Assembly: GCA_017499595.2 (NCBI GenBank)
Contig: CM038998.1
Span: 1,860,001-1,924,000 of the forward strand
Length of the DNA: 64,000 bases
Source of the DNA: Psilocybe cubensis
Lineage: Eukaryota
Direction of reading: 5' to 3'
Shown: positions 1 through 64,000 of the stretch, in pieces
Numbering within the stretch: position 1 is the first letter of the stretch
Layout: each line of letters opens with the position of its first letter
The notes under the pieces: model-generated
Database searches by the model: none
What the model was told of the DNA's origin: nothing
What the model saw: only the letters and a program-made list of their open reading frames with translations
Program-made: the position numbers and the translations under genes

Positions 1-1310
1 GGGTTCGGTAACACTTTTAGATCTTTCGAGAGAAGGGACAGAGTTTGCAGGCGCATTTTCTTGTCGAGCACCTACAGGAGGGGCACGCGAAGGCGCAGGA
101 AGCGCGTTTGTCGAACCAGAGCCAACAGGTGATGAATTATTTGCAACACGCTGATCCAAAGCTTTCAGAGCCATAGCCCTATACAAAGCCATGAGTTTGT
201 CGTGAAAAAAGTAGATAAGGCAAAGGGACAGACCTTCGCCTTTCTGCTTCTGCACGTGTGGTTCCAGGTACTTGTCCATAGCCGCCAAGCTCCACATCTG
301 AAGCAGAAGAGGGTATCAAGTGGAAGCGATTGGCCAAGGAATAGACGAAATTGCCACCAATGGTCAAAGGGTAGCTGTTATTTGTCATGTTATGATTCCA
401 GGTGACAGAGTAATAAATCTCGAGCTTACTGCATAAATGGCGGGAACCAAGACACCAAAGAGAATGTTTCGCTTCGGTCGCCATAGGTGTCAACCCCTCC
501 TGATCCCTCTCCGGGGTTCTTCTTGTAGAAACGTAAATATACCCATCCTACAAACCAGCCAAACTGAATAATGATCCAGGGGCACTGCAGGCCAAGAAAG
601 CATAGCACGGTTGATAGAGTAAGGTACGCCATTGGCAAGCTCTAGAGAGAGAATGAACATTCGGATTGATTTCATGAATTGACCAACCTACTTTGACGCG
701 AGTCTTGATGACACCGAAAAGTTGGACCTGGTGTTCGGGTATAAGTTGGGTGAACGCCACAAGAATAGATATCTGTAGAGCCATCTGGCCATGATACTGC
801 ATTCCATACCTAAATTATATTCAATTCACGCAAAAATTCACGTAGTAATTCCAAACTCACAGAAACAGGTCGGCGTTTCGTGTCGCAATGAATTCTATCC
901 AATTGAACCCAAAGGCGATGATGTTAGATGCGACGATAGATACCACAATAAACTTGATGGTTTCAATGCTTCCCCATAGCCGTTCGAGATATTTCAACGA
1001 TGCAGGAACGAAGATGAGAGTCATTGCGAACTGTATGTTTCCACATTTTGAGCTGGATTTTTGAGACAACATGTAGAAAGTCACTCACCTCCCATATGGT
1101 CACTTCAACAAAGGCCGAAGTTAGGAGCGTCCAAGGTGCGTAAAGAGCTGATCCAGGGACGAGTGTCATGTATTGACTGGCCTCTGCGCCCATACCATTC
1201 CAGCATAGGTAGCCATAGAGGGCGGATGATACAATGGTTGTTCCGATGAATGCACGTGTAACTGGGGGAATAGACTGTATCAGGACAAGGGGGGACGACA
1301 GAACAGCCAT
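1..1310 (-). CDS. DUF1751/TMEM115-like eukaryotic integral membrane protein (rhomboid-like fold); multi-exon, 3' end runs off the window
   Basis: ATG at 1310 (MAVLSSPLVLIQSIPPVTR). Spliced exons give PWTLLTSAFVE, YLERLWGS, VAFTQLIPEHQV, WVYLRFY, YGDRSETF and RAEAERRRAMALKALDQR. The frame is still open at base 1. Confidence 0.8.
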
Positions 1311-1496
1311 TTTGCTGAGAAGGGGGAAAAGAACACGCAAACAGCAGTAATGCTGTTGGAATGAGGATTATTTTTTCTCCTGGCTGGAGGAGCGGTGACA
1401 GGTTACTACTTCGTGCCAAACTCACGTGGTTCGAATCAATATTTGTTATTGCCGTAAGCGATGACAGCTTCCTTCGTTTCTTGCACCTCGTCTCCC

Positions 1497-2057
1497 ATGT
1501 CGGATTACGACTTTCGCCCTGGAGGCTCCCTCAAACTCAAAGGAGGGGTCGCTGAGGGCGGCATTGTCAAAAAGTGTGTACGTCGTCATTTCTCCTCTAT
1601 GAGTTCCGAATCCAACACTCTTTCAGGAAGAAGAAAAAATCCAAGACCAAGTCTGATACCGCACTCAAGGACAAAGAATCTAGCAGTGTCCAAGACCTTG
1701 TGTCTTTAGCGACCGATGGAAACAATGCCTCTACTGGTAGTGGTCGTAATTCTCCTGCTTTGACGAGCAGTTCATCTCGCAAGACTGAGGCAGAAAGGCG
1801 CTTTGAAGAGGTCCAGAAGCGCCGGGTATGTTGCACTATTATCTGGAATTCAATCTGTATTAATGCGCTCCTCTTTTAGCTCGAACAGCGTATATCAAAG
1901 TTGGCGCATAAAACTCATAAAGATCGCGTCAACGAATTTAATGCCCACCTTGAAAGCCTTAGCGAGCACCATGACATCCCTAAAGTGATTACAATGCATC
2001 CTCTACTGTTCTCTTTAAATCTGATCATTAACTTTGCCCCAGGTTGGACCAGGATAA
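1497..2057 (+). CDS. FAM32A/DUF1754-family small basic protein, 4 exons
   Basis: MSDYDFRPGGSLKLKGG...KTEAERRFEEVQKRR...[29 protein letters not shown]; this C-terminus is typical of the family. Confidence 0.85.
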
Positions 2058-2401
2058 TATGTATTTGTGTGTTGGACCATTAGTTCACTTTTTGGGCAGG
2101 ATCTGGGTTACATATGCTCGTGTTGTAAACGATGTTGATTGGAGTAGAAAGTTTTAATTACTTGTGCGTAAAGGACCTGGGGAACCAACATGCTTAACTC
2201 TTCTACTTGCTGCAAACTTTATGCCGTATTAGTTTGGTGCTGCTTTTGTAATATATTTGTTCCGCATTCCGCTAGAAAATAGATCTGTATATAAGGGTGC
2301 CATCCTTTTTAAGTCTGTGATCACAAACGCTCTCTTACTCCGCTCTTCCCCATATTTTGACTTGCTCCTCGAGGACTCGTCGCGTTTTTGCGACTTTGCA
2401 G

Positions 2402-4498
2402 ATGCCTAAACCTGACAAGCCTACAAATAAGCCTCACATATGTCCCCCTTCTACAGCCACCCACCCTTCAGACCGATGGGAATCCCTATTCATCTACTCA
2501 TTTATTTGCAAGTTCACCAATCTACGACATAAGGTCGAGGGATTGGAATCACCAATGGAGTACGTAGCACTCTCAAAGTCAGCTTTGTGCAAGTTCTCAT
2601 AGTAACGTTCATGACATGCAGTCTAGAGGAAGCTCTGATGTTGCAAGAGCCAAACAACATCGTGACCCAACTTTTGGTTCAATTCGTGGTCAACCTCAAA
2701 CCTCAGACGCGTAACTTGAGGTAATCGCGTGTTCAAATGGACGAAACACGAAGAAAGATTATGCTGACGAACGACTCGTGTCTCCAGCACCGACCAAATT
2801 TCTACTACAGTGGCGTCTGTGCTTTCGGAATACTTCAAAAGTTCAGAGAGGACGATCTTCTGGGACGAAAAACTGAACGCAAATGTGGATCCTTTCGAAG
2901 GTCTAGAAAGCGGTTTTTTTGCCACGCCTTGGGATTTTAAGGTTCGTGTTTTGTTTCCTCGAAATTATGGGTTGGTTTTGCTAACGTACTGCATTTCATA
3001 ATTGTGATCACACTAGTTGAAAATTCTACGACAGTTGGTTGAACTGCAATTAACCCACTGCGCAGACATCAAAGCAACCATTGATAGGGCATGGGGCGTC
3101 GTCCACAACAAGCATAAGAAGAATCAGGCGCCCCTCGCGCCATTGGATCCAAGCGACCCAAAAAGTCAGGAACGACTACAATTGCAGCCCATAGGACAAG
3201 ATCAGCAACGCAAACGTTATTGGATTGCAGATGGTCCGTGCACAAACGTCCTTTACCTCCTCTTCATGCTTGTCCCCATATTTGCGTATATTTGCCAGAG
3301 GAAACGCCAGTCTCTTTTCTTTCTCCCTGGCTATCGGCCCTTGCCGCCTGAGTTCACAGCTCTACCTGGACAATGGGACTAATTGCGTTTTATGTTTAGA
3401 TTCACCACGTATCTATGTATCAACCAATCCATGGAAGATCACCGCAACATTCCAAACAATATCGTCGACTCGGGAGGAATATATTTCTATCATTGAAGAC
3501 CTGAAGGCCAACGCACCCCCCGAACCTCCCAAAGGCAAAAAGCGAACGCGACTAGAAAATGCACATCTCGCGCTCATAGATACTCTGGAAAAGCGAATTG
3601 AAGCAATTGACGTGGAGCTAGCGGTAAGTGTCCGAATCTATAATTGTTCACCCGAACGCACAAACGTCCACATCTGCTGTATTGTAAACCGAACCTATAC
3701 TGATCATGTCTATTAATTATACAGCGGGTACAAAGAGTGCGAAAAAGGATCGAAACAAAACGAAATTTGCTTGTTCAAGCCGAGGTTCGACAAACGAGGA
3801 CACGAAGGAGAACAGTAAAACCAGATTACGTTTATGGTAATGAGTTGGGCAGCGAGGCAAGTGGCATGGCATGAGTATCTTTGACTTATCTGAGCCAACT
3901 TGCTATTTTTGGACAACAGGATGATGATGGTGCAGATGAATACAACTATCAGGAAGAGGAACGCCAAGATGATGAATACGAAATGGAATATTCCAATGAT
4001 ACCAGAAGAGTTCGGGGAGGACCATCTGTAGGAACGCGACGCTCGACGCGTAATGCGGCAGCAAATGCCAACGGCAAACGTGAAGGCTCGTCGGATTCTG
4101 CCCTGTGGCGGGGAGAACGTCGCTCTTCTCGATTAGGTGGACCCGACATTTACGCGGAAATGGAACCGTCACGAAAACGGGCACGTACAGAGGAGAGCAC
4201 TGCAAGTGCGCAATCGACGGACGGGGTTTCGTCTGAAACTGTCGGGGTGACGAACGGCATCAGAGTGAAGACGTCGGGAGCAGCTGCGCTGAAGCCGACG
4301 GAAGTGGCAATGGAACAGATAGCTGGGAAGAAACGGTCAAAATTCTGGGTTTATGCGGTAGAGCCGATACCCGAGCCCATTCCTTCTGCGCCAGATCCAC
4401 CAAACGAGGATGAAGGGATGAATGATGGAGGAGGTTCGGCAGAGATGAACGGAGAGACAATGAGCAGAGAGAGAAGCGGGTCACCTATGCAATCCTAA
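2402..4498 (+). CDS. Putative chromatin-associated protein with DDT/WHIM-like motifs and an acidic/basic disordered tail
   Basis: Spliced ORF: RWESLFIYSFICKF (DDT-like), KLKILRQLVELQL (WHIM1-like), PIGQDQQRKRYW (WHIM2/WSD-like). Family assignment is from motif resemblance only. Confidence 0.65.
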
Positions 4499-4629
4499 TC
4501 ATAATATCATTCATTTGCAACTACGTACTACTACTAGCCATATACAGCGGTTAATAATTTCAACGCACGTGACTGAACTGACATTAGATTTCGACATTGA
4601 CTGGCGCTGTGAGTTTGCTTTCTTTCTTT

Positions 4630-7115
4630 ATGCTTGCTAGGTCTTCCCGGAGTCTGCTTCCATCTAAACCAAAGTTCCGCTTTCGTGGCTGCCTTTACTC
4701 CCACCATGTCCCCGCTCGCCCCCTTTCTACACACATACAGCACCATATACCCGCTTCCGTCGACGACAGGGCCCTCATAAATCTCTTCGATAGACCCTCC
4801 TCTTCATTCAGACTCTCCTCTACCACACCCACTGGTCTTTTCGGCCATCCTACCCTCACCCATCCCGCTGCACTTATATCCCTTGCCGATGCAACTCTAG
4901 TCCGAGCCCAGCTGTTGACTGCCCGTATTCTCCGGGCTCGCGAGTCCCGGGAAGAGCTCCTCAAGGTCGTAAAGAACCTGGACAGGCTCAGCGACATGCT
5001 ATGTGGCGTCATTGACCTCGCTGAACTTGTCCGAAATGCTCATCCCGATAGAGCGTGGGTGGACGCGGCCAATCACGCGTATGAAGCCCTCTGCGAGTTT
5101 ATGAACGTGCTGAACACAGAGGTTGGGCTCTACGAGGTGTGTATAACTGTTCTCTTTCTCTTTCTGCTCTCATCTTCTCCCACAAGGTTCTTAAAGTCGT
5201 GTTGTCAGACCCCTCGATCGTCAAAACACTCACTCCCGAAGCGTACCAGACGGCCCTGATATTTTGGCGCGACTTTGAAAAATCTGCCATTGATCTTCCC
5301 CCTGCTCAACGCAGCAAGTTTGTCTCCCTCTCTTCCGATATCCTGGTTCTCGGTCGACAATTCCTCGAAGCAGCCAATGCTCCCCGTGCTCCAGCCACTA
5401 TAAAACATTTAGATCTCGCCGGACTTAAAGATAAGGGAATGGGTGTCCGGTTGCAGCTACAAGCACAATTCACCAAGCGTGATTTGCTCGTATACCCAGG
5501 ATCTATGCAAGCACACATGATCATGCGTTCTGCTCCGGAAGAGGAGCCGAGACGGCGAGTCTACCTAGCTGCCAATTCCAGCACTCCAGAGCAGATCGAA
5601 GTTTTGGAGGCCCTCTTACGGAAACGAGCCGAACTAGCCCAGTTGGTTGGACGGAAAAGTTTTGCACATATGACTCTCGATGATAAAATGGCCAAGACTC
5701 CAGGTATGTCGTATCTTTTCCATTCTGACGCCAACAACTTGAATTTGATTGATTCGCAAAAGAAAATGTACTCAATTTTCTTGACGCTCTCCTTGACCAC
5801 ACTCGCCCGTTTGCAAGACGGGCACTGCACACACTAAGCCAGAGAAAACAAGCACACCATGGACTATCCTCTCTACCTATCATTCAGGCATGGGATAGAG
5901 ACTTTTATTGCCCACCTGAACCACCTGCACCACCTATACCATTACCACCACTAACGCTAGGCACAGTATTTATGGGTCTCTCACGCCTATTTCAACATCT
6001 TTATGGGATATCTCTTCGTCCAGCAGACGCTTCCTCTGGCGAAGTTTGGCATTCGGACGTACATAAATTAGAAGTTGTCGACCAAGACAACGGAGTCATC
6101 GGATGGATTTTCGCCGACCTATTTGCACGGCGGGGTAAGCCAAACGGCGCTGCCCATTATACTGTTCGGTGTTCGCGAAGAACGGACGACGATGACGAGC
6201 ACAGAGATGGGACACTGGAAGGTGCCGAGCTACGGATAAAAGAATCCCAGGACTTCGAGGCTGTCAAGCGACACCGGCTACCTAACCAGGATGGTGTATA
6301 CCAGTTACCTCTGGTGGTCTTACTTTGCGAATTTCCTCGGCCGTCACTCGCCAAAGGACCTACAATACTTGACTGGCATGAAGTGCTGACTCTATTCCAC
6401 GAAATGGGTCACGCTATGCATTGTAAGCCCCTTTCTTACTTTCGTTTATGTATCTTACAGTTTTGCTAAATATCATTTACTACTAGCCATGATCGGTCGA
6501 ACAGAATACCAAAACGTAGCAGGCACCCGCTGCGCAACCGACTTTGTCGAGCTCCCCTCTATACTAATGGAACACTTCCTAAACTCACCCACCGTTCTCT
6601 CCCTCTTCGACGTCGACGAGACCTCCACTATCCGCCAAATCGGAAATCACCACAACGACCCATGCCATTCTATCGACACCTATTCCCAGATACTGCTCGC
6701 CGTCGTGGACCAGATATACCACTCACCTGACGTGATCAGCCCTTCGTTTGACTCTACAGCTGCACTGGCACAGTTGCATGATACGCGCGGATTAATACCC
6801 CATGTTCCTGGGACTTCTTTCCAGACACAGTTTGGCCACCTATTTGGCTACGGCGCTACTTATTATTCATATCTCTTCGACCGCGCTATCGCATCTAGAG
6901 TATGGCAGAACGTATTTTCTGGCGATCCTCTCAGCCGGAGTACTGGCGAAAAGTATAAGAATGAGGTGCTACAATACGGAGGGGGTAGGGATCCATGGAA
7001 GATGGTTAGTTCGTTATTGGATGCTCCCGAGTTAGAGACTGGAAATGCAGAGGCTATGCGTGAAGTGGGAAGATGGAAAATTGAAGACGATGTTGGGCAG
7101 CCTGGACGACACTGA
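4630..7115 (+). CDS. MIP: Mitochondrial intermediate peptidase (M3 metallopeptidase, Oct1/MIP), 4 exons
   Basis: Arg/Ser-rich presequence ([10 protein letters not shown]...), [23 protein letters not shown], zinc motif [38 protein letters not shown]. It sits next to the HD genes, as established for Agaricomycetes. Confidence 0.97.
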
Positions 7116-7315
7116 TGTGATTACATGAGGTTTCACAAACTATGCTATACATCGATTGAGGGTAAATTTACGAACATCAGAATTAAAACAGCAATAACAG
7201 AGCTAAGATAGCAACAAATAAAACACGGAGATGATAGAAAGAATGGGCAACAACGTGTGATCATAGTGAAAAGGTAATAATGATATAATAACAACTGCAA
7301 CGAAAAAATGTCTTA

Positions 7316-9524
7316 TTATAACTCTGCTTCCAATTGTCGAATTTGTTCGTTAAGAGCTTTAATTTTGGCTCTTTTGGCGTTTATAACATTTGAACTTTGG
7401 CAATTTTGAGGGGATGTGACGTATGTGTTGGTATTGGCGGAAATTAGCGATGATGCAAAAAGGTAGGGGTCACCAGACTGAAGCAAGGAAGACCAATCTG
7501 GACCCATAGATGAATTTTCTATGACACTGTTGGGATTATGTTGAATAGAAAATAAAAGGTCATCGTCGGAGAAGGGGATTAAATCATTTGTGTCAGGCAA
7601 GGGGTAAGAACCAATAGCAACATCAAATTCAGAGTCTATGCAACAAAATAGGAATGAGAAATGAATGAAATGGTGCAAAGGTGTAGCACTCACTTTTCAA
7701 TGACTCTGGGTAGTAGGAAGGAACCGAGAGGTGCGCTGAAAAGAGAAGATTGCTATTAGATGACCATGAATGGATATAACAAATTTGACTAGGAAAATAT
7801 ACCAGGTACTAAATTAGCCAAAGGGACTTCGGCCTCCTGGTCGATAAGAGATTGATCAGGAAGATCATATTGACCGTAACAGACTTCCAGAGGACAATCC
7901 AATGAAACATTGTTTTCCAAATGCGCTGGTGAAGGAATTAAACAAAAATCATAAGAAGTAATTGGGCCGTCCTGGTTCCACATTTCGGATAATTCATCAG
8001 CAAATGAATTGGTCATGGGTAATGGGTTGGAGACAGTTTGGAGGCGAGGTATAAGAAGGGCACCAGGTGCACGTTTGTTAGGCCATTTGCCTTCTCCGTC
8101 GGAAAGGCGTCTTTTGCGCTTCAGATTGTGAACGATAGACTCCTCGACCACGTCGTCGATAAGGAACCCCGAAATGGGCTGTTCTTTACTATGGGGATCT
8201 CCCTCTGTCCCAGATATATCAGAGTCGCACTTTGAGTGTGTTAAACCCAATAGCTTTGGACTGGGAGAGATTGTTGCAGAGGTATACAAGGGTGCGATGT
8301 CATCGGACGCGTCTTCTGATAGATCAATGCTACTAGCAGGAGAAGGTAAGCTTGCAGTAGCTATATGTGGTATATGCCATGTGTCCGTCCTGAGAATAGT
8401 CAGCAATACGCCATTGGTAACAAGGAATGGGGCCAGCGCACCTGGATTTCTTGGACGAGCCATTCGGATAACTTTCTGAATCACTTTCGGAGGTAGAATA
8501 ACGACGCTTTCGAGATCGAGATTCAGTCACACAAGAGACTGGAAGAACAACTGATGCAAGCTCTTCATCAGGTACCGGACTCGGCGAATGACTAGGCGAA
8601 GAGGGTTCTGGGGTAGGATATGACCGAGAAGGATTACTAGGATGGCGTAAGGAAAATGCGGTAAAATGTTGCTCAGTGACCTACCTTTTTACGCGGTCAA
8701 CTGGAATTACAGGCAAGTTGTGAGTATCTAGCAAATCTGCTGGTATAGATTCGGGAAATTTGTTGGCATAAAGGGACTTCGCCTTACGTGCCATTACGAG
8801 GAACTCGGCACGAAAAGCATCTGTTGGGTCCATTTCTGACAATATGGTGTTAGGATCACTGGGAAAGGATTTAGATTTCGGTTTGAATATGCTGGTGGCA
8901 GCAGCAATAATTTTCTCTTGTTTATTGGAGAAACGTGTTTTGCGTAGATGGTTCCATCCGATACGTTTTCTGATATCAACAAACCAAGCGTCAATATCTT
9001 TTGAAGAGCAGTTGGTTTGACGAATAATATCCTTTTTAACATCCTTCGATGGATAAGGGTTGTGAAGATTGTTCAATAGCCATTCATATGAAGGCTTGAT
9101 GTACGCAGGATGAGATTTAGGAGCTAGAATTAAACGATTCAGTTGGTCCGATGATAAATTGTGATACCAACTTACCAGATCGTAGGGTTGTTGAATGATC
9201 CTCGAGAGTAAGGTTGCTCATCTTAACCTCTATGATTTTTGAGAGGTCGGTGATAGTGGCGCCACCAATTACGCGGATCTCTTTTTCCAGGTCAATAATA
9301 CTTGAGGTCATCGAATTGATGAAAGAGAAAAAGGTGTATACAGCATTCAAGGTATCTTCGTGTAGAGTTTTATGGTGAGATCGGATAATGGAAGTGAAAC
9401 TGGTTAAGGAAGCTAGAAACGACGTAATCCTTGAATTATCGCGGTCGCCCTGTAGTGCGCTGAGGAAAGTGGCTGAATATTCCTGTACTGTGCCGTTAAG
9501 CATTGAGTCGAGGTGAGGATCCAT
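7316..9524 (-). CDS. HD1: HD1-class homeodomain mating-type protein, 6 exons by manual splicing
   Basis: ATG 9524 (MDPHLDSML); intron 9175-9124. TALE-like homeodomain YEWLLNNLHNPYPSKDVK...IDAWFVDIRKRIGW, LPSPASS, NLS-like KRKRRLSD, and C-terminal coiled-coil AKRAKIKALNEQIRQLEAEL*. Confidence 0.93.
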
Positions 9525-9657
9525 AGTGGTAGTGTTGGGACACCCGTCGCAATGGCTCACGCTCAAGAGACAGCCACTGAGATTCAATTTCAAAACCCCG
9601 CTTGTTTGTAATCCCATATAGGTAACAATAGGCTCAAGGCCCCTTCTGTCTCTGCAG

Positions 9658-9745
9658 TAGTCTCGGCCTCCCATCCTCTTTCGGATCGGTTACCGGTTAC
9701 CCATATTGGGTAACCGATCCGAAAGAGGATGGGAGGCCGAGACTA
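9658..9745. mobile_element. 88-bp MITE-like foldback element: 37-bp perfect TIRs and 9-bp TSD TCTCTGCAG (9649-9657 and 9746-9754)
   Basis: TAGTCTCGGCCTCCCATCCTCTTTCGGATCGGTTACC (9658-9694) is the exact reverse complement of 9709-9745. Identical 9-mers abut both ends. No transposase coding capacity. Confidence 0.88.
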
Positions 9746-9816
9746 TCTCTGCAGTGGCACAATTCACGGGTGGCAACGCTAAAAATACCCAAATGGGGCA
9801 GTGCATCTAAACAATG

Positions 9817-9824
9817 TATATAAA
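9817..9824 (+). promoter_or_regulatory. Probable TATA box of HD2
   Basis: TATATAAA about 110 bp upstream of the HD2 ATG, followed by a pyrimidine-rich stretch. Confidence 0.55.
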
Positions 9825-9929
9825 ATTTGGACTCAGCATTGTCATCATTAAAGCTCCGAATCGTGACTTACTCCCTTGTCCTCCCTCTTGGGTCGATCGC
9901 AAACACCGCAAACCTAACGAAGCTCGACG

Positions 9930-11950
9930 ATGGCCGACGCTATGGATTTTCGTGCAGATTTCAAAACCGAACGGGACGCACTCAGCGCCGCGGCCTCTAT
10001 AGCACATTCACTCAGCCAACAGCTCTCCGATTTGGATATTCAAACAACTCAGTTCGCTCCTCCCTCTGATATTGACACTATGATCCCACCTCTTATTTTA
10101 TCCGTACCTCCGGAAATTTTGGAGCCACTCTCTACACTTACAGTATCTGAAAATGCTCGAAACATGATTTTGGAGCGCTTTGGCCGATTTGTCGCTGAAC
10201 TACAGAAAGAATACACATCCGCCTACAGACATAGTTGTATGGAGGTTTATCGTGTCACTGGCTCAATCTCAGACATGCATGCCCTTCATAAGGCATACCA
10301 GGCATTATCCCAGAGACGAATGGTTCCTACCATTAAATCTCAAGTCGACTTTATTTTGGCAGAAGCAAAAAAGCACAGCAAGAATCCGGTGCAGGATACC
10401 AAACGACATTTCAATAGCGTATGTTGCTCTTTGTTCTTTTCTTTCGGGTCTTGACTTATCTTTTTGTAGCAATTTACCCATGTCCTTGAGAAATATTTCG
10501 AACAAAATGGATACCCTTCAAGTTTACATCGATCGGTATTGGCACAGAAATCAGGCATGACACCGCGGCAAATTGAAGTTTGGGTAAACATAACCTTCAA
10601 CTCCCACTCCAAATTGCTAAAGTGTTTTTTTAGTTCCAAAACCACCGCAAACGAGCAAAACAGGATGGAAAAATTATCCGCCGTCTTGACTCAGATTTAC
10701 CGCTCAAGCGAGCGCTTGAACTCCTATCAAGACCTTTGCAGGTCTATCAACGATTGCCCCTGCCACTGGTCAATGAGCCATGCGGTACTTCCTGGGAGAA
10801 CAATAAACGTGTATGTCTTCCCCTTCTTGAACAGTGTTCGGTATTCAAATGTGAAACTTGGCAGGCCGATACGCAGAGCGAGAGTAGTGAGGTAACCTCT
10901 GTTTTATCTGAAACTGACTCTATCGAAATTCGCCCACCACATGCATTTCCAACTCGACGCAGTGATCAATACCCTGATCCGTTCCCCACTGATAAAGGCG
11001 CTTTCACATTTCCCTCTCCTATATGGAGACGAACGCCAGCGACAACCTCAATCATTCCTACGGCGGTAGATATCGACGATTTTTCCAGACAATTCCATAT
11101 GAAGCTCAACTTTGTCAACAATTCATGGAAGCGAGATTGCACCCCAACAAAATCGGAAGTTTTCTCTTCCACCCCATGGTTTGCGCCTTTGAGGACCATT
11201 CCCCCTTCTGCGCCTCTGTCTTCTCTCCAGCAGCCACGTTCTTTGGCGGGAGCATCAACATCAATGCTGACCTCCACTATCGCAAAAGACCCATTTACTT
11301 TCGTCTTCCCAAAGCCGGGCCAAATGGAGCAACGAGACGAATCGAACATTACTTGCATCGTTAGATTACCTGTTGGACCTAAGCAATCATCTTCCTCTGT
11401 TACAGAGCGCATCCATCGCTCTGTTGATGCCCTGGATCGAGAACGCAAAGGACTCCGGATGCGCCCGCGTACTCCCCACAGTAGTAAACCCTCGACTTCC
11501 CGTCTTGACTCTCATGGTGAAATTGCAGGACGAAAAGGTACACCAACTTCTCGCCGTGGACCGAGTAATCTCCAAACATTTGGTTCTCGAACCTCGTCCT
11601 TCACCTCAGACACATCGTCGTCGGACGATACCTCCTCACCGTCAACTCCCCCTTCTTTCCCCGACTATAATTTGCATCCAGATCTGGTGGTCGGATCCGA
11701 CGACCTCGCGGGTAATTTGGACAGTTACGAAGTTACCCCATCTCCATCTTTTGATTTTACGCTTTCAAAATTTCCAACCGATACCCAACCGTCGTCTCCC
11801 CAAATTTTCGATTTGACCTTTACGAGTCCCATGAATACTAATGCAGGGCCATTATCTTCCCGAACTTTTGACTTTATTTTTCCAAACAAAGTGGCTGATA
11901 GACAGCCTTCGGCTCTCCACCAAAATCATACCCCTCTAATATGTACATAA
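9930..11950 (+). CDS. HD2: HD2-class homeodomain mating-type protein
   Basis: ATG 9930. Introns 10419-10469 and 10584-10633 join KRHFNSQFTHVLEKYFEQNGYPS...LAQKSGMTPRQIEVW|FQNHRKRAK. A PPHAFP...FPSPIWRR block and a Ser/Pro-rich tail follow. Divergent from HD1. Confidence 0.93.
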
Positions 11951-12276
11951 CCGACTTTTCGGTACACGTTTTCGTCTATCATCCACTTCTTGTTTTTTTC
12001 TCTCGTCTTCACTGCATTGCTACAACAGTCACTGTTTTCCTTGTCGACCTTGTTTTCTTTTCTAGTCATTATCTTGCTTTCTGTGTTTATCGCTAATATT
12101 GGCATACTAGCATACTACCAACATACCCACCAACTGTATAACTATCAAACATTGTATTTTACGCAAAGGATTCATTGTAAATACACAGCGCTGTGTGGAA
12201 GCATCGTTCTGTGGTTCATTGACTTTAAAAATATGACATCAAGTTGATGTAGCACTGTTTACACCAGTGGTTCACT

Positions 12277-13367
12277 TTACATGAATTGTTTGGCCTGGAG
12301 ATTGTTAGCTAAACTGCGCAAGGAAGATTTATAACTCACGAGGCCCATAAGACCACTCAGCCCACCGGAGTTACTGCCACCCACTGCTCCGCTGAATTTG
12401 GACTGAACCAAAAGCTTCATGACGGTCAGACCAGCAGAATTGACTGCATCCTGTTTGTTGCCAGACGCTGCCCCACCAGATTGGTCAAATAATTTAGTAG
12501 CCTCTGCCATGGCCAGACTGATAAGCTGTGTCTGCGATCCACTCCCTCCACCGGAACCAGATGTGAATTGCTTGAGGACCTGAATGGGAAATAGTGGCAC
12601 CGTGAACAATGTCGCCCATTGTGTATATTTTTAGAACAAAGGTCGGGCTACGGTCCGGCCGTACTCCCGAGCCCGATGAAGGGCCCTTTGTCAACGAATT
12701 TTGAATTTGTGACTTACCTGAAGGGCAGCTGCGCCACCCAAATCGTGGGCGCTCAGACCACTCGAATCACCGTTGCCATACGCCTTTGAATGGGCACTTG
12801 TGACAGCCTCTTCGTCAACGGGCTCTTGGTGTTTGTGCTAACGGGTCCAGGCAAAAAAAGTCGGAGTCAGTATTGGGCCTTGCAACTAATTCGGTTCCCG
12901 GGATGCCCAGTGGCGACCGTGATGAATGGGGCATACCTTGTTGCTCGAGATGAAGCTCAAGGCGCTTGAGAAAAGGTCTGAGCCTCCTGATCCGTGCTCT
13001 TGCGCAGTGCGAATAGCTTCGTCTTCGTCAACTTGTACGTACACCGACGTCATCAGCAAAGAGATCGCGTCAAACAATAAGTATCATCAGAACGCTCACT
13101 GTTGGGACCATCGTTAGAGCGGTGGTGGGACGGGCGATTGTCGGGAGAGTTGTAATCTTGGCCTCCGGTCTTTGATACGTTCTCTTTAGAGGCGAATGTC
13201 AGAAACGATCGTGCATCGATCGATGGATCCTCGCCGTAAGGCTGGAGACTTTTTACCTTGGGAATCCTGATAAGCGCTGTAGCCTTGTTTAGCGAGATTA
13301 ATGAATGTGTCCTGTTACTCTGTCAGTAAATCTAGTTATCTTTCCGCAAAGAATTATGACGAACCAT
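12277..13367 (-). CDS. beta-fg: Beta-flanking protein (conserved hypothetical protein flanking the HD locus)
   Basis: ATG|intron|DTFINLAKQGYSAY..., DEDEAIRTAQEHGSGGSDLFSSALSF, AHDLGGAAALQ, LISLAMAEATKLFD, KQDAVNSAGLTVMKL, GLMGLAKQFM*. Located directly after HD2. Confidence 0.88.
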
Positions 13368-13635
13368 GATTCAGATGTGCTAGTTAGAGGTGTCAGTAAT
13401 AGTCAAGTAAGATCCCCAGCTCAATATCCAATTCGTACAGATTGCGGCTATAAATACGCAAATGTGGATCAATTGGTGCCGACCCCGCCGACGTCATTTA
13501 TCCAAGCTCCTATTTCATCTTTTCTCCTCATTCTGTTCTCGCGGTTCGTCCAAGCCAAAATTGATTGATGTTATTATATTGTTACAGGTATACTACAAAA
13601 AGATGAAGAGCATAAACTTGGGGTTTTAAAGTAAA

Positions 13636-14820
13636 TTAATTCAAATGAGGTGGGGTTGAAACGTTGGCTGTGGAAGCATGAACGTCCTTCTTCGAAGGCG
13701 AAACCTCCGTCTTTTGATATGGCGTGTCGACAATTGATTTCCCAGATTCCAGAGGTGCTGTAGTTACACCAGGTACCCCACCCTGCGACGCTGTCCCTTT
13801 CGAATCGTGACCAGCGGTATGTGAGGGTGCGTTCTGGCCTTCAGCAGGAGCGATCAAATCATGGGCAGTGCCCAACACCGTGGCAGCGCCGCTCTGGAGA
13901 TGCGAAGCGACTGTAGGTGCGTTTTCCTTGGCGACATTGTACGCGGCAGCGGCGCCGGTTTGTACTCCAGACGCGACAGAGGCTGCGACAGGCTGGAGTG
14001 TAGCCGCTACACCGGCGACGACAGGCTCGACAGTAGCTGCGACATTGCTCGCCACAGGCTGAACGGTATCTACAACTGTATTGTAGGCAGAAGACGCATT
14101 GTTCTGAGCTGTCGTTGCAGCATTGGAGGCTGCGTTGCTGGTGGTCGTGGCTGCGTTTGAAGCACCACTGCGGGCGGCATTCCCTGCATTGGCGGCGGTG
14201 TTCTGTACCGATGCGGCAGCATTCGAAGCAGCGTTTGTGGCATTATCGACAACAGGGACTTTTCCTCCTATAGCTGTTGGCAGGTAAGCCTGTACAAATT
14301 CTACATTCAGTCTCCAAGCTCTACAGAAACCATCGAAGCTTACTAACCTGGGCGGTCTCCAAAGCAGAGCTAGCATATGACTTTGCCTGCTCGACATATC
14401 CAACAGTGGCAGCCTTGACATTCTCGACATCCTGCTTTCCTTCCTCAACAGCTGCATCCGTCGTCCGGGAAGCATCGCCACGGAACTGGCCTGCAGCTGT
14501 ACTAGCCTCTCCAGTCAACGATCTACCTACGGCCTAATGCACTATCAGCCATTAAACTAGCCTCGATATTCATTTATCATACCTTTGCATGAGCAGCAGC
14601 TTGCTGAGCAGCCTCTTTCACCCCCTCTGCATTATGTTCCACCTCACGCGCAACAGCAGCGTTCGGTGCATTCAATCTCGCTTCAGCAGCGGTTGTCTCG
14701 AGAGCAATTTGACTATACATTCCAGTCAGCTCACGTCCTATTTTCAAAATCAAAAACATACTCTTTCCCCGTAACTTCGGGGACGTTAAAAATGGTGCCT
14801 TTGTTGGTAGATCCAGACAT
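13636..14820 (-). CDS. Ala/Thr/Val-rich low-complexity hypothetical protein (LEA/perilipin-like amphipathic repeats)
   Basis: ATG 14820 (MSGSTNKGTIFNVPEV). Spliced exons contain AAVEEGKQDVENVKA, AYLP and repeated NAASNAA / V(Q/E)PVA units. Confidence 0.7.
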
Positions 14821-14895
14821 ATCAGCTATTATTCAGATTTCGAGTTGGTGAGTATGGTGTGTGTGTATAATGAATATCTACTCAAACACCTCTCC

Positions 14896-14969
14896 TTTAT
14901 ATACCACTGTTCGTATTGCTCCTCCAGAACCCACGATGACGTCATTACTATAATGATACAAATGACGTC
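14896..14969 (-). promoter_or_regulatory. TATA box (14896-14903) plus two CRE/ATF-like sites (ATGACGTCAT 14936-14945, ATGACGTC 14962-14969) upstream of the Ala-rich gene
   Basis: Motifs read directly. TGACGTCA is the established ATF/CREB consensus; function here is inferred. Confidence 0.5.
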
Positions 14970-15689
14970 GTTGATGCAAGTATGTAATTAGCGCCCCCTA
15001 TTCGCGTCACTCGAAGGTGTACAGTCTAGAAGATCTACAGATTGTAATCCACAAAATGACCGTCGATCGTTTCCTTGGTGGCATTCAAAAGTGCATCGTT
15101 GATCTCTGAGAGCGGAGTGAAATGGTTGGTCGAGTTCAGGCCAGATACAACTAGCACAGGTACAGAAAAAGGCTACAGTACACAAGTACATAAAACCACA
15201 AGTTTTACTGTACAGTGCTTGAAGGCAGATCCGCGAGTAACATGTAATCAAAAAAGGAGTGTAAACAATCTATCTATGGACTTGTATGTGCGGTGATAAG
15301 TACGTTACCAAAAGCCTGGCAACTTGTCGAGGGAGTGTGTGACTTGCCGGGGAAACAAAACGAAACAACATAATGAAAGTGAAAGAGAAACAAGAATGAG
15401 GATGAGAGAACTAGAGAATGAATGTGGGTAACATGCTCGAGATGGGGATGTGGGTGTGTGTGTGCTCATGTGTGGGTATGGAAAAAGTGCTGTTGAGTGG
15501 AAAAAAATTAGAACGGGTACGCTGGAGAGAACATTGAAGGAAGCGCATGAATAGAAAACAAGAAAATGAGAGTCGAACATGATAATGGTAAGATCAAGGG
15601 TTGGACAATTAAAAGGGAAAAAACGAAAAAGATGCGCGTCCATTTTTAATAAAAAGAAGATCGCGTGCGCGAACAGTGAGATATGCATC

Positions 15690-18600
15690 TCACCGTCCTT
15701 CCTCCTCCCACGCGCCCATCTTTAAAAACCTCGCAATAACATCTTCTGATTCTCTCTTGAACAAATCCACACCCCGCGCAGGATCCCACACCCTTGTGCC
15801 TTTTCTCGTCGGCTGTGGTAGACCTTGCAGACCTGGCAGCGGCGTTCCCTGAGAATGTTGCGAACCAGGGGACAACAAGAGTGCATGCCCGTCAGGTGGG
15901 GACAGCGGCCCCGCCGAAGAAACAGGCGAGCCCAATGACGAGTCATTCGAAGGACGGCGGGCAACAACAGAGGCCGTAGGCGACGTCCTGTTGGACAAAG
16001 ATGGATGCGCAGGCATCATTGTGGGTGGTGCAGAGTGTATAGCAGGCGAGGCGGTGGCAGGTACAAGAGTAGACGTGGACGAGTTTGACGTGCGAATTGT
16101 GGGTTTTGCAGGTGGTGCAAACGGCTTTGCATTGGAATTGCTCACTGCAGGCTTAACAGGAGGCGCGTGCGCATGATGCCCAGATGGTGGCCTGTGATTC
16201 CCAGATTGTGGTGCAGAGGACGATCTGGCAATAGGAGCAACTGCAGCTCGGAGGTGTTGCTGAGCCATCAACCTGGCATTCGGAGTGATAGTGCCAGACT
16301 TTGATTGAGATGCCGATTTTGCAGGTTGAGGAGGTGGCGAGACAAACCCTGAGGACCTGCCGGCGTTAGGTGGAGGAACGACAAACTCTCTCGCTGGCCT
16401 CCTGGGAGAGAACGAAGGCGACACCGACGTCTCCTTCTTTTTGTGGTGATGCTGCTGTTCAGCAGGACCCACGTTGACTGGGGGCCCAATAGAGACATCC
16501 CGAGTGGTTGTCATGGGCGCAACGACCGTAGACGCCGTCGCAGGCGCCCAATGCCTCCTATTGGACGCTGAACCCCTTCTCGCATGATAATGCTGCCTCG
16601 GAGACGGCGCCTCTACCTGAACCTGAATACCCTGGCTCCTCTTCTCCACAATAATCGTCTGCACGCCCCTGCTCCGATACTCTTTTTTCTTGTTAATCCC
16701 AAGGAGAGTGCTCGCAGTGACAACCGAGCCCCTCCTGGACCTTCTCTTTGCGTTTTCACGATCACTACCATCCTCATCATCCACCCATTTGGTGCTGTTG
16801 CTCGCCACAGGACGGCCTTCCTCGTCTTCCTCATCATCCGCATTATCCTCGTCGTCTCCATCTCGGCTGCTCACCTCTGCTCTCTCATCCCAACTTTTCT
16901 TTCTCGACACCTTTCTCGCATATGCATCATCCTCATATGGCGGTGCTAACTGAGGGGGATGCGGCAGTGGTTGAGCCGGCTTGACCAGCTTTGACGCATA
17001 CTTTTGAATACTCGGTACACTATCCCAAGCATTCGCATAGCTAAACGCACTCGGCAGGCCATAAAGCGGAGAAAGCTGAGTTGCACGCGTCGTTCCCGTG
17101 GACCTAGTCTCGGGTGTACTCGGCGTGGTTGTCGTGTCCGTGTGGCTTTGGCTCTGACTGCCTGGACTCAAGAACAGCGAGGGCGGGGGCGCGTCCGAGT
17201 CGGGAAAGACCCGTCCAGGCATAACGCGCGGCTTTTCCTCCCAGGGAAATATAGACTTGATTTTTTTCTTATCCGGACTAGGCGTGGATCCCGTTTGTAT
17301 ATCGCCAGTGACATTGCGGTAGTGACCCTGCTTGAGAAGCGTATCCGGTATCACCGGAGGCGGGGGCGGCTGGAAGAAGCCACCAGAATCGGGGGGAGAA
17401 GTGTGGGCGATTGAGGAGGAGGGTATTTGGTCGTTTTGTCTGGATGGAGTTTGGTCCCAGACATTGGCAAAATAGGTATCTGTGGGGAACGCGTTGGGGG
17501 CCGGAGTGACGTTTGGGGGTGGCTCAATTGCCGGATTCCAGGACATCATAGGGGGAGAAGCAGGGCGCTTGGGACTTTCGTGCTGTCGTTGTTCGTCATG
17601 ACGATAAGACTGCGAATTTTGAGGGGGGGAATAATGCTGGTGATGGTGGTGGTGTTCATGATTGGGAGTTGAACGGTGATGATGATGATGATGATGGCGG
17701 CTATCAGGTCGATTTTCGTGTGCAGAATCGGAACGCGCCAGCAGAAAACTTTCTGCCTCGCTTTCACTGGCGTAAAAGTCAGGGGCTGTAGTCGGTAAAG
17801 GGGCAAAAGGGGAAGGAGTAGGGGGTAGAGAGACTAGACGTAGGCGTGGACTAGGTGGAATTTCGTTTGGACCAGGAGTGGGCAGGGTACGCCAGCGGGG
17901 TTCATCGCCTAAACTAGCGCGTCGGGCGATAGGAGTCGCTAAAATTTCATCGTGAAAATGGAAGGGCTCTGTCGGAAAACGATCGGAATCGTCTGTATCC
18001 TGAGTATATGCGTTTATTGAAGGAGCACTGAGACGAGGATCGTGTGGTTTAACGACAGGTTCAACTGGTTTTGGGTCGGGCTTCCTAGGACGCATGAGAT
18101 CGACGCGACCTTGAAGAGGCATAGACTTGTATGCGCCCTCTCCGGGATGAGAATCCTCCTGAGAGGCATTGAGCCCCTGTATAGCCAGACGCTTGAGCTC
18201 GTCGAGATCTAGAGGGGCAGGAGGGGGATTTTGTGGTTCTGCAGAGGGGTCCCAGGCAGAGGTGTATCGCTTGATCTCAAACGGGGATTTTTGAGTGGGA
18301 GTAGAGGCATAATGGCGATCATATACATCGAACCAACGGTCGACAAGAGAGTCATAGTCATAGGTGGTCTGGGAAGACTGGGTTGATGGTTGACGACCGG
18401 GAGTACGATAGGGAATGTTATTCCAAGGTTTATTGGGGCCAATGAAATGAATAGCCTTTATCTGGGAACCGTAGCGCTCGTATGCGGGGGCGTATCTATG
18501 GAAGGCGGGGAAATTGGAAAAGCGATAAGGAGAAAGGAGGGAGATACTCACGTATATGCGGCGGTGGGAGTAGTGTTGTAGGTGAAACTGAGTCTGTTCC

Positions 18601-19196
18601 AATCGCCGTCGCGCCATTCATTGAGAAGACCTTGGTCACCACCATCCCAGGAGGGACGGGTGGCGACTAGCTGATAGAGCTGGTCGAATTTGTCCTGACC
18701 TGGAGAGAGAACGAGGACACCAGAGTTGAAGATGTCTGGCCAACCTACATCTGGGGCAGCGGAAAATTCGTGGGCAATGGAGAAGAGATGTGAGATGGGG
18801 CGGATGGGGAGGACATCTGCATCTAGAAAGACGATTTTCTGGAACTGGGTGAGACGGAAGACATGGAGCTTTGTGAGGACGGTGGTTAGATCGGGGCGAC
18901 CTGTTGAGAGAATGAGCAGAGATTAGAGAGAGAGATAAATGAGACGAACCGAGGAGCTTGAGACCAGCGGGATTGTGCTGCTCGAGGATCTCTACACCGA
19001 CGACGAGATCGAACGCGCGACGGAGAGCCTTGATGGTAGCGACATCGAGAGACTCTGGGGTGACGAGACAGACGGTGTGGAAGTCGTGCTCTGGGGGCTG
19101 GGCGGGGGAGGGGTGTATGTCGCGGAGAGCGGCGACCTGAGCGAGTGCGCCTGGGAGATAAGCGTCTGAAGAGACGAGGGTGACAAAGGCGAACAT
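15690..19196 (-). CDS. GLG: Glycogenin-like glycosyltransferase family 8 protein with a very long disordered C-terminal extension
   Basis: MFAFVTLVSSDAYLPGAL, LGRPDL..VLTKLHVFRL, VFLDADVL (DxD), PDVGWPDIFNSG, SWDGGDQG, HFIGPNKPW. A glycogenin gene is known to be linked to agaric HD loci. Confidence 0.92.
17677..17697. repeat. (GAT)n/(CAT)n trinucleotide run encoding poly-His in glycogenin
   Basis: gtgatgatgatgatgatgatg; translates to HHHHHHH on the minus strand. Confidence 0.8.
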
Positions 19197-19307
19197 GCCA
19201 GGTTGAGTGGCAGAACAAGGCCGGAGAGAGAGAGGGCTGAAAATAAAGCGACAACAAGTGTCAACACGGACTGACATCATCGGCTGTCTCACTCGTCGGT
19301 GAGGGTG

Positions 19308-21421
19308 ATGGGGTTTGTACGGCTGCGCTATGTGCTCGCAGTGCCTGTCGTGGGGCTCGCTGCGTGCCATGTCTCCCCTGCTCGACCAACCATTATTCCT
19401 GTTTCGCGGAGACCGCGGATTGTGTACTCGCCAAACGAGGAGCGACTGTCTCTGCGGGCACTGCTGCAGACCCATCTCATTGAGCCCCTGCTGACTGCAC
19501 GCCGCTTTGTCTATCTGCTGCTCCTCTTTGCCCCCGTCCTCCTCGCCAGCCCCATGCTGCTCGTCGGCCGCCCGGATCCCCGTCTCGCCGGCGACCGCTG
19601 GGGCGCTGTCTGGTGGTACGGCCTCCTTGTCTCCCGTATGGAGGCTGCCGGCCCTACCTTTATCAAGGTCCGTCTCCCCCAGTTGTTCCTCTTCTCTGCT
19701 AACTCGCCCCCCAGCTCTCCCAGTGGGCCGCTTCCCGTGCCGATCTCTTCCCCGCCCTCCTCTGCCGCTCCCTTGCCGCTCTCCACTCTCAGGCAACTCC
19801 CCATCCTCTCGCACACACAAAGGCAGTCATCCGCGCCGTCTTCCAGCGTCCCTTTGACGATGTCTTCGAGTCCTTTGACGACACTCCCATCGGCACAGGC
19901 GCCATCGCACAGGTCTACCGTGCAACTCTCAAGCAGGATCTCATCCCTCCCAGCTATCTCGGTCCCCGTCGCAATCCTTCCAGCGCCCTCGCTCCCGTCA
20001 TTCTCAAGCATCCTCTCCCCTCCATCCCCACCGCCTCTGTCGCTATCAAGATCCTACATCCCCATGTCGCCAACACCATCTCCCGCGACCTCAAGATCAT
20101 GCACTTTTTCGCCAGGTGCATAAACCTCATTCCTGGCATGCAGTGGATTTCTCTCCCCGAAGAGGTACAGGTATTTGGTTCCATGATGAACCAGCAACTC
20201 GACCTCAGGCACGAGGCTGACAATCTTCTCACTTTCGAGTCCAACTTTGCCGCACGCAAGGTCCCTGTCACTTTTCCCCGCCCTCTCAAAAACTTTTCCA
20301 CCCAGCATCTCCTCGTAGAGGAATACATGAATGCCCTTCCCCTTGAAACTTTTCTGCGCAACGGCGGCGGTCCTTTCGACGACCAACTCGCCACTTTTGG
20401 TCTCGACGCCTTCCTGGTGCGTTATTCTCTTTATCTTTTCTACCCATCATCTTATCCCATGTAGAACATGCTCCTTCTCGACAACTTTGTCCACTCTGAT
20501 CTCCACCCAGGAAATATCATGATCAAATTCAGCAAACCCCCAACCACCCGTATCCTCCTCGAAAACCTCTACCACAAGTACATCACCCCTCTCACTTCCC
20601 CAGCCTCTGCCAACGAGCCCATGGTCGCCGCAGACTACTCCGACTCTGACTCTATCGTCTCCCGTCTCCGCACCCTCAAAAATGACCCCGAAAAATGGCG
20701 CAGTGCACTAGACGACCTGCACGAAGCAGGCTATCTCCCCGAGATCGTCTTCATCGACGCCGGCCTCGTCACAACCCTCAGCGACACCAACCGCACCAAC
20801 TTTATCGACCTCTTCCGCGCCGTGGCAGAGTTTGACGGTTACCGCACAGGCCAACTCATGGTCGAGCGCTCTCGTTTCCCCGAGCTCGCCATCGATACAG
20901 AGACCTTTGCCCTCAAAATGCAGCACCTCGTCCTCAACGTCAAACGCAAGACATTTTCCCTCGGCCAGATCAAGATCTCCGACCTGCTCTCTCAGGTCCT
21001 CAGAAACGTGCAGGTCCACCACGTCAAGATGGAGGGCGACTTTGTGAACACTGTCATTTCCATTTTGCTCCTCGAGGGGATTGGAAGGCAGTTGGATCCG
21101 GGGCTGGACTTGTTTGCCAGTGCCCTCCCAATTCTCAGGAAGCTCGGTGGTCAGGTCGCCGCAAGAGAAGGCGTCACTAAAGACTTGCCACGCAGCGATT
21201 TTGGCGCCTTGTTAAAGGCAAGTTCAAAGGGTGACAACCAAGTTTGAAGAAAGTGCTGACGCTTTTTAATAGTTCTGGGTGTGGCTAGAAGCACGCTCAT
21301 TCATCACATCGTCGATCATCAACGCGGATGATCTCGTTAAATACGACTTGTGAGCTTGACACTCTAATCGCTTCGCCCTATTCCTGATATATCTATTTAT
21401 AGATTATGTCCTAGCGTATAA
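19308..21421 (+). CDS. ABC1/UbiB atypical protein kinase, YPL109C/Cqd1 (ADCK2)-like
   Basis: AGPTFIK|LSQWAASRADLFP, PIGTGAIAQVY, VAIKILHP, QLDLRHEA, DNFVHSDLHPGNI, FIDAGL, LLEGIGRQLDP. Last exon LCPSV* ends at 21421. Confidence 0.92.
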
Positions 21422-21846
21422 CGCGCTCGTAGACCATCCCCCATCTCAGACTAATGTTTACTTGCACACGGACTTTTTTCTTCCTATTGTAACAACAAGT
21501 TATACAGTACATTACGACAAATGCATCCTGTAGAAATGACGAAATATACGTAACACCATATCTGCATTCTCCGCGCTCCGCGGTTGGAAAGTCGCGTCGG
21601 ACGCGTCAATTAATCAGAGCAATTAATGACGTTCTATTTTTAGAGAACCAATACGACGACACACCGCCCCCGCCTGTGTCATGACATCGATGGAATAGAA
21701 TATGGATTACAAACTAGCTACGATATCCGATAATAGTGGTGTTACATTGATTGTTCCAGTACAAATATAAAGAGCCCATAACAAAGAACCTACGACAAGG
21801 TAGATGGAAAACAAAGATGGTGCGTAGAATTGAGAAACCAAACTTC

Positions 21847-23936
21847 TTACGACCTTTCAAACGTAATGCCCGCTGAAGGGTAGTGCAGGTTTCCCCGCTC
21901 CCAGTACACAAGGTCAAGCGGGACACCGTGGCTCTGCGCGCCAAAATCCAAGCTGATCCAATAAGGTATACACCCAATCTCGGGCACCTTGTTCAACTCG
22001 GGGCGTCCAAGAGCCATACGGAACTCCCCAGTTCTGCCTGTAGGCCACAGCACCACAGGCCCACCTCCTTTCGCGTTCGGTTTCGCCTGCAACGCAGCGC
22101 CCGAAACAGCCCGCCCACCGCCGCCACCGCCACTCATGGCAAGCTCGAGGATTTGTAGCACGTCTTTACCGTCGATATTCAGCTTGGTGAGGTGCAAAGC
22201 GCCGTTCTTCACTGTAACCTCTGCGACGTCCTTGGCTGATTCGGGCGCATCTTCGGATTTCGACTCTCGCTCCGAGATCCACTTTCCTTGGAACCGTCTA
22301 CGAAGCTCGGCCTCGTGGAGCTTTTCGAATGCGGGTACATACCGCTTCGCAGTCTCCTTGAGCAATGTGACCGTGTCCGCGTTGCTCCCTGAGACCAGTA
22401 GCACAATCCCGAACGAGTATTCTGGGACAAGCGCAAATTCGGAGTGATAACCTGGGAGGTTGCCACCTAATAAAATTTTGAATGGGTACGGTGCGAAACC
22501 AAGATCTTTACAATAAGACTATACCTTTTGCATAGGCGGTAACACCAGCCAATGTCTGCGCTTCCCAAGGCGCGCCGACGTGTTCGCCGCCGGTTCCCCA
22601 TATATGTATGGGACGCAACCACTCACGCACAACGGATGCAGGTAACACGCCCCTGGCTCCAGTTGGCGAAAGCAGTGTCTTCATCAGCAAGGAAAGGTCC
22701 TTGAGCGAGCTATACTGGCCTCCAACGGGATCCATAAAATCGCCCATCCAGATATCGGCCCATTCCGAGTTTTTGGCAGGCACAGCAATATGTGCACGCT
22801 GCTTTTCACTCTCAGGCAAACGGAAGAAGCTGTTCGTCATTCCCAGAGGCTCGAAAACGTCACGCTTTAGCAGCTCAGCATGCGTACGCTGGAGAGAAGC
22901 GGGTTTCTGGAGGCTGTCCGCTCCGATGTTGGCGAGCCCAAGCAGGCCAAACCCGGTGTTGGAGTAGATAGGATAGGTGTATGGAACGTTGACGAGCGGT
23001 AAACGCGTGATGGCGTCAAACGTTGCGTTCGTGTCCCATGACTGGCTTGCCGTGTACGATGGAAACTCTTCAGGTGAGATAGGCCATTTTCCGATGTCTA
23101 TTGGCGGGTAGTCGCGTCCAATACCTGATTTTCCTTGTCCGTCAATGTGCGCAATTATTACAGTAATCCGACATACCCGCCATATGGCTAGCCAATTGAC
23201 GGAGAGAAATGCGAGGTTCACCGCCGTTACTCTTCGCACCCTTGAGGTAGTTCGCCCAGCCGTAGGATTCGGCAGGAAGAGAGATGTTTGCTACAAATTT
23301 GGCGACTGGGTCGTCCCTAGTACAATGTAAATCACTGGGCAATACCAGTTCCATGTTTTCTCACCAGTTCAAAAGACCTTTCTCTCTAAGTATGAGAGTC
23401 TCGAGGACCGTAAACATCTTCGATATGCTTGCAATCCTATAGATTGAATTCTCATCGACGACCTGAACTGGACCCTCCAGGTCGGTCTCGTTGGCGCGAA
23501 GGGTACCATAACCGCCAATAAAAATAGGACCAGCGGGGGTAACGATAGACAGAGAAATGCTATCGATTTCAGGCTCAGACGCTCGCTTTGTGAGATATTC
23601 GTCCAGATCTTTGGCAGCCTTCTCTATAAGGTCAGTGCTAGGACGCGGTGGGTGGTACGCAAACAGGTTTGGGGAAGGTGGTTGGCAGATGTTCTTTTTA
23701 GTCCAGGGCCATGTCATCGCATTGTTAAACAAGCTACTTTCAGGAAGAGATAGCGGGTATGGACCATCGAAGAGAGATATATAGCGCAAAAGGGCGACAG
23801 TGAGAAGAAAAGAGCAGACCCAGGCGAGTCTTTGTTTGAGAGAGCCTGAGCAAGCTGGGCGCTGGGAGCCAGACACACAGTTGCGGGCACATTGAGGCGA
23901 CGAAACACCGACAGCAGTCTTTTCTGTTTGTCCCAT
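21847..23936 (-). CDS. Beta-lactamase/transpeptidase-like serine hydrolase with an N-terminal hydrophobic segment
   Basis: YRIASISK (SxxK), LRQLASHMAG, PIYSNTGF (YxN), VFEPLGM, AKGGNLPGYHS. Confidence 0.9.
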
Positions 23937-24082
23937 ATGAGAGATGATGAGGGTCAAGAGAAGAAGAGGTCGGGTTTAAATGCCTCAGGCGTCAGGGGCT
24001 ATGCTGCTATGTCATTATCTCGAAACGGAAGCTATGTATAACTGGCTCGACGCCCTCCAGCTATCGTTATTAGTAATTGAAC

Positions 24083-25193
24083 ATGTCAGATGAACCTCTA
24101 ACCTTCAATCGTAAGCAATTATATCCTGCAATATCTGACACTCTCTCATACATATCTGATTGCAGAGACGGTTCATGCCATAGCAGAGTTTAGTTAGTCT
24201 TGCGATTCGCTTGCCCCCATGATAACATCTGATACATATACCCTTTAGTTGAAGTTGCCATCCACACCATCCTCTATGTTCGACAGGTATACCCAGCAGA
24301 GATATTTGTGCGGCGCAAGAAATACGAGACGCCTGTCTTTCAATCGCGCCACCCAGCCCTTAACGACTACATTACTGGTGCAGTGAAAGCCATAGCAGAT
24401 GAACTCGTCCACGTATGCTCTCACCATGTCTATGCATTGCCAATCATTCAAATAGTAATGTTAGGGGAAAATAGACAAGGTCGTTGTTGTTCTCAAAGAT
24501 AAAGAGCAAATTGCTTTGGAGAGGTATATCTTCTCTATCGAGACCATGATTCAAATCGAGGGATTCAATAAGGATGTTGGGTACGTTTTCTTCGTCTTAT
24601 TGTTGTCTTTTTCCTATACTCAAGCGCAAGTAGAGTAGAAGATGCCATGACACCCTCATCTCTTATGCAGTATTTCAGATCTTTCCTCATCAAGCTCAAC
24701 ATGATAGAAGCGCAAATAGGACAAATGCACATGGGAGGTTCGTCGTTCGAATTACCTGCCTTTTTCTGCATTGCGAATGGTTCTGCTACTTTAGATGATC
24801 TTTCATTTGCTATTATCCTCGAATTGAAAGACGATGCTGCGCCCACGCACTCAAATACAAAGGTAGTAGGCATAGTAGCATTCTTGTGCTTTTGCGTTTG
24901 ACCTACCTGGATATCTGACCCTAGGACCCTCCACCATGGATTCCTGCTGTAACTCAACACACAACCTCGGGTACTACGAAGCAGGCCGAATTGAACATGA
25001 TTCGCGCAGTCAACACAGGCATCATCAATGTAAGAGCATTACTGTGCCGTGCACAGCACAGTCTAACATCACTTTCCAGCTTTCTTTGGCTGTGCAAGAA
25101 TCAGGTGAGAAGATTGCGCGCGAGCAACAAAGGAGGCGACCCCGAAAAAAAACACCAGTTAATGATAATAATGTTGAACCAAAAGTACAATAG
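24083..25193 (+). CDS. REV7: HORMA-domain protein, DNA polymerase zeta subunit Rev7-like (many short exons)
   Basis: EVAIHTILYVRQVYPAEIFVRRKKYETPVFQSRHPALNDYI, LERYIF, QYFRSFLIKL, SFAIILEL, PPPWIPA, IRAVNTG. Confidence 0.85.
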
Positions 25194-25236
25194 ATAATAT
25201 AACACAACCATTACATGACCCTCTAAAAATTGTAAC

Positions 25237-27081
25237 CTAAACGTCCACGCGGATGCGTTGTATTACAGGTATAATTCGATCCCATTCCTCCATAGCCTGC
25301 CATATTTTGTCTGTTAGCTATGATCACGTTTAAATTGATTAGACATACTGCTTTATAGAATTCAATTTCGCCATCAGCAAGGTTTCCTAACATCTCCTTC
25401 ATCTCTGCTGCCTTTGAGTATTGGAAAATAGTCTGCTCTCGAAGAGTTTCGTCACTAAACGCATCTGATGTCTCATGGGCCGTCGTCACAGCGTCCTGGA
25501 GCTAGATAACATGATGATGAGTCAATGAATTACGCAGAGATCATGTGGTTATAATGGTTACTTCTTTGATCTTAAGGTCAAGCTTGCGCATTTTCTCTAC
25601 ACGACTTCGGTCATCATCAGCGCCACGGATGGCATCGACACGATCCTTTAAGTAGGCACCAAGGCCAAGCCCGGTACTACCAGCGTGGCCGCTTATGACT
25701 GCAGCCAGTCGATCGCGTTCTGACGTCACACCGGACAAGTAATCCGACAACTCCTCAAAATCCAGTTGTTTCTGGTCTCTCAGCTTGAGAACAGCTCGAT
25801 TTGCGTGGGAATAGGTGAGTAACGAGTGAAGGTGAACAAGAAGAGGATCGGTAGTAGTTTGGGTCTGCAACAAAGTCAATCAATCTTTGTAAATCTGAGA
25901 GTTTATGAAACTTACAGTATGACGAAGCAGCGCAGAAAACTCGAGTAGTGTGTTCGAGAAATGATTCAAGGGATCTGTAATACCTGATTCCAGGAAACCT
26001 AGACCTTGTACAGCGACGGCCAAGTCGTGGTAGTCCGCAGTAAGATCTTCACCGGATTCAGGATTGCCATCTCCTTCAGCCTCAGACCACAAAAACAAGT
26101 AAGGTAAAAAGTAGTTTATGAAAACTCACCGCTTGTTCTCCCTCTTACGCGATTAAAAAGACGCTCGCTGAGCACAAGGCCTTCTTCAAACTTGTCCACA
26201 TTCTCTCTCATGGTGAGAAACCGTTCATCTGGCTTGCGCACCCGGGCGAAAGCGTTCAGTAGCGTGTCTGAGATGTTGTCTATAAGACCTTGGGTGTGCT
26301 CGCTGTTTGGAGGGTGTGCGACGTGCTGGTGCATATGAACATGCTGCAGAAGTAGGTCAAACATGTGCCCGGTTATGATATATCATTAAAAATCATCATA
26401 CCCATTCAGTCGACTCGAAGAAAGCGCGAACTAGCGTGCTCCTTTGAAGAGTAGGGTGTCGAGCCAATCGTTCTAGGAATCGGTGTAGACTGAAGGAATA
26501 GGAATTCAATCGAATTTCAAGCGTAAAGGAGAGATTGACGCACTCTAATCTTCGTCGTTCCATGAATTCTGGACTGAACCTATCACCAGTGATGTATTCT
26601 ATCGAGCAATAAGTAGAGGCTCAAATCGAACATATGAAGAGATCCTACCCAAACGGTGTTTTTCTGGAAGGGCAGGCACCACACATGCCGGAAAGTCTCG
26701 AACAAGATGTTCCCTCAAAAAGACAAAGTCCTGGAAGCGGCGGCGAGAGGATGGATTAGGGGTTGAGAATATAGGAAGGTTTGTCTGTTCATTATTATGA
26801 GCATCGGGATAATGCGCAGATCTATATCTGGTAGATACCTTTGCTGATACCAAGTAAGATACATACGCATCTTTGGTCTCCGCCAGCTCTTTGACGGGGT
26901 CTCGGACTGAGGTTATAAGGTACCCTTCCCATTTCGGTTGGTGCGGGTCCTCGTTGGAGTCAAATGTAGTCTGCCTGAATCCAGGACCTTGTGAGACGAT
27001 AGCTTCCGAGGGGTCGTAGGTTGGTGCGTTGGGAGATTCCCAGGTGACGCTGTCAAAGACGTCCTCGTCGTCGCCTAGCAT
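25237..27081 (-). CDS. SNX4: Sorting nexin-4 / Atg24 (PX-BAR)
   Basis: PX motifs VRDPVKE..YVSYLV, RRRFQDFVFL, VPALPEKH, FLERLARHP; LKLRDQKQLDFEELSDYL; ends EEWDRIIPVIQRIRVDV*. Confidence 0.92.
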
Positions 27082-27191
27082 AATGTGAGGAGAGTGCTTT
27101 AATTACATAACGTGCTGCGAGACAGCTCTATGGACCACGGAAGCATTGGAAGGAAACAAGCATCAATAACTACTCTCCTTTCTTCTTCACC

Positions 27192-29673
27192 ATGCCATCC
27201 CACCAACGGCCGGCTTTTTGGCCTCTGGCCCTTCTTATATCGTCTATACTATCTAGTTTAATATCGTTTGCTGCTGCGTATACCGTCCCAATAGTTGATA
27301 CAGGTGTGAACTGGACACGTTTACATGGTTGACATTGACCCTCACTTACCACCAAAACCTATAGATTATTCTCGCCAAACATGTAGTGGAATGTGGGGTG
27401 GTCCCTCAGCATACATTAATGGTATGCAATCCACCGGGACAATATTTTCATACCCTTTGATTCATCGTCCACACAGTGACTTTCGACATCGCATCACAGG
27501 GAGACTTGGCAATGATTATATACGAATGGACGGATGTGAAGTATCTCGGGAAGGAAACTGCTGGAGACCCAGATGACGATCTGCCGGTAAGCCTGCTCAT
27601 AATCTTAAATGCTGACTCCTTTAATTCTCAACGCCATCTCATAGCAGAAGACATATGTTTGCACTTCCAGCGCCGTGTCGGCAGGCTACTGCACACGCGC
27701 ACAACTAGGGCGTTTTATTCTCGATCTCCCAGTGGGTAAATCTATAAATGACACGAGCTTTTGGTCAGCTCGCGTACAACTCCCCGCCAACAAAACTACC
27801 TCACCAAAAGCATCTAATGGATTTTGGGACAACCCCGAAGGTAACCCGACTCCCCCAATTAGCCCATACGCATCTCCTTGGCGCCGGGACGTTGACGACG
27901 TTGAGCTTGTTGCAAGATGGCCCAAGACTCCCACAGGTCTGGACAACTCCATAATTTATGATGGACCAATCCACTACCCTGTCGAGAAAACTGGCTTCTA
28001 TTGCGTTGGCAAGTTTCGAACTCAAATATGATTATATGGTTTATAGTATTAATCCTTCCACAGCCGCCATTCCTGTAACTGTTCAGGGGTCAACTCGCAG
28101 AGCCGATACAGATGTTCCATATCACCCGTCATACAAAGGGACAGTTCTCTTCAAAAACACTTTCGACGGAGAACTTCCTGCTACGGATTACCCCAAAGTT
28201 GTCGTAAGTTTAATGAAAATCCTTTATGATTGGAAAGGAGTTCTTACACGAAAGCCAGTTCTACTTTGTTATGTTCATTATTTACAGCCTTTTTGCTTTT
28301 CTCTGGGGTTGGTTTTGTTATCGTCACATTCATGAGCTATTACCCATTCAGGTAAATGACACGGTGTAATGGGAATGTCCAATACTGACGTGTATCTAGT
28401 ACTATCTTTCGGGTCTTGTGGGACTATTGGTCATTGAGATGTTTGCAAATTGGGGTGGGTTTCTGATTCACTTCGAGCTGTCAAACTGTTTTCCATTTTA
28501 CTCTGCTCTTTAGTATATTACAGATATCTCAATGCACATGGCAGATCAACTGCTTCTACTGTATTCCTCATTGTCGGTGAGTTGGTTGTTCTAACCTTGA
28601 TATATCCAACCTGATAGATGACAGTGGCAATTCTTGACGCCGGTCGCAATTCAATGTCATTCTTCATGCTTTTGGTGGTATCACTTGGCCTAAGTGTCGT
28701 TCGGGAATCACTGGGACGAACCATGCTGAAATGTCAAGCTTTAGCTGTGGCCCATTTTATCTTTGGGAGTAAGCTAACGATCATAATTTCATGGTGGTTC
28801 ATTGTCTGATGAAGCTTGCTTAGTCCTTTATGCTATCGGAATCGTTGAATTAGAGCTTGAATCGACATCCGCGCTCTTGCTTTTGATGTTCATCATCCCC
28901 CTTGCGTTCACTCTGAGCGCATTCCTGCTATGGATTATGTATGCACTAAATGGTAAATACCTGCATTATTTTTGCCATTTCAACTAACTAAAGCCAACAT
29001 AGCAACCATTACACACCTCCGTGCAAGGAAGCAACGATATAAGCTGTCGATGTTCCAAAAATTATATTATATACTTCTTTTCACGGTTTTTATCATCGCC
29101 ATATTCTTTGTGGTCTCATCCATGTCATTCTCAGGGAGATTGGCAGAAGGTAAGCGTACCTTATTGTCATTATGCTTTGAAATGTCTAAATCGAAGATAA
29201 GACTACTCCGCCAAATCATGGCGCGTTCGTTGGTGGCTGTTGGACGGCTGGCTCGCCCTACTATATCTGTTTGGATTTACTGCGATTGCGTTTTTGTGGC
29301 GTCCGAGCGAGAACAACAGAAGATAAGTTCCTTTTCTTTTTGTTCAATTTTCGTGGTTTTGATTCAGATTCTTTTCTCCACATTGGCTATGTCAGATGAA
29401 ATTGCACAAGATGAGGCAGATGCGGAGGACTACGACCTTGAAGCTATCCAAAATCGAGGCCAGATGCGTGATGACGATGACGATGACGACGCCGCCACCC
29501 TTGTGGGTGGCAGGCGTGGCAATCCCAACCAGGTATTAACAGAGGACAACGTCGTATTTGAAATTGGCGACGAGGAAGATGACGAGGAGGACTCCAAAAA
29601 AAGAAAGAGTACTCGCCTTTCCGGTGAGAATCATACAGGTAGTGGGGAAGAGCGGGAAGGCCTTATGCGTTAG
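27192..29673 (+). CDS. PTM1/GPR107-like 'lung seven-transmembrane receptor' family protein
   Basis: Signal peptide, RQTCSGMW, YPVEKTGFYCV, FKNTFDGELPATDYPK, ILDAGRNSMSFF, RKQRYKL, WRVRWWLLDGW, WRPSENN, acidic tail. Confidence 0.88.
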
Positions 29674-29744
29674 ATAGGTTTGGGTAGCATCATGTAAATT
29701 ATAATTAGCAATACATTTATCGAGAGTACAGATCATCTGTACGT

Positions 29745-32700
29745 CTAACCGCGTATGCGTCCCGAAGACACAGTATACAGACGAGGGGCAATGTTCATAC
29801 TTTGTAATTCCTGAAGATAGCAAATTATAAGTGACAAGCAAAAATAATTACAGTGAAATCTACCTGGAAAAGTAATTTGGCAGCATATGGAATGTATAGC
29901 TGCGAGCAAGCGGTTTTGTTCTTGCAAGCTCGACACTGTGGCATAGTTGGTAGGGGTCATTGCGTGGAAGGTGAATGGAATACTTACTTCGAAGCTTTGC
30001 TTTTTCTGTTAGAAGAAATTTTTGAAATTCAGTGTTGTTTCGCAGCAACGTAGTGAAACAGCTTACAAGATTGGCGATAGCTGTCAGACCACAACTATAA
30101 AAGATGTACCTTTGTAAGTCATTGTTCCGAGGACTGGCGTTGCAACTTACATATCACAAACATGGAGTCGATAAGCATCACTAGCCTCAAATAGACGCTC
30201 CTTCAGGAATCCAGCAATACCATGGGAGATCATACAATCACGTTCCATCTCTCCGAAGCGGAGGCCACCGTCACGACTCCTACCCTCTACAGGTTGGCGT
30301 GTCAGGATCTGTACAGGGCCACGAGCACGAGAATGGATCTTGTCATCCACCATGTGCTTGAGACGTTGATAGTAAGTTGGTCCAAGGTAGACCTGAGCTT
30401 GAAGTTTGCGACCTGTATGACCGTGGTACATGACCTCCAGTCCACGAGATTGATAACCTTTCTGACGCAAAAATGTAGAAACCGATTCGACAGTAAGATC
30501 CGTAAATGGCGTCGCATCACCCTCGTTTCCAATAAGCGTAGCGACTTTCGACAGAAGACATTCGACCAAATGGCCAATGGTCATACGAGAGGGTATAGCG
30601 TGCGGGTTAATGATAATATCAGGGACAATGCCTTCTGATGTAAATGGCATGTCTTCCTGGCGATAGGTAATACCAATTGTACCCTTTTGACCATGGCGAG
30701 ACGCAAATTTATCTCCAATTTGAGGGATACGAGTAGATCTGACTCGAACTTTGACGAATTTCAGGCCATCAGAATTGGTGGTCAGAAGCACCTGATCTAC
30801 AATCCCGCTTTCCGTACTCTTCAGAGGGGTTGAGACATCTCTACGAGTATGAGTCCTCGTTCGCTGGCCAAGTTCTTCGCTATCGGGTGGTATAGGCGCG
30901 GTTTTGCCGATGATGATATCTTCGCCAGCGACACCTGTTCCCGGAGCAATAAATCCATCATCTTCAAGTTTGTCGTACGTTCCATGTTTAAGCCGCAGGG
31001 TATTTTCTCGAGTGGGTTTCTGAAATTCTTCTAGAAGTGTTACACCACTTTTCTTTTCGAGATCCATGTAGCTTCTGTAATAGATACTTCGGAAAAGGCC
31101 ACGATCAATAGAGCTTTGATTCATAATGACGGAATCTTCTTGGTTGTAGCCACTATAGCATAAAATGGCAACGATAGCGTTCTGTCCAGCAGGGAGTTCT
31201 CGGAATTTCAGGTATTCCATTGAACGTGTTGTCGCCAAAGGTTTTTGAGGATAATATAGGATATTGGCCATTGTATCCATGCGAATTAAGAAATTCGTTA
31301 GGTATATACCCATAGCTTGTTTGCCCATAGCAGATTGATATGTATTGCGAGGAGACTAGATATATCAAGCTTCAAAACTGATCTAAAGAACAAAATAAAC
31401 ATACGCACTTGATTGTGGTCTGGGAATGGGATGATGCTAGCGCAAATACCAAGTATCATACTGGGGTGAATCTCACAATGTGTCCAGGTGTGAGCATGAG
31501 TACCGGCTTTCAGTCGAGCTGCGGGGTCAAACTCTCCTTCGTTCGTTTGAGTGTCAATACCAGCTTGCTGATTGCGCGAATTCTCAAGGTCCTCTGGAGT
31601 CATCGATATCATGACGGTTTCCTCTTCTTCTGCATCTAACAATTCCACGACACCTGTTTTTATCAGATGCTCCCATTTGTATTCCTCTCCATCGTCATTA
31701 AGGCCGTTGCTGAGCCATCTAACATGCTTCTTTTGCAGAGACAATTGTTGTTTCTCTACGATGAAAAGGGGCCTGCAGACTCGACCAGCATCTGTATACA
31801 ACCGTAGTTCCTTTTCTCGAATGTCGCGTACGATTGAAACTTCAGGGCTAATATCATCTCTTCGCCTTAGTTTCTTGAGAGTTTTGACTAGATTAGCAGC
31901 ATCGCGATGCACACCCATCCAAACACCGTTTACAAAGACCTTTGTGCAAGGTGTCGAAGAATGTGCATTTTCCTCCAGCGATTCAAGACCCCATTCTTCC
32001 AAAAATTCGACAACAGGTGCCGACAATGAACCGACGGAGATACATGACATCAATGCAAGATTTTTCACCAATCCGCAAGCCTGTCCTTCTGGAGTTTCAG
32101 CAGGGCAGACCATACCCCAATGAGTGTTGTGTAGCTGACGAGGTTTGGCAATTTTGCCTTCGCGCCCCAGTGGAGTGTTACACCGACGTAGATGTGACAG
32201 TGTCGATGCATACGTGTACCGATTGAGCACCTGTGATACACCGGCCTTGGACGACATAGATTTTTTCTGATCTCCCCAATTTCCAGTGGCCAAGGAGTAC
32301 TTCAAACCATTAGTGATAGTCTGGTGTTTAACGGCCAAAGCAAGATTGAACTCTTTATGGGTTTCGACACACTGTGACAAATCAGAAATTTGTACATATG
32401 ATCTAACAAGACACGAACCTTCTGCAGGTACCGGTAAACATCTTTTGTCAACTTCCGGAAGAGCATACGGAAAAGGTTGGCAAGTAGAGGGCCAGCCAAG
32501 TCAAGTCGTTTCTTTCCAAAATGATCACGATCATCTAGTTCTCTTCGTTCAAGGGCCGCAAGCAAGAGACGATGGATCATGTAGCCGAAGAAATAAGCCT
32601 TCTTTGACTCAGAACCTTCACCCATAGAGACGTGGGGAAGCATCTCCTTCTGAAGAATTTCTTGTGCATACCGAATTCGGCGATCGCGGGGAAGACCTGT

Positions 32701-33899
32701 AGTAGTTCCACGATTACCGATGAAATCCAGGGCAACCTCCCTGTCTTGAATGACAAAGCCGTCATCGATACAAGGCTTGAGCATTTCTAGCATTTGCGAA
32801 TCTTGCATATCATAACAAATGTGTTCCAGGATGTCGCGATCGGATATGACACCCAGGGCACGGAAAACGACCCAGATAGGTATATCCACTTTGATATAAG
32901 GTATAGTTGCTTTCATGACGTTCCCGAGCTATGGTACAGATATTCATATACTTTTTCAGGGTAAGTTTTATAGCCACTCACCGAACGATCTTGATTCCTG
33001 TGGAACATCTTCACCTGGAACTGACTAATTGTTTTTCCTCCCCTCTCTACAGCACTACGAATCTCGGCAAGAAAATTGATAGGTGACGGTTGCGCTTTTG
33101 CAAAAACATAGACATGGTTTGTAGCCATGCGTTCTTGTGCAATCAAGACCTTCTCAGATCCATTGATGATGAAATAACCTCCGGAGTCATATGGGCACTC
33201 GTTCAAGTCGTATAAGTCTTGATCTTGAAGTCCTCGTAGAATGCAGAAAGTTGACCGAAGCATGATAGGAACCTTGGCTAATGGGTAGGAAATACCACAA
33301 AGGGTAATGAGTAATGACGCATACCTTGCCAATCCATACTTTAGTCGTATCCTGGGGGTTCTCCTCGTGTTCTTGTGTCCAGACGATATCCCCCGGAATT
33401 CCATTGGGATCCTCTCGACCAATCATCACTTTCTTCTTCATTTCAATGTAGAGGGGTGCTGAATACGTCAGGTTACGCAAGCGAGCTTCCTGTGGAAATA
33501 CGGGAACGACTGAGCCATCGGTTTCGGTGACTGTTGGACGTGAAAGGTAAATTTGTCCAAACTTGATTTCGTATCGACGAGTCATGTCAGTATCATGCCC
33601 AGAATGCTGATCTGCTTGGTCCAGTATCAAATCAGAGTTTTCGTCCACGAGTTCCTGCATGGTATTCTGTACGAATTCATCGAAAGAATCTAATTGCTGG
33701 CGAACTAGACCCTTTTGCTCGAAAAAACTTGAGATGACAGTCCAGCAGTCCTCTTGTGTTATCTCTGCATATGCCTCTTCATCTTCCTCCATACCATAGG
33801 TGTCATCTTCATAGTAGGTATCTTGCGTAGCCTCAGGATCTCCAAAGGGATTGAGCAAGATGTATTGGGTTTAGGAATGTAGAAGCTACCTTGAACCAT
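29745..33899 (-). CDS. RPB2: DNA-directed RNA polymerase II second-largest subunit
   Basis: [84 protein letters not shown]. Start MVQ|DPE at 33899. Confidence 0.99.
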
Positions 33900-34719
33900 A
33901 ACGTCAACAACTAATCAAAGTGGTCCACGAAACGTTAAGCACGACGGTATGTAGTATCTTGCCCACACAGAACAATTGTTCCCTGCAGGTGTGTTCCAGA
34001 ACGGGGAAAGAAATGAGGGATACAACAAAGAATGGTAAGCGAGAGTAACGCTGAGAGCTTCGACCTCCAACAAGTTACGAAGCGATGTTTGTCGTTGTTG
34101 TAATATGATCCCTCTGCACCATGATAATTCATGGCTTTGTAATCATCAATAAATATTATTAAATATAATGCGTTATAAGTAAAGTTATCTAAATTATTCC
34201 GTCCACTCAGGAAAACTTGACGATTTCGATGCCCCTACTGTTCAATGAGGTTCGCCACCTCACATCCCCAATTCCCCAGCAGTTCAACTTGTACCTTGGA
34301 TATATGTACTGTATGTGTACGAGAGGTCTCTTGAACAGTACTGGATCGCAATTCGTATTCTTTAGCCTTTTAGCCACCATCAAGAGTACCATGCGAAACT
34401 TGGCTTTCGACTGATCCATTTCAATGCTATTGAAACCCGTTGGCTCCAATAAAGATGCTTGTTCCAGATTGGAGTCTCTTCGGGTATTGGTTGACACTAG
34501 CTAGGTCTTGCATAGGGGGTTTGCGTCATGGTTATTCCTAAGCCCAACTGAAGTTATTAACCCTGTACGCCGGGCCGATTGCCTTTCCCTATCCTTGCTT
34601 TTGATTTTTCCCATCATGGCGTGCTCACTCAAAAGTGTGCTTTCACTAGGACTTCAGGTGGGAGGTTGACTAATCCTAACAAATCAACCTATCTCTCGAT
34701 CCAATCCCATACCTCAGCC

Positions 34720-36340
34720 ATGGTCCATCGAAATGTACCTGTCCCGGACGCTTACCAGTATTTTCCTCTCAACGAACCACAGATTGGAACGGTTCTACAT
34801 TCCAAGGTGATTAAAGAAACCAGGATTTCGGGATGCCCGTCGTCTGAACAATATCATGCTTTCAGGACACTGAGAAGGCGCCAATTTTGTTCAGGCCTAT
34901 TACGATAAACAATGTTGAATTCAAAAACAGGATTTTTGTTGCACGTAAACTCTTTGGTTACAATCTTCAACTGCATATGCTTACTCTGTTCTTTAGTCTC
35001 CGATGTGTCAGTATAGCTCAGATAACGGGCATGCAACGGACTGGCATTTAGTGCACATCGGGGTTTGTTTAAATCAGTGAAGATGCCCCCACAACCAGCT
35101 GATTCTTCTTCTGCATAGGGTTTTGCCAGTCGTGGAGTAGGTGCAATATGCATGGAAGCTACTGCTGTTCTTCCGGAGGGCCGTATCTCTCCTGAGGATG
35201 CTGTTGGTCATTATATGATGATGCGGAAACCAAACCTCACACAATAATTCAGGGCCTTTGGCAGGATTCTCAAATAGAACCACTTAAACGAATCGTCGAT
35301 TTCTCTCATGCACAAGGTACTAGGATCGGCGTACAACTGGCTCATGCCGGCCGTAAAGGTTCAACCCATGCCCCTTGGGTACAGAAAAAGGGCGGACACG
35401 GATTGCCCCACACCGCAATGGACAATGAAGGTGGCTGGCCCTCTAATGGTATATTCTGGCTTTACTTCAGCTTGTGGACGAAAAACTTACATAGCCGTAG
35501 TTTATGGGCCGAGCGAGTTATCGTTTTCGGACCACTTTTATCCTAATCCCAAGGAACTAAGCGAAGAGGGGTTATTAGAGATAGAAAACGCATTCGTATC
35601 ATCTATTGAGCGATGCAAAAAAGCAGGCTGTACGAATTCGTGTCTCTCATCTTTGTTGTTCAAGATTCGGCTCATTATACTCTCCAGATGATTTTATTGA
35701 AATTCACGGGGCACATGGTTATCTTCTCCATTCTTTTCTTTCACCTCTCTCAAACGTCCGTAAGGACCAATACGGTGGCCAGTCCTTGGAAAATCGAATG
35801 CGCTTTTTTATCAGACTTGTGGCCCGTTGTCGTGAAGCCTGGGTGGGAAAACCTCTCTTTGTCAGAATAAGCGCTGCCGAATGGGCTGACGGACCTGAAA
35901 GGACCGACGAGGGTGTATGGAGGCAATGGGGAATTGAGCAGAGCACAATCCTTGTCGGGAAACTCAAAGACATAGGTGTTGATCTCATTGATTGTAGTGC
36001 TGGAGGCAATTGGGTACACCAGAACATTCCAATTGGTCCCGGCTATCAGGCAAGCACAAATTCTCGGAGCTTGACTAGTATGCTTTGACCGAGTTTCTCG
36101 CATTCTTTATAGGTACCATATGCAGAAGCCCTCAAGAAAGCACACCCCGACATCGTTGTGGGCGCAGTTGGCTTGATAACGGAACCCCTTCAAGCTGAAT
36201 CCTACCTAAAGAACGGTCAAGCCGATGTTGTGTTTTTGGCACGCGAGCTGATGAGAAATCCACACTGGCCGCTTCTAGCTGCTCAGAAACTTCAAATCAA
36301 TGTGAAGCCCGCCAATCAATACGAAAGAGCATGGTTTTAA
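34720..36340 (+). CDS. NADH:flavin oxidoreductase / Old Yellow Enzyme family (YqjM-like)
   Basis: SPMCQYSSDNG, MEATAVLPEGRISPED, GVQLAHAGRK, DFIEIHGAHGYLLHSFLSP, DQYGG, GPGYQVPYAE, DVVFLARELMRNPHW. Confidence 0.93.
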
Positions 36341-36452
36341 AGTACATCTTACATTCTGGTAGATTTAAATTTTAAAAAGTGTGTTCTGTTTTTGGGGATT
36401 GGTTATCTATCGATAAGAGCATTCGCGTCCATCAACATGTTGTTCTCTATTT

Positions 36453-38547
36453 CTAGCTCTTTTGTTTTATTATCCCAGTGGATTCCTCCTCTTCCTTCAG
36501 TCGCTGTCGCTTTAAACGATACTGGGGGCCGATCCGCATTGCAATGTATAATAAAGGCAATACCAGGAAGGACATGCTGCTCATGATAACATACGTCCAT
36601 CCTGTACCTATCGCCTTGATAATTAATTCGATTACCGACACAATAGCAGCGCTCAGCGTGCAACGAATTAAGTTATTCTGGTTTTCGTTGAAATTTTATT
36701 ACTACTAATGAGAAAAAATGGCTACTCACGCATGCGGTGACAGAGGAACTTTGCCCTGGTGAAAGGTCTATCATCAATGTAGAGCTTGCGTTCATTACAG
36801 ATATGCTGATAAAACCACCTAAGAAAACGATGTCAGGCTAGCACAACCGTTGGTGTATTTAAATCTCACCGATAAAGTGTAAAATCAGGGGAATTGCTAT
36901 GTTTACCTTACGTTGAATACCCCAACCATACCCTGCACATACCACGCCTAGAACTATGGAAAAGAGGGGCATGAGTCGAAGGCGAGCCTGTTATCAACAA
37001 TATCCAATCATGAGAAATTAGGACGAAAGGGTGCTACAATTTGTGACCTTTTCGAGGGGAAAGTTTTCTTCCCAATTGGATCCTACATTGGAAGCTGTAA
37101 ATCTAGCTTCCGTCGACTTTTTGAATCGTTTGTATTCAAAATCGAGTATACGTCCAATTGCAACGCTCCCAATAGCCATCCCACCTCCTATTGCCAGAAA
37201 ACATAGACCAGTAGTGGTTTCCGTCAAATAAGGATATGTTTCAATGAAAAGGGTAGAAATGGTAGCCAGAAGTGCATAGAAAACAGCGCATGTAAGAGCA
37301 CTGATGAGCAACAGAACATCAATGTCAGGGTTTAAAAATAGGCGGAAAGGATTTCGGGGAACTTTCGAATTCGATTTGACTGCAAGGTGTTCGATTCCCC
37401 CATTTTTACGACCAATCAAAGGGATTACCGGTTGATAAATAAGAAACGTATTCTCTTTATTTCGGTTGGAAATTGCGAGTAAGGTTTCTGGTTGAAATCT
37501 TCCGGAATATAGCTAGCAGCTTGACGGGTACAAAAAAACTCACAATACGATGATAACAAAGCAGATAGCTGCTGCTATGCAAAGAAACCAGAATATGGAC
37601 CTGAAATAGGTCATTAATGTATGAGCACCAACATATTAATATGAGTTGACATACCTCCAACCGAGCCGGTCAGAAAGTACACCACCAATGACAGGGCCAA
37701 TGGCAGGACCTATCTACTCCACAGAAGAGAATATCATCAGAACCGGTAAGTATTTGAGATTCGAAGCTAACCATAGGGCCAATTGTGAAAACGCCGAAAA
37801 AGCCTCCTCTCTCTGCTCGGTTGGATATATCTCCAACTACCCCAGCACCTGAACACGCAAATTTAGTCGGCATTAAAAATGATCTACTTGAGAAGGTTTT
37901 ACCAATAGCGATTGTACTGGCTGATCCCGTGGCTTGCAAGCAACGTAAAACCATTAGTAACCAATAGTCAGAAGTTGGAACAAGAGCCAGTCCAATGCAA
38001 GATAAGGTTAAAATTAGCAGACATGTTGCAGAAATTGGACGTCGGCCGACATGATCAGAAAGTGGACCCCACAGCATGGGAGCTAGTCACTGTCTTTAAA
38101 TGAAGTATAACGAATCTCTCGAAAGCGGCACCCACCAACGCCTTGCAATATCATATACATAGTGACCTAAATCAAGATATAAGATCGTAAGCAAATGGGG
38201 GCAAAGAAAATGGACATACTGTGAGGTTAATGAGCTCCGTAGATTTGTTGAAAGCATGAGAAATCGTAGGTATGGCTGGGAAATATATATTGGCAGTGAA
38301 TGGACTTGAACGAACGTCAGGAAGGATGCTTTGAATTCATTCGAACCGTGACTCGCCTGAAGAATCCAACAAATGCAGTAAAAATCACGATGGACCACTT
38401 TTCTCTTTTGGTAAACCTGTCGCGATTAGGTTGAGCCTGAGGGTCTAGTTCGACTGTGTTCGTAATTGGGAGTTGACTGGGTTGGATAGATGTTCGAATT
38501 TGGGTAGATTCTTTGTTGTCGTCGCTAGATCGTCCGTGAATGGTCAT
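36453..38547 (-). CDS. MFS drug:H+ antiporter (Qdr-like)
   Basis: WGPLSDHVGRRP (motif A), LRCLQATG, GDISNRAERG, GPAIGPVIGG, YGWGIQRKV. Confidence 0.9.
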
Positions 38548-39056
38548 TTGAAATGTTGGGGAATGGGTACAAGTGAGACAGTTTCCGCCTTCATACAGGT
38601 TATATGTAAACAACTTGCGAGATAGTATGAGAAATCCTGACAGCTTGAATTTAAAAATAGAAACACTGGCTCATGGAACCGGCATTCCTTTCCGTGTCCC
38701 AAGTACTCTCGTTTGCGGTTGCCGGTTGCATATCCGAGTCCGAGTAAGTATAGTAGCTTGAAATTATTGGCAATGACTTTGGCCAATGCACGCGACTGTT
38801 CCTCTCGGCATTCAGATGACGTCATGGCACTGCGCTAAATATGCAAACATGCATGCGATTACAGGCTCTATATGGGAGTGACCAACGGAAACAAAATGCG
38901 AAAGGGTGCTCTAACATAATGTAGCTCGGTCAAGTTGCCAGGCAAGCAGGGAGATCTTGTCGCTTTCTGCTTTATCTATAAGTTATAACCTGAACAAGTA
39001 GAAATATGGTGCAGCGTCCATCACGCTAGACATAGGCTAGACTAAAACGGAATACG

Positions 39057-40338
39057 TTAATGAAGATAGGTGGGCAAAACTTCGGCGACAGTCCGCAACG
39101 GTCCATTAGGCCCAAAATGTCGAATAGCATCTTGCAGTGAAATATGATCCGGCGGCATAGGTTGATTAATAACATTGTCGAAGCGCAACTGTTCAACCTA
39201 TAAATGTACGTGTGGGGGCAATGGGGTAAATGGAGTAAAGTGACGATGTATAATCAGTTTATACCGACATGATCAAATTTAGATGTCATGCAACACACCT
39301 GGGATCGCGTTACCGTAAACAGGTTCACAGGAAGTTTTTCCAAAAGAGCGCCTTGCAAAGTTCCAACAACAAAGGGTAAAGAAATAATGAGACGTTTCCG
39401 TCCCGTTACATCCAGCACCATTTGCATCAGTTCCTTATATGTAAACGCTATGTCGGAATCACATCAGGTTGAACCTGAACCAACACCAACACCAGCTTAC
39501 TTTGAGGACCGCCGGCTTCAATCACTCTGCCTTCAAACAACTTCAGAAGGCGAGTGTCTTTACTTGTAGATAGATAGGCGACAAGTAGGGCCAGATCCCC
39601 TACATATATAGGCTGGAAACGGGCTTTTCCCCCGCCAAAAACGGGCAAAAACGGAAGAAAACTCGAAAGCCTAGCAAAACGCTGCCGATTGTGAGTGGTG
39701 TTCAACAAGTAGATGGGCATTAATCAATCAAAGCAAGCCGCACGTTAAAAAAATCATCTTCTGGCCCGAAAATAAGGCTTGGACGAATTATCGTTGAGCT
39801 GGGATCGATTCTGAATATGGAATTTTCGGCCATGCCTTTGGTTCTCCAGTACGGTATACTGCTATGAGGATCTGCGCCAATGGCACTGATATGTATTAGT
39901 TTCGCACCCGCCTCTTTTGCCGCCCTTGCTACGTTTTCTGCGCCTTGAAGCTGTATCCTTTCAAACTCTTGAGGTGTGCCATGCATAATTCCAACAAGGG
40001 ATACTATCACATTAGCCCCTTGAAATGCGGTCTGAAGGGTCGACGGATTGGTGATATCAACAGATACAGGTGGCAAAAGATAGTCTTGTGGGATGTTTTT
40101 GTCGAATTGAAGTGACTCAAAGATTTTGGAAGGGTTACGAGAAGATATTTGGATCCTTACGGGAAGCCTTCCTTGGGCCGTGTTAGTCGTAATTGACTTG
40201 GCAATATGGCGACCTGAATTAAATAGAGCAGTTGTTCACAGAAACACAGCCGGAGTCAGCAGCTAAACAATCTCGATATGCATACAGATATGCACCTAAA
40301 AAGCCAGCACCACATAGAACAACTTTTCGACAGGACAT
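39057..40338 (-). CDS. NAD(P)-binding SDR, NDUFA9-like epimerase/dehydratase
   Basis: MSCRKVVLCGAGFLG (Rossmann), VSLVGI, LIHISAIGAD, YWRTK, IIRPSLIFGPED, FQPIYVGD. Confidence 0.88.
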
Positions 40339-40593
40339 TGTGTTGGTGACGTCTTACAGTAAAGCCCTGCGTTGGATAAGGAGCTGATTTACGTAAGACG
40401 CTTGAACAGAACCAACAAGACGAACCAGAAAGGGCACATGATATTGATAAGGGTTGGATTTTGTGCTGTCAATCATTCTTGATGCTGCAATAACGCATTG
40501 ACAAACGATAACAAGCACATCGTACACGATATTTGTTTTGAATCGTTGGAAGGGAGCTACTGAAGATGTTTCCGTACTTATTGATAACGTTGC

Positions 40594-42453
40594 CTACACT
40601 ATACCTGATGAAAAAGTTTCTGCATCGCCAATTACCACGACACCGCTATCTAAACCGTGACTTTTGCTGCGACTACGTTTTTTAACGGTGGATTGTACTG
40701 GTGTGTTTTCTACAGAATCGTTTTCAGCGGGAGGTATCTGGGGAAGTGGCGTCGGTGCACGTATTTCCGGCACAGGACCTGTAAAATCCTTGCCAGTCAT
40801 TCTGGAGAGCGTTGTCATGTCTGGAAACCTCAATCAGATGACAACAGCCTTTAAATCTAACGGAGAGTATGATATTCACCAACTGGGATACTGTTATTAA
40901 GACAGTGGTTGATTCTTGCATGATTTCTTTTATCTTCCACTTTGAATTTGTTTTTACACGATTTTCTATCGCGACCGGGCAGGACATAGGCAATTAGCTC
41001 ATAATTTTCCCCATATTGAGAAAGAGCCTGAAAATTAGTCAGAACGAAAGTCGAACAACTTTAGACGAACACATACATCATAAAACAACTCGGTTTCCTC
41101 AGCACTCCAGCGCGAGCCACGGTAGCGTTTGCTATAGGTCCCAGAATTCACAAATTTGGTATGGTCCGACTCAACAACATGGGTATAATTCTCTGTCCCA
41201 TCGTCTTCGACACGATCTACCACAAGGGAGTTTTCATCAATTATTGTCTCGCCATTTGGTCCGATGCGAACTTGAACATTGAAACGACTTGTTGTTAAGT
41301 CTTGGGAATAATCGAAACCATTTCCTGTATCATCTGTGACGGTATGATGGGCGGAAGCATTCTCTTGTGCTGGCGTGGTACCGTTTTCTGCAGTGGAAGA
41401 TTCTGCGTTCAGTTCCGCTTCCGCTTCCTCCTCTCTTCCATATTTCTTTGCTTCCATTATTTGTTTCATGCGTGCTCTTTTTTCACGGTTTTTTATTTTC
41501 CAAGCTGCGTGGTTGCTCAGTATTTCAGCAGCCTTTTTACTAACTCTTCCTTGACCTGTATCAGTGCACAATGAGGCCATCGTAACAGTTGTCGGGTCAA
41601 TATCCTCCCCTGGGTCGGCGTCGGGGTCGTAAGGTGGAGGAGATGGTACGCGTTTTCTAGGACGTGGTGTGCTGCTAGAGGCACGAGAGCGGGGATGTTT
41701 CGTAGGAGGTACATCCTCTGCATTTTCGACATCTTCCCCTTCTTGACTTTCTCCCTTGCGCCGCTTCCGCTTCTTGGAGCCAGTCACTTCTAGACTTTTA
41801 CGGCGACCTTTCCCTTTCGCATTATGATCCAATGGGTTCGCCTCGCCTATGGTGGCAGTCGCTGAATTGGAATTCGTTAGCGCTGCTGTAGGGTTTGCTG
41901 TGGGTTCTCCTGTAGATTGGGAGGACCTAATGCTACTCAAAGGAATGGCCCTCGATTCATCAACTTGTATTGATTCTACAGAAAAACTGTCATGATTGAT
42001 CGTGGAGTCCACAGTATTCGTATGGTTATTACCATTAGTGGTAGATCCGAGTGAGCTGATGGGCCTCGAATTCGAAGTATTGCGAGTCTGCACAATAATT
42101 GGAGTAGACCGTCGGATGGGTACAGTGGGAATGCCTATAAGTGATGCAGCTGCCGTAGGGACTGGAGGAGGAGGCTGGGAAGGTATAGTGAATGGATCTT
42201 GAGAACAAACGTTTATCCTGTTGACCGGATCTGGCTCTGGCTGCTGGCTGATGGAATGCTCTTTCTGGTTTCGACTTTGAGAGCTCGTCAAGTGAGACGA
42301 TGTTCCTTCTTCGTGTGGAGTTTCTTGTCTTGCCTCCAATCTGAGTTGCTCTCCGGCGGCAACAGATGCCTGTCGAGAGCTGTTCGCAGTCCGGGCCCTT
42401 GATTTCACCACTGGCCTGAAAAGGGTGCCACCCTTTTCTACACGAAACGTCAT
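40594..42453 (-). CDS. BDP1: TFIIIB B'' subunit Bdp1 (SANT/Myb-like domain); exact 3' end uncertain
   Basis: VTMASLC.DTGQGRVS, QVRIGPNGETIIDENSL, VNSGTYSKR..RWSAEETELFY, YGENYELIAYVLPGRDR, FKVEDK. Confidence 0.88.
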
Positions 42454-42685
42454 CAGATCGGAATAAAGGGCACAAGGACAAAACTATACTTGCGAACGCG
42501 ACTTGACATTGTAGGGTCTTGTAGTGCCACTCGCTGAGTACGAAGTCCTGACTAGTGACTCCTTTGTGAAGTACACGCGAAGCTTAATCAAAGGAACAGT
42601 CCGGTGGCTGTGCCAATGCAAATAATCCATACTTATGCAATGTAATCAAACAACAAGCGTCAATAACGCGTATTCAATCTCCCCC

Positions 42686-44522
42686 ATGGACAACACGACT
42701 CCAACTCCAACTCCAACTCAAAATCAAAATGTGGTCCAGCCCAAGAAGCCGGACCTTATGCTTCCAGTGGGAAAGAGAAATTGGGATCTGGAACAAGAAG
42801 GTGAAATTCATAGCGTAGCCGCCAGGTATGTACTTTATATTCTTTTTAATCCAGTTCATCTGACTGCACTTGTGCCAGCGGTGCGCTACTAAAGTCTTTA
42901 CGACAGTGTAGGTCACAACCATATATAGAATCATACAAGTCTTGATATGTCGAAATCATTCATTCAGCTCGTGAACGCTGGCTTTTCCACACCTTTCCCA
43001 AATTCTCTAGTAAAAGCCGAGGCAACAAGGCATCATTGGCTGATGTTACGCCCCTTAATCATACTATTCATACGCAAGGGAAATGCGACCTTGAGATTGG
43101 CCCTCAAAAATTTGAAGATACATCTTTTTTCGCAGTCCATTATCTTTCTTCCCCTGCTTCATTTTCTCAACCAGCAACCTCTCAAAATACGGTACCCAAC
43201 ACTGCAAGTTGGCATTCCAATGTTCCTTACGGGTCCCCATACACATACACAAACGCTGCACCTCCTCCAACGTCCATCCAATCTAATATCTCATCTCCCC
43301 AGGCTCAGCCTGGAACTCCCTTGAACCCTCTCATGAATTCACTCACCGCCGATTCAGTTCCTAACGGGTTGGTTTATCAAGTCAACTTGGCGGCGTCTAC
43401 AAACCCAATTTTATCCAATCTTCTTCAACTTGCAGCTGCACGTCGTGCAACCCCCGATCAACTTCAGACCCTTGGTCTTCTCATCCAGTCTCTTCCCAAC
43501 ATTGAGTCTTCACTTGCTGCTTGCGATGTACCTCCTGCCGCTGAACCCTTACCTCCGCCTACCAATTCCAATCATTATCGAGCACAACCTCCTGCGAAAG
43601 ATTTTGACCTAATACTTGAATACCGCGAAACGCCAAACGAACGGTGGATTATACCTAGAGGATGTTATCCTGTCGCGGTCAAGTCCGGTTCAGATATTTT
43701 GCTAACAGTCTGTGTAGTAGGAAAACAAGAGACCCCTTCCATACCTTTAAGCCGAGTGGTTCAAGATCCCGAATCGCCTGACAATTATGACCGCCCTGTT
43801 ACCATCACCCTTAAGAATGCGCCTTCTAATCTTTGGGATACAATCATGCGATGGATAGGAGGACACGAGAAAATGGAACTCAACAAAAAATACCAAGATA
43901 GCTTGGTAGAAACTTTGTTCCTCTGTAAATGTATACATTATCCTAATTTTATTGCAGACACCCCCGCAAAGATTATTCCTCGGATTGCAACTCTCTTCCA
44001 ACGAATCTGTCCTAGCTCAGCTTCAAGCGGTATTCTCGTTCCTTATGTTTCTGTTATCTCTTTAATATCTCTTACCAGGCCTCAACTCAACCTTTCTCCA
44101 TGAAAACGTTGAAACAAGGACCAACAACACATTCCCGTCGGCCTGGTCGTGCTAAAGCCGGAAACACCCAGCGACGAACTACTGCAACTCACCAAAAACC
44201 TGGAAGCCAACCTTCTGAGGCGGCAGCCAAAAAAAGTCGTATTATGCAGGCCAGGTTTCCACCCTCAACACCGATACAATGCTTATCCTGTAAACAAGGC
44301 GACGTTCCTCTTCTTCTGGGTGGAAGTATGTTCTCTCCTCATCCTGGAGGTTACAATCTAACCAGCAATTCAGGGTATTGTCGCACATGTGTTGAGTCTG
44401 GAAAATGGAAGAGTGATTTGGCCCAGTCCATAACTCCGGTACAATTTGTTCAGTCACATCTACAGTCTCTACAGCCGACGATGCCTGTGACTCCTGCTGC
44501 ACCAGTAACACAAGATACTTAA
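42686..44522 (+). CDS. Hypothetical protein, weakly Swc3-like, with a C-terminal CxxC...CxxC zinc-finger-like motif; start could be 42635
   Basis: GKCDLEIGPQKFEDTSF, VNLAASTNPILSNLLQLAA..ATPDQL, DLILEYRETPNERW, CLSC...YCRTC. Confidence 0.55.
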
Positions 44523-44668
44523 TGTGTGACAACACTATATAAGTTCAATGTATGACGCTAAGCTGTATCATCAACCTCATTGTATCTTGTTTACTGAATC
44601 GCGCTACTTCATGGAATACTGTATATCGTCCTATACTATGAATTATATCAGATCCCCTCTTTTTCTTG

Positions 44669-47600
44669 TCATGCCCCATCGATTTTGAACATTGAAAAGC
44701 TACCCACGAACGCCGGTGATGAAGATAAGCGGTGTAGGATAGTGTTGCTAACATGACTTCTTCGGCTAGCACGCAGGTCAAAAGCTAATCGACGAGCCAT
44801 AGCTGTACTTGATTCGCCTAACAGCGGCTCATCATCATCTGCCTTCATCGCTATTTGAGATAGCTCTAGTTGCAATGTAGCGTTGAGGGCGGATGAGACT
44901 ACTGCTATCATGAGATCAACCGTCATATCTTGTTCAGAAGGCTGCATATCGGCAGAGGCGATCAAAGTCGGAAGGACAACATGCAAGAATATGGGTAACA
45001 GTGGTGGTATACTTCTTCCTTGTGGTGTAGCAAGCACAAATGTTGCAACACGTCTGCAAGCTTCAAGTTCCCTTTGATTAGCCGCCGTTCGTAATTCAGT
45101 CCAAAAAAGCTGCAAGAACTTGATTGGGGGGGCAATATTGAGGCATCTTCTGATGTCCAAATAGGGAGCTTTATTGGTCCGTGCCATGAAAAAGGTTTTT
45201 TGAAGGGATTGTTGTACGTGCGGGTACCAAAAGGAACCGCTTGGTGGAATGGCAAAGTCTACAAGGAATCAATGAGGATGTGATCCAAGATTGTGCAATA
45301 CAAACTACCTTCGACTGCAGAACCAATCGCATTTGCGAGGGTGACTCGCACCGCGGATATATCAAAAGATTTCGGGACTTGGATTGGTCTTCTTTTGTCT
45401 TGAAGGATGGTATTGATTTGCGGAGAGCAAATGGCTAAGACACATTTGGGGCATGCAGGGGACAATAATAAAGCCTGGATGATTTCGTAATGAAGTGTTG
45501 CCCCTGTTCTGTTAGAAATTGGTCAGTAAACATTCCTTGTGCTAATAAGATAGATAGAATTTGATGTCTGACCCTTTCATGGGGATTTCCTTTACAAGAG
45601 CTTTGATGGCACCCACTAATGTCCAGTTTAATAACGGCCCGTTGAAATACGAGATTCCATTCATCACAGCATCCTTTTCAACTTTTTTCGTAGTAACAAA
45701 AGTGAACAAACCAGGGGTGATTTGAAGCAGAGTTTTGGGCTTTGTTGTTCTAGCCAATCATTACAACGGTAAATCCATTGAAACAGTCATAGGCAGTCTT
45801 ACCGGAGCATGCTGTCCTCTATTCCTTCGCTGTCTTTGTTAAAAAGATTGCCATACCAGTTTGATATAGCCCTGAGCATTTCTTGAGGGCGGTCTATCAA
45901 TCTTATCGCCCAATCGTGAAGGAGATATCCCAGAGTAATGGTTCGGTTGTTTTTAGACATATCTTTCGCATCAAACTGAAAACAATGTAGAATTAAACAG
46001 CTGCCAACAAGAAGGGCATAGAAATTGGGTCGGGACCTTGAACCGTATGGTTGCGAATTGGATAAATAGAACAACGTTTCCAAAATGACTGACAGCTGTT
46101 TGAGGATCACCTGGGACGAACATAGTCTGTGATCTCATACAAAACAGTGCATCGATAAAGAACTCACCAACTGTTTCGCAGTCATAGTCCTCAACGAGGA
46201 CCGCCGAGTGAAAGATCAAATCCGATATTGGCTGATGAAGAGCAACGATATCTAGTATGCTCTCATGTGTATGTAAAAGCTTGCACAATGGACCTAAAGT
46301 GTCAACGTCCAGAGACTTTCCCGAGGTCTCAAACCTCTGGTAAGACAGAAATCAATATTCTCTATGTAATATAGATTAATGCCCGCCATACCATGAAGAT
46401 ATGCTTGGAGAATGCGCTGTGAATAGCAGCGTCTTTGACAAACTTATCTACCCATGTTTGGGAATCGTTGTCGGCCCCGCTATCTTGCAATAACTTCAAT
46501 TCAAGGTATGCCTACCAGAAAGATGGATATGAATTTACAGGTACGCATCCATGGGGAACGGTACCTACAGCGACGTCGAGGCCCATGTCATGAGCTTCGA
46601 TATGCCATTTTGGCAGTTGCTCGTTAGACACCATCGGATCAAGTTGAGCAGCCTCTGACGGTGATAGCAAATTGTATTTTATGAGCTGTTGCAGAAATTC
46701 TCGCGACAGTGACCGGGTACTGCTCATAATTGTCAATTACAAAAGTTGACTACAACACTTTAGGCTTACCTGTTATCTTCGGGGGCCTCAGATGTGATAT
46801 CCTTAGCTAAATTGTTACCTGGAACTAGGATGTCGTATCTTTGAAACAGTGCTTTCAAGCCTGCAAGAAGCGGGGCATCCTAATAAATCAAGACACATCA
46901 GGATCGGAGCAAAATAAAGCAAGATGAGTTATATCAATAACCTGATTCACATTAGCGATGCTTTCAGTTTTCACAATTTCGGGGGAAAAAATACCGAGAA
47001 GCTCAGGAAGCTGTGATTTACCATGTACGTATACTTAGACCAAAGGTATAAGAGCACGTGAATAGGAGCAAAACTCACGCGTCCAACAAGGAAGGCTTTC
47101 CATACCCCGGTGTTGCTACCAGCTTGGGATAGACAAGTAAATGCCGAAATCAACAGCTGAGTGTAAAAAACAGTCGGCGTCCAGGACGACCAGCGAAAGT
47201 TTGAGAGGAGTAACGCCGCAGCGTTCTGTCCATCTGCAGCGCCGAAGGGATAAGCCCTGTTCGTAACCTTCATGATGAGAGAAAGGTTACTTCACTTGAA
47301 ACGGGTAAGAATATATCAATAGCCTACCATGTAATTAAGTAGCAGTCCTAAAGATATCATATCGCTTTCTGAATTTGGGCCCAGAACATCTCCCTTTGCC
47401 ATGCTATGTTGTGCTGTATGCATCAACTGAGCATCTCGGGAAACTTTGTCACTGTCAATTAGATATGATAGCCGTACAACGATTGTGTCAAGGGTCTCTC
47501 GTGCCTCCGGTATAAGCTGGGATGTAGATGATACAAAGCTAGACTCTCGAAGAAGATGCATGGCTTGGTCAGGTGGAATTGCAGAAAAATCAGGGATACA

Positions 47601-48241
47601 CATCATCAAAAGACCAACAAGATTATTCACAGACGTCGTAACTCGATGAAAGTGTGAAATAGGGAGGGAATGCGCCGTTCGAAGCAAAGCAATAGCATCT
47701 ACAAGAGTGTTCACAGTGTCTGATAAAGAATTGTCGAGTGGAACAATAGAGCCGATGGGTAGCTTGCCAGAAGAGTAGTATATGTCTAAAGCAATTTGAC
47801 ACAATGTATCCAGTGTGACCGGAATATGGAGATCTGAAGATCGAGCAGCTTGAAGTAAGGTGGAAACAAATGTAGAAAGGGGAAGCAATCCATCTTGAAT
47901 GGCAGTTTTGAGGTAATCTTGTAAACTAGGGTCTCCTGGGTAAGAGCGGTAAAGAACGAGGATCGAGTCTGTCAAAGTAAAAGGTTATAAAACATATAAT
48001 CGTAGTTATGGAAGAAACGAGAGTTACTGCTAATGTTAATTGCTGCTTGGCCGGCACTTTCGAGCTGAATTGGAGGTTTGTTGGCGACCAAGAGTTTACA
48101 TAGTGCAAGCCACTGGTACGATGTTCAATTATGAGCCTCTGAGGGTTGGATCGAAATTCTCAGGGTTCAAGATTCATGACATGCCTTTGTTGCCGAGAGA
48201 CCACTTTCAAAAGAATTCCGCGTCAAATCGTTGAAATACAT
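44669..48241 (-). CDS. MED5: Mediator subunit Med5 (Nut1)-like, many exons
   Basis: MYFNDLTRNSFESGLSATK|WLALCK, NSILVLYRSYPGDP.LQDYL, WKAFLVGR, DYDCETVGDPQTAVSHFG, LFNKDSEGIED.MLR, YFNGPLLNWTL. Confidence 0.75.
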
Positions 48242-48649
48242 ATGGATAGTATAAGGCTGGTCGCTGGAACGGTCACCAAATCTTGTCAACAAAAGCAGGC
48301 CATAATTACACACCAGATACTCAAAATTGGAAGAGTAGAATTGTTCAGTAGCCAGTCTTTTTTATCTGTGGCCTGACAGAAAGACTTCCAAAGTTATTTT
48401 GATTGGTTTGTATTGAGCGTTGCAGTCATGATGAAAACTCAGGCTGGGCCATTAAATCGAAGTTTATACAGGTTTAAATCGCATGTCGTGACCATTCAGC
48501 TTTCGGCCCGTGTTACCGGCAGCGTGCATCACTAATCTTGGGGACGGGCAACAAGCTTTGAGGTCGTCAAAATTACAATTAATTATCATATATAACACAT
48601 AATAATTTACATCCAAACACTAGATTACGTTGCACCACTCTTTTAAATG

Positions 48650-51600
48650 TCATGCCCAGAATTTCACAAGCCAGCCCGACCACCAGGTGATGACTCCCAG
48701 CTGCAGAAAAACAATGGCGAACTCAACAATAACGGCGAGCCATTGGATGATAATGATTAACCAAAAAAATGGTAATGATATCCATCGGACACCATCATAT
48801 GGAATAAGATGTAGTCGAAAGTGCAAAGAGGATGAAATTGCCGCCCGCAGTTGGAGAAAGTTGACTCCGATAGATAGATTAAAGAAGACGACGAGCCCAA
48901 ACCAATGCCGACGGGAACGTTTAGGAATTGAATTTATGGGATAACTTTTGGCTTCGCCAGTAAATTCGTTCCGATACAAGGGTACAATGAGGAAGTCGCG
49001 AACATCCTCCCCTATCGTTTTCCCGTATGTCCTCCATAATGGAGTAACGGTATCAAGAAGAAGAGTCAAAGCATTCATTCCCAGTTCCCAAACCTGTTGA
49101 TATTGATCTTTATAGCTTTCTTCCAAAGCTACGATGTGAGAAAGCTAAATAAATATTATGAGATAGCACATGATAACAGAGCCGGCTCATACACACCTCT
49201 GGATAGACAATTGAAACATGAGACATCGCAGAATTATAATTTTCCTTCACACTGGTGTGGATGTTCTGAACTGATTCAAGCACGCTCGACACTTTTTCAG
49301 CCTGACGACCGATTTCTGTCTTCTGAAATTGTAGGGATGCAAGGGCCTCGACGATGTTTTCCATGGGTTCATCCATGATACAACCTCGACTGACCTCTTG
49401 GTCAGTAAAGGATTGGATAAAAGCTCTGAAAACGCTGCGCTGCTTTTCAACTCGTTGGTTTATGTCTTCTACCGCCCGCCATCCGCGATCGCGTCGTGTG
49501 GCACCGGTAACAGCTGAAGGATCATGACCAAATGCTTCCAAGAGGTCTTTGGGCAGTTGGAGTTTCGTAAGATTTTGGGAATGCATTGAAGTATTCTGGA
49601 TGGTATCGTAATCTTTCATCGCAGCCGAAATTCTATTGAGAAATTGCCTGATCCTATTGTTATGAGCAATCGTATCGTGCAAAAGGCTTGGAAAAAAATT
49701 AATGGGCAGTTCCATAAAATGTCACAAAGACTTACAGGGCTTTCATCTCGTACTCTTGACGAAGAATAATCTCTCTGTCGAGAATCTTTTTGCGTTTAGG
49801 GACTGGGCGACTGTCATCAAACGGGTCTTTCCGAGCTGGACGAGGTTTCAAAGAGGTTTTCAGAGATGATAGAGACTGATTTGCTGGAGAAGGTGTAAAT
49901 TTAACCTGAGAAGTTGAGCTTTCGCGAGAGGCAGTAAGGCTTGTTTTCAAGATGGGATCCGGATCAGGTAGAGGGGTGTTTTCACTGGAAGGAGGCTGGA
50001 CAGAGAGCGATGGTACAACCAAGCTTGATGGTATATGTTTTTCAAGATTACCATCGTCGGACGTTCCTGAAAAGGAACTGCCAGGAGATCGGGGTCGTTC
50101 CAACGTTCGACGAATGAAAGCTGCCTTAACATCGTCGTCATTGGAGCGCGTAGATATTGGCGATAACGGGGATATACCCGTATTGGAAGACCCCGAATGG
50201 AGACTATTTGGCCGAGATTCATAATTTCTACTTATCGCATCTAGGGAACTCCGATTGATTTCTACGAGAGGTTCAAAAGAAATTTGTTCGTCAACAGGCA
50301 TTCTCATGGAAAAAGACGAGCTTAAAGCACGAGGGCGAGAAGTCGATACAAACGACGGGGAACGTGCCCTTGTCAGCGATGCCGTGGGGTCTGAAACAGT
50401 CAAATCCTCGGATATTGTCTGCATACGAGCATGGCGGCTTTCTGACAGAATGTACTCCTTCATGATGTAGGCAGTTAGGTGCCATTTCGACCTCGTGTTC
50501 TTAAAGGAACGTTTTTCTAGATGTTTAAGCCAGGTGAAGGGTTCTGCCTTCTCCAGCGAAGCTTTGATGCTCTCCGGACAGGAATGATACCACCGAGAGA
50601 CGGCAGCAAGATTAAGCGGAGATCCAGTCTTCCCAATGGAGTCATATATTAAGTTGTATCGCCTCGCAAGCTGATCGCTCGTTATTTCTGCTTTTCGGAT
50701 GGTTTGTGCAGACAAAGAATCTTTTATTCGCGCAAGTTTCGCTGCATATCACTAGCTTTAGTTAGACACGCTGACTAAATAAAATCAGAACTTGCCCTCA
50801 TAAAAGTGTTCCTGTTGACCAACCATGAGCTCCAAAGGTGGAAGCTTTTCTCTATCTTTCTTTCTGCCAATTCCCATCCATCGTTTGTCCGAATCGTCCG
50901 AGTTGCTACCAGTCCAGTCCAAAGTGGTCCCATTATCGATAGAGGATGGTATCGGGTGTGATTCTTTTGCTTGATCATGAATTGCGGTAGAAGGACTAAA
51001 ATCAACTTCAGAAACCGTACTTCCACTCAGTTTACGATTTGTGGAGGGTGAAAAGGATGATGAGGTAAATGTTGCAGGAAGACCTTTTTTGGAAGGAGTA
51101 GACGATAATGCTGAAGACGGCTGTAGCTGCTCAGACCCTTTTTCTGGAGTAGAAGTAGCTTCCCGTTTCAAACGAGCTTCCCGACGAGCTTTCATTTTGA
51201 GAGCTCGTTGGACATCCTGAAGAATCCTGGGGTCTAATCATAGTTCATAAGAACAAAGGCCTCATGGCTTGAAAAATAATCACCTTCATGTGCTACGTGA
51301 TGTCTTTAGTTATTCGGTGTAAATGGGGGCTCATAAATACATACATAGGTCGTATTCATCCGAAAAAGTCCCACCTTCAGGCCCAATATCATTGATAGGG
51401 GTAAACTCAGAGTCCAATCGTCCTAAATTTCCTTGGGTGAATGAGGTTGTTCGCCTATGACGATTGAGGACATCAGAGGAGACAAGAACGTCAGAAGGCC
51501 TAGGTCGGCGACGAGGATCCACTGGGTGGGTAACATTCTGGGGATTCAAAGGCGACCCTCGACGCACCGGGGGGGTAAGTCCTGACTGGAGTTTTGTACC

Positions 51601-51732
51601 TTCCATACGAGGGCGCGAGGGACGAACAGAATACATTTCGTTGGGTGGAAAGTGAGCACGAGGTGGTGACCAACGATTATCCTTGGTGACAACAACTTCG
51701 TCCTCACTTCTGGCAGTTTGTGTGTTGTCCAT
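48650..51732 (-). CDS. Hypothetical protein: disordered N-terminus, coiled-coil region, two C-terminal TM helices; start uncertain
   Basis: Chain of long spliceable minus-strand ORFs (51331-51759, 50785-51195, 49732-50715, 49110-49715, 48650-49126) ending in hydrophobic segments. Confidence 0.7.
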
Positions 51733-52333
51733 GTTTACGTTCGGATATCTGACAGACAAAACGATGTGGAGTAACGAAGAATAGATCCAACTTTAAAGAC
51801 TTTCCAGTAGTGCAAGGACTACCCGCAATTAACCTGAAACCACGCCACTATGCACGTCCCGCTACACTGCGGTGTCTGCCCAGCTAGATGAGTAGGTTCG
51901 ATATTGACAGAACGCGAGTTGCTGCGAGCAAGAATGTTACACTGAAGGGATTTCCATCAAGAGGCCATCACTGGTACAGTATGACGGACACTGGCACCCA
52001 AAATGCCGGAGTCAACCAGCCGAGTCGCCGAGCCAATGACGAAGGCATTTAATTCTAGACAACAACTTGTTTGGTCCCTTTCCATTAGCACAACTCTATA
52101 TGTCTGCTAAGATTTTCTTTCTGTAATCTTGGTAAAAAGGCCCCATGTTGTTAATGTATTTAAATGAAGATATTATTGCATCAATTTGCCAGGTCAGATC
52201 CAAAGTCAACCATGAATGCGGGTTGGCAACAATTACTGGCGTCAAATGAAGCATGCCCGAGCATGGAAGACAGCGATTTCACAAGCGTATTTTCCAACTT
52301 TCTACTTCATTAAAATGCAATGTTTTCATATTT

Positions 52334-53367
52334 TCAACCAAATCGTGGTAATCGACGTCCAGGCGCCTTCCTCTTATTTACTAGTACACGGAAGAACATG
52401 AACGCAGTCAGCCCAGAGAGGGAGAACCTATTCCGTTATTAGTATATGAACACTGGCATCCGTCAAGTTACTTACCATGTAATTACGTAGGAAAGATGCG
52501 AATTCCGTAGATCCACAGTAGGTGCTCGTCCAACAGGAATACCCTTTCCGATTCTAGTGTGCGCCTCTCCAGCGTGTCCCTCTAAAGCTAGAATGAGAAA
52601 GGAAGAGTCGATACGCGTGCTACCCACCAAAAATTTGCTCAACGAAGACCGGTTGAACACCTGCGGCTTCTCCACCAGCGTAGTTGGCCATCCTGTCGAC
52701 ATCCGTCCAATACCATTTTCCTTGGTCCGGATCATTGTCCGGAGTGAATAGATTACGGGGTTGAGACGTCCTGAGCATGCCCAGAATTTCCACTTCTCCA
52801 GTTTCTGCGTTCAAAGTTTCCGAGGAAAGGGAGTCTTTTGACACGAACCCTCTGTCCACTATGATAGTAGATCCATTTTCTCGGATGAGCGGGGTTACAA
52901 CGTGAAAGCCATGAATGCCATCGCGTACGCGAGGTGAAAGTAACATGGTATGAGCATGATCCCATTTCCCTTTAATACTAACCCGACGAAAAACAAATTC
53001 TGGTATTACGGAGAGACTGCACGTTGGCAAACTTTAGTGACTGGGACACGCATCGAGACGGAAGAAATCGGCTGAACTTGATATTTGGAGGAAGAATAAG
53101 AGGTTGCAGTTGCAGCTTTTCTTCTAATTCGTCTATGAGGTTGATTTTCCATTTCAGACGCTGAAGTTGCCATACACCAAGAGAAAAGGTGAATATTGGC
53201 ATAAATCCGACAAGGATCATAGTCGGTTTTATCCATGACTCTTGACGGGCTTTATAAATTGCAGGAACGGAGATTTTTGGGCGAGAGAGCCAAGATGCTC
53301 TCAAAGATGAGTTGTGGAAGCATCGATGCGGAAAAGCAAAGTCTTTAGGAAATAAGCGTTTGAACAT
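52334..53367 (-). CDS. SHY1: SURF1/Shy1 cytochrome c oxidase assembly factor
   Basis: FSLGVWQLQRLKWK, EFVFRRV, GFHVVTPL, IVDRGFV, FTPDNDP..WYW.D, LRNSHLSYVITWFSLS; stop at 52334. Confidence 0.95.
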
Positions 53368-53557
53368 AAAGTTCTACGAAGGAAAGCGTGTTGTAACGCG
53401 TTGGCGTAACTAGAACAAACAAATCAAATCTGAGCTCTGACCCAAGTCCTCGGCAAATTAAGACCATCGGCTGCGCTCCGCTGTTTCCTCAAATCCTCAA
53501 CTGCCTCATATTCTTATACCCGTCGAGGAGGCACACTTGACTATATAACACATACTA

Positions 53558-56500
53558 ATGTATGTCATTCGTTCAATTATCTACCTAGTTGCTCATGCCC
53601 TCATTGAAGGTTCGCCAGTGGACGTCAGCGACCAGGCGCTGGTTTTGATGTTGACGAGGAGATTCATTATCCAACTCGTCCTGTTGACAAGGATAAAGCA
53701 GAGGCTGAATTGGTTATAAACATAAAGAAGGCAACAAGTCCTGAAGAAACTGCTCCCAAGCAGAAACACGTTAGGAGTTCGTCGAACTTACACCTGCTTA
53801 ACTTCGTTCTGACGTTTCAAACAGAGTGTATCGTTTACACCTGGGATTATCATTCATCGATTTCTTTCTGGAGCGGTTTGAGAGTACAGCCTATCCTGGC
53901 TGACGAAGTACAGACCTTCAAGGCCCTGATCACTGTGCACAAAGTTCTGCAGGAAGGACACCCAATCGTATGCGTCATGTTGGCAGTGTGTCTATTCGTG
54001 TATTTAATGACATTCGCTTCAGACTCTCAAAGAAGCTCATGGTCAAACCGCATGGCTGGAAACATGTGCACGAACTGTTGGGACAGATGGTCAAAGGGGT
54101 ACGCCATAGCACATCCACCTTTGGACTGGGTTCACCTGTTTCATGACAGGTTATGCCCCTCTCATCAGGACTTACGTCCAATTTATCTTGGCCAAACTTC
54201 GCTTCCATCGTCTCCGTCCGGAATTTAATGGCCTGTTTGAATACGAAGAATATGTTACCTTGAAGGGCATCGATGACCCTAATGAAGGGTAAGTAATTAC
54301 CAAGTATTTGATACCGACACTGACCACGTTGTAGCTATGAAACCATTTCAGACCTCATGGGCCTTCAAGATCAGATTGAATCCTTCCAAAAGACTGTCTT
54401 TTCTCATTTCGGCAATTCAAGTAACAATGAATGTCGAATTTCTGCTCTAGTTCCTTTAGTAAAAGAAAGTTGGGGTATTTATCGATTCATAACCAGTATG
54501 TTGAGGGCCATGTTTAGAAGTAAGTGGCAAATATCGATAATCTGTCCATATGACTTATAAACTTTTAGGAACGAATGATCAGGACGCCCTGGAACCGTTG
54601 CGAGAAAGATATATATCACAGCACTACAATCTTCGAAAGTTCTACTATGAGTGCTCCAACCTTAAATATCTAACTGGTCTCATTAACGTGCCTAAACTGG
54701 GCCACGTGAGTTTAAACCTGCTTGATTAGATTGTGTACAACTCACCTTACATTTCAGGAACCCCCAAATCTTTTGGATTCTGGCGATACACCAGATCTAC
54801 CTGCCCGACCTAAACCATCAACAGCGAAACCTTCCACCCCGCTTCCTGCTTCGTTATCACCAAGTGCAGCAGAAATTGACGAACAGGCACGTCTTCTTAA
54901 GGAATACGAAGACAAGCAGGCAGCGCTTCAAGCACAACGAGATGCAGAAGAACGACGTCGCCTCGAAATTGAGCAGCAGCAACAACGGGAATTTGAACAA
55001 CGTCAATTGCAGCAAGCGGAAGCCCAGAGATTAGCTCAGGAACAATTAATGCAGCAGCAAATGATGTACAACAACCAAGCTGTGCAGCAGCAGCAAGGTG
55101 AACTGGAACGAGAACTTCTAGCCATGCGGGGTCAATATGAGAGCGACCAAATCTTTTTGGAGCAATATGACCGGGTAAGCAGCTACAGTTTGTCTCATTT
55201 ACGTTTCTCATAAAATCTATAGCGTGTAAAAGCCCTTGAAGCTGAATTAAGCGGAGTTAACGCCCATATAAACACACAACTTGCCACTAAAGATGAACTT
55301 ATCAAACAATTGCAGGATCAGGTCACCCTATGGCGTAATAAGTACGAGGCCTTGGCTAAACTCTATAGCCAACTCCGCACGGAACATTTAGATATGCTAT
55401 CCAAATTCAAGCAAATGCAACTGAAAGCCAATTCCGCACAAGAAGCGGTTGATCGTATGGAGAGGATGGAGCGCGATTTGAAAGCAAAAAACTTAGAACT
55501 GGCGGATATGCTCAGAGAACGTGATCGGGCACGCTTCGATATCGACAGGCAGAAGTCAACCCACAAGGAAGAAATCGACAGGCTCCGTCGCGAGCTTGCC
55601 TTTGCAAACGAGCGAGCTGAAGATAGTTCTCGTTCCAAGAACTCCGAAGTGTCCAATGTCATGTCAAAATACAATAGACAGTTGTCAGAGCTCGAGGACT
55701 CTCTTCGCGTACGTTGTATCCTCAGTTTTACCTTGCTTGCTTTATTCATTCGGTAATAGGCTAAGCAAATGCAAATTGATGACCTGCTCGTCAAACTCAA
55801 CAATTCAGCAGGTGATTTGGAGCGATTGAGAGACGAAAAAGATCAAGAAATTATGATTCTCCAAGCTGGTATGGACAGCACTATTGAACAGCTATCAGAA
55901 GCCCAACAGGTATCTTCATTCCATTTTTTGCGCACTTTGCGAACTTAATGATTTCTTGTTTAGAACAAAGATCTGATCGATAAAACTACTGATGCCCAAA
56001 TTGATACGCTTATTCTCGATAACCGCAAAAAATTGAACCAAATTATTGGCAAGTTGATTGTATTATCAACAATTGTACAGCATCCTCATATGTTTTATTT
56101 TTTTAGATTCAATTTTACAAGCATGTGTTCACAAGGTCGATGATGCTATCTATGAACTAGAATCACCCAGTCAGGCAGGCAATCTCAATTCAACCCCAGA
56201 ATACACCCTCTCTATGATCGAAAAGTCGATGAACAATGCCACAGAGTTTGCGACGATTTACAATCTTTACTTAGGAGGTGAAGTTGGTGGGGACCATGTT
56301 GACGTGATTAAATCTGCAAATGAATTTGCTCAATCACTTTCGGATGTCCTGATCAACACCAAAGGCATAACCCGCCTTGCCAGTGACGATGACGCATCCG
56401 ATAAAATTGTCAATGTTGCTAAAACGGCCGGAGATGTTGGGCTGCGGTTCTTTGAAAACCTCCAATCATACAAGCTCGACCTTTTACAGCCATCACAACG

Positions 56501-57341
56501 CAAGGAAGTCGCGATGCGGAATAATAGCCAAGCTCGCACCGCACTCACCAAGCTGTCGGAAGTCGTAGATGGTTTGATTCCCAAAGGAAAATCCAATGCG
56601 CTGGCACGTGCAAACGGCGATTTAGGCGATCTTGTTGAGCAAGAAATGTCAAGCGCTGCCCGGGCCATCGAAGCTGCCACGGAGAGGTTGCAGGAACTTA
56701 TGTCTCGTCCAAGGGATTCCACTCGCTATAGTGCCATTGACCTTCAAGTCCACGACTCTATTCTTTCTGCCGCCATGGCCATCACCAACGCTATTTCTCG
56801 ACTGATCAAGGCTGCTACAGATTCTCAACAGGAAATTGTAGCTCAAGGCAAAGGATCCAGTACGACACAACAATTTTATAAGCGCAACAATCGTTGGACG
56901 GAAGGTCTCATTTCTGCAGCCAAAGCAGTCGCATTTGCTACTAATTTGCTCATTGAAAGCGCCGACGGAGTCTTGTCTGGTACTCACTCACTTGAGCAAT
57001 TAATCGTTGCCTCGAACGAAGTTGCCGGTGCAACAGCACAATTGGTTGCTGCTTCTAGAGTAAAGGCGAACTTAATGTCCAAGACGCAAGAACGCCTTGA
57101 ACTTGCTGCCAAAGCCGTAACAGCAGCTTGCAAGGCACTTGTTCGACAAGTCAAAGCCGTATCTGCGAAGCAAGTGGAGGAGGAGGATGTCGACTATAAA
57201 AACATGGCGGTCCTTGAGTTCAAGACGAGGGAGATGGAACAGCAAGTCGAGATCCTCAAATTAGAGAAGGAATTGGGCGCAGCTCGACATCGCCTAGGGG
57301 CAATGCGGCGTGCAGGATACCACACCGAGGAGACTGATTAA
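53558..57341 (+). CDS. SLA2: Sla2/End4 (HIP1R) endocytic adaptor: ANTH, coiled-coil and I/LWEQ domains
   Basis: IKKATSPEETAPKQKHVR, DEVQTFKALI.VHKVLQEGHP, WRNKYEALAKLYSQLR, FYKRNNRWTEGLISAAKAVA, EMEQQVEILKLE. Confidence 0.96.
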
Positions 57342-57667
57342 ACATATTACTGTAGTGTTTTGTGTTCACTTTTAATCAATTTTATGCTGTTTAATGAATG
57401 AAATAGTTGCAAAAGAATGAGTGGTAGTGAAGAACGAGTGTAAGTAGTGATACTGCGGTAGTTATTGGAGAATTAACCGTCCAGAGTAAATATGACAATA
57501 AAAAAGGAATGCACCTGTGTAAATAGTAATAACAAGAGAACGAACGATATTAGCACAAGGAAGTGGTGGTTACTACAAACAAGTAAAAAAACAACTACCG
57601 ACTCGAGAAATTATTTGAGAATAAGGAAAACAGTGATACGAAAAAAATTCAAGGGGTAACCAAAAAA

Positions 57668-60199
57668 TCAAGAATCGGTCCGCGTAGAATCAAAGGATTC
57701 CCTCGCAAGATCCAAGAAACTTGAATTTATCTGCTCATCTACGTGTTCAGGCTCGGTTTCTTGATCCGTATCATCATCAATGTCAAGAAAAGACGCTTTC
57801 CGCATAATGGATCGACGATGCATAGCCTTTTCTACCGTAGAGGTTCGTGCAGAACCTGCTTTCATATTTTTTGCACTGAGGGGTCCTCGCATACGAGATG
57901 CTTCCAAAACCTCAGGCTGAGTTATTAATGTAGGGCGTGGGCGTCGGGGTGGAGGCGGTAGACTGATGAGCGCAGGAGATCTCGGGCGAATAACAGTCAC
58001 CTGACTGACGGCTGAAGATGGCGCCTGAGCAAAATTGTCATCAGGAATCACAGAAAAGTCAAATGGTTGAGGTATAGGAGGGGATGCGGGGATTTTCTTG
58101 GCAGATGCACCACTCGCTTTTGCTGCATAATTTGACCTAGAAGGTGGTGGTGGTGGTGATAAACCTATGGGTATGACTTCAGAATCGTTGTCCAAATCTG
58201 AAGCATTTGTCGTGGAAGACAACACTGAAAACCCTCGAGGCCTGGCAGGCTTAAGTGGGGAGCTCTCTACGCTTGCCTCAAATTTAGCCAAATCCGCCTT
58301 CGACATAATGGCCTGTGGTGTATACTCAATTGGACGAGCAGGGCTACTTGACATATTTTCCGAAGAACCTTCTTCCCAAAAGGATGAAGTCGGTATTGAC
58401 TTCGCCGAGGTTTTCCATAGTTTGTGAGGACCGCTGTGTGAGTCTGCATCAGAACGCGTGCTGAAAAGAGAAAATGAATCGTCATCCGCGGTTGATGATG
58501 CCTGAGCCGTTGACGGACGATTTTGACTGGAATGAGAGAATAATCTCTTTCTACCCGTCGAACTGGCAGTGCTCGTCCTTCTTCGCTCCAGGGTTGGCGA
58601 TGTCACGGAATCAGAGGATGAAGGGAAAGGCATAGGGGTAGACTTTGAAGTTGACGCCAGTGAAGGTAGGGGAATAGGAGGAACAGGTAAACGAGGATGT
58701 TGAAAAGTACGCTGCTTTCGCGTCCCTTTTTCCTTCTCAGTGTGAGATTCTGGTGGCGTCTTAGGCGTTGGAGGCGCAGACGTGTGGATACGACGGGATA
58801 GCGATTGCTGTGACAAAGCCTTCTTCAAAGTCCGAGGCGAATTTGGTGCAGTTCGGGGTTCGTTCTCAAACATGCTAATCTCTAGTTCGTCATAAGTCAT
58901 TTGGGAGAAAATGCTGCGACCAGAAACCCTTTTGTCTTCGTCCGGGTATGCAAATGGAGGGTTGGCAAACATGTCGTTTGTTAATGATATGGCAGAAGAA
59001 AATGACATGGACGACGAAATAGGTGATTCCATCTGACTATGTGGACTAGAAGGTCTAGTTGTTGAATCTTTACTTTGAGGCCGAGGTGGTGGAGGGAGAC
59101 GATGGGTGGGAGGGGCACTGGGAGGGTGATACAGGCGCGACGACGATGGCTGTCGTATTACAACCCTCGGGGAGACCGGTCGCTCATGGACGCCAGATGA
59201 TTCTAATGAAAATGGGCCATTGTTCGATGTCGGTGATTTTTGGATCATTTTACGTGCCCCAGAATGCTCTTCAACAAAGAAACCTGCCTGATGTGATGCA
59301 GCGGTGTCGGTCATCCCCCTCGCACGTCGTTTCGGTCCTGTCAGACCATCCACAGAATTTTTTAAGTAAGAGTCGTTGCCCGTCGTTGCTGAAGAACCGG
59401 ACCTATTTCTGGATATCGTTGACGGCAAAAGGGACCCCAATGTCTGCAATTGAATGGATGATTTCGTTTGAATATTTGGGATGGAACGTCTGTAAAAGGC
59501 ACATTTAGCTCTAGATACCGACATTGACAACGAAAGCACCAACTTGTTGTGTAGTTCCCTGAACTCCTGCTTTTCTTTAGCAGAAATGGGGGAATTCATG
59601 TGGGGAATATCAAGAGCATGATTGTGCGAATTTGAGGAAGAAGAGGCATAAGAAACTCGGTTGAAGGTCGGGGGATCTCCTTTCCTCTGTACGAGGTCAG
59701 TGACAGAGGAATTCGAATACGCGGATAAGCGATTGGGATCCGACGGTAAATGTGGTACAGGAACGGCAATCATCGGGCGGCCAGCAAATGGGTCGGTGTC
59801 AGATAAAGTTAGTAGGGAGTGTCGGTGGTCCCTTTGAGAGTCAACGGGGGTGCGGGGCATAGAATCGACCCTGGAGCGGGTAGAGGAGGTTGATTTGGCC
59901 GTTGAGGTTGGTCGTGTAGATTCGGAAAGAGGAGACGGTGATGGCAAGGATACAACATTTGCATTATTATTCGTGGTCATAGGAGGGTCTTGAATTGCAA
60001 GAGAGGGATGTGGTTTTTTCGACTTGAGGCCAATAGCGGAGGCAAAAGAGGTGAACTTGCCCGAAGACTTAACTTGGGGCGCTGGTCGTTGGGACTGGCC
60101 ATCCTGCACATATTTTTGACGGAGGTCCTTGGAGCTGGTAGACTTGGAAATTGACCACCATTGTTTCGCGGGATCTGCTGAAGGCAGAGCAGAAGGCAT
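57668..60199 (-). CDS. Ser/Pro-rich intrinsically disordered hypothetical protein (probable in-frame intron near 59490-59545)
   Basis: Open frame of about 850 codons with short ordered-looking islands (LLTLSDTDPFA, EYTPQAIMS, IMRKASFLDIDDD, SFLDLARES). Confidence 0.75.
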   Translation of the reverse strand: MPSALPSADPAKQWWSISKSTSSKDLRQKYVQDGQSQRPAPQVKSSGKFTSFASAIGLKSKKPHPSLAIQDPPMTTNNNANVVSLPSPSPLSESTRPTSTAKSTSSTRSRVDSMPRTPVDSQRDHRHSLLTLSDTDPFAGRPMIAVPVPHLPSDPNRLSAYSNSSVTDLVQRKGDPPTFNRVSYASSSSNSHNHALDIPHMNSPISAKEKQEFRELHNKLVLSLSMSVSRAKCAFYRRSIPNIQTKSSIQLQTLGSLLPSTISRNRSGSSATTGNDSYLKNSVDGLTGPKRRARGMTDTAASHQAGFFVEEHSGARKMIQKSPTSNNGPFSLESSGVHERPVSPRVVIRQPSSSRLYHPPSAPPTHRLPPPPRPQSKDSTTRPSSPHSQMESPISSSMSFSSAISLTNDMFANPPFAYPDEDKRVSGRSIFSQMTYDELEISMFENEPRTAPNSPRTLKKALSQQSLSRRIHTSAPPTPKTPPESHTEKEKGTRKQRTFQHPRLPVPPIPLPSLASTSKSTPMPFPSSSDSVTSPTLERRRTSTASSTGRKRLFSHSSQNRPSTAQASSTADDDSFSLFSTRSDADSHSGPHKLWKTSAKSIPTSSFWEEGSSENMSSSPARPIEYTPQAIMSKADLAKFEASVESSPLKPARPRGFSVLSSTTNASDLDNDSEVIPIGLSPPPPPSRSNYAAKASGASAKKIPASPPIPQPFDFSVIPDDNFAQAPSSAVSQVTVIRPRSPALISLPPPPRRPRPTLITQPEVLEASRMRGPLSAKNMKAGSARTSTVEKAMHRRSIMRKASFLDIDDDTDQETEPEHVDEQINSSFLDLARESFDSTRTDS

Positions 60200-60725
60200 A
60201 TGATAGACAGAGATCAGACTGGACACATATAGGTTAGAAAAGAGTGTGATAGAAAGAAAGACAGCGACTTGTCATGACTGACGGAAAACAAAATGGGAAT
60301 CCTCAGCGCTTGGCACCCACGCTGCTACTGACTTACCTCCAACCGCGTATAAAACTCCCGACTTCCTATCAACGCGTCGCCATGCAAGAAAAAATATTCT
60401 CACTCCCCATTCCCATCTGCCGCCCACATTGCACTACAACCATCGTGCATACAAATACCCGCCTTGCTCAAGACACTTTCTGTTCAACACTGGACATCAG
60501 TCACTTTTCGTTCCATGCCTTATCCAATCCAATATCCACCCATCATCATCATCATTTCCAATTTCATCATTCCCATGTTTAAGAACCCATCATTCAGCGC
60601 ACACATATTTTATTTTGATGATTTCGAATTTTCTGATTAGACTGGGAATTTAACGATTGCGGTATATATCCCTCCTCCATGTCATTACTGTAGTTATACA
60701 AATAGATGGTTCTGTAGTCGGTTAT

Positions 60726-61681
60726 TTATCCAAGTTCTGCCCACACATCCTCCGTGTCCCTGTCACGAAGAGCCTGCGCAGCGCGGGGCATCGGTGTGGT
60801 TGTCTTTGGTGTATTATCTGGCCTTTGTGCATCGAACAGCACAGAGTTCCGGACTAGCGGCCTACTCAATTCTCCGTCAACTTCGTCCTCGCTCTCATAC
60901 TCGAGATCTAGGAACCCTGCCCGTCGGGCAGCATTTATATCTATGGGCTTCGGTCTCGAAAAGATTGATTGCCCGGATCTAAAAGTCCATTCCTCAATGT
61001 GAACTCAACGAGTAAAAGACGAGATCACCCACTGTCTCATTACGGCTGCAAGACGCCCAAATTGGAGGACATTACGGGCCACTAGCAACAGTGTATCGAA
61101 GATTGCTTCTTCTTTACTACCAGCTCCGCACTTCGCAAAAGCTAGAACTAGCAGCGTAAGTGCGCAGAATATTGTCAATATCAGGTCGACAATGTTAAAC
61201 GGAGATTTCCAAAATTGCTTGAAGATGCCCATGTGAGCAAAGATAAAAAATGTGGCAAGAAGTACTGGTACCTTTCCGAGGGCAACAAATCGTACTCCAA
61301 CTTCCAGGATCATAGATACGTTGATGATTATTTCCAAGATGTAGAAAGCTAGACCTGGGCAGCCGTCGGTCAAGCTCAACACCACTGTCGTCACTGACAA
61401 TGCTGCCATCGCCAGGTAGAGCACAATATAGACTCTAGAATGCACAAAACGATTGGCAACGCCTCTCGTAATTTCCCCACGAGTGAGAGCGTAGATGGAA
61501 CGGGTGCCAGCTCTGAAAGTGTCCCAATTTGAGTGAGTCGATGGCCTCATTAGGCGGAACGAGAGTGGACTAACGTTGGTGTTGGAGGTTCATAATTGTT
61601 TGACAGCGGGGAGTCTCTATTCAGTGCATCATATTCTCCCCCGTACTCAAGATCCCGATTATGTGCTGTTGACTGGGACAT
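60726..61681 (-). CDS. Small 4-TM protein resembling an isolated voltage-sensor (Ion_trans S1-S4) domain, no pore
   Basis: FVHSRVY..., S2 FYILEIIINVSMILEVGVRF, S3 FWKSPFNIVDL, S4-like LLLVARNVLQFGRLAAVMRQ; ends EDVWAELG*. Confidence 0.75.
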
Positions 61682-61915
61682 GGAGAAAGTTGCAACGCAG
61701 TGCCTACATAGGCAAAACGTCTCGCCTCCCGACGTCGCGGTGTTCACACACACATGACAACTGGAAGGCTTTGCCAAGCAAAGACAAATAGTTGGCACAG
61801 AGTCCAGTGCGACCGAGCACTGGGGCTTTGAGCCTTAACATCATTGTCTGGTGCTCTTGGCAGCTCTGCCCTTCTTCACAAACTCATCCTGCGTAGCTAA
61901 AGAAGATTTATCAAA

Positions 61916-63320
61916 ATGGGAGGTGGCGACCTTAACATGAAGAAGAGCTGGCATCCGCTGCTCCTGAAGAATCAGGAGCGGGTGTGGCTGGAAGAGAAGA
62001 AGGCGGTGAGTCAACGTGTCTCTGACGCATCTGCTAGATATTCAAAATATTTTATGGTAGCTCGAGGAAAAGAAGAAATTGGACCAGCTTCGCAAAGAAA
62101 AAGAGGAAGAACGTCAGCTCCAAGAACTTCAGAGACTCCAAGAAGAACAGACAGGCAAGAAACGTACCGAAAAGTTGGAATGGATGTATGCAACTCCCGC
62201 GACTGGAAGTAATCAAAATCCAAATGATTTAGAGGATTATCTCCTGGGAAAGAAACGGGTCGACAAAATCTTGACCGGAGACGAGAATGACAAGGTAGTC
62301 AGACTTCTTCGTCCTTGTAATATGATAAATCTCATTCTGTGTTAGGTTGGAGCATCCCATAAAAACTTCATTGCCGTTCAAAACGCCAATACTTCTCGCG
62401 ACATTGCTGCCAAAATTAGAGAAGACCCATTATTGGCTATTAAACAGCAAGAACAGGCTGCGTATCAAGCACTCTTATCCAATCCTCTCCGCCTGGCAAA
62501 GATGCAGAAGGAACTAGGAGTTAAGCCCAAGAAAGACAAAAAGGAAAAGAAGAGGGCAAAAGAGGAACGAAGGCGACTGAGACATGAACATAAGCACGGG
62601 CGCTCGGGTTCGCGTAGTCCGAGAAGAGTTGACAGAGACAGATCGCCGCTCTCAGACGATTACCATTCCTCGAAACATACTCGAAGCCCACGTCGCCGTT
62701 CACGTTCACGTTCACCCTCATCTTACCGCCGGCGTGACGATAACTATTCTGAAAAACCCCGGAGGTATAGCCCCGAGGTTGAACGAGGGCGAAGCAGAAG
62801 CAGAAGCAGAAGTCCCCGACCTCGTCGAAGAGACGACTCAGAAAAACGCTATCGCAGCGGTCGATCGCCGTCTGTCGAGCGTTATAACTCACGACAAAAT
62901 GGCAGGCATTATCGCCAGTCATCGCCATCTCGATATAATGCTTCTGTCAAGCGAGATCGTACCCACAGTCCGCGACCCAGGAGTCCGCCTCCTAAACGCA
63001 TTCGTTCTGGACGTTCACCCTCTCCTACCAGCATTCCTCCGCCTCGAGCATCTAGTAACAAGTTTGACGAAGATCGGGCAGCTCGGCTTGCTGCTATGTC
63101 CGCTAATGCCACAGCGATGTCTGAAGACAGACAAAAACGCCTGGCAGCTCTGCTGGAGAAAGAGAAAGCTGAATTAGAAGCCGATGAGCAAGCCAGAGCC
63201 AGGTCAAAGGGTATGTCTGGGTATTTGAGTCAGGAACAGAAACGAGTGTTCGGTGGGTTGGGAGGACTGGAGGATAGGATCAAGAGGGGACGAGGCGGCA
63301 TGGTTGTTGATGCGGACTAA
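61916..63320 (+). CDS. CWC25: Pre-mRNA splicing factor Cwc25
   Basis: [47 protein letters not shown]-rich tail. Confidence 0.95.
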
Positions 63321-64000
63321 AGATGAACATATGTATTGTTATAATACTTTTTCTGTAAGTACTGGCGCTTCAAATCGTGTCAAAATCCAATGCTAAGGTG
63401 AACGTGTAGTGATTGTCGTTCTATGCTCTCGCTGTGGCGTGGACATGTATTTGTATCTGTAATTCCTACCGGCCCGTTGAATTATACTTTATAATCTCCG
63501 CCGCTACTTTCTTTCTTTAAGTACAACTTGTGCTCAAAGGTACGACCCTACCTTCCGCTCTACTCTAACTGTGATGCCTCCCCGTCGCGCGCCGTCTCTC
63601 GTGTCAGTCACACAGTCAAGGGCCCCGAGCCCTAACCCCCCTGAAGAGGACGAGGTATGCATGTCTAGTGTGAAGGCTCTCGGGTTCCACATAAGCAGTT
63701 TCGTTTTCTCCAGGTCCTGTTCTTTGATACAGTCGATGAACTCCAACAACACGTAATTTTCCCCCAGAAAACACCATATATGCGTGTCTAACTGACGTGT
63801 TTTCAAGGGAATCAATATGCAGGATATCTTGAAACTCAAGGTGGAATTTCCTCAGCAATTTGTAGCATCATAAACTAATATATCTGTGCATAGTCTGCCT
63901 CCATCAATACAGTTTCTGGGGTTAACATGACTACTCGTCGCCAAATGTTAAAGATTAAGGTCATTTGGCCGCATATATTCACAGTCATCATGGATTGTTG

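Follow-up and report, generated by a model that had tools for sequence, protein, structure and literature searches.

A candidate miniature foldback DNA transposon between the homeodomain genes HD1 and HD2 at the A mating locus of Psilocybe cubensis

The upstream region common to the two homeodomain genes of the Psilocybe cubensis A mating locus contains an 88-bp palindrome, which we interpret, with a probability of roughly 70%, as a miniature, non-coding, foldback-type DNA transposon (MITE-like) inserted between HD1 and HD2. The palindrome occupies positions 9658-9745 of the window, by which we mean the whole 64-kb stretch of DNA that was analysed and to which all coordinates refer. Sequence inspection and a repeat search both delineated two inverted arms of 37 nt each, the left one at 9658-9694 and the right one at 9709-9745, which are 100% complementary, lie 14 nt apart and account for 74 of the 88 bp, exactly as the initial annotation had described them. 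The 14-nt core (9695-9708) consists almost wholly of the junction between the two arms. Its first 7 nt (9695-9701) are the second copy of a tandem 7-bp duplication, GGTTACC-GGTTACC (9688-9701), whose first copy (9688-9694) forms the inner end of the left arm; the tandem assigned by the annotation to the core does exist, but one of its copies therefore belongs to the arm. The alternative inner hairpin proposed around TAT was recovered by the repeat search as well (9694-9716), with 10-nt arms at 9694-9703 and 9707-9716 and TAT as a 3-nt loop. When one GGTTACC copy is taken out, the element becomes a perfect 39+3+39 palindrome, in which only the 3 central positions of 81 differ from the reverse complement. 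Apart from this one 7-bp tandem duplication, the arms are devoid of tandem sub-repeats. Coding capacity is absent from the 88 bp, with stops in five of the six frames and a longest reading of 29 aa. The G+C content of the element (54.5%, vs 47.7% in the remaining intergenic sequence) is compatible with a foreign origin.

Both ends of the element are adjoined, in register, by the direct repeat TCTCTGCAG, at 9649-9657 on the left and 9746-9754 on the right, which we consider a putative target-site duplication. The exact 9-bp repeat of the annotation is thus present and abuts both ends, but its length may be 10: with the initial T of the element included, the match is exact over 10 bases (9649-9658 and 9746-9755), giving a duplication of 9 or 10 bp. 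The insertion site itself (9640-9657) is a pyrimidine-rich run ending in CAG and resembles a 3' splice acceptor.

From these features we infer transposition: inverted termini, an abutting direct duplication and 88 bp without coding sequence together argue for a cut-and-paste DNA transposon that carries only its ends. The structural features by which a MITE is recognized, namely terminal inverted repeats, an in-register target-site duplication and a small non-coding size, were all found, the 88 bp lying at the small end of the MITE size range. On these points the MITE assignment of the initial annotation stands, but the window holds no second copy of the element. The length of the duplication points to a Mutator-like or a Foldback-like transposase. 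Mutator-like elements make target-site duplications of about 9 bp (8-11), and the 9-10 bp seen here fit the Mutator-like assignment that had been put forward from this length; Foldback and Merlin-type elements, however, produce equally long duplications, so that length does not discriminate between them. As to the classical Foldback features, the arms cover 74 of 88 bp and the duplication has a length of 9-10 bp, while sub-repeats are lacking except for the 7-bp tandem.

Two other superfamilies were tried and rejected. For a hAT element, which would leave an 8-bp duplication, positions 9650-9657 and 9746-9753 would have to agree; they differ, and only with a length of 9-10 bp does the repeat stay in register. 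An 8-bp reading could be obtained by shifting the right boundary by one base, at the price of unequal termini. For a Tc1/mariner (Stowaway-like) element with a TA duplication, the terminal TA bases turn out to be part of the inverted repeat, and the 9-bp direct repeat outside them would be left unexplained.

We then searched for further copies and relatives at the nucleotide, protein and RNA levels. A blastn search of the window (word size 7, query 9601-9800) for a second copy returned the element itself, its self-inverted match and seven chance matches of 11-18 nt. The 15-nt terminus, with up to 3 mismatches allowed, matched the window five times; two of these matches are the element, and the other three (13153, 27716 and 44887, where 1.16 were expected) have no inverted partner. 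The match at 44.9 kb was also ruled out as a second copy on the ground that it lacks colinearity with the element. Only one further inverted repeat of the window is compact: I13 (37648-37833) lies within an MFS transporter gene, with 148 nt between its arms; it was discarded as another MITE-like structure, its 19-nt arms agreeing at 84% and no direct repeat flanking it. A Pfam scan covered the 73 stop-to-stop ORFs of at least 110 aa in the window, and none of the 73 carries a transposase domain. The 22-nt terminus had no match in a prokaryotic genome collection, which holds no fungi and is therefore uninformative for a fungal element.

Protein-level proxies were used because exon-sized ORFs of contigs occur in protein sets, as the case of RPB2 illustrates. 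The 190-aa minus-strand ORF extending from exon 1 of HD1 into the element had no match among collection proteins of 104-333 aa, from which it follows that exon-level ORFs of the HD locus are absent from that collection. The 63-aa frame through the element, compared with 1.84 billion representatives, gave two matches (E = 6e-6 and 9e-6) to unrelated bacterial-type repeat proteins of about 750 aa, which were set aside as chance. Any long perfect hairpin is expected to match models of perfect-hairpin miRNA precursors, and Rfam returned only such models (mir-4433, MIR2619, mir-4650 and MIR391), which match on both strands at 9656-9748, all below their gathering scores. Membership was rejected for mir-4433 (52.8 bits against a gathering score of 77) and for MIR2619 (45.5 bits against 113). 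What the element has in common with these two is a long near-perfect hairpin, with both strands matching equally; the agreement is one of pairing and not of sequence.

The results of these searches bear on an alternative in which a longer transposon with these same termini inserted at the site and later lost its interior, for instance by abortive gap repair, so that the 88-bp form would be unique to the site and there would be no amplified MITE family. The structural evidence is the same for this history as for the MITE-like reading, the core is almost nothing but an arm junction, and neither the window nor the protein-level searches yielded another short copy. However, to leave the near-perfect 39+3+39 symmetry, a deletion would have had to stop precisely where each repeat ends on its inner side, and the lack of other copies amounts to an absence of data, not of copies. 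We consider such an in-situ remnant unlikely.

The inverted arms and the flanking duplication are far beyond what chance would produce. The 37-nt arm is the longest perfect hairpin arm in the whole 64-kb window when loops of up to 60 nt are considered, and 100 dinucleotide-preserving shuffles gave a mean of 10.8 and a maximum of 14. Among 23 inverted pairs in the 64 kb, the element is the only long perfect inverted repeat, the others reaching 71-89% and being mostly kilobases apart. As single-stranded DNA, the segment 9640-9765 is predicted to fold at -55.1 kcal/mol, compared to -14.2 ± 2.6 kcal/mol for shuffled sequences (z = -15.6), and none of 200 shuffles folded as well. For the flanks, simple arithmetic puts an in-register match of 9 bases by chance at 4^-9, about 4e-6. 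The last six bases of TCTCTGCAG are themselves a palindrome, CTGCAG; across a 3-nt bulge, the hairpin can continue into the two flank copies, and in the predicted fold the CTGCAG of one copy indeed pairs across the element with that of the other.

Palindromes can arise by fold-back synthesis, and replication template switching or the repair of a hairpin-capped break might have created a palindromic insertion or duplication without any transposon, the direct repeat being then the product of a microhomology-mediated duplication. That six of the nine flank bases form a palindrome pairing across the element speaks in favour of such an origin. Yet fold-back copying gives inverted flanks, whereas those observed are direct over 9-10 bases, including the non-palindromic TCT and the T. 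No source for either arm was found elsewhere within the 64 kb, which argues against a local templated duplication; both arms would have to be new. On balance this origin appears improbable.

The genes on either side identify the locus: the window is the P. cubensis A (HD) mating locus, with MIP followed by HD1 on the minus strand and HD2 on the plus strand. The mitochondrial intermediate peptidase gene MIP was identified by its Peptidase_M3 domain in the Pfam scan (5085-7112, plus strand) and belongs to the genes that usually border the A locus in Agaricomycetes. The first exon of HD1 covers 9120-9524, with its ATG at 9524-9522 and a Mating_N match at 3.6e-15, and further exons extend to about 7320. 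Its Pfam matches run on the minus strand from 9689 to 7792 and comprise Mating_N, Homeobox_KN (8684-9217, 4.5e-15) and Mating_C (7792-8526); in the Mating_N alignment, profile position 7 corresponds to the methionine at 9524. HD2 (9930-11947, plus strand) has its ATG at 9930 and a Homeodomain match at 10470-10892. Its residues match the P. cubensis UniRef entry P0121: the large exon agrees at 96%, the only mismatch being an intron that was read through, and both the printed P0121 sequence and tblastn place the N-terminus at 9930. The next-best protein match, from P. cyanescens, is at 45%. These Pfam domains and the UniRef match confirm the identification of the two genes as HD1 and HD2 of a basidiomycete A locus, and the two start codons (9524 and 9930) confirm the 405-bp intergenic region that had been delimited between them. 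Both genes look intact.

The 405-bp span (9525-9929) is the upstream region common to the two divergent genes; within it, 133 bp separate the element from the ATG of HD1 and 184 bp from that of HD2. A pattern search found a canonical TATA match, TATATAAAA, at 9817-9825 on the plus strand, between the element and the HD2 ATG, so that the claim of an element upstream of the HD2 TATA box was upheld. The 'TATA-like' motif that had been proposed for HD1, located at 9613-9622, is a weak candidate, the match at 9817 being the only TATA[AT]A on either strand of 9501-9950. The element is likely to lie upstream of both core promoters.

Besides its annotated start, the HD1 frame on the minus strand is open for 55 codons upstream of the ATG, up to 9689, an extent with a chance of about 0.07 by arithmetic. 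Two in-frame ATGs occur in this upstream stretch, at 9674-9672, which belongs to the left arm of the element, and near 9617-9615. From the first of these the HD1 frame continues without a stop as far as 9524, and this ATG would be relevant only to HD1 transcripts that start upstream of it.

The position between two divergent genes could also suggest a conserved regulatory palindrome of a bidirectional HD1/HD2 promoter, binding protein or forming a cruciform, and not mobile. The centre of the palindrome (9700-9709, CCCATATTGG) has the form CC-N6-GG and differs by one mismatch from a CC-N6-GG motif located 87 bp away in the native promoter (9613-9622, CCCATATAGG); the motif resembles a CArG/MCM1-type box. 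The pair, however, is at chance level, as expected of a 10-mer in two copies. A binding site has no need of 37 perfectly paired bases, and the direct repeat abutting both ends would be left unexplained. We therefore regard a regulatory palindrome as very improbable. Library or assembly errors can create palindromes too, but an assembly or sequencing artefact, the least probable of these explanations, would not yield a 9-10-bp direct duplication of the flank, and the window is free of N. The element is also far shorter than the long reads mentioned in the available text for the published P. cubensis reference (PMC8220353), which may not be the assembly of the window.

If the element is a transposon, a transposase supplied in trans would have cut the two strands at TCTCTGCAG(T) with an offset of 9 (or 10) bp, in what would then have been a 308-bp region between the divergent HD1 and HD2, and fill-in of the gaps would have duplicated the target site on both sides. 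In its original form of 39+3+39 nt, the element would have been little more than a head-to-head junction of two terminal inverted repeats, and a 7-bp slippage duplication would later have changed one arm. Since the sequence without one GGTTACC is a perfect 39+3+39 palindrome, a perfect foldback followed by a 7-bp slippage duplication is the simplest history. The timing of the insertion, like the type of transposase, is a matter that we infer from the sequence. A recent insertion, as proposed in the initial annotation, would agree with the absence of differences in 46 paired positions (37 in the arm and 9 in the flank), a number from which it follows, at 95%, only that divergence is below about 6.5%. 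One change, the 7-bp duplication, is already present and arose either before or after insertion.

With HD1 and HD2 apparently intact and the likely core promoters of both downstream of the element, its functional consequence is most likely none or mild, consisting of an extra 97 bp of spacing and of hairpin-prone sequence. Effects on HD1/HD2 expression, cruciform formation, small RNAs and methylation, as well as the use of the element as an allele marker, are conjecture. A more far-reaching proposal would make the palindrome an allele-specific cis-regulator of HD1/HD2 expression or methylation, acting via a cruciform or RNAi, or else a fragile site promoting rearrangement and new HD specificities, and would see in it a member of an active family with 9-bp target-site duplications in P. 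cubensis. A cruciform might be extruded at this site, where underwinding of the DNA by two diverging polymerases would be greatest, and, if transcribed, the perfect 37-bp hairpin could feed RNAi. We give this proposal little credence.

Our literature search returned no publication that deals with MITEs in Psilocybe or with a transposon at an HD locus of this genus, and the terms 'transpos', 'repeat', 'mating' and 'MITE' do not occur in the available text of the P. cubensis genome note (PMC8220353). Transposable-element insertions in or beside mushroom mating loci have already been described, according to the portions available of the respective papers, in Agaricus bisporus (PMC10051438) and Laccaria bicolor (PMC3411680). 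The nearest precedent, as far as the available portion of the Agaricus paper goes, is a non-autonomous DNA transposon with a 9-bp target-site duplication in Region 1 of the A mating locus of A. bisporus H97 (PMC10051438). The site is empty in H39, copies with other 9-bp duplications are present on other chromosomes, and the transposon has been proposed as a PCR marker for mating type (PMC10051438). It resembles the Psilocybe element in lying at the A (HD) locus of a member of the Agaricales, in its order of duplication, inverted repeat, loop, inverted repeat and duplication, in the 9-bp length of the duplication and in having no intact transposase. Its mobility is backed by the empty site and the other copies, whereas the Psilocybe element is known from its structure at one site. 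The latter also differs in its 88-bp size and in its position in the common upstream region of HD1 and HD2; the likeness, as given here, is one of locus and layout.

The L. bicolor case, again from the available part of the paper, concerns one intact MITE copy beside the B mating-type locus, in a species whose MITE families were defined from 249 copies in 4 families and in which near-identical copies were taken as a sign of recent activity (PMC3411680). Here too a small non-coding class II element is found in a gene-rich region at a mating-type locus of the Agaricales, but it sits at the 3' end of the pheromone/receptor (B) locus and not, like the Psilocybe element, in the HD promoter region (PMC3411680). 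Outside the fungi, the available text on the Tm1 Mutator/Foldback elements of root-knot nematodes, which include MITE-like members, gives target-site duplications of 9 bp (8-10) (PMC3169594). Tm1 and the Psilocybe element are alike in the dominance of the inverted repeats, the short non-coding form and a duplication of about this length. However, the inverted repeats of Tm1 are described as composite, with tandem sub-repeats of 13-15 bp and asymmetric end motifs, while the Psilocybe arms show only one 7-bp duplication. Tm1 also belongs to an animal host and has a known transposase partner (PMC3169594), in contrast to the fungal element, for which the window contains no transposase domain. Compared with these systems, the Psilocybe element is probably an insertion of an ordinary kind in a notable place, and what is particular about it is its very small size together with its position upstream of both HD1 and HD2.

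If the insertion is polymorphic among strains, one A mating allele of this inbred, cultivated mushroom could be typed with a simple PCR length (presence/absence) marker. Should additional copies with other flanks exist, they would establish a very small MITE family for the genus and suggest an active or recently active transposase. An influence on the HD1/HD2 promoter, if there is one, would place the element among the few documented transposons that touch the regulation of mating-type genes in basidiomycetes.

Two further genes of the neighbourhood may be mentioned. Just beyond HD2, a minus-strand ORF at 12280-12630 encodes a glycine- and serine-rich product without a Pfam match; by its position it may be the beta-flanking gene that is usual at the A locus. 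The phylogenetic marker gene RPB2 lies on the minus strand at 30150-33870 of the window, about 20 kb from the HD genes, and its 402-aa exon shares 97% identity with an Agrocybe pediades entry and 92-94% with other Agaricales.
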